Assembly (NCBI GenBank): GCA_963843555.1 | Contig: CAWJKV010000005.1 | Coordinates: 160,001 to 224,000, forward strand | DNA: 64,000 nt | Direction: 5' to 3' | From: an uncultured Methanosarcinales archaeon | GTDB taxonomy: Archaea; Halobacteriota; Methanosarcinia; Methanotrichales; Methanotrichaceae | In this document: positions 1-64,000 of the stretch, piece after piece | Layout of the letters: each line of letters starts with the position of its first letter | How positions within the stretch are numbered: the stretch's first letter is position 1 | Notes under the pieces: generated by a model | The model's database searches: none | What the model saw: the letters and a program-made list of their open reading frames with translations, nothing else | What the model was told of the DNA's origin: nothing | Program-made: the position numbers and the translations under genes

Positions 1-628
1 CCGGGTCCACGTCGGCTGGCTTGAGCCCCTGCAAAACCACCGCACCGGGCTTGAGGTTGCTGACTCTCACTGCCACCATGGGCGATTTGCCGGACCGGAC
101 GCCAGTAAATATCAGGGCTCGAGCCGTGCTTCGCCCATAGATCTTCTGGAACTGGTCGGGAAGCATCTCCACAATGGCCTTCATGCTGTCTATTACCGTA
201 TATCCCCAGATGGTGATATCCGTCCGGCCATAGATGACCTCGGCTTCCAGTTTGCCTGCAATATCCTCGAGGGGGAGAGGCTCCTGGTACTCGCAGACAC
301 TGCATATGGAATCAAGGCCCAAGATGTCGCCCCACATATTCTCATAGGCGCGCAGGACATTGCAGCCCCGGCTTTCATCCACTCTCAGCAGCGCATCGAT
401 GATCTTGCTGACGATCATTATGCCCGGTGACTTTCTCCTGCCGCTCTCATAATCGGAGATGACGGAAGGGGATATGCCCAGATGATTGGAGAGGTCGGTC
501 TGGGTTATGCCGAAGTTGCGCCGCCACTTCCTCAAGGTGTCGCCGGGACTCTGGGACAGGGTGATCTCTCCTGCAATCTTTTCAGCCAATAGTCCTCGTG
601 CGTTGGAGATCTCCCCACCTGATTTCAT
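1..628 (-). CDS. XRE-type HTH transcriptional regulator (archaeal COG1709-like); 3' end runs off the window
   Basis: Manual translation from ATG at 628: MKSGGEISNARGLLAEKIAGEITLSQSPGDTLRKWRRNFGITQTDLSNHLGISPSVISDYESGRRKSPG..., later GKSPMVAVRV. Missing from the ORF track because there is no stop in the window. Confidence 0.85.
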   Translation of the reverse strand, partial: MKSGGEISNARGLLAEKIAGEITLSQSPGDTLRKWRRNFGITQTDLSNHLGISPSVISDYESGRRKSPGIMIVSKIIDALLRVDESRGCNVLRAYENMWGDILGLDSICSVCEYQEPLPLEDIAGKLEAEVIYGRTDITIWGYTVIDSMKAIVEMLPDQFQKIYGRSTARALIFTGVRSGKSPMVAVRVSNLKPGAVVLQGLKPADVDP

Positions 629-709
629 AAAGCAACAACTGGTTAAACTAGGATATAAATGTAGCGAAAAAATTCGGCATTTAACGTAACAATGGCCGGA
701 TGAAAGAAG

Positions 710-807
710 TGCGTCGACCGGGATTCGAACCCGGGTTGTAGGCTTGCTTCGCAGAATCAGATCTTCTGCCTGGAAGGCCCAAGTCATAACCACTAGACCA
801 TCGACGC
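710..807 (-). tRNA. tRNA-Gly(TCC) with 26-nt intron (745-770) at canonical position 37/38
   Basis: Cloverleaf GCGTCGA/TCGACGC-A; anticodon arm TGGGC-CTTCCA^A-GCCTA; T arm CCGGG-TTCGAAT-CCCGG. Intron GGCAGAAGATCTGATTCTGCGAAGCA forms a bulge-helix-bulge. Confidence 0.95.
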
Positions 808-860
808 CCGCCCTCTTAGTCTCACAGGTTGAACTTAACTGTTTCGATCCAAATCCCCTT

Positions 861-1220
861 CTATGTGATATCCGGCTGTAATACCATTAATTTGATATAT
901 TCTACCATGACGGGAATCTCTTTAGCTGCCAATGGCTTCCAGTCTTCATCGACCATAGGAACCCAGGCGCCACCCTTTTTTTCAAAGCTGAGTATGTCAT
1001 CGAGGCTGCAAAATCCGGAAGCTATTCCATCTGTCTTATTCACGAAGAAGCCAAAGAACCTCTTGCCGATCGGACCATACTCTGCCAGATACCAGTGCAT
1101 TTTCTTTTCGTTGTAGAGATGCAGATAAATCCTCTCTTCTCCAATGCAATAGTGATCAAAGGTTAAGGATGGAAGCCGGGCCAGATCGCCCGGATTCAAG
1201 TCGCAGAATTTCTTGTTCAA
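861..1220 (-). CDS. Hypothetical protein, possibly DUF2958-like
   Basis: 119-aa ORF, TTG start with GGAGG upstream; WYLAEY..FFGF..GFCSLDDI resembles DUF2958 by eye only. Confidence 0.55.
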   Translation of the reverse strand: MNKKFCDLNPGDLARLPSLTFDHYCIGEERIYLHLYNEKKMHWYLAEYGPIGKRFFGFFVNKTDGIASGFCSLDDILSFEKKGGAWVPMVDEDWKPLAAKEIPVMVEYIKLMVLQPDIT

Positions 1221-1408
1221 AACACATGCCTCCCAGGTTGAATGTCAGTCACGTATGCACCTCAATTTATGATCCTCAATAAGTCTCTGCCCCTCCTGCG
1301 GTCTACACCGTGTGCGTGAGTTCCTGATCCCCCCTCAGGGCGGAGAAGTGGAGTCGCTCCCTCAGATAATTTGATATATGGGAGACCGCGAAGAGCAATC
1401 TGAGTAAG

Positions 1409-1948
1409 ATGCTGAATGCCCTCATTGTCGCCTTCTGGCTGATGCTGCCCGCCTATATACCCAACAATAGCGCAGCGCTCTTCGGCGGAGGCATGCCACT
1501 GGACATGGGTCAGACCTTCCAGGATGGACGGCGAACTCTTGGCGACGGCAAGACTTTTCGAGGAACTATCGCGGGAACAGCCTGCGGCATCCTGATGGGG
1601 CTCCTGCAAAACCAGATCGCACCGGTGTTAGGTCTGCCGACCTTTGGCACAGGATTCGAACAACTGCCCGTTCTCTTGGGCCTCTCCCTGGGGGCGATGC
1701 TGGGAGATATTGTGGCTGCCTTCTTCAAGCGCCGCATGGGGCTGAAGCGCGGTGCGCCTCTTTTTGTGATCGACCAGATCGACTTCGTCATTGGAGCCTG
1801 GCTGCTCACCATAATCCTCGCGCCGCAATGGTTCTGGGAAAACTTCACCCCATTGATAATGCTGATTGTGTTGATAATAACCCCCATTCTGCACCGCGTC
1901 ACCAATATCATAGGCTACAAGATAGGAGCGAAGAGAGAACCCTGGTAA
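1409..1948 (+). CDS. carS: CDP-archaeol synthase
   Basis: [56 protein letters not shown]; hydrophobic. Confidence 0.93.
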
Positions 1949-2000
1949 GCGCACCATTAGCCGCTGCCGCCATAGAAATTTTTTCCACACCAGTTATCGC

Positions 2001-2015
2001 GAAAGCTTTATAAGT
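2001..2015 (+). promoter_or_regulatory. Probable BRE/TATA promoter of the mtr operon
   Basis: GAAAGCTTTATAAG ~90 nt upstream of mtrE; GGAGGAGG RBS before the ATG. Confidence 0.6.
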
Positions 2016-2099
2016 TCAGGTAATTGATACCAAGAGCGTCATAGCCAATTTTATCGTGGAAAACTATAAAATTGGTGAAATGAAAAGGAGGAGGAATAA

Positions 2100-3005
2100 A
2101 TGGACGCATTTAGCATGGGACTTGTAGCTGCTATGGGAGCCCTTGCGACGGTTGCGGGCGCTTCTGAAGATATAGAATCAGATATAGGATCTCAGAGCAA
2201 TCCGAACTCGCAAGTACAATTGGCCGCCCAGGTCGGCAACCCCCACAGGATTTATAACAAGGCCATCTCGGGAGAACCCCCGGCCAATGCCCTGTGGTGT
2301 GCCACTGCTGCTATGGTAGCCTATACGCTTATTACTGCCTTCCAGATGCCCGCACTGCTTGCCCTGGTGGCAGGCGCATCCGTTGCCGCTCTATTCAACG
2401 GTGTCTTTTCAATGAGCGCCTATTTTGGCAGGAATTCCAGCCAGGCTAGGTTCAACCAGTGGGTCTATCTGGATATCGTCAGGTACACCACGCCATCCAT
2501 TATGGCGCATGCCTGGATAACATCGTTTTGTATTGCAACTATATCTTACATCATGGTATACATGCTGCCAACACCACATCCCTTCCCGATGGCAATCATC
2601 GCTCTGATCTGGGGATTGGCTGTTGGTGCTATCGGCTCCTCGGTGGGCGATATTCACTATGGTGGCGAGCGCGAGTTCCAGAACCGGCAGTTCGGCTGCG
2701 GTCTGAACACCATGCTCTCCGGCCAGATTGTGAGGAAAGCTGAGGCAGGCCTGAGAAACTCCATTGATAACGCCTGGTTCTGCACCAAGTTCGGCGGACC
2801 GGCAACAGGAATGGGCTTCGGCCTCACGGTATTCCTGGACAACTGGAGAACAACGGTATTTGATCCCGTAACTCAGGCGACTTATGCCATTCTCATGGGA
2901 GTTTTCTTTATCATTGTGATGATCGCTTATAACTTCTACATAGAAAAGTCCGTCCGGGCAAAATATGGACCCTATCCGGAATACAAGGGGGATATTGCAG
3001 CATGA
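2100..3005 (+). CDS. mtrE: Tetrahydromethanopterin S-methyltransferase subunit E
   Basis: EDIESDIGSQSNPNSQVQLA, NKAISGEP, GDIHYGGER, WFCTKFGGP motifs; first gene of operon. Confidence 0.97.
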   Translation: MDAFSMGLVAAMGALATVAGASEDIESDIGSQSNPNSQVQLAAQVGNPHRIYNKAISGEPPANALWCATAAMVAYTLITAFQMPALLALVAGASVAALFNGVFSMSAYFGRNSSQARFNQWVYLDIVRYTTPSIMAHAWITSFCIATISYIMVYMLPTPHPFPMAIIALIWGLAVGAIGSSVGDIHYGGEREFQNRQFGCGLNTMLSGQIVRKAEAGLRNSIDNAWFCTKFGGPATGMGFGLTVFLDNWRTTVFDPVTQATYAILMGVFFIIVMIAYNFYIEKSVRAKYGPYPEYKGDIAA

Positions 3006-3691
3006 ACTTCGATGCTAATACTATTGTCTACATTCTGGAGATCCTCGTGGGTGGACTCCTGGTAGGCATTGGTGTTCACTTTGTGCCGGTGGGTGGCGCT
3101 CCCGCCGCCATGGCTCAGGCAGCCGGCATCGGTACGGGCACAGTGCAGCTCGCTGCTGGATCAGGCCTGACAGGGCTACTGGCAGCCGGACTGATGATGT
3201 CAGTCACAGACAACCTCTGGCTCATTCTGGCCTCAGGAGCTGTTGGCGCAGGAATCATGATGGGCTCTACCATGCTCACCGGCTCCTGGATCTATGCTTA
3301 CGCCGTGGGAGCACCCTTTGCCTCGGCCAAGGTCAATTATGACCCCATAACCGGATTTTCCCAGCCGCCTTATGTGGCTCCGGGAACGGTTGGCCAGGGC
3401 ATTCCCACCATCTGCTTCGTCAGCGGCATCATCGGCGCTGTATTTGGAGGCTTAGGTGGCGCTATGATCTACTATCCGCTCTATCTGATCAACGGCAATG
3501 CCGCTTTGAGCGCCATGTTCGCCATTGGTATCTTCCTGGTGAATGCCGTTATTGCATCCTGGAACATCCAGGGAACCATCGAAGGCTTCCACGACCCCAA
3601 GTTCAAGAAGTGGCCCTTCGCCTTCAAAGCCTGCGCCATAGCCAGCATACTGCTCGCTCTTGCGTCAGTGTTGATCACGGGAGGTGCCTGA
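3002..3691 (+). CDS. mtrD: Mtr subunit D
   Basis: VHFVPVGGAPAAMAQA.GIGTGTVQLAAG; GTIEGFHDPKFK. Confidence 0.97.
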   Translation: MNFDANTIVYILEILVGGLLVGIGVHFVPVGGAPAAMAQAAGIGTGTVQLAAGSGLTGLLAAGLMMSVTDNLWLILASGAVGAGIMMGSTMLTGSWIYAYAVGAPFASAKVNYDPITGFSQPPYVAPGTVGQGIPTICFVSGIIGAVFGGLGGAMIYYPLYLINGNAALSAMFAIGIFLVNAVIASWNIQGTIEGFHDPKFKKWPFAFKACAIASILLALASVLITGGA

Positions 3692-3692
3692 A

Positions 3693-4499
3693 ATGTCATT
3701 CTTATCTGACATGGATCCCAAGAAGCTGAGGATGTACGGTCTGGTCGGCTCAGTGGTGGGAATATATCTGGGTTCTATCCTCAACAGTGCCCTGGACACC
3801 AATGTATTCTCCTTTATCGGAGCCGTAGCCGCCATCTTTGCCGTAGTCATGGGAGCCAACGCCGTGAGAAGAGTCTGTGCTTACGGTATAGGCACTGGAG
3901 TTCCATCCATCGGTATGCTTGCCTTAGGTATGGGCATAATTGCCGTCATGTTCGGACTTTCTGTGGCTGAAACCTTAGGCATTCCACTTCTCGGCCCCAT
4001 TATCACGCTGGTCTATGCCGGAGTCTTCGGTTACATCATCGGTGTCATCGCCAATAAGGTCATCAAGTTCAACATCCCTGTCATGGAAGAGGGCAATGCT
4101 GACCTATCTATGGCAGGTGCAATGGCCCTCTTAGGCTGGAGCTTTGCCATATCCGGCACATTAGGCTACGATGCCATCTTGAACACCGTTCTTAACACCG
4201 GCTATATCGCCATCATCTTCATCGCCGGCGGTCTCGCCATCCTGCATCCCTTCAATGCTAATCTCGGCCCGGATGAGAAGCAGGATAGAACTCTGGTGAA
4301 TTCGGTCATGGTGAGCGGAGTTGCAATGATCGTCACGGGAATCGCGGCCATCGCAACGCAGGGCTTAGCGGCTGGACTGTTGCAGCTTGTCATCGGCTTT
4401 GCCATATGGTTCTACTTCTTCAAGATGTACTACCGTCTGGTCAAGAGAGATGCATCCGCAGTGGTCGGAACTGGACTATTGCCGCCAACGGTGCAATGA
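3693..4499 (+). CDS. mtrC: Mtr subunit C
   Basis: VRRVCAYGIGTGVPSIGM; ILHPFNANLGPDE. ATG at 3693 chosen because it follows GGAGGTG. Confidence 0.96.
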   Translation: MSFLSDMDPKKLRMYGLVGSVVGIYLGSILNSALDTNVFSFIGAVAAIFAVVMGANAVRRVCAYGIGTGVPSIGMLALGMGIIAVMFGLSVAETLGIPLLGPIITLVYAGVFGYIIGVIANKVIKFNIPVMEEGNADLSMAGAMALLGWSFAISGTLGYDAILNTVLNTGYIAIIFIAGGLAILHPFNANLGPDEKQDRTLVNSVMVSGVAMIVTGIAAIATQGLAAGLLQLVIGFAIWFYFFKMYYRLVKRDASAVVGTGLLPPTVQ

Positions 4500-4511
4500 G
4501 GAGGTCTAGAT

Positions 4512-4865
4512 ATGGGATTTGTTAGAGTTTCACCAGAACTGGGCCTGATCTTCGACCCCATGAAAGGAGTGGTTTCGGAGCAGAGGGCGGATCTGGTTCT
4601 GTATACTTTCGACCCGGTTTATGACAGAATAGAAAAACTGGACAAGATAGCCGATGACCTGGTCAACCAGCTTGTGCCGGACAACGAGCTTCTCAGTTCG
4701 TACGCCCACCGAGGCAAGGCCTCCTACATCGCCGGCCTGTACACCAACATATGGATGGGCTTCATCATCGGCCTGGTAGTATCCTTCGTGGTGCTGCTGT
4801 CCATGGCGTTCACCGATCCGGCAACCCTTGAGATCGTAAAGAAGGCATTGGGCGGAGGTGCTTAG
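4512..4865 (+). CDS. mtrB: Mtr subunit B
   Basis: VRVSPELGLIFDP N-terminus, one C-terminal TM helix, operon position. Confidence 0.93.
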   Translation: MGFVRVSPELGLIFDPMKGVVSEQRADLVLYTFDPVYDRIEKLDKIADDLVNQLVPDNELLSSYAHRGKASYIAGLYTNIWMGFIIGLVVSFVVLLSMAFTDPATLEIVKKALGGGA

Positions 4866-4867
4866 AA

Positions 4868-5599
4868 ATGGTACTCAAAAAGAAGCCATCTGAACCCTGG
4901 CCGACGATTACCGGCGAATATGAAGTCGGCAATCCGGAGAGCCCTGTCGCTGTTTGTACCTGCGGCTCGCATCTTCATGGCGCCGATCTGATCAAGGCCG
5001 GCGCAGCTCTTGCCGGACCGTGCAAGACGGAGAACATCGGCATAGAGAAGATGGTGGCCAACGTCATCTCCAATCCCAACATCAGATACGTAGTGGTTAC
5101 GGGAATGGAGGTCAAGGGGCACATCACCGGACAGGCTGTCGAGGCTTTTACCCAGAGCGGAATTGACAAGGAAGGAAGGATCATTGGAGCCAAGGGAGCC
5201 ATTCCCTTCATCCAGAACCTGACGCCCGAGTCAATTGAGCGCTTCAAGAGCCAGGTGCAGACGGTCATGATGATGAACACCGAGGACATGGGAGCCATCA
5301 CCGGCAAGATCAAGGAGCTGGTCTCCAAGGATCCCGGCGCTCTTGACGTAGAGCCCATGACCATAGAGATCAAAGAGGGCGGCGAAGAAGAAGTGGGAGC
5401 AGGTCTCCGGCCCATGGCCGCAGAGATCGTCGAGGTTCGCGGGAGGATGCGCGGCATAAATACTGCGGTCACCAACTCCGGTCTTCTCAACAAGCTGCAA
5501 GCAGGCATCTATGCCGGCAAGATCGAAGGCATTGCTCTCGGCATGACTACGGTCCTCGTCCTCTTCGGATTAATTCTCAAGGTGGCAGGAGGGATGTAA
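4868..5599 (+). CDS. mtrA: Mtr subunit A (corrinoid protein)
   Basis: GPCKTENIGIEKMVANVISNPNIR; EVKGHITGQ; GAKGAIPFIQN. Confidence 0.97.
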   Translation: MVLKKKPSEPWPTITGEYEVGNPESPVAVCTCGSHLHGADLIKAGAALAGPCKTENIGIEKMVANVISNPNIRYVVVTGMEVKGHITGQAVEAFTQSGIDKEGRIIGAKGAIPFIQNLTPESIERFKSQVQTVMMMNTEDMGAITGKIKELVSKDPGALDVEPMTIEIKEGGEEEVGAGLRPMAAEIVEVRGRMRGINTAVTNSGLLNKLQAGIYAGKIEGIALGMTTVLVLFGLILKVAGGM

Positions 5600-5600
5600 A

Positions 5601-5828
5601 ATGGCTGAAGAGATTGCATACGGCCAGGGAATAGCGTCCGTGGTCGAGCCCAATATGCCTATGATTGATGCAATAGTAGAGGACATAAGGTACAAGGGCC
5701 AGCTTTTGGCCAGAGAGACCAAGCTGAGCTCCGGCGTCCTGGCTACGGTATCAGTAGGATTTGCCATTGGCTTTGTCCTCGCTATTGTGATGATGCTGGC
5801 GCCTTTCGCCTTAATGGGGGGGCTGTAA
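5601..5828 (+). CDS. mtrF: Mtr subunit F
   Basis: VEDIRYKGQLLARETKLSSGV plus TM helix. Confidence 0.93.
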   Translation: MAEEIAYGQGIASVVEPNMPMIDAIVEDIRYKGQLLARETKLSSGVLATVSVGFAIGFVLAIVMMLAPFALMGGL

Positions 5829-5831
5829 ACT

Positions 5832-6077
5832 ATGGCAGAAGATATTAAGCCGGTAATACCGGTTGCCGTAGTCGACCCTGATCAACTCAGAGACGTAATG
5901 GCAAAGCTGGACAAGATCGAGGAGAAGATCGAATTCTACTCCTCAGAGAAGTACATGAGAGCCGGCAAGTCCATCGGCAGAGATCTGGGCATAGCCTATG
6001 GTGTCTGCGCAGGGTTGATCTTGACTTTAGCATACATACTGTTCGTATACGCAGGCAATTGGAAAGCGGTGATTTGA
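5832..6077 (+). CDS. mtrG: Mtr subunit G
   Basis: KLDKIEEKIEF..GKSIGRDLGIAYG. Confidence 0.94.
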   Translation: MAEDIKPVIPVAVVDPDQLRDVMAKLDKIEEKIEFYSSEKYMRAGKSIGRDLGIAYGVCAGLILTLAYILFVYAGNWKAVI

Positions 6078-7013
6078 ATGTTCAGATTTGATAGGAAGCA
6101 GGAAGTCTTCGATTTCGGTAAATTCAAGATAGGAGGCCAGCCGGGCGAGTACGCCACATGCTGCATCGGCACCATGTTCTACGCCAGGCACAAGATCGTC
6201 TCCGATCCGGAGCATGGAGTCTTTGATGCGGCAGCTGCCGAGAGACTCTGGAATGCACAGGTTGAGATGAGCGATGTCACAGGCAACTCCTGTATGAACC
6301 AGATAGTGGCCGAGAGCAACGAGGCCATGAAGAAGGAGATCGACTGGTTTGTAGGTCTATCGGATTACCCGTTCCTCATCGACTCCTCTGCTCCTGAGGT
6401 GCGCGCCTTCGGCGTCAAGTACGCCACTGAGATCGGCGTGGCGGATAGAGCAGTGCACAACTCCATCAACGCCTCCATCACAGATGAGGAGCTGAAGGCA
6501 GTCAAAGAGAGCGATCTCAACTCAGCTATCGTGCTCGCCTTCAATGCCATGGAGAAGGGAACCAAAGGCAAGATGGATATCCTGACCAAGGCTGCCGGCG
6601 GCGCCAAGAAGGGCATGCTGGAGTATGCCAAAGAGTGCGGCATCACCAGGCCGCTCATCGATACTGCCGCCATGCCTCTGGGAGCCGGCTCAGGCGCAAC
6701 CTATCGTGCCTGCATTGCCGTCAAGGCCCAGCTCGGCCTTCCGGTAGGCGGAGGATTCCATAACGGAGCCTCGGCCTGGGACTGGATGAAGAAGTGGAAG
6801 AAACAGCACAAGGAGGCCTTCGCTCCTGTCGATATCGGCTCCAACCTGGTGGCCGGAATCGTGGGTGCTGACTACTACCTCTACGGGCCCATAGAGAACG
6901 CCCCCATGATCTTCCCGGCAGCAGCCATGGTGGATATCATGAAGGCAGAGTCCGCAGAAGAGCTGGGACTGGAAGTTCTGGCTGAGAAGCATCCCCGGAA
7001 GACGACCCTTTAG
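6078..7013 (+). CDS. mtrH: Mtr subunit H (methyltransferase)
   Basis: MFRFDRKQEVFDFGKFKIGGQPGEY..GTMFY; LYGPIENA. Confidence 0.97.
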   Translation: MFRFDRKQEVFDFGKFKIGGQPGEYATCCIGTMFYARHKIVSDPEHGVFDAAAAERLWNAQVEMSDVTGNSCMNQIVAESNEAMKKEIDWFVGLSDYPFLIDSSAPEVRAFGVKYATEIGVADRAVHNSINASITDEELKAVKESDLNSAIVLAFNAMEKGTKGKMDILTKAAGGAKKGMLEYAKECGITRPLIDTAAMPLGAGSGATYRACIAVKAQLGLPVGGGFHNGASAWDWMKKWKKQHKEAFAPVDIGSNLVAGIVGADYYLYGPIENAPMIFPAAAMVDIMKAESAEELGLEVLAEKHPRKTTL

Positions 7014-7018
7014 GTCGC

Positions 7019-7039
7019 TTCTTTTTTTCTTTCTTTTTT
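7019..7039 (+). terminator. Oligo(T) archaeal terminator after mtrH
   Basis: TTCTTTTTTTCTTTCTTTTTT just after the mtrH stop. Confidence 0.6.
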
Positions 7040-7706
7040 GGGGGTTTTCTTGCCCCGCGTTATTGTAAAGGCCGTTTTTGAAGATATCAAATTCCAGTGC
7101 CAGAGGTGCGGCTCCTGCTGCCATCATAAAAGGCCCCTGGAGTTCGATGATCTTGTTCCCATGGATCAACTGAAAGAGTTTTGGGAGAAGTCCAATCTGA
7201 TCTACCTCACGGAAAAGGATGTCAGAGCCATTTCCGAAAAGACGGGCAAAAAGGCTGCAGATATCGTTGATACCCTTTATGACTATGACGGATGTTATGT
7301 TAAAATTATGGATAAGGGAAGCAAGGTAATCCTCGACCTGCCGGTTATGAAAAGCAAAGAGGATACTACCTGCATCTTCTACCGGGAAGGCTGCACCATC
7401 TATTCTGTGCGACCTATTGCTTGCCGGCTTTTTCCCTTCCGGGTGGAAGAAGAGACCATGCCCAATGGAGATATTCTTCTTCAAATTGACTGCAACCCCA
7501 CCTGCCCGGGCGTAGGAAAGGGAAAGAGAGTGGATAAGAGGAAGCTGGAAAAGCTGGTGGTAGATCAGTTCCTGCAAAGAACAGAGGACATAACCCCCCA
7601 TATTCAAAGGCTTAAGGCCTCAGGAGAAATCGGGGCCCAGACCAGTGTATTCAGAACTCTGCCGGGAAGGCGAGCCAAGAGATCGTCGTCTCATCAGAGT
7701 CAGTGA
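7038..7706 (+). CDS. YkgJ-family cysteine-cluster protein
   Basis: FQCQRCGSCC..CIFY..CTIYSVRPIACRLFPF..CPGVGKG; start codon uncertain. Confidence 0.85.
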   Translation: MGVFLPRVIVKAVFEDIKFQCQRCGSCCHHKRPLEFDDLVPMDQLKEFWEKSNLIYLTEKDVRAISEKTGKKAADIVDTLYDYDGCYVKIMDKGSKVILDLPVMKSKEDTTCIFYREGCTIYSVRPIACRLFPFRVEEETMPNGDILLQIDCNPTCPGVGKGKRVDKRKLEKLVVDQFLQRTEDITPHIQRLKASGEIGAQTSVFRTLPGRRAKRSSSHQSQ

Positions 7707-7848
7707 GCTTCGGTATCACTTCTTACGATCCACATTTAATTAAAAAATATATTTATTTATTCTGAACTCCTGAGGAATCAGAACCCCAAAGGGAGAGGTT
7801 CGTACTATTCAGAGCCCAGGGCTCAGATAGCTGCTTGCCGTTCAAGTT

Positions 7849-8004
7849 CTATGCCAGATGTCCAGTCAGAGCCGCAACCATGAATACGATTGCAGATATG
7901 AGGATGGTGTAAAATCCGGCATCCTCTGATGAGATTGCTCCATGAACTTCGATATCGTGCCCAACTAAGGGAGGTTCGTTGTGTATAAAGCCAGCCATAT
8001 TCAT
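7849..8004 (-). CDS. Small putative membrane protein (51 aa)
   Basis: Manual translation MNMAGFIHNEPPLVGHDIEVHGAISSEDAGFYTILISAIVFMVAALTGHLA; C-terminal TM helix; below ORF-track cutoff. Confidence 0.5.
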   Translation of the reverse strand: MNMAGFIHNEPPLVGHDIEVHGAISSEDAGFYTILISAIVFMVAALTGHLA

Positions 8005-8359
8005 TTCCTATACAGCAGACCTCGCCGATTTCTGAAGATCGCCGTACAAAACTCTATGAGATGCATTCCATTATTTAACCTTTCCCAATAATGATCGATT
8101 TTTTCGATTAAAAATTGACTCAATAGATGAATTGATCTCAATGTTCTCCCTTTAATGCCAAAAAAATTTTTGGCAATTTGGTTTTTTTGTTAAATACCTT
8201 TTTTACCAAAAAAACCAAACAAAAGGCGCTAGAAGAATGGCGAGAACGGGGGCAGCCAAGCTGTCGGCGAGAAATGTAATGATCAGCAAAAAGTTTATCA
8301 TGGTCGAGGTCTAATGGGCGCCTTGGCTAATCTTTCCAATTCCCCGGAGGTGAAAAGAG

Positions 8360-8473
8360 ATGGATATCATGTCTCAGATATACGCTATTATAATATTTGG
8401 CATACTAGTCGTAGCCCTGCCTACGATCCTGAACAAGTGGTCGGATAAGAGGTCGGGAGTAAGGCAGTCTTAA
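8360..8473 (+). CDS. Small putative membrane protein (37 aa)
   Basis: MDIMSQIYAIIIFGILVVALPTILNKWSDKRSGVRQS, preceded by GGAGGTGA RBS; TM helix then basic tail. Confidence 0.6.
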   Translation: MDIMSQIYAIIIFGILVVALPTILNKWSDKRSGVRQS

Positions 8474-8725
8474 TAAAGTTTTCTTTTCCAGTCCTGGCCA
8501 AGCCAGGACTGCTATTACTTACTTTTCTTCGAGTTCCAGGCCAACTAATTCGCAGCTGTTTTTCCTGAATGCTCGGCATGTTGCCAGACACTTCTTTGAC
8601 AATCCAGCCGCAGCCCTGGCGCTGATGCAAAAATAAATGCTGAATTGGCCCTACAGCTGGCAAATCTTCCATAGCTTTTAATACTGATAAAGGCAAACCA
8701 AAAGACAAAAAGGCACGGCGAGCAA

Positions 8726-9175
8726 ATGCCCAGCGTCAAATATACCAGAATAGAAATAACCCAAGAGGCATACATGGCTTTAGAGGCGGAAGCCATCCTA
8801 CAAGGGAAGACCTTGAAGAAGCTCGCGTCGGAAATGATAATGAAAGGGGCTTCCAAAAAGGCTCTAAATTTTGTCCAGGAATCTACCATTTCAATCGAAG
8901 CCAACTTGAATTTTAGCAGAGATAGACTATCAAAAGTGATAAACGATATCGGAACAACAAAGATGAACATCGACGAGAGCGTTATGGAGAACGTCCAACA
9001 GAGCCTGGTTGATGAGGGATATCAAGGTGCAATGTTGTATGTGGCTCAACATACGGCATCGATGCAAAGGGATGAGCTCTTTCGGATATTGACAACCTGT
9101 CAACTCAATAGAGTGCCTTCAGCGATGGCTGTGGATATCATTAAGAGTTTGAGGAGAATGCAAGGCGGCAAATGA
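8726..9175 (+). CDS. Hypothetical protein: RHH-like N-terminus fused to a helical domain paralogous to 52184..52462
   Basis: YTRIEITQEAYMALEAEAILQGKTLKKLASEMI fits a strand-helix-helix pattern; C-terminal 82 aa align without gaps to the 52184 protein. Confidence 0.75.
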   Translation: MPSVKYTRIEITQEAYMALEAEAILQGKTLKKLASEMIMKGASKKALNFVQESTISIEANLNFSRDRLSKVINDIGTTKMNIDESVMENVQQSLVDEGYQGAMLYVAQHTASMQRDELFRILTTCQLNRVPSAMAVDIIKSLRRMQGGK

Positions 9176-9380
9176 GCATTATATAAGTGCATCCTGAAAA
9201 AGGGATTATCGTCTTGGTCTATACCAAATTGTTCTCGGAGTTTCAATCCGCTCCAAGATATCATGTGGCCACAAGAAATCCCTATGGATATAGGCTCCGC
9301 AAACTATTTCTATCAAAGTTTTTATACGCAGAAGACCATATTCAGCATCGAAGAGAATACCGCATGCAAGATAAAATGGA

Positions 9381-9707
9381 GTGATCATCTTGAAGAAAGA
9401 AGAATTCTTGGAGCAGATTGAGGGCTTCCTGCTTCCCGAGGTGTTTGATCAGAATCTTCTCGATCATGCTGCAGAGATGTTCGGGAAATGGGGAAAAAGT
9501 ACGCATATGGACGAGAAGGAGCATCTCTTCGAGAGCTTTGGCCTAACCTCCAAACCGGAAGACAGCAATGATCTGAAGAAGCAGAAGACAGCCCTGCGCT
9601 TTGTCTGCACGAAGATGATGGAATCCAATCTCAACCGGGAGGATGCCGTAGATCTCATCCGGAATTTCAATAAGTTCAAAGACCCTGGCTACGAATGGCT
9701 GGAATAA
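9381..9707 (+). CDS. Hypothetical helical protein, possible distant paralogue of the 8726/52184 domain
   Basis: 108-aa ORF; KQKTALRFVCTKMMESNLNREDAVDLIRNF aligns with MQRDELFRILTTCQLNRVPSAMAVDIIKSL. Confidence 0.7.
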   Translation: MIILKKEEFLEQIEGFLLPEVFDQNLLDHAAEMFGKWGKSTHMDEKEHLFESFGLTSKPEDSNDLKKQKTALRFVCTKMMESNLNREDAVDLIRNFNKFKDPGYEWLE

Positions 9708-9827
9708 TTAAGAGAGGGTATTTGGCCGCGGCTGGCGACGGGTCCGCGACGCGTCTGCCTCTCCAACTGGTGCGACCGGCCCAAAGCCAAGGCTCATGAA
9801 GCCTTCTGCCCGGGCGCTCTCTCTCAG

Positions 9828-10400
9828 TCATTCTTTGAGTTTCTTCATCAGCCATCCCATATTCTGGCCCAGGACCTTCATGGTCTGCATTCCTTCCGGA
9901 TCTCGTTCCACATCCTTCTCCGCGAGTCCCATGCCAATATTCCAGTAGCTTGAGCCTGGAATTATCATCTGGTTGATCAGGAAGAAGTGATTGATGGAAT
10001 CGAAGACATGAATCGCCCCCGCCCTGCGGACGGCTACCACAGCCGCGCCCACCTTGCGCTTGAACATATCCCCGTTGGCTTTGCCCACAAATCCCGAGCG
10101 GTCAATGAGGGCCTTGAGCTCCGGGGTGAGGTCGCTGAAGTAGGTGGGCGAGCCCAGGATAATTCCATCCGCCTGGGCCATTTTCTCTATGCAATCGTTT
10201 ATGATGTCTTTATCCAGGGCGCACTTGCCGTCCTTACTCTCATGACACTTAAAGCAAGCGATGCAGCCCGAAATAGGCCCTTTCAGATGAACCAGTTCCG
10301 TCTCCATTCCCTGGCCCTCCAGCTCCATAAGAGCTTCACGAAGGAGGGTGGCGGTATTTCCGTCCCTGCGAGGACTGCCATTAAATGCAACAACTTTCAT
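9828..10400 (-). CDS. Iron-sulfur flavoprotein / flavodoxin-family FMN reductase
   Basis: [40 protein letters not shown]. Confidence 0.9.
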
Positions 10401-10421
10401 CCTTTTTCACCCCATATGTTT

Positions 10422-11528
10422 TCAGATCTCAATCAGCCTGTACTCCTTGTTTCCGAGACCAATTTCGGCCCCATAATCCAGCTGTATATTTCCCAGAGTA
10501 TTCTCCCAGACGCCCAGGAACTTGTCCTTCCCAGGCTCATGATTCCTCTGCAAGAGCGAGTTTGTGAGACCCATCTGCCGGTTCACCAGGTCGAAGCTCG
10601 CCTGGTCGATGGCCACCGGGTCGCGAGAGGCCAGGATGCCGATATCCGGGACGAGGGGAGCATCGCTCCAGGGAACGCAATCGCAGTCTGGGGTGATGTT
10701 GAGCAGGAAATTGAAGAACCCCACCCGATTCTCTTTTCCTGCAACGGCCCCAAAGGCATACTCCGTCAACCTCTCCATGAAGGGCGGAACCTCCACAAAC
10801 CAGTTGAAGTCCAGGGCATGCGTCGGGCAGACGCGCAGGCACTTGCCGCAACCCTTGCATAGATCGTAATCGACAGCCGAGATCTTCTTTTCCACGGTGA
10901 TGGCCTGGCTGGGACAGCTCTCCTGGCAGGCCCGGCAGCCCAGGCACAGCTCTGCATTGAAGATGGGTTTCGCAGAGTGCTGCTCTGCCTTTCCCTGAGC
11001 TGTAGCGCAGCCCATGCCCAGATTCTTAATGGCGCCTCCAAAGCCTGCCGGCAGATGGGCCTTGAAATGAGATACCACTATCAAACTATCACAACTGGCT
11101 ATCTCTCCCGCGATTTTGACCTTCTGGAAGTGTCTCTTGTCTATCTTAACTTCCTGGCAATTGTCGCTTTTCAGCCCGTCGGCAATGATCACCGGTGCTC
11201 CCGCAACGGCGCAGCCAAAGCCGTGCTCCAGAGCTGTCTTAAGATGATCGACTGCATTGGCGCGGCTTCCTCCGTAAAGTGTGTTGGTGTCGGTCAGAAA
11301 AGGCCTGGCTCCCTGTGCCCTGACTTTGTCTGCGATCGGCCGGACAAAGACGGGATTCACATAAGAGTCGTTTCCCTTCTCACCGAAGTGGATCTTTATT
11401 GCCGTCAAATCCCCTTTGTGCACCGCCTCATTCAGTCCGGCGGCATCGAAAAGCCCCTGGATCTTGTTTTGCTTGTTCTCCTGGTAGCTTCTCGCCCTGA
11501 TGCTGGCAAAATACACTCTGCTCTGCAA
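10422..11528 (-). CDS. DUF362 protein with 2x[4Fe-4S] ferredoxin domain
   Basis: KIHFGEKGN, FLTDTNTLY, HFKAH..GFGGAIKNLGMG, two CxxCxxCxxxCP, PDCDC. Confidence 0.9.
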   Translation of the reverse strand: MQSRVYFASIRARSYQENKQNKIQGLFDAAGLNEAVHKGDLTAIKIHFGEKGNDSYVNPVFVRPIADKVRAQGARPFLTDTNTLYGGSRANAVDHLKTALEHGFGCAVAGAPVIIADGLKSDNCQEVKIDKRHFQKVKIAGEIASCDSLIVVSHFKAHLPAGFGGAIKNLGMGCATAQGKAEQHSAKPIFNAELCLGCRACQESCPSQAITVEKKISAVDYDLCKGCGKCLRVCPTHALDFNWFVEVPPFMERLTEYAFGAVAGKENRVGFFNFLLNITPDCDCVPWSDAPLVPDIGILASRDPVAIDQASFDLVNRQMGLTNSLLQRNHEPGKDKFLGVWENTLGNIQLDYGAEIGLGNKEYRLIEI

Positions 11529-11669
11529 TTCTGGCCCACCTCTAAGTAACTGCTATCTGCATCCGGAACTAAAGAAGGTGATGCTTCGATCGATTGGATA
11601 TATTCCAGCTCATATTCAGCCTGAGGATAGCATGTCCATGCGGCCCACGCCCCGCCGGCCTCCTGGATG

Positions 11670-14600
11670 CTATGCTGGAATCGCCTTCTTAGTTGGTTTC
11701 CTATGGGCAGAGGATGTGACGGCTTCCAGGGCCGACCTCAGCTCTTCGATCTGTACCGGCTTGGAGATATATCCATCCATGCCGGCATCCAAGCATCTTT
11801 CCTTATCACCATCCAGGGCGTAAGCGGTCGTAGCCAGGATCCTGGGCCGATTTTCTAAATTCATCTCCAAAATGGCTCTGGTCGCTTCCAGGCCGTCCAT
11901 TTCCGGCATCTGCACATCCATGAGAATCACATCATAATGCTTTCGCCGCACTGCCTGCACGGCCTCCCGTCCATTGGATGCCACATCCGCCTTATAGCCC
12001 AGCTTATTCAACATGAGAAGAGCGACTTTCTGGTTGACCTGGTTGTCTTCTGCCAGCAGTATGGTCAAATCCGGGTGCTCGGCTGGGGGGCAGGAGACCC
12101 TTTTCATCCTGTGATTTTTGGGATGGAGTGCATCTTGCAAAGCGCTGCCGATGCTACTTTTCGTGACAGGCTTGATAATGGAAGTCCGGTTCATCCTATG
12201 CCGGCCCGGCTCGACAAGGGTGATTGTGGGCAGTCTCTTCTGCATCTCCTCCGCCAGCTCTTCGGCACCAGGAACCTCCGCGTCCAGAATTGCGGCATCA
12301 AAACGGCCTTGCGCCAGCTCCCGTGCTTCAAAAGCTGAGATTACGGGATGAATCTGCACCCCCAGGGAGCGGGCGATGGTGACTAGTTCCATCAGGCAGT
12401 CCTCACTGCTTACCAGGGCCATTATCTTCTTTCCAGCCAGATGGAGGTCGGTAGCATCTCCGGAAAAGGGAACCGTCTTGATTATAAAGTGAAATATTGA
12501 GCCCGATCCTTGTTCGCTCTCCGCCCAGATTTTGCCGCCCATGAGCTCTACCAGCCGTCTGCTTATGGCAAGGCCCAGGCCTGTGCCGCCGTATTTCCTG
12601 GAGGTGGAAGCATCGACCTGACTGAAGGACAGGAAGAGTTTGTCCATATCCATCGGAGAGATACCAATTCCTGTATCGGATACACTGAACTGGATCTCAT
12701 CCGGCTCGTCTTTCAATTGCACACGAATTGCTACTCTGCCACGTTCCGTGAATTTGACGGCATTACTGAGGAGGTTGGCCAGGACCTGGCGCAGTCTGGA
12801 AGAGTCACCCATAATGGTTTGGGGAACACCCTCGGCCACTACGTAAATCAGCTCCAGACCCTTCTCTGCAGCTTTTGCGGCTACCATGTCCAGTGAGGAT
12901 TCAAGGCTATCACGCAAACCGAATGGTCGATGCTCCAGCAACATCCTGCCTTCCTCGATCTTGGAGAAATCCAGGATGTCGTTGATGATGGCAAGCAATG
13001 AATCGCCACTGCTGTAAATTGTCTCGACAAAATCACGTTGCTCGAGCGTTAGATCTGTATCGAGCAAAAGTCCAGCAAGGCCAATGACAGAGTTCATTGG
13101 GGTTCGTATCTCATGGCTCATATTGGCCAAGAATTCGCTCTTGGCCTGGGAAGCAGTATCTGCCGCCTGCTGAGCCTGGCGAAGCGCTCTTTCCGTCTTT
13201 TTATGTTCGACCATCTCCTCTTGCAGAGCACCATTAGCCCTTAAAAGCCAGGCCGTCCTCTCCGCTACCCTCTTCTCCAGATCTTCCTGCGTTCTCTTTA
13301 GGGCTTCTTCAGTTCTCCTCCGCATAATGGCGTCCCCAAAGCTCCCGGCCGCCGCGTGAAGTATGGCAATTTCATTATCGATCCATTGCCTCTCGGCATG
13401 GCAGTCATCAAAACATATAATTGCATAAAACCGGCCTTCGATGAAGATGGGCACGAGCAAGAAGGAACGAACTCCATTCCTCTCCAATATCTTTCGACCG
13501 GGAGCCGGGACCTGGGAAGTAATGCCCTGGATGCAATTATCGAGAGCCAGTGCCTCCTGCCACTCTCTGAAAAGGTCGCTATTGGAGAAGCCTCCAGAGC
13601 CTGGCTTTGCAGGTTCCCTGAACCACTGCAGAGCCTGGCTTTGCAGGCATTCATGCTGCGTCGAATCAAGGATCTCCAGAATCTGAATCCGGTCTACATC
13701 GGCGGCAGTGCCCAGGATTCCCAGAGCCACTTGCACGGCATTGGGATCGGGTGTGAGAAGGTAGTTGGTGGCCCTGGCGACCCCCTGTAGCAGCAAGTCG
13801 CGCCTATGCAGCTCTTCCTCAGCCCTGCGTCTCTGGATGAGCTTCCACATACCGCCCATGAGCAGAGTGAGCTGACGCACATCGGCTTCGTTATACTCAT
13901 CCTCCTTATTGCCGACACCAGCCACAATCACTATCCTGCCCTTGTCCATGATGGGCACGTTCATGTGGCGCAAGACCGAAACATGACCGGGTGGAAGGCC
14001 TCGCTTCTCAGTGCAGGAAGGATAATCATTGGTTATTACTGCTCTTCGCTGTCGCACAGCATCGCCCCAAAGGCCCGTCTCCTCCAGAAGGTAGACCATC
14101 TTTTTCTGGTCTATGTTGCATTCCTGCATCGCTTCCTTGGACCAATGGTGCATTACGAGAATTTTCTCCTCTTTATCCACGAAGGCCAGATAGCCGACTT
14201 TTGAGCCGGTCAGCTTCACCCCGGCTTGCAGGGCGAAATCGGTTACCTCTTGTATGGATGCCTCATCCATCTGGTTCAGCTTCAGCAGCGCTTCCAGCCT
14301 GGAATCGTCCAGGAGAAGGGCTTCCTCGGCATGCATGCGATCGGTTATGTTGTAAAAGTTAGCGAGCAGGTAGATAGGCTTCCCGGAATCGTCCAAGACC
14401 CGCGCACAGATCATCTCTGCAGTGTAGGTTTGGCCATCACTCCTCCGTATGGGAAGCTCGCCGCGCCACTGTCCATGACTCTTGAGTGCGGGAAAGATCT
14501 CTTCACGCAGTTTGCTCTTGCCGTCTATGCTCGTGAATTCGAATACCGACCTTCCCCGAATCGGAGATGTATCACTGGAACCGCTGTTCTCCAGAAGGCT

Positions 14601-15230
14601 GCGGTTAACATATTCAATCCTGCCGTCGAGATCAGTAAGCACGATGGCCGTGGGCGCCGTGTCCACGGCTCTTGTCATTTTCCTTATTTCAATCTCTGCG
14701 ACCTTCAGCTCGGTTATATCTCGCACATAACCTGCCAGGCCCAGGGTCATTCCCGACTCGTTTCGCCAGGGGTAATAAATGGAGTCGAGATAGCGCTCCT
14801 TTCCCTGTATTGTGACTTGCACTTCGGTTCGGGCACTCTGGCCCGTCAACATAACCTCCTCTTTGATCCTTCTCACCCGCTGGGCTTCCGAAGGAGAAAA
14901 GATCTGGGTTTCAGTCTTTCCCAGTATCCGAGTTGCATCTCTTCCGAACGGCAATTCCTGAGAAAACCAGGTGTAGCGCAGATCGCGATCTTGCAGGAAT
15001 AGGAAATCCGGAGAGCAAGAGAGCATCTGACGAAAGGCATCTTCACCCGGAGGGGTGCGGCGCTGCCCCTCCAATGATACAGAAATATCGTCCAGATTTC
15101 GCCTCAAATCGTCAAGAAATTCTGGTAAAGATCCGCTATCATGTCCGCTCTCCAGGCAATTATCTACGCGCTGGCGCATGCGTTGGATCTTCGCTTCTAT
15201 CTCGCCACCTGTAAGCTTCTCTTCGCTCAA
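11670..15230 (-). CDS. Hybrid sensor histidine kinase/response regulator (PAS-PAS-GAF-GAF-HisKA-HATPase-REC)
   Basis: [40 protein letters not shown]; receiver [22 protein letters not shown]. Confidence 0.95.
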
Positions 15231-15443
15231 AACTCTATCCCTGCCTGCTCTCAGGGATTGGCATCTTACGTCCTAATCAATATATTGAATCTCCAAAGAT
15301 ATATATTTTAAGTTTATCCGATTGTTCTGCGCCACGACATTGTTTTGCAGCATAGATTGTACACTCTAAAAGGTTGTCCAAAATCATAACTCGCCTGAGT
15401 GGAACTGGTGTTCTGTATGAGAGAATCTCTAAACCATCTCTTA

Positions 15444-15956
15444 CTATTTCCCTATCCCGCGCTCCAACAGTTCAATCAGCTCCTCTGTATTGTACCTCGA
15501 TATCAGATCCAGCAATCTATCCGTCTGCCGGTAAAATCGTCTAACTTTGTCGATCCTCTCCAATGTAGCCAAAGATACATCCACAGAGGCCCGAAGATCC
15601 CTTTCCGTCCTGTCCAGAGCCACCATAATGCTCTGCATTCCTTGCCTCATGTTTATTATCAGATCCTTCTTCAGAGAATCAGGATCGGTTATCGGAATAT
15701 AGTGGTACTTCTTATCTCCCTGTATGATCACCCTTTTGGCCAGACCCTGTCTCTCCAGTGTGCTCATATTGGTGCTTACTGTGGACTTGCTGTAGCCGGT
15801 CTCTTCTACAAGCTGGTCCATGGAAAGTGGCTCATCGGTCAGAAAGAGAGTGCCACGCAAAACGCCTACCGCATCGCAACAGCCGCAGCTATTGGCCCCT
15901 TTGACACAAGCATCTATCATGTATCTTTTTAGGATATGGCGTTCGTCTCGATCCAT
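15444..15956 (-). CDS. GbsR/MarR-family transcriptional regulator
   Basis: Probable start MDRDE; wHTH EPLSMDQLVEETGYSKSTVSTNMSTLERQGLAKRV; divergent from the RND gene. Confidence 0.85.
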   Translation of the reverse strand: MDRDERHILKRYMIDACVKGANSCGCCDAVGVLRGTLFLTDEPLSMDQLVEETGYSKSTVSTNMSTLERQGLAKRVIIQGDKKYHYIPITDPDSLKKDLIINMRQGMQSIMVALDRTERDLRASVDVSLATLERIDKVRRFYRQTDRLLDLISRYNTEELIELLERGIGK

Positions 15957-16041
15957 CCCTATAATGAAGACCACAAATTTTAAGTACTTTTCGCATGTTT
16001 CGGACGTTTGGTCATTTCCGAACGACATTGGAGTGAACTTA

Positions 16042-18387
16042 ATGAAAGGCTTGGAGCGGCTCGGCCAATGGATCGCAGATAATCCTATAATAATCATAGC
16101 GGCCGCACTACTTTTAACTATAGCCTCACTCCACTACGCTCAACAAATCGAGATGCAAGGAATGACCACTGAGAGCATGGTGGGCAAGGATTCACCCCTC
16201 TATCAGATTTATGACCATCTTTATGTTGAGAATTTTGGCACGGAGTCCATCGCCGTCCTGATTGAAGCGAATGATGTCACAAGACCGGAGATTCTTAAGT
16301 CTATGCTTTTGCTTTCAGATAAAATGAAGGAAGCTCCGAATGTGCTGGGAGTAATAAGCATAGCAGATATAGTGGCCGATGCAGAGGAGAACAGGACCGG
16401 TGTGAGAAGCATTCCCGAACAGGAGACGATAGATGAGATTTTATCCGATCCCGGCAATCCGGCAATAAGTGCCATAATGCCTGAGAAAAAGCATACCATG
16501 CTCTCCATCGATCTGCCTGTCAAATTGACGGAAGCACAACTGGGAGAGCTATACCTGGAGACGGGCGGCCAGGTGAAGATGGCAGACTTTCCGCCGGACG
16601 TGGGGGTTACAGTCACCGGTGAACCGGCACTCATGAAATCGATAACCGAGGAGATGGCCAAGAGCAATGGCCCCATTCTCGCCCTGGCGGGATTGCTCAT
16701 GATAATAGCGTTACTGCTCACTTTCAATCATGTAAAGTGGTCTCTCTTGCCTATCCCCGTCGTCTTTCTGGGTGTGATCTGGACCTTTGGAGCCATGGGA
16801 TTTTTGCATATACCTTTCACCATGGTATCAATGTCCGCCTTCCCGGTTCTGATTGGCATTGGCATCGATTATGCCATCCAGTTTCACAACAGGATTGATG
16901 AGGAATTCGCCAAAGGCGGAACGCCAGTCAATGCCGTGATAGAGACGGTCAAGCATGTCTCGAAGCCTGTCATGATCGCTCTGATCATAACCGCTATGGG
17001 GTTCGTCTCGCTTTTGACCTCGTCCGTGCCCATGACCAGAGATTTCGGGCTGATCTGTCTGGTAGGGCTCTTCCTATGCTACCTCTCCGCCCTCTTTGTG
17101 GGAGTGACTCTGCTCTACATAGTTGAGCGAAGAAACTCTGGAAATAGGTCGGGGGATAACACAGACGCGGCTGCCGATGTGGCTGCCAATTTACCAGAAG
17201 ATACGGTCATCGGGGGGATATTGGAACGCGTTTCGGATATCTGCATTCAAAAATGGCGCCTGGTGCTGGCAATAGCCCTCATCCTCTCACTGGGTGGGAT
17301 CTATGCAGACACTCAGGTCCTCGTCGACACCGACTTCAAGAACTATGTGCCTCAGGATCTTGCACCGTTAATTGAATTCAGACATATGAGCGACATCTTC
17401 GGGGGCACGGATACGGTTGAACTGCTTGTACAAGCCGATGACATTACCGATCCTGACATATTGCAGTGGATGGACGAGTTTACCATCTATCTTCAGAATT
17501 CCCGAGATCAAATATCCGGATACGCGAGCATTGCAGATTTCGTAAAACAGGCAAATGGCGGGGAATTGCCCCGGGATCAAACCGAGATCAGAAATCTGAT
17601 CGATGGACTTCCGCCCAATTTGCGGGACAGGTATCTGGACGGTCACAATACTGCTCTGATCGACCTGAATGTGGGCCAGGCTATCAGCAACCTGGGTGCG
17701 GAGGGCACAGACCGGCTCATTAAAGAGATCGACAAAGATGTCGCGTGGTATCCTCCACCACCAGGTGTGTCTGTCCGGGAGACCGGCGACTCAGTTGTAA
17801 TGACCACCGTCATCAGTGCCCTGACCACAGGAAGAACGCAGATGACACTGCTCGGATTGGTATTGATCTTTATCGTGCTCCTGTTCATCTACAGGGACCT
17901 CATCAAGGCGCTCCTGCCGGTACTGCCTATGCTGGTGGTAATCGGCTGGATGGGTGGGGTGATGTACATGACAGGAATGAAATACACACCGCTTACGGCA
18001 TGTCTGGGTGCGCTCATCCTCGGTGTGGGATCGGAATACGCCATATTGATGATGGAGCGCTTCTATGAAGAGCTGGCGAAGGTCGGAGAACCCCTGGAGG
18101 CGCTGAAGATCTCAACACGGCGCATCGGCTCGGCATTGATTGCCTCGGGCCTGACCACTGTATTCGGATTTGCGGCCTTGATATCTTCGCCCTTCTTAAT
18201 CACAAATAATTTCGGGACGGTTACAGTCCTGGCGATAGTACTCGCTCTGTTGACGACCTTCACTGTCTTCGTGGTGCTCATGTACCGCATGGAGATAAGA
18301 CGCGCCGCAGTGGAGAATGCTAAGTACGAGATGTTGAAAGCCCTCCGGCTGATAAAGCCCTGGGGGAGGATGACCGATGAGACTTAA
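16042..18387 (+). CDS. RND/MMPL-family (HAE3-like) transporter
   Basis: Duplicated halves with GIGIDYAIQFHNR and GVGSEYAILMMER; start MKGLERLG at 16042. Confidence 0.92.
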   Translation: MKGLERLGQWIADNPIIIIAAALLLTIASLHYAQQIEMQGMTTESMVGKDSPLYQIYDHLYVENFGTESIAVLIEANDVTRPEILKSMLLLSDKMKEAPNVLGVISIADIVADAEENRTGVRSIPEQETIDEILSDPGNPAISAIMPEKKHTMLSIDLPVKLTEAQLGELYLETGGQVKMADFPPDVGVTVTGEPALMKSITEEMAKSNGPILALAGLLMIIALLLTFNHVKWSLLPIPVVFLGVIWTFGAMGFLHIPFTMVSMSAFPVLIGIGIDYAIQFHNRIDEEFAKGGTPVNAVIETVKHVSKPVMIALIITAMGFVSLLTSSVPMTRDFGLICLVGLFLCYLSALFVGVTLLYIVERRNSGNRSGDNTDAAADVAANLPEDTVIGGILERVSDICIQKWRLVLAIALILSLGGIYADTQVLVDTDFKNYVPQDLAPLIEFRHMSDIFGGTDTVELLVQADDITDPDILQWMDEFTIYLQNSRDQISGYASIADFVKQANGGELPRDQTEIRNLIDGLPPNLRDRYLDGHNTALIDLNVGQAISNLGAEGTDRLIKEIDKDVAWYPPPPGVSVRETGDSVVMTTVISALTTGRTQMTLLGLVLIFIVLLFIYRDLIKALLPVLPMLVVIGWMGGVMYMTGMKYTPLTACLGALILGVGSEYAILMMERFYEELAKVGEPLEALKISTRRIGSALIASGLTTVFGFAALISSPFLITNNFGTVTVLAIVLALLTTFTVFVVLMYRMEIRRAAVENAKYEMLKALRLIKPWGRMTDET

Positions 18388-19429
18388 ATTGGCCTATGTT
18401 GCCCTCTGTCTATTCACTTTAGTGGCCGCCGTTCAGGCTCAAGACACATATATTCCTTTTGAGCTGGGCGGAGACAATTACTACACCATGTATGGTGGTC
18501 CGAGTATCTCAGCTAGCGTGGCCGGGACAGATGAGTTCGAGCGTGGGGATACCGTTTCCCTGTACGCCGATTTGACTAACTATGGAAGGATACTGGGTTT
18601 CAAACAGGATCAGACTCCTCAGAACCCTAAAGAGTTCAATCTAGCAAATAGCGAACTGCAAGAAGAGTACAAGAAGCCTACCGCATTGGGAATTACAGCA
18701 AACCTCGCCTCCAATAATTCCGAGATCGATATAAAATCCGGGAGCCAGGTGGTGGAATCCCTGAAGTCGGGTGATAAGACCCAATCGCCTTTAAAGTTCA
18801 CCATTAAAATTGGAGAGCACGCTCCTGCGGGGATTTATCCTCTGGGTCTAAACCTGTCTTACGACTACCAGGATAACGTCCGGGTCTCTGCTTCCGACCT
18901 TTCAACCAGCGGAGGCTCGCCAACTCTGGTGAACTACAGAGTCTCCTACATCTACCAGAAGGCCAATCAGACATTGCCTATCCTCATCACAGTCAAGAAG
19001 CAGGCTGACTTCGAGATAGTCAATGCCACGGCTTCGCTCGCTGCGGGCGACAAGAAAGCGCCGATCGACGTCACCTACAAGAATATCGGCGAGGATCCCG
19101 TCCGAGATGGAGTGGCAAGGCTGTCCATATTCAAGCCATTCTCTTCCACCGATGACCAGGCATTCATTGGGACCCTAGGTCCGGGAGAAGAGAAGACCGT
19201 CGTCTTCTGGATAGATGTGGACTCAGATGCTACGCCCAAGGATTATGGTATAAATAGCGAGATCAAATATACTGATGTCAATGGCGATACTGTCATCTCC
19301 GAGAGCATGAAGATCCCGGTTTCAGTCAATGCCGCCTCTGCGTCTCTGCTCCTACCGGCAATAGTCATTCTTATCATAATAGTCGCAGCAGGCTGGTATA
19401 TGTATAGAAGAAAACAGAAGAAGGCCTGA
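18377..19429 (+). CDS. COG1361-like S-layer-family exported protein
   Basis: Signal peptide, Ig-like blocks (YKNIGEDP..PFSSTDDQAFIGTLGPGE), C-terminal TM and basic tail; overlaps RND gene end. Confidence 0.85.
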   Translation: MRLKLAYVALCLFTLVAAVQAQDTYIPFELGGDNYYTMYGGPSISASVAGTDEFERGDTVSLYADLTNYGRILGFKQDQTPQNPKEFNLANSELQEEYKKPTALGITANLASNNSEIDIKSGSQVVESLKSGDKTQSPLKFTIKIGEHAPAGIYPLGLNLSYDYQDNVRVSASDLSTSGGSPTLVNYRVSYIYQKANQTLPILITVKKQADFEIVNATASLAAGDKKAPIDVTYKNIGEDPVRDGVARLSIFKPFSSTDDQAFIGTLGPGEEKTVVFWIDVDSDATPKDYGINSEIKYTDVNGDTVISESMKIPVSVNAASASLLLPAIVILIIIVAAGWYMYRRKQKKA

Positions 19430-19835
19430 ACCTGGTGGCAATCTTTCTGTACTCTCTCTTTTTTGTCGCTTGGGGAATAGGCTGATCTGAAATATCGAGA
19501 AGACTTTTTTCTTAATAGTGACAGCAGACGAGTTCCTGTCCGGGGCTTATTGAGCTTGAGCATTGTTCCTCGATCTCTTCTGCCTCATCAGAGTCCCGGC
19601 CAGCTTCTCACACCTGGATGGGAGTTTGCACAGGCGCGTAGCAGCAATATCCAAGATCAGCTAAAATGGTTCAGAGGCCGCACCGGCGTGTTCGGGCATG
19701 ACAGTCCTGGGAGAAAGCTCGTCGCATGTTGTCGCACAGGTCCATACCCTCCGCTGAAGGGAATGTTTCAGCAAAGGAAATAAGGGAGTAGGGGAATATA
19801 ATACCTAATTAATTCCTCTAAAAGGAGTTGGGAAA

Positions 19836-20255
19836 ATGAATTTCTTAAGCAAAAAGAATCTGATAAGCCTATCGTCGCTGCTGCTCATAACGCTGGCACT
19901 TCTTGCAGTAACAGTCTACGCCGCGGATTCAACGAGCGGAGCTGCTACGAATAATACAACGCCTAACAATGTGACCATAGATGTGGTGGCCAATGGCATG
20001 GCCTTTAATACCAGCACCATTACCGTTCCCGCTGGAGCTAATGTCACCATCAATTTCAACAATATGGACGGCATTCCCCACAACGTCGCCTTTTATGAGA
20101 ATCAGGATGCTAAGAAGGCAATATTTGTGGGGGATGTGATCAACGGGCCCAAAACGATCACCTACAACTTCGTCGCTCCAGCCACGCCGGGAACATACTT
20201 CTTCCGCTGCAATGTTCATCCCCTGTCCATGTTTGGGGACTTCATCGTAAAGTGA
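19836..20255 (+). CDS. Exported cupredoxin/plastocyanin-like protein
   Basis: Signal peptide; type-1 Cu ligands H (PHNV) and C-x2-H-x3-M (YFFRCNVHPLSM). Confidence 0.88.
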   Translation: MNFLSKKNLISLSSLLLITLALLAVTVYAADSTSGAATNNTTPNNVTIDVVANGMAFNTSTITVPAGANVTINFNNMDGIPHNVAFYENQDAKKAIFVGDVINGPKTITYNFVAPATPGTYFFRCNVHPLSMFGDFIVK

Positions 20256-20568
20256 GCGAGGGCGAAAGCGGTTCCCACCGCACTTTTTTCAAGAATTCCA
20301 TGGGATGTATGCAGATAAGATTGGATTCGATAGAGAGAGTTCGTTACAGTCACCCTGCAATTGCAAATGCCGCGAGTTCGTAATTATCGATTGCATAAGT
20401 TATAACAATGCGTTATGCAAGGTTTAGCCTTTCAACATGTAGACACCCCGACTGGCCGAGACAAAGCTACTCAAGGAAACGAGGCTAAGAGAGTTGCTAG
20501 CTTTTTGGTGAATGTGCATAAGTCTACCAAGAAAGATTATAAACAAAGGAGACTAACGTTATCCTTGC

Positions 20569-21054
20569 ATGGCAGATGAAGCAAGATATTTCGAGGAACG
20601 CCGAGAGAAGCTGGCAGAGCTGGTGCGTTTCTTGCAGCAGGGTGAAGTGCCCATGTTGCGTCGTGATAAGACCGAGGGATTTGATGATCTTCCCTATCTG
20701 CTGGTGAAGGGAGCTCAGGATAAGAATTATCTCCTAGGTATGGTCTATGCCCAAAATGGTTTAGAGGCTCCATTTGACATCGGTAAGGCATGTGAATATT
20801 CACCATCACATATTAACATCAAAATTCCCGGAAGGAAACCATTATGTCTTGGAGACGTCAGTGACGCCGAAACAATCGGCACTTTAACTGAAAAGCTTGC
20901 CGAGAGTCTGGGAGTTGACAAGCGAAATTGGGGCTTTTATGTGGCAGGACCCAAAATGCAAGGCGAATTTCTTCCTAACAGCGCAAAAGTGCGTGAGATC
21001 ATGACCAATCATGCCAAGAATTTGCATTTTCTTCCAAAGACTGCTATCAAGTAG
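20569..21054 (+). CDS. Hypothetical protein
   Basis: 161-aa ORF, no motif recognised. Confidence 0.55.
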   Translation: MADEARYFEERREKLAELVRFLQQGEVPMLRRDKTEGFDDLPYLLVKGAQDKNYLLGMVYAQNGLEAPFDIGKACEYSPSHINIKIPGRKPLCLGDVSDAETIGTLTEKLAESLGVDKRNWGFYVAGPKMQGEFLPNSAKVREIMTNHAKNLHFLPKTAIK

Positions 21055-21361
21055 CTCTTTTGTAGACCCTAATTGACTCGCTGAGTAACAAACACCGTCC
21101 AACCGAGCGATTCCAGAGTAAAATGGCAGGTGCATCGGAAATTCCCCTCGGGCTCATGCGCCAGTTAATCCCGATGCATCATAGGTTCTTTGCTTTTCCC
21201 GGCTGCCTCATCGCAATATTTCCTTGCGGTAATAGCATTAAAATTGACTCATACAACAAGGGCTGCGTGGATCGGTGGGGCCGCGAAAGAGGACGTCCAT
21301 GTAAGCGTCGCCTATCCTCATCTTCAGCAAGTATTTATACTTAATAGATGAAATAATAAGC

Positions 21362-22117
21362 ATGCGAGGTAGAGGGTACTCAGAAGTGGAGTTGATACAT
21401 CATATAAAAAAAATGTCTCTGATTATTTCAATAACGCTAATTAGTTCCATCGTATGTGCTCATGGGGCCACTTTAATTGTGGGGGATAGCCCAAAAGGTT
21501 ACGGAAGCATTCAAGAGGCGATAAATTCGGCTAGAGTAGGGGATGAAATATTGGTTAATCCCGGAACTTATTACGAAAATATCGTTGTAGATAAGCGCAT
21601 AAATCTTATTGGGTTGAAAAATCCAGTTATTGATGCAGGGGGCGATTATTTCAAAGGTCCGGGTGTAACCATACTCGCTGATGGTGTGCTGATGGAAGGG
21701 TTTACCATTAGGAATTCCACAAATACCGCGGGAGATCCGCTATCCGGTGCTGGGGTATTGGTAAGATCAAACAACAATACTATCAAAGGAAACATATTAG
21801 AAGATAACTATCGCAGTGGAATCAAAGTTCTGGGTGGTAGTAATAACTCGATTACCAATAATAATGTTGATAGTAATTTTGAAGGCATATTGGTGTCAAA
21901 TTCGCATCGTAATAAAATATCAAGTAACCGCATAAATAGCAACAATGATGCGGGAATTTTTATTACAGGTTCTTCAGAACAGAATTTGGTAAAATATAAC
22001 ATTATAGAAAATAACTCTCGTGGTATATTATTGATCGATGCAGGCGTTAATGATATTACTAAAAATGAGGTTTTTAAGAATAATGTGAAAAATTTCGAGA
22101 CATTCTATACCAAATAA
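21362..22117 (+). CDS. Exported parallel beta-helix (NosD/CASH-like) protein
   Basis: YGSIQEAINSA..GDEILVNPGTYYENIVVDK and Asn-ladder repeats; AT-rich. Confidence 0.85.
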   Translation: MRGRGYSEVELIHHIKKMSLIISITLISSIVCAHGATLIVGDSPKGYGSIQEAINSARVGDEILVNPGTYYENIVVDKRINLIGLKNPVIDAGGDYFKGPGVTILADGVLMEGFTIRNSTNTAGDPLSGAGVLVRSNNNTIKGNILEDNYRSGIKVLGGSNNSITNNNVDSNFEGILVSNSHRNKISSNRINSNNDAGIFITGSSEQNLVKYNIIENNSRGILLIDAGVNDITKNEVFKNNVKNFETFYTK

Positions 22118-22318
22118 TATCGGCGCCCCTTCTGTCAAACATTTGTAGTTATTTTATTTGATTAATTTATGAGAATTTTAAAATTAAAGGCAAAAGTACA
22201 TCCTAAAGATGAGAGGAAGGATTTGGTTAGTAATTCCTCAATTTGATTCAGGATTAGTAGATAATCTTAAATCTAGGAAAGAATATTCAATTGTTCGGAA
22301 TGGAGAGATGTATTGGAT

Positions 22319-23904
22319 ATGAAAAGGAAGGGACTATATCAAATAACATCAGGGATAATTTTTCTGGTGCTCATTTTAGCTTCTATACCAGCTCTTCTTT
22401 CTCCAATTGTATTTGCATCCATGGCACAACAAGAAAAATCCGTATCAAAGGAAGCTGATCCTGCAGAAATAATCATAGAGCCAAAACAGTAATAACTGGG
22501 CATCTATGAATAGATATTTTGAATTTGAGCGGAAATTTGGGGTGGAATCATCCGAAACATTACAAATTGAGTCGAGCTGGATGGATGTTGGTTTGCCTGA
22601 AGATCCATATAAATCTTACGGGTCCTCTACCAGCAAATTCCAATAACCAACAATCTAAACAGACCATAATAAAGCAGGGTTTTATAGGATTATATCATCC
22701 TTTCAAAGGAAAAGTTTATGCAGGAACAGGCATTTATGAGGATGAAGATCTTTATCAAGCTTACCCTTTTGGGGTGAATGGCATATTGAATGCACCGAGT
22801 TATGGTGAGTACCTGTTTAAAGAAAATATCGAAAAACATTGTCTGGAATTTGATTCTAACCTGGTTTATGGAATAATTCTACCACCTTCCGAAAGGGGGG
22901 TCGCTAATAATCCCAAAGATACCAAGCTATGGGAACCAGATTCTTCACCAGGAATGATCCAAGCAGCAGCGAGGTTCTCCAAGCTATCTTCAATTTTTCC
23001 CCAAATAAGAGGGGTGATAATCGATGATTTTTGGGCTAACTATTACGGAAATGCCATTACATTGGAAGATATGAAAAATATAAAAGGTGCTCTGTCGGGG
23101 AAAAAAATGAAGCCCGATGGTACCGTGGATCTCGAATCACCCTCCACTACACCTGATTTGCAGATGTTCATTGTGACATATGGAGGCGAGTTGAGGGGTA
23201 CTCCCGATAAAAATATAATAGATATGATCGATGGTGTTAACTTCTGGATTTATGACCAGGAGGATTCCTATAACAACTTCGACCGATATTTAAGTGCCCT
23301 AGAGGCCCATTATCCAGATAAAGAACTGATCACAGGCGTGTATATCCATAATGGCGATTATGGAGATATGTCCAATCAATCCATATCCTATTTGATAGAT
23401 AAGGGCATACAGCTTTATGAAAAAGGTTTATCATCCGGGATACTTTTATTTGCTGGACATTGGCTAGTTAAGAACTATATATCACAAGAGAGAAGTCAGA
23501 AGATTGGGCTTTCTGATATTTTTTATAGCAAATATTATCCTTATCTCGGTGAGATTAATTGTCAAGTGGTGGATGATGAAACTTCGCAGCCGCTACAAGG
23601 AGTTAAAATCAAGATCTGCCACAATATGGCTAGAAAGATTACTGCCGCGGGAAAGACTACCAATGAACAGGGGATGTTCCGCTTTTCAGGATATGCAGGT
23701 AGATCCGGAGGCGTTTCATATAGCTTCACAGCCGAGAAAGACGGATATGATCCTTACAATGGATCGTTCACCATGGAGGCAAATAAAGCCATAAATCTGC
23801 CTCCAGTAAATCTCAAACTATTAGAACTGAATATTAAAGGTTCTGTTGAATCTCGTGGTAGTGGTCTTGAGAAAACGATATCAAACGACTACATAATATT
23901 TTGA
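22319..23904 (+). pseudogene. Probably one frameshifted exported protein: signal peptide, possible glycoside-hydrolase-like domain, carboxypeptidase-regulatory-like domain
   Basis: Signal-peptide ORF 22319-22492, a short bridging frame, then the 22519-23904 frame with GVIIDDFW and VVDDETSQPLQGVKI..TTNEQGMF..AEKDGY. Confidence 0.55.
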
Positions 23905-23984
23905 TGCCAAGATCACTGGACTAACCAGGTTTGGGCTTCCGATATAATATACATTCAGCTGAAGCATGAGCATATCCATCAGGG

Positions 23985-24130
23985 GTGCAGTCCATACCAT
24001 ATGATAACGAATTTTGCAGGCAAAGTGACTCGCTTTCTTAACTTCAAAATCATCGACAGGCAATTATGCCACCTTGATTATGTCCGTTTCCTGACCAACC
24101 CAACCGCAGCAAGCAACGGGTATTCGAATT
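23985..24130 (-). mobile_element. IS200/IS605-family remnant (tnpA 5' fragment plus end hairpin)
   Basis: EVKKASHFACKIRYHMVW resembles the Y1 TnpA N-terminus; imperfect hairpin CCGCAGCAAGCAACGG at ~24103-24120. Confidence 0.65.
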
Positions 24131-24718
24131 AAATAAACATCAAATACGTCTAATGAGGAAAAGGATGATACCCCTTTGTGGTGCGATCTGATGTTTTAGC
24201 GGAGATATTCAATGAAAACGCTAATTATCTATGACTCGGTCGCGCCTCGTCCCCGCGGTCTCAGCATATTTTGCCTGGAAACGTTCTGCTTCTACTGCAT
24301 TCTTTGGACCTTAATATCAATCCGTCATCATTTTATCGATTTGCTCTTCATCAAATCAAAGCCGATTCACTGAGAACGGGAAAACTCCTGCAAAAGTTCC
24401 AAATCGGCATCCAATAAGGTCGAAAGCGCCAATTCAACAATATTCGGATCGGTGGTCGGTGGCACCTCCAACCTATCCATTCACTTCTGCAGCGCCTTAA
24501 TCATTGTCATCCTTGCCCTCCAACTTTCGAGGGCGCTTCTCAATGGCCCAACCTTTTCAATTTCACAAGAGCGGAGCCAACATTCAGAAAGCTGTATGAT
24601 TGTATCCACTTCAATATTCATGTCCAAAAAAGGGGCAACAAAATGTGCCTTCTTAGATATTTAATTGGAAGCTAAATATACAAAAAAAGGAATGAGGTGA
24701 GATAATTCCCCCTCATTC

Positions 24719-26209
24719 TCATGGTTTCTCTGATTTCATTGAATTCCTCCATTTCTCGATCTCTCGAGAAGCAGCTTCCCGTCCGCCCAATCCAAAGGCG
24801 AGAGCTACGGCTATTGCAATGGCTCCTAGCAAGAGGCCGAAAGCCAGATTAATGATATCATTGGCGACTCCTATCTCAAGAAGTGCCATTGCGCCCGCAA
24901 AGACAAGTATCGCAACCCGAGATGCCAATGACAGTATCTTGGCCTCTGACATTCCGCTGGATAATATTGCGTTGCTGGCCAAATTTGCCAAGAAAATGCC
25001 AATTGCAAATATGACCAGGCCCAGAACCACCCGTCCTGCGAATATGGTAAATCCGGCTATCAAATCGGCCAACAGGGAGAAGTTGAGAATCTGGGATGCC
25101 TCAATCAGGGCGAAGAGCATTATGGCTACAAATGCCAGATATCCAACTATCTCCGATGGCTTTCTTTGTCCTTCTGCAGGTCCCTCTCCTAATCCAAGAC
25201 GCACCAATATCTGATCAAATCCTAAGGCACCCAGTAGATTGCCGACCAGATCGCCAACCAACCTTCCGAGAATGTAGGCAATTACCAAGACCAAAGCTGC
25301 TCCGAAAAGCGCTGGCAAAGCGTTGAGCAATTGATTGAGCATATTGGAAATGGGCTGGGTAACAGCATCGATAGCTAATGCCTGTAGAGCTGCAACAAGA
25401 ACCGGAATCAGGACAAGGATGAAGACTATCAATCCGATAAGACCACCAAGGCCTTGTTTGCCCAGAAATTTGGACAATCCTATCCTTTCGCTAAAGCGCT
25501 CCGATCCCATAGCGACCAGAAGGTTAGTCACAATTCTTCGAATAATGGTCGCCACAAACCAGCCAACTACTAATATGACTATGGCTGCCAAGAGATTTGG
25601 AAGGAATGCAAGGATCTTGGCTAGCATGACTTGGATTGGTGCCAGGATGCCCCCGAGTCCTAGAATATCAAGAATCATGGGGAGGAAGAGAAGCCAGACC
25701 AGCCAGTATACGGCTTCTGCTACGCTATTGCTTAAAGGCACCTGTTTTTGTTCTAAGCCAGCCTGGTCGCCTATATTTTCGTCTACTTTAAAAGCTTTAA
25801 GAGCGGAAGCGACGATTTTTCTTGCAACAACAGCTACAATCCAGGCTACTACTACAATTATTATACCGCCGAGTAGCCTGGGAAGATAAGCCATGAACTC
25901 TGTTAACATCTGATTAATAGGATCTACTATTACTGTCAAACCCAGTACTTCAAAGAATGCAACTAATACAAACAATAGAAGGATATAGTACACGATCTTT
26001 GAGATCCATGTATCTGGGTCTACGTCCTTAGCTTCATCTCCCATCCTATCGGCTATTCTCTGGCCCCAACCAGTTTTGGCAAGCCCCTTTTTAACCAAAG
26101 ATGCAATTATTAGTGCAATTATCCATCCAACAATAAGAACTATTAGAGCGGATATCAGATTTGGACTGATTGTCGTCCACCATTGAGAGATCTGCTCAAG
26201 ATATGCCAT
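24719..26209 (-). CDS. Multi-TM-repeat membrane protein (CmpX/mechanosensitive-channel-like)
   Basis: Repeated LP.LL.AI.ILV(V)GW units; C-terminal AIAVALAFGLGGREAA; start MAYLEQ after GGAGG. Confidence 0.85.
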   Translation of the reverse strand: MAYLEQISQWWTTISPNLISALIVLIVGWIIALIIASLVKKGLAKTGWGQRIADRMGDEAKDVDPDTWISKIVYYILLLFVLVAFFEVLGLTVIVDPINQMLTEFMAYLPRLLGGIIIVVVAWIVAVVARKIVASALKAFKVDENIGDQAGLEQKQVPLSNSVAEAVYWLVWLLFLPMILDILGLGGILAPIQVMLAKILAFLPNLLAAIVILVVGWFVATIIRRIVTNLLVAMGSERFSERIGLSKFLGKQGLGGLIGLIVFILVLIPVLVAALQALAIDAVTQPISNMLNQLLNALPALFGAALVLVIAYILGRLVGDLVGNLLGALGFDQILVRLGLGEGPAEGQRKPSEIVGYLAFVAIMLFALIEASQILNFSLLADLIAGFTIFAGRVVLGLVIFAIGIFLANLASNAILSSGMSEAKILSLASRVAILVFAGAMALLEIGVANDIINLAFGLLLGAIAIAVALAFGLGGREAASREIEKWRNSMKSEKP

Positions 26210-26611
26210 AAAATCTACCTCCAGATCCGTGTTCCAGGCCCTTCGCCTGAAAACATTTCTTCTTATAGTTATTCTCTCGTTCATATTTATAAGTTTGGTT
26301 TATTTATAGATTGTATCAGAAATGTTTGTGATCCTGGTCCTTCATTGGCAGATGATCCTGTCGTGGAGATGACCTTATGACGACCTTCTTTCTTTTCAAT
26401 AGCTTCCTCAGAACATCGAGATAGGTTCGCTGATCCGGAGACATTTTACGATTGCTATTTCAGGTCTGATATTTCTCAGAACGAACTCGGTTGATTTGAG
26501 TTGGAACGCCTCTCTGCGAGAGCAGCGAGATATTCGGATAAAATTTTCCAACCCGTTATGTGTTGCAAGACATTAAAAGAAAGGTTCCGCATGTTGGGAT
26601 GGATGGACGAG

Positions 26612-26730
26612 ATAGTAGCTTCACCGACAGGCTTCTTTATCAAAGGCAAAATGGGTTCACTACGAGAAGGGAGGATTAGAGCGTGCACCTAATGGGCTAA
26701 AGAATTGTTAAGAGCAAAGAAAGCACGTGA
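26612..26730 (+). pseudogene. Flavodoxin-like C-terminal relic
   Basis: IVASPTGFFIKGKMGSLREG / LERA / WAKELLRAK across frameshifts. Confidence 0.5.
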
Positions 26731-26951
26731 TCGAAATTTAGGTCGAGGTTTGCATTAAACAAGGTCTTCTCTTGCCCCATCAAAGATCCGCGCACTTCAT
26801 TTACATCCTTGAGGATCATTCCAACAGTCGTCTAATCGTGGTGTTCCTGCGAAGATTGTCCCAGACTCGATCATTTGAGCAGAGGCGGTTTGCCAGCCCG
26901 AAATTATAATCTACTCAATCCACCCATGAGGAAAACTAAAATCACAATGTT

Positions 26952-27599
26952 TTATCCTCCCAGGGTTATATCCTGCTCATTGTACCAATCGAGAGCTTCA
27001 TAAAAATGTTCGGTCTTAAAGTCGGGCCAATAAGCGTTAATTATATAAAAATCTGCATAAACGGATTGAACAGGCAGGAAGCCGCTGAGTCTTCTTCTGC
27101 CACCCCAGCGAATTATGAGATCCAATCTCGAAATATCTGAAGAATGAATTTTCTCTACGAAATTTTCCCGTCCACCATTGAGCTCTTCCATTGCGCCACT
27201 CAAATCCCATTGCCATCCATAGTTTACGAGGAAATTTAGCTTAATTGATCCCGATCCTGAGACGGTCCTTTTGGTGTACGGCAAGAACTCTTTTGGGAAT
27301 ACGGGCGAGTTCGAGTTGCCCATGATAAGTAATGAGGCATCCTCATTGGATATTAGCCTCACAGCTTCTAAGCAAGAGCTTTTGAAGGCTTTGACCTGCT
27401 CCCTGGGTCTCTTCGTATTATCCTGCGTGAAACCATAGAAGGTTAATTCCTTTATCCCTTCTTTCTTGGCCAATCTGAAGAGTGCCAATCCGGGGGCCAA
27501 TCCAGCATTGTAGCCGGCCTCCTTCGATAGTCCCCTTTCAACAGCCCACCTCCTGTTTCCATCTGGAATTATCCCGATATGTCTGGGTATTCGTTTCAA
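26952..27599 (-). CDS. Short cis-prenyltransferase (UppS family)
   Basis: PRHIGIIPDGNRRWA, FYGFTQDNTKRP, DLIIRWGGRRRLSGFLP, YWPDF. Confidence 0.88.
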   Translation of the reverse strand: MKRIPRHIGIIPDGNRRWAVERGLSKEAGYNAGLAPGLALFRLAKKEGIKELTFYGFTQDNTKRPREQVKAFKSSCLEAVRLISNEDASLLIMGNSNSPVFPKEFLPYTKRTVSGSGSIKLNFLVNYGWQWDLSGAMEELNGGRENFVEKIHSSDISRLDLIIRWGGRRRLSGFLPVQSVYADFYIINAYWPDFKTEHFYEALDWYNEQDITLGG

Positions 27600-27895
27600 G
27601 CAGAAAACTCCTCGTATAAAATAATCGTATTAACAGGATACAATGTCTTTTTTTTCGTATTTGAAGATTTACGCGACCCTGGCGATCCAACAGTACAACG
27701 ATCTTTTTGTTCTCTTAATCGCGTATCCCGTCAATGCGTATGAGAACAATAGTCAAACGTTGGACTTAATCTACAGTATACCTCTAACCTTTGTCAATTT
27801 CCCGGATGGCTGAGAGATTTTACGCAATTTTGAGTTAAAATCAGTTGACCTCATCTGCTTCATTTGACATCAAAAAGATATTAAATGATGACTCG

Positions 27896-28099
27896 TTAGG
27901 TTTTTACCGTCTTGATGTTTGACTTAATTTTCTCTTCGTCTTCAGGTGAAAGCTCTTTGCCATGAGCCTCCTTTTCATGCAATTTTGCATGCTCGATAAC
28001 CTCTTCTTCTGTCTTTGCTCTCACTTGAAATCCACATGCTTGGGCTGTATCGCCAAAATGGATGCAATGTATTAGTTCCTGATATTCATCTTGAGCCAT
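27896..28099 (-). CDS. DUF1059-family small putative metal-binding protein
   Basis: C..CGFQVRAKTEEEVIEHAKLHEKEAHG. Confidence 0.8.
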   Translation of the reverse strand: MAQDEYQELIHCIHFGDTAQACGFQVRAKTEEEVIEHAKLHEKEAHGKELSPEDEEKIKSNIKTVKT

Positions 28100-28273
28100 A
28101 CATGATAAGAGGCTTTATTCGTATATGAGGGTTCCGAAGATCTTATTAAATAGAAAATTATAAATACTATTAATACTATAAAACTAGCGAGAAATCTTAC
28201 CGACTTTGCCATTTGGCAGGAATATGATCGAACTGTTCATTTCAGCAGCTTTATAGCCTTTCAGACGAGCAGC

Positions 28274-28504
28274 TCAAGCGTGATTAGCGGACCGCATATC
28301 GTTCCGATGCTCATGGAGATAGCGAAGACCGTTCCCGAATCTACCACCATATGGAAATCCCATGATGGTCATCTTGGTGAAGAAATTTTGGGTCACGGGG
28401 GACCGATTCATGTCATCACAAACGAAATCCATCACTTCGTATCCGTCAAGTGATCCTTCGACCTGTAACCAGTTCACAACTGCGATCTCTTGATCATTCA
28501 GCAT
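28274..28504 (-). CDS. Hypothetical protein
   Basis: 76-aa ORF overlapping the upstream ORF stop by 7 nt. Confidence 0.4.
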   Translation of the reverse strand: MLNDQEIAVVNWLQVEGSLDGYEVMDFVCDDMNRSPVTQNFFTKMTIMGFPYGGRFGNGLRYLHEHRNDMRSANHA

Positions 28505-29052
28505 GAAGTCGCTGGGGTAAAATCAGATCCGAGATTGAATTCTACTCTCATCGCGTCTTGTACTCCAATGGCTTGTGGCGCACATATGGCACCGCCAGTC
28601 GCAATATATCGTTTCAAAAGTCTCCACGTGGGTTCAATATCTCTCGGCAATTTAATGCATTTTGGCAAATGATGATGCCCGTTGTTCATAGCCATCTGGC
28701 ATCCTCCACCTGTTTCTTTTCTATGAGTGCATCTAAGATTGCAGAAAGCCACGGTTTTGATTAGCACTTTTCCAACATCGATTTCGATTGACGGTTCGGA
28801 AATGCTACGAGCAAATACTGCAACGGCCATGGCAAAGAAAGATAAGTTTTCGATTGCCCCCTCCGATAACTTCCGTGACAGATAATTCATTATTTTCGGC
28901 TCAATCTCGATTTTGGCCTGCTCGACGAGCGCACGATAGCCTTTTGCCGTTGGCATAAGCAGGTTTTGATCAAATTCGAACTCCTTCATTGTAACACGGC
29001 GGTCTATCAACTTAACAAAATGGCAGCCATATCTGTTCACATAATCGTCCAT
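28498..29052 (-). CDS. Hypothetical protein
   Basis: 184-aa ORF with GGAG RBS; no motif recognised. Confidence 0.5.
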   Translation of the reverse strand: MDDYVNRYGCHFVKLIDRRVTMKEFEFDQNLLMPTAKGYRALVEQAKIEIEPKIMNYLSRKLSEGAIENLSFFAMAVAVFARSISEPSIEIDVGKVLIKTVAFCNLRCTHRKETGGGCQMAMNNGHHHLPKCIKLPRDIEPTWRLLKRYIATGGAICAPQAIGVQDAMRVEFNLGSDFTPATSC

Positions 29053-29574
29053 ATATCTCCAATAGATGTGAAATGACTCTTAGTAGACTTTAATGATTGC
29101 TAACCTTATATTATCTATAGATCTGGTCTTTTCTGATATTTTCTCTGACTATCCTTGGGTATACGCATGAGTATGCGATCTCAGTTCGGTTCCGAGGCAA
29201 AGTCCCCAAAGTTCTTCAGGTAGGCGATGACAATGGAGTCGATCTATACCTTTCGCAAACCTTCAAATACTTTTGCCTTCCCCCTTTTTATCAAAATAAA
29301 TGAGCATCATGTTACCTATATCAAAGCTGGTGCATATTCGTCCGGTTCTAAATTTTGCTTAATGTTCTTGATAGAAGTCGATTATGATCTCAGGTAACTA
29401 CGTAGCTCATATTCCTTTATTTTCATTTGGCGTCTTAATTTAGTCTTTAGAGGTTTCACTTTTCTTCTGCTAATTCTCTCACTAACTCTCATCTTTTTCG
29501 CAAGCCATGAGGCGGCAGCCAATATCATCTAAAATTTAGTAGCTTCTTTATCATAAAGATCGCATGAAATGATA

Positions 29575-30000
29575 TTACTTTTTAGAACTTATAGTTTTTA
29601 ATTGAATAGAGTCATGGACTTCGTTTACCACCATGTTTAAAGATGTGGTTTGGTGCATTTTCATATCTGTAGAATATTGGGATAGATCGAATCTCGCCTT
29701 CAGATAAGACCACCGAGAGGCGCATGCTACACTATCCTTAAAATAGGTCAGTTGTGATACAATTATCCCTGCCAATTTGATAAAGTACTGTGGGAGATGG
29801 ATGGCAAAAACCATGGTTCTCCTGGGCAATGGAAAATTACAGTTCGGACATTGGGGAATCTTCGATATGATATAAATCAAGTAGAAAAGGCCCAGACCCC
29901 GAATAAAATCACTCCATCTGAAATATATATTCGGCTTTATCTTCTCGCCGCAATTTCCACAGAACACCATATATCCTCGATTTATGGTTGCCAACACCAA
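29575..30000 (-). CDS. Hypothetical zinc-ribbon membrane protein
   Basis: CGNC, hydrophobic segment, CPNC. Confidence 0.5.
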   Translation of the reverse strand: MVLATINRGYMVFCGNCGEKIKPNIYFRWSDFIRGLGLFYLIYIISKIPQCPNCNFPLPRRTMVFAIHLPQYFIKLAGIIVSQLTYFKDSVACASRWSYLKARFDLSQYSTDMKMHQTTSLNMVVNEVHDSIQLKTISSKK

Positions 30001-30515
30001 TTTTACAGGCGATTCGCATGGAGAGCTTGATAATGAAGGTTCTTGCTCTGCATTTCTAGAAGGTTCTTGGATGGTCTTATATTACCTATATTATTACTAA
30101 TAAGAACTGAAAGTATTTAAGTTATCATAACACAAATTGGGAATTATAGCACAAAAAGCGAACGTTATCTTCCAGAGTAGAGCCGACGCAATTTTGGGCA
30201 TGGGCCTTCAAAATGGGGGCTGCATTTATAATCTCAAGTATGTAATCCTTAACACCGGTTAGAAAATTGAATCAATTGAATTTGAGCGAATCCTATTTTT
30301 CGGAGACAATTTCTTTTCCTGGACTTTGGTAATCTGATCCTGAAGAGACATATATCTGAATTCTCTCGCCCGGCAGTTGGCGAAATCTAAAGCATCAATT
30401 TCCAGCACTGCTCCGGCGCAGGCTATCAAATGGATTTAGATATCCTCGTTTAATATAATCTCCCTAGAGCTTTGATGGCCTGAGGAATTTCCGCAGTATA
30501 AACTTCTTCCTCATT

Positions 30516-30755
30516 TCAATGTTCAGGCTTCTTCTTCCATATGCCTGTTTTTTCATCTTTCTCATAGGATTTTTTGACTGCAGACCAGGCAACCTTATGG
30601 GCAGTTTCTTCTCTTGAAGCATCCCCAAGTCGATCTTCTGGATTTTTGTACTCATCCCATGCGTTGTTGAAAGCCTCTAAGTAGATCTTTTGGGCATGCT
30701 CAGGCAGATTCTTTTTTACGCTGGCTGGCAGTTCCAACTCATTTTTGTAAGGCAT
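30516..30755 (-). CDS. chaB: ChaB-family protein
   Basis: LPASVKKNLPEHAQKIYLEAFNNAWDEY..EETAHKVAWSAVKKSYEK. Confidence 0.92.
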   Translation of the reverse strand: MPYKNELELPASVKKNLPEHAQKIYLEAFNNAWDEYKNPEDRLGDASREETAHKVAWSAVKKSYEKDEKTGIWKKKPEH

Positions 30756-30968
30756 TTGAAAGACCTCTTTTGAATTTTCGCCATTGTATAATTGTTTTGA
30801 TCGTTAATCAATTTTTCTATACATCTATATTTGTTATAGGAAACTATTTCTCAAGATCATCTTGCTTAGGGGTCAACGAATGGATCCTCATCTCACTCAA
30901 GTCGAGCCCCCTCGTGCATCAGAACCAGATTCGTAAAGTATAGTTACTGATACTGGTTATGTATATGT

Positions 30969-31106
30969 GGGACCTTGCGTAAGGGGTAAGTAGACAATGT
31001 ACGGTAAGTCAGTCCCTAGTTCATGGGCTATCTGTCCTGGCGTTATCAGGGCGTCAAGAAGATATGCCAGGACCTGAATGGAAAGTTGCAGGCTTTGAGA
31101 TGAACT
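30969..31106 (+). ncRNA. Candidate structured leader RNA of unknown class
   Basis: Nested stems GGGAC/GTCCC, CTTGC-GTA/TAC-GTAAG, AGTTCAT/ATGAACT, GTCCTGGC/GCCAGGAC, CCTG/CAGG upstream of ORF 31143. Confidence 0.35.
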
Positions 31107-31142
31107 CTTGTATGAGCTTAAAAAATTAAAGGTGGATATATT

Positions 31143-31784
31143 ATGAGAAATCAGGGACTCCTATTTATTCTCGCAGTTATGTTTGTGACAAGTTCGGCTC
31201 AAGCTACATTGGCGACATGCCCGGCTTGCAGTGGAGGTCAAGCGGATTGGACGGAGAGTGCAAATTCTTTTTTGGAAGGAAAACCCATACAGGATGCTCC
31301 ATCCACTCTGGGTAGTCCGCAGCAGGCTAGACTCCTAAATGCCCAAATCGATTCCAGAAAGAAAGCGAGTAAAGATTCGAATGCCGCGAATAATATAGCG
31401 GTAACGCCGGTGCGCAACTCTACTCCAATGTTCGACATCCACCTGAACGACTTACATGCTGTACCCAATCCTGCAAAATTTAATGATGCGGTCAAAATAG
31501 TTGCGGTCTTCGGGAACATCAGCTCTAATTTAACAACTCGGGATAACTTATCGAAAGGGCCAGGTTTGACAAGTTTGACGGTTTACGCAGACATTAAGAA
31601 CTCAGCGGGATTAGACGTTGGCAGGGTAAATCTGAAACAGTCATCTGATATTGAATATTCCGGAATCTGGAATGTCAGTTTAGGATCTGACACCTATAAT
31701 ATAACTATTGAGGCAACTGGACCTGACGGATCAAAGGTGTTCAAGGACGCCTTGCAGATAATTGTGAGAGATATTCCAGATTAA
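31143..31784 (+). CDS. Exported hypothetical protein with N-terminal CPAC motif and Ig-like C-terminal domain
   Basis: Signal peptide, TCPACSGG, beta-rich C-terminus (AVPNPA..YSGIWN..YNITIEA). Confidence 0.75.
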   Translation: MRNQGLLFILAVMFVTSSAQATLATCPACSGGQADWTESANSFLEGKPIQDAPSTLGSPQQARLLNAQIDSRKKASKDSNAANNIAVTPVRNSTPMFDIHLNDLHAVPNPAKFNDAVKIVAVFGNISSNLTTRDNLSKGPGLTSLTVYADIKNSAGLDVGRVNLKQSSDIEYSGIWNVSLGSDTYNITIEATGPDGSKVFKDALQIIVRDIPD

Positions 31785-32417
31785 AATCTTCTAAATATTT
31801 CAAATACATTTCATGGGGAGTTTTAAATCTTCTGCTAAAAAGACCGTTGGGATCGTTGTTACTCAGTCGCCTCCACTCCTGTCATGGTGATTACCCTGCT
31901 CGCTATGGTTTCATCGCGATTGAACTCCACCGTAATGCCTAATTTTCGAAGAGCGGATGCCAATCACCTAAGAATGCCGCTCAGTGCGTTCGAAGCTCGG
32001 TCCATCCTGCCGGCGGCAGTTCTGAGAAACGTTGCCAAGAATTCGTCGGTCTCATAGAATTATGAAGGACGATCATGAATAAATAATTAAAGCCCATTTT
32101 CATCTCACGGGTGCCTGATGGGCATGAAGGTTAAGTTATGATCTATATTTAATCTCTTCTGTTCTTTTTGCAGTAATATCCCAACTGAATTCGGCGCTAC
32201 TCTGTTGCATCCTCCGTGGGCCACTCCGCCATCTCTTTTGGATTGCCAAGCAAGCGGTTTATGCACTATGCCATGGATTTGCTTCTTGATATTTCCTTGA
32301 CTCAGATATTGCCGATTTTTGCATCAATTAACTGCGTTACTACAAATGCCTCGGCTCTTCTTGCTCCCTTCCGATAATTGAAGAAGCTGAGAACTATTAG
32401 GGAATAAATAATTGGTA

Positions 32418-35400
32418 CTACTCCATCTCCTCTCCTTGCCTCGCAAGTGCCTCCTTAGCATGGATTCTAACCAAAACATCCTCATCGTTCAGAGCGCTCT
32501 CAATGGCATCTTTTGCTCTGGGATCGTTGAAGTTCGTAAGGGCATCGATTATGTAGCATTGAACCTCATCCACCTCACCACTAAGGGCGGAGATCAGAGG
32601 TTCTAAAGCTCTCGGGTCTTTTATCCTTCCCAGAGCTCTGGCCGCCTCTCCCCGTACTTCAATGTCCGGGTCCTTCAACGCTTCGATCAGGGGCACTACT
32701 GCCTCTTCATCTCCGATCCTTCCCAAAGATTCGGCCGATGCGGTTCGAATCTCAGCACTTCCATCCTTCAAGGCCTCAAAAAGCGGCTTTGAGGCGGCGA
32801 CATCACCTATGCTCCCCAGAGCTACGATCGCCTCTCGTCGGACCGCCTCACTCTCGTCCTGTAAAGCCAGTGTCAAGGGGCCCATGGCCAGAACACCCAT
32901 TTTGCCAAGAGCCTCTGCTGATTTTCTTGCTACCCAGTGATTCTCATCCCGCAACGCTCCAACCAATGGTCCAATCGCTATGGGATCAGCTCTATTTCCT
33001 AAGACCTCTACCGCCTCTCCCCGGACTATTGGATCTTCGTGCTGCAAGAGATCGATGATCTTGATGCTTTTCAGGTCATCCATCTTCACTGGAGCCCCGT
33101 CCAGATCCATCCGAACGCCTTCTCCTTCAGGAGAGATGAAAAGGGCGGATCTCATGGACGGCATACCGATGCGTTCTATAGCTATCTTTGCCCTGTCTCT
33201 CACTCTGGGATTCTCGTCCTTTAGCAATGGGATGAGATGTTGAACCGCTCTTGCATCTTTAAAGCTTCCAAGGGCCTCCGCCGCCTTTGCCCTAACCCAT
33301 GGGTCCTCATCTTCCAAGGCCCCAATAAGAGGATCAATCGCCTTAGGGTCTCTAATTCTGGCCAATCCTTCGGCAGATTTTAGCCGTACCCAAGGATCCT
33401 CGTCTTTCAGGCCAGAGATGAGCGGCAGCAGCGCCCTCGGGTCACGAAGGCTTCCCAATGCCTCGCACACCTGACCTCTGACATCCGCTTCCCTGTCCAT
33501 GGATGCCTGTACTAAGGGCTCAAATGCTCTGATATCGGCAATAATCCGCAGGCCTTCTACTGCCTGTATTCGGACCCAAGGATTAGGATCATTTAGAAGC
33601 GCTATCAAAGGCTCAACTGCCCTATAATCTCTGATCCAGCCTAGAGAGATCGCCGCCTCTCCCCTGACCTCATCGTAATCGTCACGCAAAGCCTGGATCA
33701 ATGCCGGAACTGCTCTTTGATCTCCAATAACACCTAAAGCTCTTGCTCCTCCGATTCTGGTCGGGGCGTGCTTGTCGCTCAATGACTGAATCAGGGGCAT
33801 TACCGCTCTTGCATCTCTTATTCTTCCCAGGGCATCGGCAGCAGCAGCTCTTATCTCTGCATCCTCATTTGAAAGTGCAGCTATAAGGGGATCTACGGAA
33901 GGTGGGCCGATACGTATTAGCGCTTCTTTAGCCGCTTCTCGTACTTGTTCGCCTTCTTCCATGGCCAGCGTCAGTGGCCAGGCAGCTGGCGCACCGATGC
34001 GAATCAGGATCTCTAAGAGGCGGACTCTTCCCAGGGGATCATCTTTAAAAGACTGCATGACGGGACCAACAGATGGTGCTCCGATTCTCACCAGCACTTC
34101 TTCTTTTTGCGCTCGAACGGAATCATCCTCTTTAAGACTCTGTACGAGAGGGCCGACAGCCGGCGCCCCAATTCGCACCAGGATCTCCACAGCTTCCTGA
34201 TGTATGGATTCATTTTCATGAGATATTGCTTGAATTAGCGGTGCAACAGCAGGCAGGCCGATATGCACCAGCGTCTCCGTGGCAAGGGTTCTGGACTCAT
34301 CATCCTTTGCCAGGGTTCCAATCAGGTAATCTACTGCTAGCGCTCCCATGCCTGCCAGGGCTCCGGCGGCTTCAACCCGGACCATTCGTTCATCATCATT
34401 GGATGCTCGAATTAAGGGCCATAGTGCCCTTAAATCTCCAATCTCGCCCAGAGCTTTAGCCGAGCAGACTCTCACATCCCTCTTTTCATCGCTCAGTCCT
34501 CGGATCAACGGCTCTACAGCAGGCTCTCCTATGCGCACCAAAGCCGCAGCTGCCAAGGTCCTGAATCCTTCGTCTTTATCCTCATCCTTTAAGGCCTGAG
34601 CAAGAGGCTCTACTGCCAGCGCTCCGAGTCGCGCCAGGACCACTACAGACTCAGCCTGCAGATCTTTATCTCTGTAATTCAGAGCCTGGATCAAATGCTT
34701 CACTGCCGGCTCCCCTATGCGGACGATCAACTCTGCAGATAATTCCCGCATATCTTCATCCTCCTCTTTCATTGCCCAGATCAGGGGCTCTGCCGCCGGC
34801 TCTCCAATTCTCACCAGGATCTCTCCTGCCATCTCCCTTTGATCCCGGTCTTCATTCCTCATAGCTAAGACCAATGGTTTTGCGGCCTCTGCTCCCATTC
34901 GAACCAGCACTTCTCCGGCCTCAGTTTGTAGTGATAGATCCCCATCTTTTAGCGCTGAGATGAGAGGCTTCGCGGCTGCATCGCCCATTTTCACCAGGAC
35001 CTCTCTTGCCTCCTGCCTCCGCTGCCAATCTTCATCTCTAAGTGCTATTACCAGTGGATCAATGGCCGGATTTTTCAGCCTGAGCAATGCCTCTGCCGCC
35101 TTATTCCTAACCCATGGTTCTCCGTCACCCAAGGCTTTGATCAGGGGCTCAGTTGCCTTTGGATCTCCGACTTTCCCCAGGGCTTCTGCTGCATAGAATC
35201 TGACTTCGCCATCATCATCATTCAAAGCCTTGATCAGGCCTTCCACTGCCCTTGCATCTCCCAATCTTCCTAGAGCCTCAGCAGCTTTAATTCGAACCGC
35301 CGGATCTTCATCGTTTAAAGACTGAATGAGAGTATCAAGCGCATCGAGAACTCCCGTTTCCCCTAATGCCTCTGCAGCCGCTGCTCGTAAAATAGGGTCT

Positions 35401-35477
35401 GTTTGACTAAGAAGCGCATTTTTGAGCGCCGAAACATCATTTGCATTTTTAAACCTGGCTAGATCGTTGCTCTCCAT
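32418..35477 (-). CDS. Large HEAT/PBS-lyase repeat protein
   Basis: Many VR..AAEALG.IGD.RAVEPLI.AL.D repeats; probable start MESND. Confidence 0.93.
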   Translation of the reverse strand: MESNDLARFKNANDVSALKNALLSQTDPILRAAAAEALGETGVLDALDTLIQSLNDEDPAVRIKAAEALGRLGDARAVEGLIKALNDDDGEVRFYAAEALGKVGDPKATEPLIKALGDGEPWVRNKAAEALLRLKNPAIDPLVIALRDEDWQRRQEAREVLVKMGDAAAKPLISALKDGDLSLQTEAGEVLVRMGAEAAKPLVLAMRNEDRDQREMAGEILVRIGEPAAEPLIWAMKEEDEDMRELSAELIVRIGEPAVKHLIQALNYRDKDLQAESVVVLARLGALAVEPLAQALKDEDKDEGFRTLAAAALVRIGEPAVEPLIRGLSDEKRDVRVCSAKALGEIGDLRALWPLIRASNDDERMVRVEAAGALAGMGALAVDYLIGTLAKDDESRTLATETLVHIGLPAVAPLIQAISHENESIHQEAVEILVRIGAPAVGPLVQSLKEDDSVRAQKEEVLVRIGAPSVGPVMQSFKDDPLGRVRLLEILIRIGAPAAWPLTLAMEEGEQVREAAKEALIRIGPPSVDPLIAALSNEDAEIRAAAADALGRIRDARAVMPLIQSLSDKHAPTRIGGARALGVIGDQRAVPALIQALRDDYDEVRGEAAISLGWIRDYRAVEPLIALLNDPNPWVRIQAVEGLRIIADIRAFEPLVQASMDREADVRGQVCEALGSLRDPRALLPLISGLKDEDPWVRLKSAEGLARIRDPKAIDPLIGALEDEDPWVRAKAAEALGSFKDARAVQHLIPLLKDENPRVRDRAKIAIERIGMPSMRSALFISPEGEGVRMDLDGAPVKMDDLKSIKIIDLLQHEDPIVRGEAVEVLGNRADPIAIGPLVGALRDENHWVARKSAEALGKMGVLAMGPLTLALQDESEAVRREAIVALGSIGDVAASKPLFEALKDGSAEIRTASAESLGRIGDEEAVVPLIEALKDPDIEVRGEAARALGRIKDPRALEPLISALSGEVDEVQCYIIDALTNFNDPRAKDAIESALNDEDVLVRIHAKEALARQGEEME

Positions 35478-36032
35478 CTTTTCACCTTTATGATCCAAGA
35501 CTACGACATGGGGATGTTTTCCACTAAGCAGTATTCTTATTTAATTTGTTTGTATTAATAGATATTTGAGAAGCCATCAGGTGGCGTGCCATAGTTGCTG
35601 TAAAAGGCCTCATGAAACTTCAATTCCTGCCCCGAAACCATGAAGACACTTGGACCACTTAAGCAGTCTTGATATGGGTGGTGAAGGCTGTTTTGCGAAT
35701 TTGGGACCTGCGAAACCGTTGCAAAAGTAGCCATTCATTTTAGCCCTCATCGCGTTAAGAAGCGCGATCGATTCAGTTATGGTCCTCGATCAGCTCATCT
35801 AAGGGGATATTCTATCTGCACACATTCGACCCTCAAGAGTCCAGGTACACCTCTGCTTTTCTAAGCGTTGCGACATCCGAATGCAGATATGCTGTGCCCT
35901 GTCGCAAACAGGAGATCAGAGGTAATATGATATTTGGCATAGGGGCGTGGGTTCACGCGATCGAGCCTGGGAATGTCGATCTTTCCCATCCCGTGCTCCA
36001 TCCCGATGCCCTCTGAACCCTGGCCAAGCGCT

Positions 36033-38249
36033 TCAAAAGATCACTTCAATGGTTCTGCCTTTGAGGACATCTTCCTCACTCACATTGAGGTTCTGCATCT
36101 TCACGCCGTTTTCGTTTCCCGAGAATACGAGATAAGGATCAACGGCATGGGTTCCATACCGGGCCTCTGTGGAATAAGGAACCCTTATCTCAAATGCATT
36201 TCCCGTGAATGTGGCCTCATTGACATAATTGAAGGTCCTTCCCTGGTTGGAGGTCATATTCAGCAAGGCCCCAACCTTCTGGTCTGTCCCCGTCTGGACC
36301 CTTATCACCGCCCCCGGAACGTACTCAAAGATCTTAACCTCGCTTTTTGGGTTGTCTCCGCTTCCCATAAAGGTACTCGATTCATGAATCAGCCGGAAGT
36401 GCCCTGTCCCCGCGCCATCGAAGAAATAGAGCCTTCCCAGAGTCGTATTGAAGAGCCTTGGCTGAGGTATGGCGGCAATCTGAGAACCATCCTCCTCCAT
36501 TTCCATGTAGCTATCGAGATCTTCATTTGCCCAGGCGGTAAGAGCTGGAAGCTTGCCGAAGACCATATCGAAGTCGGCCAGTATGAACCTTGATCCCCTG
36601 GCATCCAGCACGGCGGTCGCGTTCTCTTCGCTCTCCGATAGATAGAATCTGGCAGCGTCCACCGCACCCGCCTGGAAGTTGTTCGCTACCACCGGCCTTT
36701 CAGCCAGATAGACGATCCAGTTTCCATAATCCCACCAGCTCATGACGCTATACTCCGGAATGCTCTCAGGAAGATCATAGTAGCTGGTGGTGTTGCTATT
36801 CTCCTTCAGCCAGATCAGAGACTCCTGCCAGTCGCCCTCCACCGCAGGGGGAGTCCCCCCTGCAGTGTATACAACATACACCGCACCCGCTAGCATGGGT
36901 GTGATCAAAAGCAGCAAGAGGATTGCAGTCCATCCCCTTGGAGCTTTCTCTGGACGCGCTGCCAACCTCTTTTCAACCAAATCCACGACCAAGAAGAAAA
37001 GTATGCTTATGAGCACCCCCATTGCAATTATTGAGATGTAAAGGAATCTGGTCTGCCCAAAGGTGAGAAGGAGGGTGAAGACCGCCCAGACCAGAAGAAG
37101 TAGCCGGCCCTGCCTCTTTCCCCCATCACTTTGTTGTATGTAGATAATGAGGGCTGCAATTCCTGCCAGGGATAAGAGAAGATTCAATCCCAGCCAGGAG
37201 AAGAGAACCTGGAAAAACGTTTCTGCATTGTACACGAGAGGCTCCGCTTCGCCTATCTTTCCGACCATCCCGCCGCCCCAAATGTAGTCCATTCCGTATT
37301 GGAGCAAGGCACCCAGCCCAAAAAATCCGCTCATGAACCGGACGGATAAAACGAAGACCATGACCAGGGCCAGAATGCTGAGCGGAAACTTCGCCCAGGA
37401 TATCTTCCTCATCTCCATGAAGCGAGCGAGAGCAAACATGATAGACAGGGCGACTATAATGGCCGCTATTCCCAGGAAGGATGGCGAGAGCCAGGGAGTA
37501 TTCCAGAATGGCAGAACAAGAATAAAAGCCACAGCAAAGGCGATCAAGAGTGTTGTTGCAGTATCTGTAGATGGTCTCTCGTCTCTTAAGTCCAGGGTCA
37601 TCCTGACAGCAGCATAAATCAGGAAAATCCCCAGGTAAATGTCCGCACCCTGCCAGGTATATGCCAGAGCTGCCATGGCAACTCCTGCAGCGCATGCAAA
37701 CAGGTATCTCTTCTCACTTCTGGTAGTGGCCATGATTATGAGCAAGAGGGTGACGAGCTGAAGCAGAACCTCCAGGCTATGGTGATCTGTTCCTGCAAAC
37801 ATCGACTTTAAGATAAAGTAGGGCGCCAATGCGGTCATGAGACTCGCCAATAGAGCGACTCTGTGATCGAAGAGTTCCTTTACTATGCAATAGACCACTA
37901 TTATCGCCAGGATTCCGTTGAGAACGGGAACAAAGGACGCCACCATCTCCACGCCCGCCTTTGTGTGCTGGCCTAAAATCACACTCAAGGTTGCCGAGAT
38001 CTGATCAAAAAGAGGAGGCCAGGTTATAACCAAGCCGTGCGGATAGTTCAGGTATGAATCGAACCAGAGGGTGTTGGGAAAGTGGTTTACGGTATAGAAG
38101 ATCCTGCGCATATGGTAAAACTCATCGTAGCCCGGCAAGAGGATCCCATTTTCAGTGAGAGAACTCCTTCCCGCAAACAACCTCAGCAAAAAGCCGAAGA
38201 GAACAATCGCCAGAAGCTCTGCCGGTTCGCTCCTTTTCCCTCGATCCAT
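36033..38249 (-). CDS. aglB: Oligosaccharyltransferase STT3/AglB
   Basis: GYDEFYHMRR, DHHSLE, WWDYG..VANNFQ; many TM helices. Confidence 0.95.
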   Translation of the reverse strand: MDRGKRSEPAELLAIVLFGFLLRLFAGRSSLTENGILLPGYDEFYHMRRIFYTVNHFPNTLWFDSYLNYPHGLVITWPPLFDQISATLSVILGQHTKAGVEMVASFVPVLNGILAIIVVYCIVKELFDHRVALLASLMTALAPYFILKSMFAGTDHHSLEVLLQLVTLLLIIMATTRSEKRYLFACAAGVAMAALAYTWQGADIYLGIFLIYAAVRMTLDLRDERPSTDTATTLLIAFAVAFILVLPFWNTPWLSPSFLGIAAIIVALSIMFALARFMEMRKISWAKFPLSILALVMVFVLSVRFMSGFFGLGALLQYGMDYIWGGGMVGKIGEAEPLVYNAETFFQVLFSWLGLNLLLSLAGIAALIIYIQQSDGGKRQGRLLLLVWAVFTLLLTFGQTRFLYISIIAMGVLISILFFLVVDLVEKRLAARPEKAPRGWTAILLLLLITPMLAGAVYVVYTAGGTPPAVEGDWQESLIWLKENSNTTSYYDLPESIPEYSVMSWWDYGNWIVYLAERPVVANNFQAGAVDAARFYLSESEENATAVLDARGSRFILADFDMVFGKLPALTAWANEDLDSYMEMEEDGSQIAAIPQPRLFNTTLGRLYFFDGAGTGHFRLIHESSTFMGSGDNPKSEVKIFEYVPGAVIRVQTGTDQKVGALLNMTSNQGRTFNYVNEATFTGNAFEIRVPYSTEARYGTHAVDPYLVFSGNENGVKMQNLNVSEEDVLKGRTIEVIF

Positions 38250-38329
38250 GCTCTCGGTAAAGAGACGCAATATATAAAAGTTTATTGCAGCAGCGCATCC
38301 TTATCCCTGAAAGTTATGTGTTTCCAAAT

Positions 38330-38836
38330 TTAATTTGCAAAGTCATCCTCCCGCCAGGCCAGATTGCTTTGCCGGCTATCGTCAATATCCTGGCTGTCAA
38401 AGACCACCAGCCTGAAGAGGACTTCCTCGTTCTCACTGAAATCGGCACTGATTTCGTAGCTATCCTCCATCACTTCAAATATCTCTTCGTCAATATCCAG
38501 ACCATGTTCAAGCTCAAAACCCTCTATCTCACCCAGGGAAATGCCATGATCTGCCGCCATCTTTGCCTTTATGAGTTCAAGGACATTCTGGTCCTCTGCG
38601 GCTGCTATATAGATTCTGAAGCCGCCAATCTCGTCGTCGATGAAGTCTATCTGGAGCCGCAAATGCCAGGGATCCTCGGCTATCATCAAATCTCTTTTAT
38701 TTTTCAGATCATCAATAAGTGCCCGAGAGATCTCGAGCTCTTCCGCCGCCCGGTGCATATCCGCGAAGAGAGTAGAATGTGCAAAAGCGACATCATCGAT
38801 CATCTCCTTCCAGAGATCATAGGTAAGGCTGTACAC
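38330..38836 (-). CDS. Highly acidic hypothetical protein
   Basis: 168 aa, about 44 D/E vs 13 K/R by hand count. Confidence 0.75.
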   Translation of the reverse strand: MYSLTYDLWKEMIDDVAFAHSTLFADMHRAAEELEISRALIDDLKNKRDLMIAEDPWHLRLQIDFIDDEIGGFRIYIAAAEDQNVLELIKAKMAADHGISLGEIEGFELEHGLDIDEEIFEVMEDSYEISADFSENEEVLFRLVVFDSQDIDDSRQSNLAWREDDFAN

Positions 38837-38924
38837 AGGTAAGAGCTCCCAAGGATATTGGATTGGATACAGATTTGATAGGAATGTATGGCTATAGGCT
38901 ATTCAACTTTTTCCCAAAATCACT

Positions 38925-39476
38925 CTAAAAACGATAGGTCCTCATTGAAATCTTTGCCACCCTGAGATCGGAGACGAACTCTTCCATGAGATTGTTATTC
39001 CTTAAGACCGCTGCAGGATGGTAAGTGACCAGAAAGCGGCCCTGTTGGATCTGGCCACGCAAAGTTGTGACGCCCTGTATACCCAGGACCGCCTGAGTCG
39101 CAGTGTTTCCCATCAGACAGACAATTCTCGGATGGACCAGATCTATCTGTGCCTGCAAGTACGGGCGGCATAGATCAACCTCTCCCTTCTTTGGCTTTCT
39201 GTTTTCCGGGGGGCGGCATTTAATGACGCTGGTTATGAAAACCTCAGATCTCTCCAGACCTGCCTGTGCCAGAGCTCTGTCCAGCAACCTCCCTGCCCGG
39301 CCTACGAATGGCAATCCTTTGAGGTCCTCCTCCCTGCCGGGGGCTTCGCCCACCAGCATGATCTGTGCCGGAGAAGGGCCGCTGCCAGGGACGGCGCATT
39401 TTCGGCCCGCCGAGAGAGGACAGAGCTTACACGTGCAGATTTTCTGGTGAAGAGTGGGGATGTCTATGAATTTCAT
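38925..39476 (-). CDS. udg: Family-4 uracil-DNA glycosylase
   Basis: CKLC, GEAPGREED..PFVGRAG, KCRPPENR, TYHPAA. Confidence 0.94.
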   Translation of the reverse strand: MKFIDIPTLHQKICTCKLCPLSAGRKCAVPGSGPSPAQIMLVGEAPGREEDLKGLPFVGRAGRLLDRALAQAGLERSEVFITSVIKCRPPENRKPKKGEVDLCRPYLQAQIDLVHPRIVCLMGNTATQAVLGIQGVTTLRGQIQQGRFLVTYHPAAVLRNNNLMEEFVSDLRVAKISMRTYRF

Positions 39477-39609
39477 CAGGATAGGGTCTCTATTTCGTAA
39501 TTGATAATCTTTTCCAAAACCAAAGTTGAGAAATTCCCCGATCTATTTCTCGCCGGAGAACGAAAGGTTCTTATTTGCTCAGACCTGTAGCCAAAGGAGG
39601 AGGGTACCG

Positions 39610-39846
39610 ATGCAGTTTGCAGAGTGGACATATCCCCTGAGGAAGTTCGACGACATATATTATACCATTGAAAGGATCGTTTATGGCCAGGGCGAGCTGA
39701 AGGGCTTTACCACGGAAGATATTTACAACAACCTGCGAGATAAACGATTTTTCCGGGATGTTCAGGATCTGAATATATATCTATTGGAAAACGGAAAGAA
39801 ATTTAAGATCAGGAAGATAGACGAGGCATGGGAGCGCTACTACTAG
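39610..39846 (+). CDS. Hypothetical protein
   Basis: MQFAEWTYPLRKFDD... after AGGAGG RBS. Confidence 0.65.
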   Translation: MQFAEWTYPLRKFDDIYYTIERIVYGQGELKGFTTEDIYNNLRDKRFFRDVQDLNIYLLENGKKFKIRKIDEAWERYY

Positions 39847-39850
39847 CGCC

Positions 39851-41115
39851 TCATCGCGCTTTTTCTGTGAAATAGATATTTCTTTCATCTATTCCGAGTT
39901 CCACGAATCTGCCCGTGGCCAAGATGCTGTGGCTGTGCTTGAGCGAGGCCACTCTTACACCTGCAGACACCACCGATTCGGCCGGCAATGTGACATTCTC
40001 GCCAATAATAGCGACGCTTCTGCCTCCAGCTCCATTTGGCCCTAAAACGCTGAGCTCCTCGATGGTTGAGTGGCGACCGACGATGGCACGGTTGATACTG
40101 ACGGTATGCTGGATGTGGGAGAAGCTCATGATCATGCTCTCCCTGATCTCAACATTGCGATCGATGAGGCTGGTGTGGCCGATGTGGGAGTCCTCGATTA
40201 CCGCTCCTCTTTCGATCTGGCAGTTCCGGCCTATGGAGACATTCCCCTTCAGCACAATATCGCCCGATGCAAGCTTCGGCCCAATCTTGGCCAGTGTACT
40301 GGGATGAACCCACTGATTAGGCATGTAGCAGTACTTGCGGTCGAAGTGTCTGACCCGGCCCGAGAGACAGTCCATGCTGGCCTGATGCAGCCTTTCCGGC
40401 GTGCCTATGTCGATCCAGTAGCCGGATATGGGAAAACCATAGACAGGATAGCCGTTCTCAGTCAGATAGGGGATCAGGTCGCCGCCTATATCCCGTGCTT
40501 TATCGCCCATCTTTGCCAGGACCTCGCGGATCTGGGGGAGAAGAGATAGAAGGCCGTGTTTATCATGCGACTCGGTTCGCTTCCCGATTTTGGCTTTTCC
40601 ACGAAGCCCTGGATTCGCATATCCTCGTCCACGCGAGCGACGCCGTACGAAGAGATGTTCTCATCCGGCCCCAGTTCCTTCAGGGCCACAGTAAGCAAAG
40701 GCTTATGCTTGTGATGGAACTCAACGATGCTCTGCAGATCGATGTCGATGAGATTATCGCCTGAGACTACAAGCAGGTCATTGTCTATGTCGAAATAGTT
40801 CATGCAATAGCGCAGCGAATCGGCGCTGCCTTTATCGTCATAGAGCGGCTGGTAGCTGAAATCCTGGTGGTCGGTGATTCCCAGGCGCTTGAAGAAGCCC
40901 TCTCCCGCTTTAAAGTAGTTGCTCAGATTGAGGGTGTTGTTGGCACCCTTGCTGCCCAGGATGAACCTGCGACAGCCCTGACTGGCCAGGACCCGGAACA
41001 GATTGGCAATGATGGCAGTGTCGCATAATTCTACCAAAGGCTTGGGTTGGTCCAGCGTTAAAGGATAGAGTCGCGTTCCTGAGCCGCCAACGGTTGCGAG
41101 GACCTGAGGAAACAT
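39851..41115 (-). pseudogene. NDP-sugar synthase/nucleotidyltransferase with LbH tail, split by one frameshift
   Basis: GGSGTRLYPLT..KP, SGDN, FVEKP, YWIDIGTP. One extra base in the G5 run (~40534-40538) joins both ORFs as LFSPQIREVLAKMGD. Confidence 0.85.
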
Positions 41116-41176
41116 GGCTAACTATTATGTATACATAAATATTAAGACTATCCCTCGATTGAGCCTTTCGCTTCAC

Positions 41177-41269
41177 TCAGTAGCCGCGCATGATCCTCAT
41201 GATGATGCGGGCGACCATGAAAGCGAGCACGAACAGAATAGCGTAGAAGGCAATGGTTGTTATGTCCAT
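41177..41269 (-). CDS. Small putative membrane protein (30 aa)
   Basis: MDITTIAFYAILFVLAFMVARIIMRIMRGY; TATA-like element ~25 nt upstream. Confidence 0.5.
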   Translation of the reverse strand: MDITTIAFYAILFVLAFMVARIIMRIMRGY

Positions 41270-41451
41270 GCCACATAGTCAAGCATTTCTGGTTTATAGC
41301 TTTGATTGAAGTCCGAAGGAGAAGAGGAGAGATGGTGACGGTTTGAGCAAGCCATAGATAAAAAAATTCAGGTCACCTCCGTGGAGATAGCTTATCTGCA
41401 AAAGATTGATCACTCAGAAGTGCTCCTACCCAAATGCATCAGGTGCGTGCC

Positions 41452-42651
41452 ATGAATCAGACTGAAGCCATCGAGAAGGCGAAGATGCACTTCGCCAAGC
41501 TGCTGGAGGAGCAGCTCAAGCGCGTTGACCAGATGAAGGCGGGAGAAGATTGGACAGATTACGGCATGATTATGCCCATAATCGTAGGAGTTGTGGGTGG
41601 GGACGGCATCGGCCCCTATATCACCAAAGAAGCTGTGCGGGTGCTGGAGTATGTCCTTGGCAAAGAGATTAAAGACGGGAGGGTTAAGCTGCGGGACATT
41701 CCCGGTCTGACCATCGAGGAGCGGGTCAAAGTCATGAAAGCCCTGCCAGAAGCGACGTTGGCGGCCTTAAAGGAATGCCACGTGATCTTGAAAGGTCCCC
41801 TCACCACGCCCAAGAAAGGCGACAAATGGCCCAACCTGGAGAGCGCCAATGTCTCCATGCGCCGCGAACTGGACCTCTTCGCCAACGTCCGGCCGGTGAA
41901 GGTGCCGGAGAAGGGCATCGACTGGATCTTCTACAGGGAGAACACCGAGGGCGAGTACGTCCTGGGAAGTTCGGGCCTCAATGTCACCGACGATCTGGCG
42001 GTCGACTTCAAAGTCATCACCACCCAGGGCGCAGAGCGCATCGTGCGCCTGGCCTTTGAGTACGCCAGGAAGAACGGCATAAAGCGCGTCTCGGCCGTCA
42101 CCAAGGCCAATGTCATCAAGACCACCGACGGCAAGTTCCTGGAGACGGCGAAAAGCGTGGCCAAGGATTACCCCGAGATTCAGTTCGACGACTGGTTCGT
42201 GGACATCATGGCCGCCAAACTGGTCGATGAGAAGCGCAGAAAAGAGTTCAAGGTCATAGTCCTTCCCAACCTCTACGGTGACATTCTGACCGATGAGGCG
42301 GCGGAGTTCCAGGGCGGAGTGGGCACAGCCGGGAGCGCCAACATCGGCAAGCGGTATGCCATGTTCGAGGCCATCCACGGCTCCGCTCCGCGCATGGTAG
42401 AGGAGGGCAGAGCCGCTTACGCTGATCCGGCCAGCATGATGCGAGCCTCTGTGATGATGCTCCGGCACATCGGCTTCGTGGATCAGGCGAGCAAGATGGA
42501 GATGGCCCTGGATATTTGCGGCCAGCTGGAAAAGAAGGTCATCCTCACCGGCCGATCGGACGGCGCCACAGGTGCCCAGTTTGCCGACTATGTGATGGAG
42601 ACCATCCGGGACCCCGATCTGGAGAACCGCTGGAAGAGCTACCAGAAATAG
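41452..42651 (+). CDS. Isocitrate/isopropylmalate dehydrogenase family protein
   Basis: GDGIGP, KGPLTTP, ESANVSMRRELDLFANVRP, RENTEGEY, NLYGDILTD, FEAIHGSAP; start 41434 or 41452. Confidence 0.93.
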   Translation: MNQTEAIEKAKMHFAKLLEEQLKRVDQMKAGEDWTDYGMIMPIIVGVVGGDGIGPYITKEAVRVLEYVLGKEIKDGRVKLRDIPGLTIEERVKVMKALPEATLAALKECHVILKGPLTTPKKGDKWPNLESANVSMRRELDLFANVRPVKVPEKGIDWIFYRENTEGEYVLGSSGLNVTDDLAVDFKVITTQGAERIVRLAFEYARKNGIKRVSAVTKANVIKTTDGKFLETAKSVAKDYPEIQFDDWFVDIMAAKLVDEKRRKEFKVIVLPNLYGDILTDEAAEFQGGVGTAGSANIGKRYAMFEAIHGSAPRMVEEGRAAYADPASMMRASVMMLRHIGFVDQASKMEMALDICGQLEKKVILTGRSDGATGAQFADYVMETIRDPDLENRWKSYQK

Positions 42652-42694
42652 ATGTAGAGGTAAAGCTTTAGACGAATAAGGCCTATTAGCTTCT

Positions 42695-43564
42695 GTGGAA
42701 AACCTCGCAGAAGCATTTCTAAGCCTGGGCAAGGAGGACTTCTCTATGCTGGGCGCAATTGAATCCGGGATGAGGACCCATGAGTGGGTCCCTACCTTCG
42801 TGATCTCACAGATTGCCAGCCTTTCGGCCAGCAAGGTCGAGTACCGGCTGCAGCATCTTTTTGAGCAGAAGCTGGTGGTGCGGGAGTCTCTTCACTATCT
42901 GGGCTACCAGATAAATTTCGATGCTTACGATCTTCTGGCATTGTCGGATTTCGTGAAACGCAACTATGTAAAGTGCATCGGCGATCAGATCGGGGTGGGC
43001 AAAGAGTCGGTGGTCTACGAGGCATTGGGAGAGATTCCCCTGGCCATCAAGTTCCACCGCCAGGGTCGAACCAGCTTCAAGCACGTGCGCCGCCTGCGCG
43101 ATCATCTCAAAGATAAGCCCAAGGTGCCCTGGCTCTACGCGGCAGCTCTGGCCGCCCGGCACGAGCACCAGGTCATGAAAAAGCTCTACCCCAGGGTTTC
43201 CATTCCCAGGCCCGTCGGCGTCAGCCGGCATGCCCTGGCTATGGAGTTCATAAACGGCCCCCAGCTCAACAAGATCACGCTATCCGATCCGGAGGACGGT
43301 CTGAATATGATACTGGATGAGGTGGGCAGGGCCCTGAATCTAGGCATCATCCATTCCGATCTGAGCGAGTTCAACATCATGATCGCACAGTCCGGTCCCA
43401 AGATCATAGACTGGCCTCAGGCTGTGGAAGTCACTCATCCTCATGCCCAGGAGCTATTGGAGAGAGATATAGGCAATGTATTGCGTTTCTTCGAGCGCAA
43501 GTACAGAATAGAGATGACTCTGGAAGAGGCGCTTATGCGCGCCCGGGGGAAGGAGCAGAGTTGA
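42695..43564 (+). CDS. rio2: RIO2-family Ser/Thr kinase
   Basis: wHTH N-terminus, GVGKESVVY, KFHRQGRTSF, IHSDLSEFNI, IDWPQ. Confidence 0.93.
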   Translation: MENLAEAFLSLGKEDFSMLGAIESGMRTHEWVPTFVISQIASLSASKVEYRLQHLFEQKLVVRESLHYLGYQINFDAYDLLALSDFVKRNYVKCIGDQIGVGKESVVYEALGEIPLAIKFHRQGRTSFKHVRRLRDHLKDKPKVPWLYAAALAARHEHQVMKKLYPRVSIPRPVGVSRHALAMEFINGPQLNKITLSDPEDGLNMILDEVGRALNLGIIHSDLSEFNIMIAQSGPKIIDWPQAVEVTHPHAQELLERDIGNVLRFFERKYRIEMTLEEALMRARGKEQS

Positions 43565-45546
43565 GCATATTCGGGGTTGATATCGCCAGTGGCTCGCCCA
43601 GCAGCCGCAGGATGCCGAGCTATTCATTGGTGATCCTGGAAGGGGATGCCACCACCAGCCACCATATGATAAACAGGCACAAGCTGATCCGACTCATCAG
43701 GGAGCGCCAGCCAGAGATCGTGGCCATGGACAATGTCCACGAGCTGGCCAGCGACCGAAGTGAGCTGATCAACCTCATGCGGAGGCTTCCGGCGGCCACG
43801 AAACTGGTGCAGGTGACGGGCGGAGAGCGGCCTGAGTCCCTGGTCAGGCTGGCCCGCTGGAATGGCATCACCTTCGACCGCACCAAACCTCTGCAAGAGG
43901 CGGAGGCCTGCGCCCGTCTGGCGGCGAAGGGCGTGGGCGCCGTCATTTCCGCTTTCGAGGAGCGGACCTGGATCAAAGTAAGCAGGAGGCGGTCCCTGGG
44001 CCGGGGCGGCTGGAGCCAGAACCGCTACTCTCGCAAGATTCATGGCGCGGTAAAGGGCCTGGCGCGCGATGTGGAGCGGCAGCTGCGCGAAGCAGGTCTC
44101 GAGTACACTGCCAGAGTTGTAGAGGGCCTGGGCGGCTATACCCGGGCGGAGTTCGTAGTGGAAGCATCTCGCGAAAAGGTGCACATCAACTCCGGCTACT
44201 CTGCAGATGCCCAGCTGAAGGTGCAGAGCATTGAGCGGCCGGAGCTACAGTATAAGCCACTCCTGCAAAGACGGGGATATATCATCGTGGGCCTGGACCC
44301 GGGAACGACGACGGGGATCGCCGCCCTGAACCTCGGCGGAGATCTGGTGGACCTGATAAGCTCCCGGGCCATGTCCTCCTCGGATGTGATCGAATGGATC
44401 GCCGCCCGCGGAAGGCCGCTCGTCGTCGCCACAGACGTCTTCCCGACGCCCGGTGCGGTCGAGAAGGTGAAGAGGGCTTTTAACGCCGTTCTATTCTCTC
44501 CGGGGGCGGACATGCCTGGCATAGAGAAGATCGCTCTGGGAAGGGAGGTCGGCTATAGGAACGATCACGAGCGTGATGCACTGGCGGCAGCTTTAAGCGC
44601 CTTCAAGAAATATAAGAACAAGTTCTTGCAGGTGGAGAAAAAGGCACCACCCGAGGTTGATCCAGACGAAGTGAAGGCTCTGGTGGTCAGGGGCTACTCC
44701 ATAGAGAATGCAGTCGCCGAGTTCACCAAAGCGCCAGAGATCGCAGCCAGGCCGGCGGCTTCGCCGCCTGCTACAGCAGCCAATGCTGATCCCGAAAATA
44801 GTGCTCAGCGCCTGCAAAACCAGCAGCTTGCAGAGCAGGTAAGAACTCTGCGCTCTTATGTGGATGAGCTGCGAGCAGAGCTTGAGGAAAGGGATGCAGC
44901 CCTGCAGGCCGCAATTGGCAAATTGGACCGGTTGAAGGATAAAACGGCTCGCGAGATCAAGCGCCAGCATGAGATCAAGATTCGAGATAAAGAGATCGAA
45001 CGCCTGAGGGCGATATTGCGATCGGAGAGAAAGTACACCAAAAAGCTGAAGAAGGGTATGGCGGCCCGCAAAAAAGCAGAGCAGATAGAGGAGATAAAAG
45101 GACTGCGGCGTCTAAAACCACTTCAAGCCTTCTCCAGAGAGGCCGTGCTTCTTGCTATAGATCGCTATGCCCTGGCAGAAGGGGACCTGGTCTTCCTTGA
45201 GGACGCCAGCGGCGGAGGAAAGAGCACAGCCGAGCTGATCAAAGAGACGGGAATTGCGGCCGTGACTACGGACGGCGAGATGGCGCCGGCTTTGCAGGAA
45301 TACTTTCTGGATCTAGGCGTGCCGGTATTTTCCAGCCGGGAGCTGCCCGTGCAAAGAATCGATGGGCTGCCCTTTGTCCGGCCGGAGGATGTCGAGGCTG
45401 CCCAGATGCGATGGGCAGAGCAAATGAAAGCCCGACAGGCAAGACTCCAGGCGGAAAAGCTGGAGAGCCTCTTCCAGGACTACAAAGTGGAGAGGATGAA
45501 GGAAGAGAAGAGAAAGCAGAAGCTGGGGCTGGCGGATAAGATCTGA
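43561..45546 (+). CDS. DUF460-domain RNase H-like/coiled-coil protein
   Basis: GRGGWSQNRY.R, IVGLDPGTTTG, NDHERDALAAA, coiled coil. Confidence 0.9.
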   Translation: MSIFGVDIASGSPSSRRMPSYSLVILEGDATTSHHMINRHKLIRLIRERQPEIVAMDNVHELASDRSELINLMRRLPAATKLVQVTGGERPESLVRLARWNGITFDRTKPLQEAEACARLAAKGVGAVISAFEERTWIKVSRRRSLGRGGWSQNRYSRKIHGAVKGLARDVERQLREAGLEYTARVVEGLGGYTRAEFVVEASREKVHINSGYSADAQLKVQSIERPELQYKPLLQRRGYIIVGLDPGTTTGIAALNLGGDLVDLISSRAMSSSDVIEWIAARGRPLVVATDVFPTPGAVEKVKRAFNAVLFSPGADMPGIEKIALGREVGYRNDHERDALAAALSAFKKYKNKFLQVEKKAPPEVDPDEVKALVVRGYSIENAVAEFTKAPEIAARPAASPPATAANADPENSAQRLQNQQLAEQVRTLRSYVDELRAELEERDAALQAAIGKLDRLKDKTAREIKRQHEIKIRDKEIERLRAILRSERKYTKKLKKGMAARKKAEQIEEIKGLRRLKPLQAFSREAVLLAIDRYALAEGDLVFLEDASGGGKSTAELIKETGIAAVTTDGEMAPALQEYFLDLGVPVFSSRELPVQRIDGLPFVRPEDVEAAQMRWAEQMKARQARLQAEKLESLFQDYKVERMKEEKRKQKLGLADKI

Positions 45547-45590
45547 GAGTATATGATTGAGCTTCTTTCGTTAAGAATATCGATCTAGAG

Positions 45591-46136
45591 ATCTTTTATT
45601 TAGGTGCAAAAATGTTTGAGAAGGCCCGAGATTGAGGCTCCATTCGAAACTTTGGGACGCTCTATCAGTCTGCAACTTAACCGCCGTCGCTCGGCCGGGC
45701 CGCGGCCTGGAGCGGCGCCCCAACCATAGCGCGGGAGGCCCGCAGGCCGACTCGCGGCACCCCGTAAGAATGTGGTGATGATGTCCTTGCCTGCATCTGC
45801 AAAGTCAAGTCTGCATTTGAATGACATTGGCATATCTTTAGTTAGGCGCAAACGATTATCCATCCTCTTCTTCCGGGGTTCCGCGCGGTTAAACGCGCTG
45901 TGGTGACGGGGCCGCACTCAGGCCGTGCAGGCCCACCTAACCCCGCGGCCGCGGGGAACAATCCATGAAGCTATGCCCTTTGCGCTTGGACGAGCCCGAG
46001 ATATAGGTCCTATACAAAACTCTTGGGCGTCCTCTATCAGTCTGCAACTCAAACCGCCGTCGCTCAGCCGTCCGCGGCCCGGAAAAGGCGCCCCAACCAT
46101 AGCGCGGGAGGACCGCAGGCCGACTCGCGGCATCCC
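45591..46136. repeat. GC-rich palindromic tandem repeat, left block (deleted copy 45591-45821; copy 45822-46136)
   Basis: CTATCAGTCTGCAACT..CCGCCGTCGCTC..CAACCATAGCGCGGGAGG(C/A)CCGCAGGCCGACTCGCGGCA occurs twice; perfect palindrome CCCCGCGGCCGCGGGG at 45941-45956. Confidence 0.9.
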
Positions 46137-46437
46137 GAAAGAAAGGACGAAGGCTATTCTTACTCGCATTTGCCAGAAGCCTTTCTGCAATTTGATGCTC
46201 CAAGAGCCTCCCCACAGGTCTATAGAGAAGCGACCTATTTTGGATTAGTGCGTCTCCAGCCTGACGGGCTCGACTGGAGAATATTTATCAATTAATAATA
46301 ACTGTATCGCAATCAATCGCGATCCTTTGCCACTGAACAGATTTGCCTTTGACTTTTCAAGCCGACTGGATCGCATGAATGACACGCATCCGAAATGATG
46401 AATAACTACAGCGACTTTGGTGCATTTAGGGGAATAA

Positions 46438-46656
46438 ATGAGGATCAGAGATGCGATCAGACTGATCGAGGCCGATGGCTGGCGGTTAGTGAATACCAAA
46501 GGCAGTCATAGGCAATTTAAGCATCCTTTCAAAAGAGGCCGCGTGACGATTGCAGGCAAGCTCGATATGGACCTGCATCCCAAGACTCTGAAAAGTATAT
46601 TAAAGCAGGCAGGCATAGAGGAGATATTGGATGGCCAAATACACGATAATCATTGA
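46438..46656 (+). CDS. hicA: HicA-family toxin
   Basis: LIEADGW....KGSHRQFKHP..GRVTI..TLKSILKQAG. Confidence 0.92.
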   Translation: MRIRDAIRLIEADGWRLVNTKGSHRQFKHPFKRGRVTIAGKLDMDLHPKTLKSILKQAGIEEILDGQIHDNH

Positions 46657-46867
46657 GAAGGGTGAAGGGAATTACTCCGCATACTGCCCAGATCTTCCAG
46701 GCGTGGTTTCAGCAGGCGAAACAGAGGAGGAGACGGCGGAACTGATGAAAGAGGCAATAGAGTTGCATCTGGAAGGGCTGAAGGAGGACACGGATACCGA
46801 TTCCGGAGCCAACGATTTCTGCAAGATATGTATGATGTCGTTGTATGAATGGCGATGCTCGCCCTGA
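46631..46867 (+). CDS. hicB: HicB-family antitoxin (short form; probable +1 frameshift near 46790)
   Basis: YTIIIEKGEGNYSAYCPDLPGVVSAGETEEE..EAIELHLEGL; typical tail RIPIPEPTISARYV* is in the next frame, ending 46835. Confidence 0.88.
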   Translation: MAKYTIIIEKGEGNYSAYCPDLPGVVSAGETEEETAELMKEAIELHLEGLKEDTDTDSGANDFCKICMMSLYEWRCSP

Positions 46868-46927
46868 TCTATTTGGCTTAAAACCGATAAATTCACAAGT
46901 GCGAATCCAAAGATGAGGGCACGATAA

Positions 46928-47485
46928 CATATCTTTCATTTAGGCGCAAAAAATATCACATTTCTTCTTCCGGGGTTCCACGCGCTGCGGCGAACAGTCT
47001 ATGAAGGTTCCTTCATTCCTGGTCGTGTTGAGAAGACCCGAGATGTAAGGTTCAATTCCAGACCTTGGAACGCACTATCTGTTCGGTGACATTGGCATAT
47101 CTTTAGTTAGGCGCTAAGCATTATTCCACCACTCTTTCCGGGTTCCGCGCGGTTAAACGCGCTCGGGCGACGGGGATCCACTCATGGCCGTGGCGGCCCC
47201 CCTAACCCCGCGTGCCGCGGGGAACAATTTATGAAGCCTTGCCCTTATTCCTGGGCGTGTTTGAGAAGACCCGAGATGTAAGGTTCTTTTCCAGACCTTG
47301 GAACGCACTATCAGTCTGTAGCTCAACCGCCGTCGCTCGGCCGGCCGCGGCCCGGGAAAGGCGCGCCCAACCATTAGCGCGGGAGGCCCGCAGGCCGACT
47401 CGCGGCACCCAAGAAGAAAAAGAGCAATCAGTCCTTGAATGCATCAAACGAGTCCCATCTGCAGTTGAACGGCATTAGCGTATCC
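46928..47485. repeat. GC-rich palindromic tandem repeat, right block (deleted copy 46928-47079; full copy 47087-~47469; start of another)
   Basis: TGACATTGGCATATCTTTAGTTAGGCGC identical at 45822 and 47087; GAGAAGACCCGAGATGTAAGGTTC..CCAGACCTTGGAACGCACTATC at ~47030 and ~47263. Confidence 0.9.
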
Positions 47486-47531
47486 ACATCAATCCCAGAG
47501 GGTGCATATTAGAACAGCTCATAACCATGCA

Positions 47532-48266
47532 TCAGAAACGATTCAGCTCCCCCAGCCTCTCCGGCCTCTCCATCAGCTCCGTTCCCACCAGCAGAGCATC
47601 CGCCCCCGCCCGCATCATGCGCAGGGCATCCTCCCGGCTGTGCACTCCGCTCTCCGCCACCAGGAAGACTCCCGCGCTTCTTCGCCCGTGGCGCCAGCCG
47701 CTCGAAGGTGCCCAGATCAACCTCCAGAGTCTTCAGGTTGCGGTTATTGATGCCGATGATCCGGGCATCCGTCTTCAGAGCCGCTTCCAGCTCCTCTTCG
47801 GAATGAACCTCCACCAGAGGCTCCATTCCATGGGCCCTGGCCCGATCCACGAATTTGTTCAGATCTATCTCCAGGGCAGCGATGAGCAGCACCAGATCGG
47901 CCTGGACCTCAGCAAGCTGCCTCTCATCGAAGATGAAGTCCTTTCTCAAGACCGGCAGGCCCGCTCTTCGAGCTATCCGGGCGTTCTCCAGAGAACCCAG
48001 AAAGTGCGTGGGCTCGGTGAGAACGGAGATGGCGCAGGCGTTGCTTTCGGTGTAAGCCCTGGCGTATGCCTGCCACCTCCTCCGGGGCCAGAGTCCTTCC
48101 AATCGCCTTGGGCTTGATCTCGGCAATAATGGGGATTATGCCCCTTGCTCTTCAGAGCGCTGGCCGAGCTTATCAGGTCCCGGCGCTCTTCCTTCGGCCA
48201 GGCGGCAGCAGCCTTAGGCCCGCGCGCCCGGGAGGCCTCCAGAATGCCCTCAATCAGGGGATGCAT
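47532..48266 (-). pseudogene. trpC: Indole-3-glycerol phosphate synthase, three +1 frameshifts
   Basis: Across frames: [47 protein letters not shown]; shifts near 48142, 48069, 47678. Confidence 0.9.
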
Positions 48267-48837
48267 CCCACCACGTCCTCGACCCAGTTGCTGGATGATC
48301 TTCTTTCCAGACGGCGTTAGCACTGACTCGGGATGGAACTGGACTCCAGAGTGTGGATGGGTTTTGTGCCTGATGCCCATCACCACTCCCTCCGGGGTAG
48401 AGGCCGCGACCTCCAGATCCGGGGCAAGCCTTTCTACCGCCAGCGAGTGGTAGCGCCCCCCTTGCAAGGGATTCTCCAGTCCCCGGAAGATGCCCCGTCC
48501 ATCGTGCTCTGATCTCCGAGGTCTTGCCGTGCAGAGGCCTGGTGTGGGATATTGTTCCGCCATAGGCCAGGTTCATGGCCTGGTGGCCCAGGCAGACGCC
48601 CAGGATGGGTGTATCTGGGAAGTGCAATATGATCTCCAGGCAGCTGCCTATGTCCCTTGGTTTGGCCGGATGGCCGGGTCCCGGCGAGATCACAATTCCG
48701 ATGGGATCCAGTTCCTCCACCTCAGCCAGACGGATATCATTGGAGCGAACAGTGGTATCTTCATAAAACACCGATACATAATCCACCAGGTTCCAGACAA
48801 AGGAATCCTGATTGTCCACAAAGAGAATGGGCCTCAT
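48254..48837 (-). pseudogene. trpG: Anthranilate synthase component II, two +1 frameshifts
   Basis: DNQDSFVWNL, SPGPG, GVCLGHQ, HGKTS, RYHSL, QFHPES; shifts near 48510 and 48293. Confidence 0.9.
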
Positions 48838-50288
48838 CAGGCCACTCCCAGAGCCCGCTTCATGGCCGCCATCTTTCGCTCTGTCTCCTGGTATTCTTTC
48901 TCCGGATCCGAATCCGCCACTATCCCCGCGCCGGCCTGCACCGTGGCCACCCCATCTTTAATCAGAACGCTTCGGATGGCTATGGCAAAGTCGGAGCTAC
49001 CGTCTATGGAGAAGTAGCCGATGCCGCCCCCATAAATTCCCCGAGGCGCTTTCTCCAGGTCATCAATGATCTCCATAGCCCGCAGCTTGGGCGCTCCGGA
49101 GAGGGTTCCTGCCGGAAAGACCGACCGTGCGGCATCAAATTGATCGCACTCCTCTCGCAGCTCTCCAATTACTGTGGTCTCAATGTGCTGCACATGAGAG
49201 TACTTGAGCACAGACATGAAATCCTCCACCTGCACCGTCCCGGAGCGGCAGACGGATCGCACATCATTCCTGCCCAGGTCTACCAGCATGACATGTTCCG
49301 CCCTCTCCTTCTCGTCTGCGAGCATGAGCTTCGCATACCGGTCGTCCTCGGCTCGCGTTCTCCCGCGGGGACAGGTTCCAGCAATGGGATTGACCTTGAG
49401 TTTGCGGTTGTAGGTGTTGAAGAGGGTCTCGGGAGATGCTCCCACAATGGCCAGGTCCCCGAACTCGAAGAGGTAGGTATAGGGGCTCGGATTGATGCTT
49501 CTCAGCTTCCGGTAGAGCTTTACCGGGTCCGGGCATTCAATTCTGGTCGAACGGGCCAGGACGATCTGAAATATATCACCATCCGTAATATGCTCCTTGG
49601 CCTTGGAAACCGCATCCTGGTACTCCTGCGGCTCGCCTGCCGAGAGCACCCTGCCAACTATATTCAGGTCCTCGGCCTGATCATAGTCGGGATCGATTCC
49701 GCCGATGGTCTCAATCAAATTGACCTTGGGGCCGGGCAGGATGGGAGCGATGGCGAAGTAGACCTTCCGGTCCAGGTGATCGAAGATGAAAGTGCTCTCC
49801 GCCAGGCCGAACTGGGCGTCCGGGGTCTCAGCGGTCGATCTTCTGCCCAGGCGCTCCTTGACCAGATCGTAGGCCAGGTAGCCGATGCCCCCTCCGGTGA
49901 ACACCTGTCTGCCGAAGCTGTTGGGCATGCCCCGGCTGGAGGGTATGCTCGCCCGCAGGACATCGAATAGATCATAGCCCTCCTTTATGGGCCCCTGCAG
50001 AACCGAGCCGATTTTTTCCACATCCACGCACCCGGAGAGCCTCTCCTCAATGGGACCCATGCCGCCATTATAAAACTCCATTCGAAGGAAGCGGTTCTTG
50101 ACCGAGATCATGGCCGAGGGATCGGCCCCCACAAAGGAGAACCTGGCTTTCTGTCCCGACTTCTCCACAGACTCCAGGAGATATGGGTACCTTCGATCCC
50201 GCAGCGCCAGGTATAGAGAGAGCGGAGCGTCTACACTGACTTTATTGCTCACATCCACGAACACCGGCTCTACTGTGGCACCGGACAT
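48837..50288 (-). CDS. trpE: Anthranilate synthase component I
   Basis: LLESVE, GDIFQIV, NPSPY, PIAGT, KERAEHVMLVDLGRND, PAGTLSGAPK, QAGAGIVADS. Confidence 0.96.
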   Translation of the reverse strand: MSGATVEPVFVDVSNKVSVDAPLSLYLALRDRRYPYLLESVEKSGQKARFSFVGADPSAMISVKNRFLRMEFYNGGMGPIEERLSGCVDVEKIGSVLQGPIKEGYDLFDVLRASIPSSRGMPNSFGRQVFTGGGIGYLAYDLVKERLGRRSTAETPDAQFGLAESTFIFDHLDRKVYFAIAPILPGPKVNLIETIGGIDPDYDQAEDLNIVGRVLSAGEPQEYQDAVSKAKEHITDGDIFQIVLARSTRIECPDPVKLYRKLRSINPSPYTYLFEFGDLAIVGASPETLFNTYNRKLKVNPIAGTCPRGRTRAEDDRYAKLMLADEKERAEHVMLVDLGRNDVRSVCRSGTVQVEDFMSVLKYSHVQHIETTVIGELREECDQFDAARSVFPAGTLSGAPKLRAMEIIDDLEKAPRGIYGGGIGYFSIDGSSDFAIAIRSVLIKDGVATVQAGAGIVADSDPEKEYQETERKMAAMKRALGVA

Positions 50289-50912
50289 GCTCTCACCTTC
50301 TGCACAAACGAGTTGATCTTGACCGGATCCTTTCTGCCCGCAGACTCCGTGCCGCTGGAGACATCCACGGCATAGGGCCTCACCCGCTTTATGGCCTGGG
50401 CCACATTGCCCGAATCAAGGCCCCCGGCCAAAATAACCGGAACCTTGAGAGATCTGACGATCTCGGCGCTCTTATCCCAGTCGTGGACTCTTCCCGTTCC
50501 GCCCAGCTTTCCATCGACCATGCTATCCAGAAGAATGGAATCAGCTGCCATTTGGTAGCTCTTGGCCTCTCCGCCTCCGTCATCGACTGGCACGGCTGCC
50601 ACCAGCTTCTGGTGAACCCGGCCCTTCAGCTCCGCCAGTTCACGGGGTGCCAGTGAGCCGTGCAATTGGAGTACATCCGCCCCGGTCTGCTCGGCCAGTC
50701 GCACCGCATCATTGACGTTCTTCGGGCTGATCACTGCCACGCTCTTGGTGTACACCGGCACGCTGCGGATGAGATCTGCTGCTTCCTTCGCAGAGAGGCA
50801 GTGCCGGGAGTCCTCGATCTCCACCACAAAGCCCACAGCATCCGCTCCTGCCTGGACGGCATAAGTCGAGATCGTCCCTGCTCATAATTCCGCATACCTT
50901 GATTCTGGTCAT
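50270..50912 (-). pseudogene. trpF: Phosphoribosylanthranilate isomerase, one +1 frameshift near 50863
   Basis: MTRIKVCGI / AVQAGADAVGF, QLHG, GGTG..DW, LAGGL, VDVSSGTE. Confidence 0.9.
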
Positions 50913-51934
50913 AAGAATCTCACCAGCTTGCCATAGTCGCCGTTCATCTCCACCATTTTATGTAACAGTTCCAGGGCCCTTCCTGTGTCTATAGCTTCCT
51001 CCGCTATCCTCGCTCCCTCTTTGATGCCCGGGGCTCCGCCGGAGATATAGACGGCTGCTCCGCTGTTTATGGCGATGATATCCCTCGCAGGGGATCTCTC
51101 GCCCTTCATCACCGCCACCAGGCGTCGGGCATTGTCTTCAGGTGTGCCTCCCGTGAGATCCTCTTGCCTGGCCAGAGGATAGCCCAGATCCTGGGGCATG
51201 ATGCTGTAGCTCTTTACAACCCCCTCCTTCAGCTCCGCAATCCTGGTCTCGCCGGTATTGGTGATCTCATCCATGCCATTTCCGTGCACCACCAGAGCCC
51301 GATCTGTGCCCAGCATCAGGAAGACTGAGGCCAGCTTCTCACAGAGGCCTGGATCGTAGACGCCCATCACCTGGGCCGTTGCTCCCGCCGGGTTGGTGAG
51401 CGGCCCCAGTATATTGAAAACGGTGCGCAGCCCCAGCTCGCGTCGGATGGGTGCCACCCTCTTCATGGCGGGATGAAAGACGGGAGCCAGCATAAATCCG
51501 ATTCCCAGACGCTCGATCATGGCGGTCACCGCTTCCGGAGCGGGACTGATGTTGATGCCCAGTTCCGATAGAACGTTGGCGCTGCCGCACTTCGAACTTA
51601 CGGCATAGTTGCCGTGCTTGGCCACAGGTACTCCGCAGGCGGCGGCGACAATGGCTGCAGCGGTGCTCACATTGATGGTATTGGTGGCATCCCCGCCCGT
51701 GCCACAGGTGTCCACCAGGGTGCCATTTACGCGAGGATGGATGCGAACTGCAGAGTCGCGCATCTTTTTAGCCAGACCTGCGATCTCAGATACGGATTCG
51801 CCCTTCAATCGCAGGGCAATGAGCAGAGCTCCAATCTGGGCATCTGTCGCTTTATTGAAGATCTCATCCATGAGGGACTCAGCCTCCTCCACGGAGAGGT
51901 CACGCCCTTCCACGATCTCTTGCAGATAAGTCAA
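50909..51934 (-). CDS. trpD: Anthranilate phosphoribosyltransferase
   Basis: DTCGTGGD, NVST, KHGN, FHPAMK, FNILGPLTNP, GMDE; TTG start. Confidence 0.96.
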   Translation of the reverse strand: MTYLQEIVEGRDLSVEEAESLMDEIFNKATDAQIGALLIALRLKGESVSEIAGLAKKMRDSAVRIHPRVNGTLVDTCGTGGDATNTINVSTAAAIVAAACGVPVAKHGNYAVSSKCGSANVLSELGINISPAPEAVTAMIERLGIGFMLAPVFHPAMKRVAPIRRELGLRTVFNILGPLTNPAGATAQVMGVYDPGLCEKLASVFLMLGTDRALVVHGNGMDEITNTGETRIAELKEGVVKSYSIMPQDLGYPLARQEDLTGGTPEDNARRLVAVMKGERSPARDIIAINSGAAVYISGGAPGIKEGARIAEEAIDTGRALELLHKMVEMNGDYGKLVRFL

Positions 51935-51953
51935 AGTAACACCACCAATTCAA

Positions 51954-52000
51954 TGTATAATCTTGTACTATAATGAGGTAAAAAGTACATTGTATTTATA
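51954..52000 (-). promoter_or_regulatory. trp promoter with TGTACA-like boxes
   Basis: Minus-strand TATAAATA at 52000-51993; TGTATA (51954), TGTACT (51964), AGTACA (51984) around the expected start site. Confidence 0.5.
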
Positions 52001-52183
52001 GATTGTGCAAAAGAGCTCAACTAATTCCATATGGTCAAGTTGAAACGTGATAGGGATAACATTGGGAGATATATGTATAAAATATACAACATATATAATT
52101 TGTATCGAAATGCATAAAAATAAGGAATTAAAATAAAAAGTAAAACTGTTTGCTATTTTAGGTAAATTCTAGAGATCAGAGAC

Positions 52184-52462
52184 CTACCACTTGCCGGACT
52201 CTATGACAGGAAGCTTGTCCAGTACCTGCGCAATTGCCTCCGGGCTAAGATTGTACTTCCGGCAGATCTTGAACACGCGAGAGAGTTCGGTGTTCTGATC
52301 GGTTCCTGATAGCTGGGCAGCATGGATCTCTGCAGCATCCAGGCCTTTTTCCAGCACAATCTTCCTGACATCCTTCAGCACACCACTGGTGATACAGCTC
52401 TCAGTCATGCCGATCTCTTCAATCGCCTTTCCCATATTTTCCATGTCTTTTGGATTCATCAT
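52184..52462 (-). CDS. Small helical hypothetical protein, paralogous to the C-terminal domain of 8726
   Basis: ~92 aa; 20/82 ungapped identities to the 8726 protein by hand count. Confidence 0.75.
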   Translation of the reverse strand: MMNPKDMENMGKAIEEIGMTESCITSGVLKDVRKIVLEKGLDAAEIHAAQLSGTDQNTELSRVFKICRKYNLSPEAIAQVLDKLPVIESGKW

Positions 52463-52932
52463 AATTCCAACACCTAACAATTCAAAGATGCAAGTATATA
52501 GGTTTGGATATGTTAAATATCTTTTGAAGGGAAGATCCTAAACAAGATAAGAAAAAAATGATAAATCCAAAGCCTTCATCAGAGTCAAATGATGGCGGCA
52601 TACCAATGACAACAGAGCTGCACGGTCTTTCGGATAAATAAAGCGAAAAAATCAGCTTGAATCGAAGAGCAGATCAAATCGGATCAGATCAATTCGAGAA
52701 GATCAACTCGCAGGCCTCTTTCGGCCCCTATCCTTGCTTAGGCGCCCGCAAGGTCCATTTTCCCTTTTTTTGGGATTTCCCTCATCCAGATCGGATATCT
52801 CTTCATCAAGATCAGATAAGTCTGCTCCGCACATCGCGATGTGCTTTTTTGTGCTACTATAAATAAGCAAGGAAGGGCAAGGGCATTTTGGCACCGCAAA
52901 ACCTATTATCCCAGGGATAATTCAAACTACAC

Positions 52933-53892
52933 ATGGCGAATCTCAATGTAGCGATCCTGGGTGCTCCAGATTTCGGAAAAGATCTGGGAAAGAAGGGCAC
53001 TGTCAGCGATCTTACCTTTTACAATCTGAAAAAGGGGCAGAACACAGTCACCTTCATAGAGCCGACCAGATTTCCAGAACGGATCGCGCCTCTCTTTTAC
53101 GCTGTTTCCATGTCTCAAAAGGCCCTGTTGATTGTGGATCAGATCAATCCCGCCTTTGGCGAGTCGGTCATCATGCTGGATTCACTCGGCCAAAAAGAGG
53201 GAATTGTGATCTTAAGAAACTATATCACCCGCGAGCAGATCGCACCCCTCACCAAGGGCACTGTGGTTGATGGCTACGAATTTCTGGCAGATGACAAGAA
53301 CGCCCTCCGTGAGAGGCTTCTGGAGGATGCGGCCAGGATGCAGACCACCTACGACTCCGTGACCGGAACCATGCCCGTGGATCACTTTTTCAACGTGCGC
53401 GGAATTGGAACTGTAGCCCTGGGGTCGGTCGCCGAAGGCACCATAAGAAAGCATGACGAACTGAGGGTTTTGCCGGGCGAGAAAACTGCCCAGGTCCGGT
53501 CCATTCAGAAGCATGATGAGGACTCTGACATCGCAGGAGTGGGCGAGAGGACAGGCATCGCCCTCAAGGGAGTGGATGTGGAAGATCTGGACAGGGGAAC
53601 CATTCTCACCAATGACAAGTCCATCAAGCAGATCTCCTCTCTGACGGCCAAGGTGCAGATAGTCAAATACTGGCCGTCTCCGTTAAAAGAAGGAATGGTG
53701 TTACACATCGGCCATTGGATGCAATTCGTTCCGGCCAGGGTGGAAGCAGTCATTGCCGAAAGCGACTGGCATAAGGCGGAATTGACCATAAAACTGGATA
53801 AGATGCTGGTCTACCGGCCTGGAACAAGGGCGGTCCTGACCTATCCCGAGGGGGGGAAGCTCAGAGTGGTGGGAACTATAGATCTGCCCTGA
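52933..53892 (+). CDS. Archaeal SelB-like EF-Tu paralogue (aSelBL)
   Basis: LGKKGTVSDLTFYN degenerate G-domain; domain II VDHFFNVRGIGTVALG..VRSIQKHD..GERTGIALKG..LDRG. Confidence 0.85.
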   Translation: MANLNVAILGAPDFGKDLGKKGTVSDLTFYNLKKGQNTVTFIEPTRFPERIAPLFYAVSMSQKALLIVDQINPAFGESVIMLDSLGQKEGIVILRNYITREQIAPLTKGTVVDGYEFLADDKNALRERLLEDAARMQTTYDSVTGTMPVDHFFNVRGIGTVALGSVAEGTIRKHDELRVLPGEKTAQVRSIQKHDEDSDIAGVGERTGIALKGVDVEDLDRGTILTNDKSIKQISSLTAKVQIVKYWPSPLKEGMVLHIGHWMQFVPARVEAVIAESDWHKAELTIKLDKMLVYRPGTRAVLTYPEGGKLRVVGTIDLP

Positions 53893-53927
53893 TCGGATGA
53901 GGATTATGATTTTAATATTTCTTGATG

Positions 53928-54794
53928 CTACTTCTTAATGCACTTTACATAAATCCTGTAGCCCAAGAGATTGAGCTTCGACCATCTGCATACCACCTTG
54001 CTCTCCAGGAAGCAAGAGAGCCTCTCCTGCAAAAAGCATGGATCGACCACCGGACGCCAGCGGCTCATGAAGAGGTACCCCTGGCATGGCTTGAAGTCAA
54101 AACCACGATAGGCCTGGACCTGAAAGCCTGCGCACTCCAGGCTTTCCTGGAATTCCGGGGGGGAGACGTACTCGGGTGGATTTATCGATTCCCGGAAGAG
54201 ATGCTTCCTCAGCAGGGTGTAGTGCGAGATGCGGTTAAAGAAATCCACCACCAGAACACCCCCAGGTTTGAGAACACGGTTGAACTCCGACAGAGCCTGG
54301 GCCGAGGACTCTGCAGAGGGAAGACAGGTCAAAACTCCGCTGCTTGTCACCCAGTCGAAGGACTGATCCTGGAATGGAAGCCGGGTTACGCTGCCTCGCA
54401 AGAAAGCGGCCTGTGGGTAGTCTGCCGCTCGATATGCCGCCCGGCCGAGCATATTGCGGGAAAAATCCATGCCGACGAACTCGCAGCCTCCGTTCTCCGC
54501 CAGATCTTTCTTCAGAGCTCGAATTGTCAGGTTCCCATTGCCGCAACCTGCATCCAGAATCCGACCTCTTGCCCCGGAAAAGCAAAACTTTGCCGCCTCC
54601 TTCTCGAAGTCGCCCACCATGCCGAGGATGAGATGAGGTGTGTCATCCGGAAGGTCGCGAGCCATCTTGAGATCAGACTCGTCTCCGCAACTCTTCTGGC
54701 CCTCCCAGAACTCCAGTTCCTCCTTTTGGAGACGCCTTTCCTCCAATGAACTCTCCTCACCCGGATCCTTATCGAAATTTGACGGCTCGCTCAT
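53928..54794 (-). CDS. Class I SAM-dependent methyltransferase
   Basis: ILDAGCGNG, GMDFS, LPFQDQSFD, RVLKPGG. Confidence 0.9.
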   Translation of the reverse strand: MSEPSNFDKDPGEESSLEERRLQKEELEFWEGQKSCGDESDLKMARDLPDDTPHLILGMVGDFEKEAAKFCFSGARGRILDAGCGNGNLTIRALKKDLAENGGCEFVGMDFSRNMLGRAAYRAADYPQAAFLRGSVTRLPFQDQSFDWVTSSGVLTCLPSAESSAQALSEFNRVLKPGGVLVVDFFNRISHYTLLRKHLFRESINPPEYVSPPEFQESLECAGFQVQAYRGFDFKPCQGYLFMSRWRPVVDPCFLQERLSCFLESKVVCRWSKLNLLGYRIYVKCIKK

Positions 54795-54960
54795 ACCGCA
54801 GATCACTCCATCCACCACAAAGCCATCGAGGATAAGTGAGAATTATTATAGTTTGCCAGAGGCTAATAGATCTTAACAGATCTTTACAGATCCCAATAGA
54901 ATAAATCGAGCTGCATAGTGTCAATCCACCATTCAACCAATGCTGCATAGAGGCCAGCAA

Positions 54961-55455
54961 ATGATATCCGAGAGAGAAAGTAAAGGCCTGGAGATAATTG
55001 CCGCAAGGGCGGTGGAGAATCTGGAGGACCTTCTCAGAGTTATGCAAGATGCTGCAAACCAGATCAATTGCGGCAGGCCACTGGAGGAGATCGATGTGGC
55101 GGGCTTTGCACTCTATCTAGCAAGGAGGGATCAGGATGACGATCAGAGCCGCGCCCAGGCCTTGGTGGGGGTCATGGACTATGAAGAGTATGTGCGCATA
55201 CTGGATGACGTAGCCCGCGAAAGCGGTCTATGCCTGGATGAATTGACGGAGCTGGAGGTAACCGTGCCGGAGATGGAGTTCGGCGAGGATATGGTCACAG
55301 GCGGCTTTGGGATTTTCAAAGGCATATCTGTGGAACAACGCAACGATTGTCTGCTGGAGCTGATGGAAGCGGTCTCTCACCTCCTGGAGAGGCGCGGCCT
55401 GGCCGTGGCCTGCGTTCCGGACGAGGACGTGATCTTTTATCTGCCCTTAAACTGA
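54961..55455 (+). CDS. Hypothetical acidic protein
   Basis: Long ORF co-oriented with the next gene; no motif recognised. Confidence 0.7.
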   Translation: MISERESKGLEIIAARAVENLEDLLRVMQDAANQINCGRPLEEIDVAGFALYLARRDQDDDQSRAQALVGVMDYEEYVRILDDVARESGLCLDELTELEVTVPEMEFGEDMVTGGFGIFKGISVEQRNDCLLELMEAVSHLLERRGLAVACVPDEDVIFYLPLN

Positions 55456-55491
55456 GGCAAGCGAGGAGAAATCTTACCCCGGGAGTGTGGA

Positions 55492-56103
55492 ATGGCGATA
55501 TCTGGTGTGGAGGCCTTGGCTGTATATTTTGCGTTCTTTGCCCTTGTGCACAGCTTTCTGGCCGATCCCCGGTTCAAGAGCTGGGGCCGAAAGACCTTCG
55601 GAGACGCATTTGACCGCTGGCAGCGGCTGGCCTATACAGTTCTGGCTTTGATCATGATATTGCCTTTCATCTACATCTTGGCATATCTGCCTGACAGAAT
55701 ACTGTACATCGTTCCCTGGCCCGGGGGCGGGTTGATGGTGGCCTGTCAAGCCCTGGCCGCTCTTGCGCTGCTGGCCAGCTTAAGCCAGACTGGCATCTCC
55801 CGCTTCCTGGGGCTGGCAGAGACTGATCACTTGAGCGCCGCCGGAGGGCTGGTCACGAGTGGCTTTTACTGCCACCTCAGAAATCCGCTCTTCTTCTTTG
55901 CCGCCCTCTTTCTCTGGCTCAGCCCCATCATGACCCTGAATCTGCTGGCGTTCAACATCCTGGCCACATTCTACTTCTACATTGGAGCGCGGCACGAGGA
56001 GCGGTCGCTACATGAGGGGTTCGGGCCGGAGTATGATGCCTACAAAAAGAGAGTGCCCATGTTCCTGCCCCGGCTGAGCTGCCGGAAAGATAACATTAAA
56101 TAA
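55492..56103 (+). CDS. ICMT/nurim/MddA-like membrane methyltransferase
   Basis: FALVHS.LA, RLAY, LVTSGFYCHLRNP, EERSL..FG..Y..Y..RVPMFLP. Confidence 0.8.
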   Translation: MAISGVEALAVYFAFFALVHSFLADPRFKSWGRKTFGDAFDRWQRLAYTVLALIMILPFIYILAYLPDRILYIVPWPGGGLMVACQALAALALLASLSQTGISRFLGLAETDHLSAAGGLVTSGFYCHLRNPLFFFAALFLWLSPIMTLNLLAFNILATFYFYIGARHEERSLHEGFGPEYDAYKKRVPMFLPRLSCRKDNIK

Positions 56104-56131
56104 TGCTCAAAAGAGAGATGGCATGATATGT

Positions 56132-56968
56132 TCAGGTGAGCTTGCTCTTCACCTTGGCATAGAATCCGTCTTTGCCAACCTTTACAAACCTGGCCGGAGT
56201 CTTGGCCTTGCTTATGACTACAGTGTCTTTGGAAGAGATGGTGGTAGCGCTTTGGCCGTCTACCACGACCAGTGCTTCCTTTTCCGGCAACTTGAGCCGA
56301 ACTTCAATAACGCTATCCCCGGGAATCACCCAGGGGCGGCTGGAGAGCTTGAAGGGGGCCATGGGAACAAGCACAATGGCGTCCACTCGCGGGTCCACGA
56401 TGGGACCTCCTGCGGACATGGCATAGGCTGTGGAACCTGTGGAGGTGGCGATGATGACTCCGTCTGCCCGGAAATCCTCCATAAGCGAACCGTCCACAAT
56501 GATCTCAAACTCGATCATCTTGGCGGGACTTGCTGTCAGAAAGGCTATTTCATTGGTGGCGCGGGGCAGGCATACTCCATTCAAAAGCAGCTTGAGCCGG
56601 GAGCGCACATCTACATCGAATCCGGGGATAAGACGCTTCAGGGTATCGACTGCGTCTCTTGGCTCCACGTCCACCAGGAAGCCAAGCGTTCCCATGTTTA
56701 TTCCCAGGATGGGAACCGGGTCTTCCATCTTATGAATGGTGCGGAGGATGGTTCCGTCGCCGCCTACGGACACAATGAAGTCAACCTTTTGCCTTTCCAT
56801 CTCCGCCACTTCTGTGGCCTCTCGGCCAACCTGGGGCGCGATATCCGCATCCACGAATATCTCCAAACCCGTCGTCTCCGACTCGATCTGGCTGATGAGC
56901 CTTTGCAACAGCCTGATGGATTCCGGTTGGTTGCGGGAGACAAAACCGATCCTAATGGCAATCACCAC
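56132..56968 (-). CDS. nadK: NAD(+) kinase
   Basis: GGDGT, GINMGTLGFL, NE, DGVIIATSTGSTAYAMSAGGP. Confidence 0.95.
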   Translation of the reverse strand: MVIAIRIGFVSRNQPESIRLLQRLISQIESETTGLEIFVDADIAPQVGREATEVAEMERQKVDFIVSVGGDGTILRTIHKMEDPVPILGINMGTLGFLVDVEPRDAVDTLKRLIPGFDVDVRSRLKLLLNGVCLPRATNEIAFLTASPAKMIEFEIIVDGSLMEDFRADGVIIATSTGSTAYAMSAGGPIVDPRVDAIVLVPMAPFKLSSRPWVIPGDSVIEVRLKLPEKEALVVVDGQSATTISSKDTVVISKAKTPARFVKVGKDGFYAKVKSKLT

Positions 56969-57770
56969 CTATGAGATGCAGCAAATCCTCATGCTTCAGG
57001 CCGTTGGAGCCGATCAGATACTTTTTTTGCCACATATTTCCGTCCAGATGAAGCTCATCACCGCTCTCATCGGAAACAACGCCGCCCGCTTCCTCTATTA
57101 TGAGCTTGCCTGCCGCCACATCCACCACACGCATCATCCCCCGTAGATCCACAAACGCATCCAGCTTTCCGGAAGCCACCAGGGCCATCTCCAGAGAGGC
57201 GCTCCCGAGAGTGCGAATCCGGCGCACCTTATCACCGATGCCCGCAATTCTGGAGGTGTTGGGCCGGAGAGTATAGGCCGAGATGCTGAAATCCTTCAAG
57301 TCAGCGTTTTGGGAGACGAAAAGGCGGCTACCTGGCTCGGCGTATGCGCCCCTGCCAGATTCGGCATAATAGCTGTTACCACGAGCCAGATCAAAGACAT
57401 AAGCGAAGCGACAATCGTCCCGGCTTATGTAGATAGAGACGGAATAGAAGGGAATGCCGGCGATGGCATTAAATGTCCCATCCAGAGGATCGAGATGAAG
57501 GAAATAGTCGGGCTTCTCGCCTATCAGAGCTGTGCCGATCTCCTCACTCAAAACTCTGAACCCCAATCCAGAGGCACGTAAAACATTGAGGACTGCATCC
57601 TCTGCCGCCCGGTCGATGCTCTTCGTGGGGGTACCGTCCGCGCCCATCTTCACCATTTGACCACCAGCGACAGTGCCCGCCATTCCCTGGATGGCGGATA
57701 CTACAGCCCGGGCCGCAATGTCGCATAGTCTCTTTAGATCGCTACCGGTAGGAGAAAGTCGTTCACTCAT
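56952..57770 (-). CDS. suhB: Bifunctional FBPase/inositol monophosphatase
   Basis: MGADGTPT..ID..AE, SEE, DPLDGT.N, DVAAG..IIEEAGG. Confidence 0.9.
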   Translation of the reverse strand: MSERLSPTGSDLKRLCDIAARAVVSAIQGMAGTVAGGQMVKMGADGTPTKSIDRAAEDAVLNVLRASGLGFRVLSEEIGTALIGEKPDYFLHLDPLDGTFNAIAGIPFYSVSIYISRDDCRFAYVFDLARGNSYYAESGRGAYAEPGSRLFVSQNADLKDFSISAYTLRPNTSRIAGIGDKVRRIRTLGSASLEMALVASGKLDAFVDLRGMMRVVDVAAGKLIIEEAGGVVSDESGDELHLDGNMWQKKYLIGSNGLKHEDLLHLIGGDCH

Positions 57771-58041
57771 CCCTATTAATTTGGTTAGCCCACTATAAAA
57801 GTTTCTCACTTGGGATCGGCTGATTCTGACCATGGGGAGCTATGTGAACTGGGACGTCTACTGGCAGCTCATCAATAAGGACGCATCCGAGATGCTGGCG
57901 AAACGATCACCGAGATATTCATCAGGGACCGCAAGGTCCGACCTTAAGAGGCGACCAGAGAGAAAAGTATCTCGCTTAGCGGCCTGCGGCAGGCAGGCTA
58001 AGCGATAAGATCTAATATGAAAATGAGGTAGTGAAAGTGCA

Positions 58042-58115
58042 GGGCCCGTGGTCTAGCTGGTTATGACATCGCCCTTACACGGCGGGGATCACGCGTTCGA
58101 ATCGCGTCGGGCCCA
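58042..58115 (+). tRNA. tRNA-Val(TAC)
   Basis: GGGCCCG/CGGGCCC-A acceptor; TCGCC-CTTACAC-GGCGG; ACGCG-TTCGAAT-CGCGT. Confidence 0.96.
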
Positions 58116-58156
58116 TCTCGCAATCGCATTCTTCTTTTTCGCCCTCACAATTCAGA

Positions 58157-59410
58157 TTAGGAATAAATCATCAGAATCAAGGCCAGGAGCCCTGCCAGAA
58201 CTATTGGTATTAGGATGGCAGCCATCTTATTGCCAAACGCCCTTGTTCCCAAGACGTAGGCGATGATGAGCTTTACCAGAGTGTTGACTATAGCGGCCAG
58301 GGTGATGGAGGTGACGGCCACGTTCGCGGCAAGTGTTGACATGGACATGGTGGCCATGGTCAGGGTTATGGCATCGACATCCGCCAGCCCGGAGATTATG
58401 CTGGCGGCATAAATTCCCGCATCGCCAAAGTAAACTCTGGCAAGCGTGGAGATGATAAGCACAAAAGCGAAGAAAGCGCCCAATTCCAGAGCAGGAATGA
58501 TGCGGAAGGGGTCTTTCACCACCACGTCCTTTCCTGTCGCGGGATTTTTTCGAAGAGACAGATAGGCAAGAGCTGCGCCCACCACGGTCATGATCAAAAG
58601 AGGGGGCAGAACGGCCAGGAACAGGTCTTTGTTTATCACGGCGATTATGAAGAGCATTCGGGGGAACATGGTACAGCACGCGACGGCCGTGGCGAATACG
58701 GCGGCAGGCATAATCCGCTCGTCCAGCTTCACCTCTGTGGCCATTGAAGAGGTGACAGCAGTGCTCGAAACAATGCCGCCAAGGATGCCGGTAAGGCTCA
58801 GGCCCCGTTCTGCCCCCAGGATGCGGATGAGGATGTAGCCCACGTAGCCGATCAGGCTGACCATTATTACCAGGAGCCAGATCTGGCGAAGGTTGATGAC
58901 ACCCCAAGGACCCAGCGCCCCCTCAGGGAGGAGCGGATAGATCACCAGGGCGATTATACCCATTTTGAGAGTATCCAGCAGATCCGTTTCGTTCAAAGCC
59001 TCTACGTAGCGGTGCGTAATGTTCCGCGTGGCCAGGACCCAGGTGGTGATGATGGCCAGAGCCACGGCCAGAGGGACGCTATCCGGAAAGCTGGTCAGCA
59101 TTCCCAAAGCGAAGGTGACCACGGCCGCCACCGCTGCCGTGAAATCGATTCTGCCGAGCGCATTGACCGAAGAAGCGTATCCTACCGCCACTAGGATAGT
59201 GAAAGTTGAGATGGCAGCGATGGCAAAGCCGGGGCCGTAGTGACCGGATAGGTCGGCGCACAAAGCCCCCAGGAGCGCAATCAGGACGAAAGTGCGCAGG
59301 CCCGCCACGCCCCGGACCTTATCCTCGGCCAGCCTGCGCTGGCGCTCCGTGCCGATAAGAGCGCCGATAAGGAGGGCTACAATAAAGGGATAGATATCAG
59401 TTAAGTCCAT
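58157..59410 (-). CDS. MgtC/SapB-family membrane protein with DUF4010
   Basis: GALIGTER..AGLRTF; GGIVSSTAVT; SGLADVDAIT. Confidence 0.9.
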   Translation of the reverse strand: MDLTDIYPFIVALLIGALIGTERQRRLAEDKVRGVAGLRTFVLIALLGALCADLSGHYGPGFAIAAISTFTILVAVGYASSVNALGRIDFTAAVAAVVTFALGMLTSFPDSVPLAVALAIITTWVLATRNITHRYVEALNETDLLDTLKMGIIALVIYPLLPEGALGPWGVINLRQIWLLVIMVSLIGYVGYILIRILGAERGLSLTGILGGIVSSTAVTSSMATEVKLDERIMPAAVFATAVACCTMFPRMLFIIAVINKDLFLAVLPPLLIMTVVGAALAYLSLRKNPATGKDVVVKDPFRIIPALELGAFFAFVLIISTLARVYFGDAGIYAASIISGLADVDAITLTMATMSMSTLAANVAVTSITLAAIVNTLVKLIIAYVLGTRAFGNKMAAILIPIVLAGLLALILMIYS

Positions 59411-59502
59411 TGCACGACTATACATCCATTCACTATGCTAAATAGTTTTACTGGCTGAAGATCGGGCTCAGCTTTAAGGCAAAGGGCGACTTCCAGAGCG
59501 TA

Positions 59503-60165
59503 ATGGATGAACATAAAGTAGAGGCCTGCATTCGTATTCTAGAGGAGCAATATGGTGTGCCCAGGAGAGAGTATATCAACCCCGTGGATCTGCTGGTCAT
59601 GACCATCCTCTCCCAGAATACCAGCGATACCAACAGTTTGCGGGCTTTTGACAATCTGAAGAAGGAGTTTGGCGACTATGAGCGGCTTCTCAGTGCATCC
59701 ACGGAAACAGTAGCTGATAAGATCCGGGCCGGCGGTCTGGCAGAGATAAAGGCCAAGAGGATAAAGGAGACTCTTCTCAAGATCAAAACAGATAAGGGCG
59801 CGATCGACCTTGGCTTTCTGGGCGATATGGGAAAGGATGCGGCCATGCAGTATCTGCTATCCTTGCCAGGCGTCGGGCCAAAGACGGCCTCTGTTGTTCT
59901 CCTCTTTGCCTATGGCCTGCCTTTCTTGCCCGTGGACACGCACGTCTACCGCGTCTCGCGACGGCTGGGCCTGGTGGCAGAAGATGTCAAACTGGAAAAG
60001 GCGCAAACAATCCTGGAGAAGATCGTTCCGGTCGAGAAGTATCTTTCAATTCACCTGAACATGATAAAGCACGGGAGGCTCATTTGCCGGGCGCGGGGTC
60101 CCAAGCATGAGGAATGCGCCCTGCGACCTTATTGCGACTGCTATTTGCGGGGCCAAAAGCCTTAA
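59503..60165 (+). CDS. nth: Endonuclease III-family HhH-GPD glycosylase
   Basis: ILSQNTSD, LLSLPGVGPKTA, PVDTHV.R, C-terminal Cys/His cluster. Confidence 0.9.
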   Translation: MDEHKVEACIRILEEQYGVPRREYINPVDLLVMTILSQNTSDTNSLRAFDNLKKEFGDYERLLSASTETVADKIRAGGLAEIKAKRIKETLLKIKTDKGAIDLGFLGDMGKDAAMQYLLSLPGVGPKTASVVLLFAYGLPFLPVDTHVYRVSRRLGLVAEDVKLEKAQTILEKIVPVEKYLSIHLNMIKHGRLICRARGPKHEECALRPYCDCYLRGQKP

Positions 60166-60193
60166 ATGATAGTAGCAACCACCCCCAATCCGC

Positions 60194-60268
60194 GCTCCGG
60201 TAGTGTAGCTCGGCCAATCATGTAGGACTCTCACTCCTTCGACTTGGGTTCAAATCCCAACCGGAGCA
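60194..60268 (+). tRNA. tRNA-Glu(CTC)
   Basis: GCTCCGG/CCGGAGC-A; TAGGA-CTCTCAC-TCCTT; TTGGG-TTCAAAT-CCCAA. Confidence 0.95.
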
Positions 60269-60381
60269 TGTTTTTACTGGTTTAAGTCCTCGCATATCCA
60301 GCAATCTGCTTTGGAACTCATCCTGCTCGCATAACATTAAACAGAGGGGTCGGCAGGATTAGCCTGCCAAATGAGATAGGC

Positions 60382-60711
60382 CTATTTGACCACGCGGATG
60401 ATATTGGCAGTCATATCCGTCCTGACCTCGTACTCCTGGCCCGGACATCGAAGATTATCTCATATCCTGGAACCATCACCGCTGCACAGATCTCGCCGGG
60501 CTCAGATAACCCAGGCATGGATCTGGCCAGTCCACCTGTTCAACAGAAATGGCCTTACATGGCCGACAGGCACGCCCAGGTAGTTTGCCAGCCATTTTCG
60601 GGCCTTCTGAGCCCCTTTGTTGGGATTTGTGTCCTGGGGGCGGGACTGTATCGGATCGATAGGCTCCAGCTCGTCGTCATGATCCGCATGGCTTTTGATA
60701 TTTGTGCACAT
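60382..60711 (-). pseudogene. Frameshifted conserved hypothetical protein (WPDxCLG..CxxVxxPGY type)
   Basis: Across three -1 shifts: LANYLGVP / ISVEQVDWPDPCLGY / EPGEICAAVMVPGYEIIFDV / GQEYEVRTD; 5' end uncertain. Confidence 0.6.
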
Positions 60712-61039
60712 ATGTACTCATAAGTATCAGGCACGGCCAGAGAGAAGCAGGCCGAAAGGACCACCATCGATCGTTCCAAGGAAAGATTTGCGAGAATCCT
60801 TGATGATGTCATTGTCATGAGATTCCACCTATCCCATCAAAATTGTATTTATGCGCAGTTCGGACGACCCCGGAGTCAATCCGGGCTTCTTCAGATATTT
60901 CCTCTGAACTCAATTGTCCACTCGAAGGTCCACTCCAATCCCTATGCATTTGTGCATTAGACTCGTCAATCGAATGCAAATTGACTATCTCAACGGCAGA
61001 ATCTTGAGACTGAATACATATATATTGGTCCGTGTACAT

Positions 61040-61258
61040 ATGGATCTTGAAATGGCAATTCTAATTGGAATGATGTTGACGGCAGCTGGACTTACTCTGC
61101 TAAGTAAGGTGCTGAAGGAAAGCATCAGGTCACGAACGAACTCAATGAAAGGAGGTCGTGAATCCGAAGATAAGATTATCGAAATCTATGATTACGAAAT
61201 CGTAGATGAAACTCAAAATCGAGCACCTAAAGGCTACAAGGTGACCATTCACGATTAG
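61040..61258 (+). CDS. Small membrane-anchored hypothetical protein
   Basis: MDLEMAILIGMMLTAAGLTLL..IIEIYDYEIVD; TATA-like sequence just upstream. Confidence 0.55.
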   Translation: MDLEMAILIGMMLTAAGLTLLSKVLKESIRSRTNSMKGGRESEDKIIEIYDYEIVDETQNRAPKGYKVTIHD

Positions 61259-61673
61259 TATATCCATCCATTAGACATTTTTGCATGAGCCCTAAATCGA
61301 ACTTGAGCCCAAAAAGCCCGAATTTGGGCAACGGTGAAAGGCAGGATAAGGGAATGGCAATTCATGCTCCTTGAGCAGATCAAAAGCAAGGACAACTGCC
61401 TTGTGCGCGCCTGAGAGGGTCGAAAATGCTTTCTGTAAGTACAGCACATGCTATATTTCCTGGGGCGATGCCATTTCAACAGTGGGCGTGATAGAGATTT
61501 CTTTTCAGGATTCAACATGATTGGGCAAAATGAATATCTCTTGCTATCAATAAGTGTCGTGAGATTGCTCAACTTTCTGATATTTCCCTTCCATGCTTGC
61601 TTTCTCCCTGGGAGGCGGCCATTCTAGTCGAGCGATTTTATGCACATCGATGTCTCACCAAACACCAATCCCA

Positions 61674-62417
61674 CTAGAGTCGCTTAGGCATGTTTCTGAT
61701 ATGGATGAACATGGCCAGAGCCATGAAGATCACCGTAAATATAGCAATTGCTGCGAAGTCCAGCAGAATGGGATAATAGCTGCTCCCCTGAATCGAGTAC
61801 CTCATCAGGTCTGTCATATAGGTTAAAGGGGAGAACTGTGAGATTGTCCTGCCCCCGGGCGGCATCTGTTCTATTGGTATGAATATCCCGCTTATGAAAA
61901 CCAGCGGAAATTTGACAAGGTTTGTGATCATCATTATGTTCGAAGGTACATTTGTCGGCGGGGTGGAGAATAGCAATCCCATGTAGGATGAGCAAAATGC
62001 AGACATTAGAATGGCTGCCGCCAGGACGACCGGGTTAAAGATGTGAATCCCAGCTATGAACCCCAAGGCAAGAGGAACTGGGGATATGAGTATCCCGAAA
62101 ATGAATGATGACAGTGCATCGCCTAGAAGAATTGCCGGAATCGAGACGGGCGCAGAGATCAGCCGCTCAAGTGTTCTCTCTCTCCCTTCCCATGGGAGGA
62201 TGACCGGCGAGACCGCTGTTGCCGTGAAGAAGAGCGTCATGCTGAGCAGCCCGGATATAAGGAAATCCACAGGCATGCCGCGACCAAGGAAGAACGCAAG
62301 AAAGAGAAACATGGGAAAAAGAATGCCATAAATCAGCACGGGACCCTTCAAATAGTAAATTCTGATATCCTTTTCCGCTATTGCAAGGGCTCGGCTGAGC
62401 TGGCTGCCTGATATCAT
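61674..62417 (-). CDS. ABC-2 exporter permease
   Basis: ERTLERLISAPVS, FISGIFIP, SPLTY..D..R. Confidence 0.9.
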   Translation of the reverse strand: MISGSQLSRALAIAEKDIRIYYLKGPVLIYGILFPMFLFLAFFLGRGMPVDFLISGLLSMTLFFTATAVSPVILPWEGRERTLERLISAPVSIPAILLGDALSSFIFGILISPVPLALGFIAGIHIFNPVVLAAAILMSAFCSSYMGLLFSTPPTNVPSNIMMITNLVKFPLVFISGIFIPIEQMPPGGRTISQFSPLTYMTDLMRYSIQGSSYYPILLDFAAIAIFTVIFMALAMFIHIRNMPKRL

Positions 62418-63337
62418 TGTCCCGCCCCGGTATAAGCAATAAACACGTCTTCTAACGTAGGCGATATTGTAGCTAAACTTAAAATCTCAACATCTTTCGA
62501 TCTCGTATAATCAACTAGCGTAGAGATGGATCTGGCAGGATCTTGTGCATATAACCTGAACTTGTCTCCCATCTTCTCGACGGATTCTATTCCCTGGAGC
62601 GCTAAAAGATCGCTCTTGGGCACATCTTTGTTAAAAGATACCTCAACGGAGTGCAGGCTTTCGATACGTCTCTTCAGCACTTCGGGCCTGTCGATAGCCA
62701 CGATCTTACCATGATTGATTATGGCGATCCTGCTGCAGAGTTGATTTGCCTCTTCCATATTGTGGGTCGTCAGGAGAAATGTAACTCCGCTGGCATTTAG
62801 ATCGGCAACTATGCTTCGAATCAAGCGGGAACTCTGCACGTCCAGTCCGGATGTCGGTTCATCCATGATCAATACCTGTGGTTCGCTTATCAAGGCCATG
62901 CATATCTGAAGACGCTGTTTCATTCCTTTGGAAAAGCCTTTCACGGCAGCTGCTCTCTTCTCATAGAGGTCGAACCTCTTCAGCAGATCCTCCGCTCTAC
63001 TCTGTCTCTTCATCTTCTCTAGGCCGTAAAGCTTGCCCATGAGCATCAAGTTCTGCCAGGCCGAGAGATCGATGTAGGCATTGGATGTTTCAGGAAGAAC
63101 TCCAGTCACCTGTTTTGCCTTTAAGCCATCCTTATCAACATCATGGCCCATTATGCTGGCCTTACCGGCATCGGGTTTGATCAGACCTGTGATCATCCGC
63201 GCAGTGGTAGTCTTGCCGGCTCCATTGGGGCCCAGGAAGCCGAATAATTCACCCCGTTCCACTGTGAAGTTTATATGATCCACGGCGGTAAAATCGCCGA
63301 ATCGCTTGGTCAGGTCTTCAACAACAATTGCATTCAT
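62414..63337 (-). CDS. ABC exporter ATP-binding protein (DrrA-like)
   Basis: GPNGAGKTT, FSKGMKQR, DEPTSGLD, TTHNMEEA. Confidence 0.95.
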   Translation of the reverse strand: MNAIVVEDLTKRFGDFTAVDHINFTVERGELFGFLGPNGAGKTTTARMITGLIKPDAGKASIMGHDVDKDGLKAKQVTGVLPETSNAYIDLSAWQNLMLMGKLYGLEKMKRQSRAEDLLKRFDLYEKRAAAVKGFSKGMKQRLQICMALISEPQVLIMDEPTSGLDVQSSRLIRSIVADLNASGVTFLLTTHNMEEANQLCSRIAIINHGKIVAIDRPEVLKRRIESLHSVEVSFNKDVPKSDLLALQGIESVEKMGDKFRLYAQDPARSISTLVDYTRSKDVEILSLATISPTLEDVFIAYTGAGQ

Positions 63338-63636
63338 GGCCGCCCTCATCCAGGTCCCAATGGACAGATACCATTTCTAGGATTCTCTCGATCTCTTTCA
63401 ATTCTTCTTCGACCCCATCCAGTTCGCGCTTAAGCGATTCCCTGTGAGCTCTAGCCTCTCTATCCGTTCCTGCTTGCTCAATGATGAGGGCGTAATCAAA
63501 GAGTGCTTTTTCTTCCTGATGCCCGCCAGAGACTATATGGACCGAACACCGCAATTTACAGGGCTGGGCGAGCAAGAATAGGTGCCTCTTTGATTCGATG
63601 ACTAAATTGCGACATCATTCAAATATTCTTTTCGCC

Positions 63637-63978
63637 TCACTTGCTCCGTAGGTCCTGCAGGGTCTTTTTCACTATATCCGCGTGCCCTTCCACCCTGACC
63701 TTCCGCCAGACGCGGGCAATCCGCCTTTGGGGATCAATGAGGAAGATGGATCTCACCACGCCATAGCTCTCTTTGCCGTACATCTTCTTCAGGGCCCAGG
63801 CACCGTAAGCTTCTGTGACCTTATGGTCCTGGTCGCTGAGCAGCACCACCTGCAGGCTGTGCTTTTCGGCAAACTTCCTGTGGCTGGCTGGCGAATCGCG
63901 GCTGATTCCCACCACTTCTGCTCCCAATTCATGCAGCTCTGACAGGGCGGCGGTGAAGTCCACGGCTTCGCGAGTGGC
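63637..63978 (-). pseudogene. bcp: Peroxiredoxin BCP, 5' part disrupted or frameshifted at the window edge
   Basis: TREAVDF..VVGISRD....H.KF..LLSD..YG.W..K.MYGK..R..FLID; in-frame TGA at 63991-63993 and no Cys directly before TREA. Confidence 0.7.
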
Positions 63979-64000
63979 TGCAAGATGACATCATGTGCCC

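Follow-up and report, generated by a model that had tools for sequence, protein, structure and literature searches.

Proteins of Methanotrichaceae very probably derived from the type III-F CRISPR small subunit Cas11f, one of them fused to a predicted RHH domain

Three small proteins encoded in the window, the whole stretch of 64,000 nt of archaeal DNA analysed here, very probably descend from Cas11f, the small helical subunit of the rare type III-F CRISPR systems. In one of them, the product of ORF 8726, the Cas11f-like domain follows an RHH domain, which suggests that part of an immune system was recycled for gene regulation. These proteins and their relatives, here called orphans, are homologous to Cas11f, lack cas neighbours, are under purifying selection, form at least three families and have lost the Cas11f motif and its basic charge. 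As an explanation of the whole we favour, with some reserve, that a Cas11f was captured, was left without its cas partners and found a cellular use outside CRISPR, in one form within an RHH regulator.

Results

Gene loci and relationships of the three proteins

ORFs 8726 and 9381 are placed 3′ of the mtr operon and a gene for a CxxCxxCC protein and 5′ of convergent FMN-reductase and DUF362 genes; the features are collected in Table 1. Upstream of ORF 8726, window 7707-8725 is about 1 kb of AT-rich DNA without a long ORF, and the genes flanking ORF 8726 orthologues are highly variable, resembling an insertion hotspot. No RNA holder is listed for window 7000-10400. Most orthologues of ORF 52184 have 92-96 aa. 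The gene divergent from it in the window, as in most orthologous loci, encodes a 319-aa protein with EF-Tu domain 2 and a degenerate-looking GTPase-like N-terminal region.

Table 1. Coordinates of genes, domains and promoter elements in the window and of related loci elsewhere
Feature	Position	Strand	Remarks
Window	G000:C5:160001-224000		within a 2.68-Mb assembly, 82% complete
Promoter element of the RHH-fused gene	8670..8683	+	C[GA][TC]AG[TC][CT] at BRE position directly before TTTAATA TATA-like box
ORF 8726, RHH-Cas11f-like fusion gene	8726..9175	+	149 aa, P0001; predicted transcription factor
RHH domain of ORF 8726	8726..8875	+	residues ~1-50
Four-helix domain of ORF 8726, very probably Cas11f-derived	8909..9172	+	residues ~62-149
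BRE/TATA-like box of ORF 9381	9314..9326	+	read from sequence
ORF 9381	9381..9707	+	108 aa, P0002; stand-alone, very probably Cas11f-derived; second, deeply diverged family
trpD, neighbour of ORF 52184	50909-51934
ORF 52184	52184..52462	-	P0003, likely start ATG 52462, 92 aa; stand-alone, very probably Cas11f-derived, same family as ORF 8726 helical domain
Canonical-looking BRE-TATA element CAAAAGATATTTA	52512..52526	-	upstream of ORF 52184
EF-Tu-domain-2 gene, divergent neighbour of ORF 52184	52933-53892	+
Paralogues of ORF 9381 in G000	C14:22292-22615; C7:147416-147736
Membrane-type protein with C-terminal Cas11f-like domain	L101:7025-8419 (G057)	-	second copy P0130; 58% identical
Members of third orphan family	L237:4087-4428; L270:1917-2222; L271:5055-5333; L272:5002-5274; L273:4887-5171; L274:4963-5262
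RHH-wHTH examples	L054:11174-11590, L061-L067		~125-138 aa, two DNA-binding folds
Sole III-F locus found in the order	L290:7714-12735 (G046)		cas10f, cas5f, 194-aa cas11f, cas7f; Cas56g-like gene facing

The similarity first noticed between ORFs 8726 and 52184 was confirmed: the last 82 residues align without gaps at 20 identities, with a local score of 99 against a shuffle maximum of 55 (n=5000). For ORF 9381 the proposed pairwise resemblance did not hold (scores equalled or surpassed in 11% and 42% of shuffles), but the relationship itself was recovered by comparison of family profiles (56%, E 1.1e-4, 83 columns). In a quick tree the 8726/52184 clade has a support of 100, and the 9381 family forms a separate clade with a support of 99. 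The deep forks of this tree are weak because it rests on 110 columns for 75 rows, and a single origin of all orphan families, with a support of 41, is neither shown nor rejected.

The genome that contains the window (G000) holds five members, namely the three window genes and two paralogues of ORF 9381. Adjoining the paralogue on contig C14 is a gene for an Ala/Lys/Asp-rich repeat protein (L151:6319-6609). The stand-alone orphans P0129 and P0136 carry a fused low-complexity tail resembling this protein, a likeness that beats 1000 shuffles for P0129 and fails to do so for P0136.

Similarity to Cas11f in sequence and fold

Both orphan families were assembled without any CRISPR query before they were compared with the 5027 PADLOC models. 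The Cas11f model (PDLC01224) matched 25 of the 36 members of the 8726/52184 family (best E 1.8e-8) and 8 of the 24 members of the 9381 family (best E 4.2e-5), and in either family it was the only one to match more than two members. As single proteins, P0001 matched it at E 3.1e-4, while P0002 and P0003 gave no match. Descent from CRISPR small subunits, as originally predicted, is upheld with type III-F Cas11f as the nearest family. The matches listed for the 36 members, 10 families of PADLOC and 25 of 28 of Pfam, include no profile of Cmr5, Csm2 or type IV-C Cas11.

Profile-profile alignments (hhalign) of the orphan families with five Cas11f from III-F loci reached 94.4% (E 9e-8) and 64.7% (E 6e-5), and those with 30 Cas11f representatives 96.3% and, for the 9381 family, 89.9%. 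Reversed controls stayed at about 1% or less, and 160 neighbour families at 2.9% or less (best six scores). The similarity is colinear over the full domain length of 83-89 columns. P0165 and P0172 were left out of both Cas11f sets because they had been found with the orphan profile. These metagenomic proteins of 81-82 aa, encoded on contigs of less than 900 bp, match the PADLOC Cas11f model at E 3e-10 and 6e-9 and are intermediate between Cas11f and the orphans: GYGAAK is kept, but they are acidic and lack the N-x-x-G motif.

The structural check suggested together with the original prediction gave some indication in the same direction. Using the structure models (pLDDT 74 for the ORF 8726 protein, 85 for that of ORF 9381), the best 11 rows of the structure search included nine type III CRISPR chains, and Cmr5 was the closest solved CRISPR fold. 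With Foldseek, nothing in the PDB or among viral models matched at E 0.001, and a sequence search of solved structures returned only ParD for the RHH domain (E 0.067), the remaining rows being at chance level. Cmr5, Csm2 and the C-terminal domain of Cas10 are larger than the orphans (113-153 aa), share 7-11% identity with them and have no sequence-profile match listed; in the accessible part of PMC5965380 they are described as filaments inside the crRNP. For two independent orphan structure models, the 99-aa archaeal protein SSO6904 (PDB 2kjg) ranks first and second, at 5-10% identity and with no sequence link found; this protein, too, may derive from a Cas11 that went astray in Sulfolobales.

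That small amphipathic helical bundles are alike here by chance or convergence, with no Cas11 descent, is very unlikely, given that two families built without a CRISPR query return the same one of 5027 models, that reversed and unrelated-family controls score far lower and that the structure search independently points to the same superfamily. As to direction, Cas11f giving rise to the orphans appears the simpler course because Cas11f spans several families of the phylum and the orphans one.

Distribution, gene neighbourhood and selection

The main genome sample was the order, comprising 105 genomes with one family code, which was taken as Methanotrichaceae. Matches to P0001 occur in 96 of these genomes (RHH-only matches counted in), to P0003 in 86 and to P0002 in 67; members of the 90% cluster of ORF 8726 carry the NCBI name Methanothrix sp. 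Among 1.84 billion representatives, the profile of the helical domain found 48 clusters only. In a phylum sample of 401 genomes, strong helical-domain matches were confined to this family (five genomes, including G000), with ten further weak matches outside it (E 0.0045-0.046). One of these ten, in G273, was discarded, its ORF matching a CARF-HEPN model instead. Pfam and NCBIfam contain nothing for the helical domain or ORF 9381, the protein atlas gave no usable match for ORF 52184 and only rows at 0.79-0.80 for ORF 8726, and no relative was found in viral contigs scanned with the 9381 alignment, P0001 and P0003, a scan that detects close relatives only.

Orthologues of ORF 52184 usually have trpD on one side and the divergent EF-Tu-domain-2 gene on the other, relatives of ORF 9381 often lie 5′ of FMN-reductase and DUF362 genes, and RHH-fused genes are often placed after the mtr region. 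Purifying selection acts on each of the three genes in the window: counted over pairs with at least 70% identity and a dS of 0.05-2, median dN/dS is 0.11 for ORF 8726 (21 pairs), 0.13 for ORF 9381 (25 pairs) and 0.11 for ORF 52184 (8 pairs); for the RHH domain dN/dS is 0.04.

A third family of Cas11f-like orphans, whose median pI of 4.65 makes it strongly acidic and which was not found in G000, has five of its six loci in a common region with DHH-like, PGK-like and TrkA-like genes, as judged by eye; its Cas11f match is not independent because its members were picked with the Cas11f profile. An expansion is seen in G002 and G003 with 6-9 matches per genome (loci L055-L058, L104 and L110), and several of these copies adjoin histidine-kinase or receiver-domain genes.

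Absence of CRISPR partners

The stand-alone status proposed for these genes is borne out by the absence of a cas cluster among the neighbours listed for orphan loci; judged from sequence, those listed comprise housekeeping, signalling and unknown genes. In the window the neighbours are mtrH, the CxxCxxCC protein, FMN reductase, DUF362, trpD and the EF-Tu-domain-2 protein, with no cas10-cas5-cas11-cas7 operon, whereas true Cas11f loci do show a cas10f-cas5f-cas11f-cas7f operon. In the III-F loci at L235:8850-9899 and L236:9120-10139, Cas11f is fused to the C-terminus of Cas5. The Cas11f model matches 42 of the 105 genomes, with a best E of 2.9e-7 and none at the level of true Cas11f.

It had also been supposed that the orphans might regulate or complete a remote effector complex, and this part was not sustained. 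III-F Cas7 together with Cas10 occurs in one of the 105 genomes (G046) and not in G000 at 82% completeness, and the locus in G046 has its own Cas11f of a longer type (E 1.2e-30). Despite the full-length colinear similarity, genuine small subunits supplied in trans to a distant III-F or IV-C complex are thus highly improbable, the conserved Cas11f residues being lost as well. RAMP genes are no commoner where orphans occur: they are present in 46 of the 105 genomes, and type III RAMP genes in 37 of the 86 genomes with a P0003 match against 9 of the 19 without, relatives not being independent in this count.

Other roles in CRISPR immunity, as anti-CRISPR decoys, as dominant-negative type I or III subunits or through regulation of cas operons by the ORF 8726 protein, would accord with the Cas11f origin, with the RAMP genes just counted and with Cas1 in four of five near-complete genomes tested. 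We nevertheless regard them as distinctly unlikely, since the orphans neither co-occur with type III genes nor have a cas gene among the neighbours listed, and a core function would suit the stable places that they occupy beside housekeeping genes (trp, mtr). Moreover, orphans are kept in G026 (one contig, 87% complete), with neither a Cas1 nor a RAMP match, and in G000, where at 82% completeness no RAMP, Cas1 or DevR match was found. In the near-complete genomes G057 and G035, orphans and Cas1 are present and there is no RAMP match. The orphans probably function independently of a CRISPR complex. A candidate CRISPR array in G000 (C7:109800-110400) was rejected, being a near-perfect tandem repeat of about 69 bp without unique spacers; it has a Cys-rich coding look and a few length differences of 1-2 bp.

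The RHH domain and the origin of the fusion

The 50 N-terminal residues of the ORF 8726 protein had been called RHH-like, and both a weak Pfam match (ParD, E 8e-4, below cut-off) and the fold agree: over residues 1-49 the structure rows are PutA52, NikR, NikA, Arc and AmrZ, with a strand-helix-helix arrangement of about 45 aa. The protein looks like a transcription factor, as foreseen, and from its RHH domain we predict with high confidence a DNA-binding regulator.

Related genomes encode RHH-wHTH proteins, which match Pfam HTH_24 above cut-off. In eight of them, 36-41 of the 50 RHH residues are identical to those of ORF 8726; the ninth row of this comparison, L285, lies just 5′ of a separate ORF with the rest of the helical domain. 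An RHH match is present in 7/7 genomes of genus g14, with no helical-domain match, and in five genomes (G057, G042, G079, G005 and G072) an RHH-wHTH gene is located 4-5 kb from a stand-alone orphan. In genomes that have both kinds of protein, heterodimers formed through the RHH are conceivable. A single branch of the quick tree (SH-aLRT 94) separates the 14 RHH-fused domains from the stand-alone forms, among which they are nested within the 8726/52184 clade.

Promoter elements and the arrangement of ORFs 8726 and 9381

The motif before the TTTAATA box of ORF 8726 recurs, together with that box, 5′ of 40 of the 58 distinct RHH-fused genes at a distance of 55-88 nt from the start, relatives again not being independent. 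A stricter version has one occurrence in G000, at the position in Table 1 (permuted-prefix controls, 0-4), and none in the upstream regions (79, 48 and 6) of the other orphan groups. Since repression of the own promoter is common among RHH proteins, the motif is most simply read as a candidate autoregulatory operator; alternatively, it may be an atypical BRE. A shared regulon was rejected for now, the motif occurring once in G000 and upstream of no stand-alone gene.

An A-rich plus TTTTTATA element similar to the box of ORF 9381 lies 5′ of its closest orthologues (L122-L124, L132), and elements of the CAAAAGATATTTA type recur 5′ of many ORF 52184 orthologues, among those listed. Its own TATA-like box suggests that ORF 9381 is a separate transcription unit. 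The dedicated partnership with ORF 8726 that had been envisaged finds no support in this box or in the gene order: among all fetched loci the two are adjacent only in the three from G000, and in the closest relative (G076) their counterparts lie on different contigs. Weak ParD matches for the RHH domain and two small co-oriented genes might recall a type II toxin-antitoxin pair, with ORF 8726 as a ParD-like antitoxin and ORF 9381 as its toxin or partner. This is scarcely credible in view of a neighbourhood restricted to G000, a gap of 205 bp that contains a TATA-like box for ORF 9381, RHH-fused members without a conserved downstream gene among the neighbours listed, and an ORF 9381 product without a match to any toxin family.

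Signs of changed function

In the accessible part of PMC5965380, CRISPR small subunits are proposed to line the Cas7 filament in a head-to-tail stack and to bind the nucleic acid that is targeted. A pI above 8.5 was found for 25 of 30 Cas11f but for 2 of 68 orphan sequences, and the median pI is 4.7-6.2 in the orphan families against 9.5 in Cas11f. Of the RHH-fused domains, 14 aligned well; none of these has kept the Cas11f columns N28, G31, G40, K/R43, G82 and K/R83, but 12-14 of them retain the structural Gly38 and Leu positions.

The domain could still bind ssRNA or ssDNA, acting as a sensing arm of the RHH regulator, with the stand-alone copies as small RNA-binding proteins. The role proposed for small subunits (PMC5965380, accessible part) would favour this, as would the invariant Arg and nearly invariant Gln peculiar to the 8726/52184 family, the pI of 8.2 of the ORF 8726 helical domain alone and the Lys/Arg at several basic Cas11f columns in 42-67% of the rows of the 9381 family; the charge reversal at family level and the loss of the Cas11f motif in 14/14 fused domains make it unlikely. 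We consider it rather more plausible that the helical domain is a protein-interaction module than a nucleic-acid binder. A complex prediction for two copies of the ORF 8726 domain (residues 60-149) scored 0.02 at a mark of 0.42 and is uninformative either way.

The domain occurs in three contexts: stand-alone, C-terminal to RHH, and C-terminal to a transmembrane-like helix in a protein of 462-464 aa. The two proteins of the last type (L101 and P0130) have an N-terminal hydrophobic signal or anchor, Gly/Thr/Ser repeats and a weak DUF11 match, followed by another hydrophobic segment, transmembrane-like and located near residue 326-329, and by the Cas11f-like domain.

Discussion

Cas11f (PDLC01224; e.g. 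P0190 = Ferp_0290, NCBI) and the orphans are alike in size (about 90 aa), in a colinear four-helix layout with profile-profile values of 90-96%, in a conserved Gly after helix 2 and in their hydrophobic pattern. Cas11f, a basic protein (median pI 9.5), is encoded in cas10f-cas5f-cas11f-cas7f operons or fused to Cas5. The orphans, by contrast, are not accompanied by cas genes, and most of them are acidic; the motifs N-x-x-G, G-x-T-R and G-R are missing from them, they are multicopy and they can be fused to RHH or a membrane protein. They are filed as a derivative and not as a member of Cas11f because they probably work differently and three defining features were not found in them.

In the scenario that we favour, a type III-F Cas11f would have been captured early in the history of the Methanotrichaceae and its cas partners then lost, and the retained small subunit would serve a cellular, non-CRISPR job. 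The domain would have given up its grip on nucleic acid to become a small protein-interaction module. ORF 8726 may have arisen once, when the wHTH of an RHH-wHTH regulator was swapped for the Cas11f-derived domain, and its product would be an RHH transcription factor acting as a dimer, which probably recognises the motif in front of the TATA box of its gene and so represses its own synthesis. In NikR, the C-terminal domain sets the oligomeric state or receives a partner, and that of ORF 8726 could do likewise. NikR, PutA52 and Arc are RHH regulators whose C-terminal domain serves as an effector or in oligomerisation; the corresponding domain of ORF 8726 differs in its likely Cas11 derivation and has no evident ligand site. 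Stand-alone copies such as ORF 52184 might tune the ORF 8726 protein via the same surface or the same partner, and ORF 9381 would be an independent family member, placed alongside by recent rearrangement.

A further idea, which we put forward only tentatively and hold to be rather improbable, takes the domain as a like-binds-like signalling module, an archaeal analogue of death-fold adaptors that grew out of the head-to-tail contacts of small subunits. It would link a membrane receptor (L101, P0130), free adaptors (ORFs 52184 and 9381 and the third family) and the RHH factor of ORF 8726. If true, this would be a like-binds-like regulatory network specific to acetate-consuming methanogens.

According to the accessible part of PMC8730458, exaptations of CRISPR components include type IV, CAST, HRAMP, ARAMP and the STAND-associated I-E systems. 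With these the orphans share that they are lineage-restricted Cas derivatives outside adaptive immunity; the class 1 cases described there, however, keep multi-gene Cas5/Cas7 modules, whereas the orphans are a lone small subunit, dispersed and fused to non-Cas domains. Section 6 of that review, in its accessible part, contains no case of a lone small subunit, and the accessible parts of PMC8730458, PMC12669027, PMC8036902, PMC5965380 and PMC9301641 do not describe solo Cas11 genes or a Cas11-RHH fusion. No description of either was found in the literature searched, subscription papers and the external data of PMC12669027 aside.

For annotation, matches to the Cas11f profile in these genomes do not signal a CRISPR system. 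It seems that a lone small subunit was domesticated, that it gave rise to at least three families and that copies of it became joined to a DNA-binding domain and to a membrane protein. If so, this would be a new route from an immune protein to a cellular regulator, and conserved hypothetical proteins of Methanothrix-type methanogens would gain an origin and a testable function.
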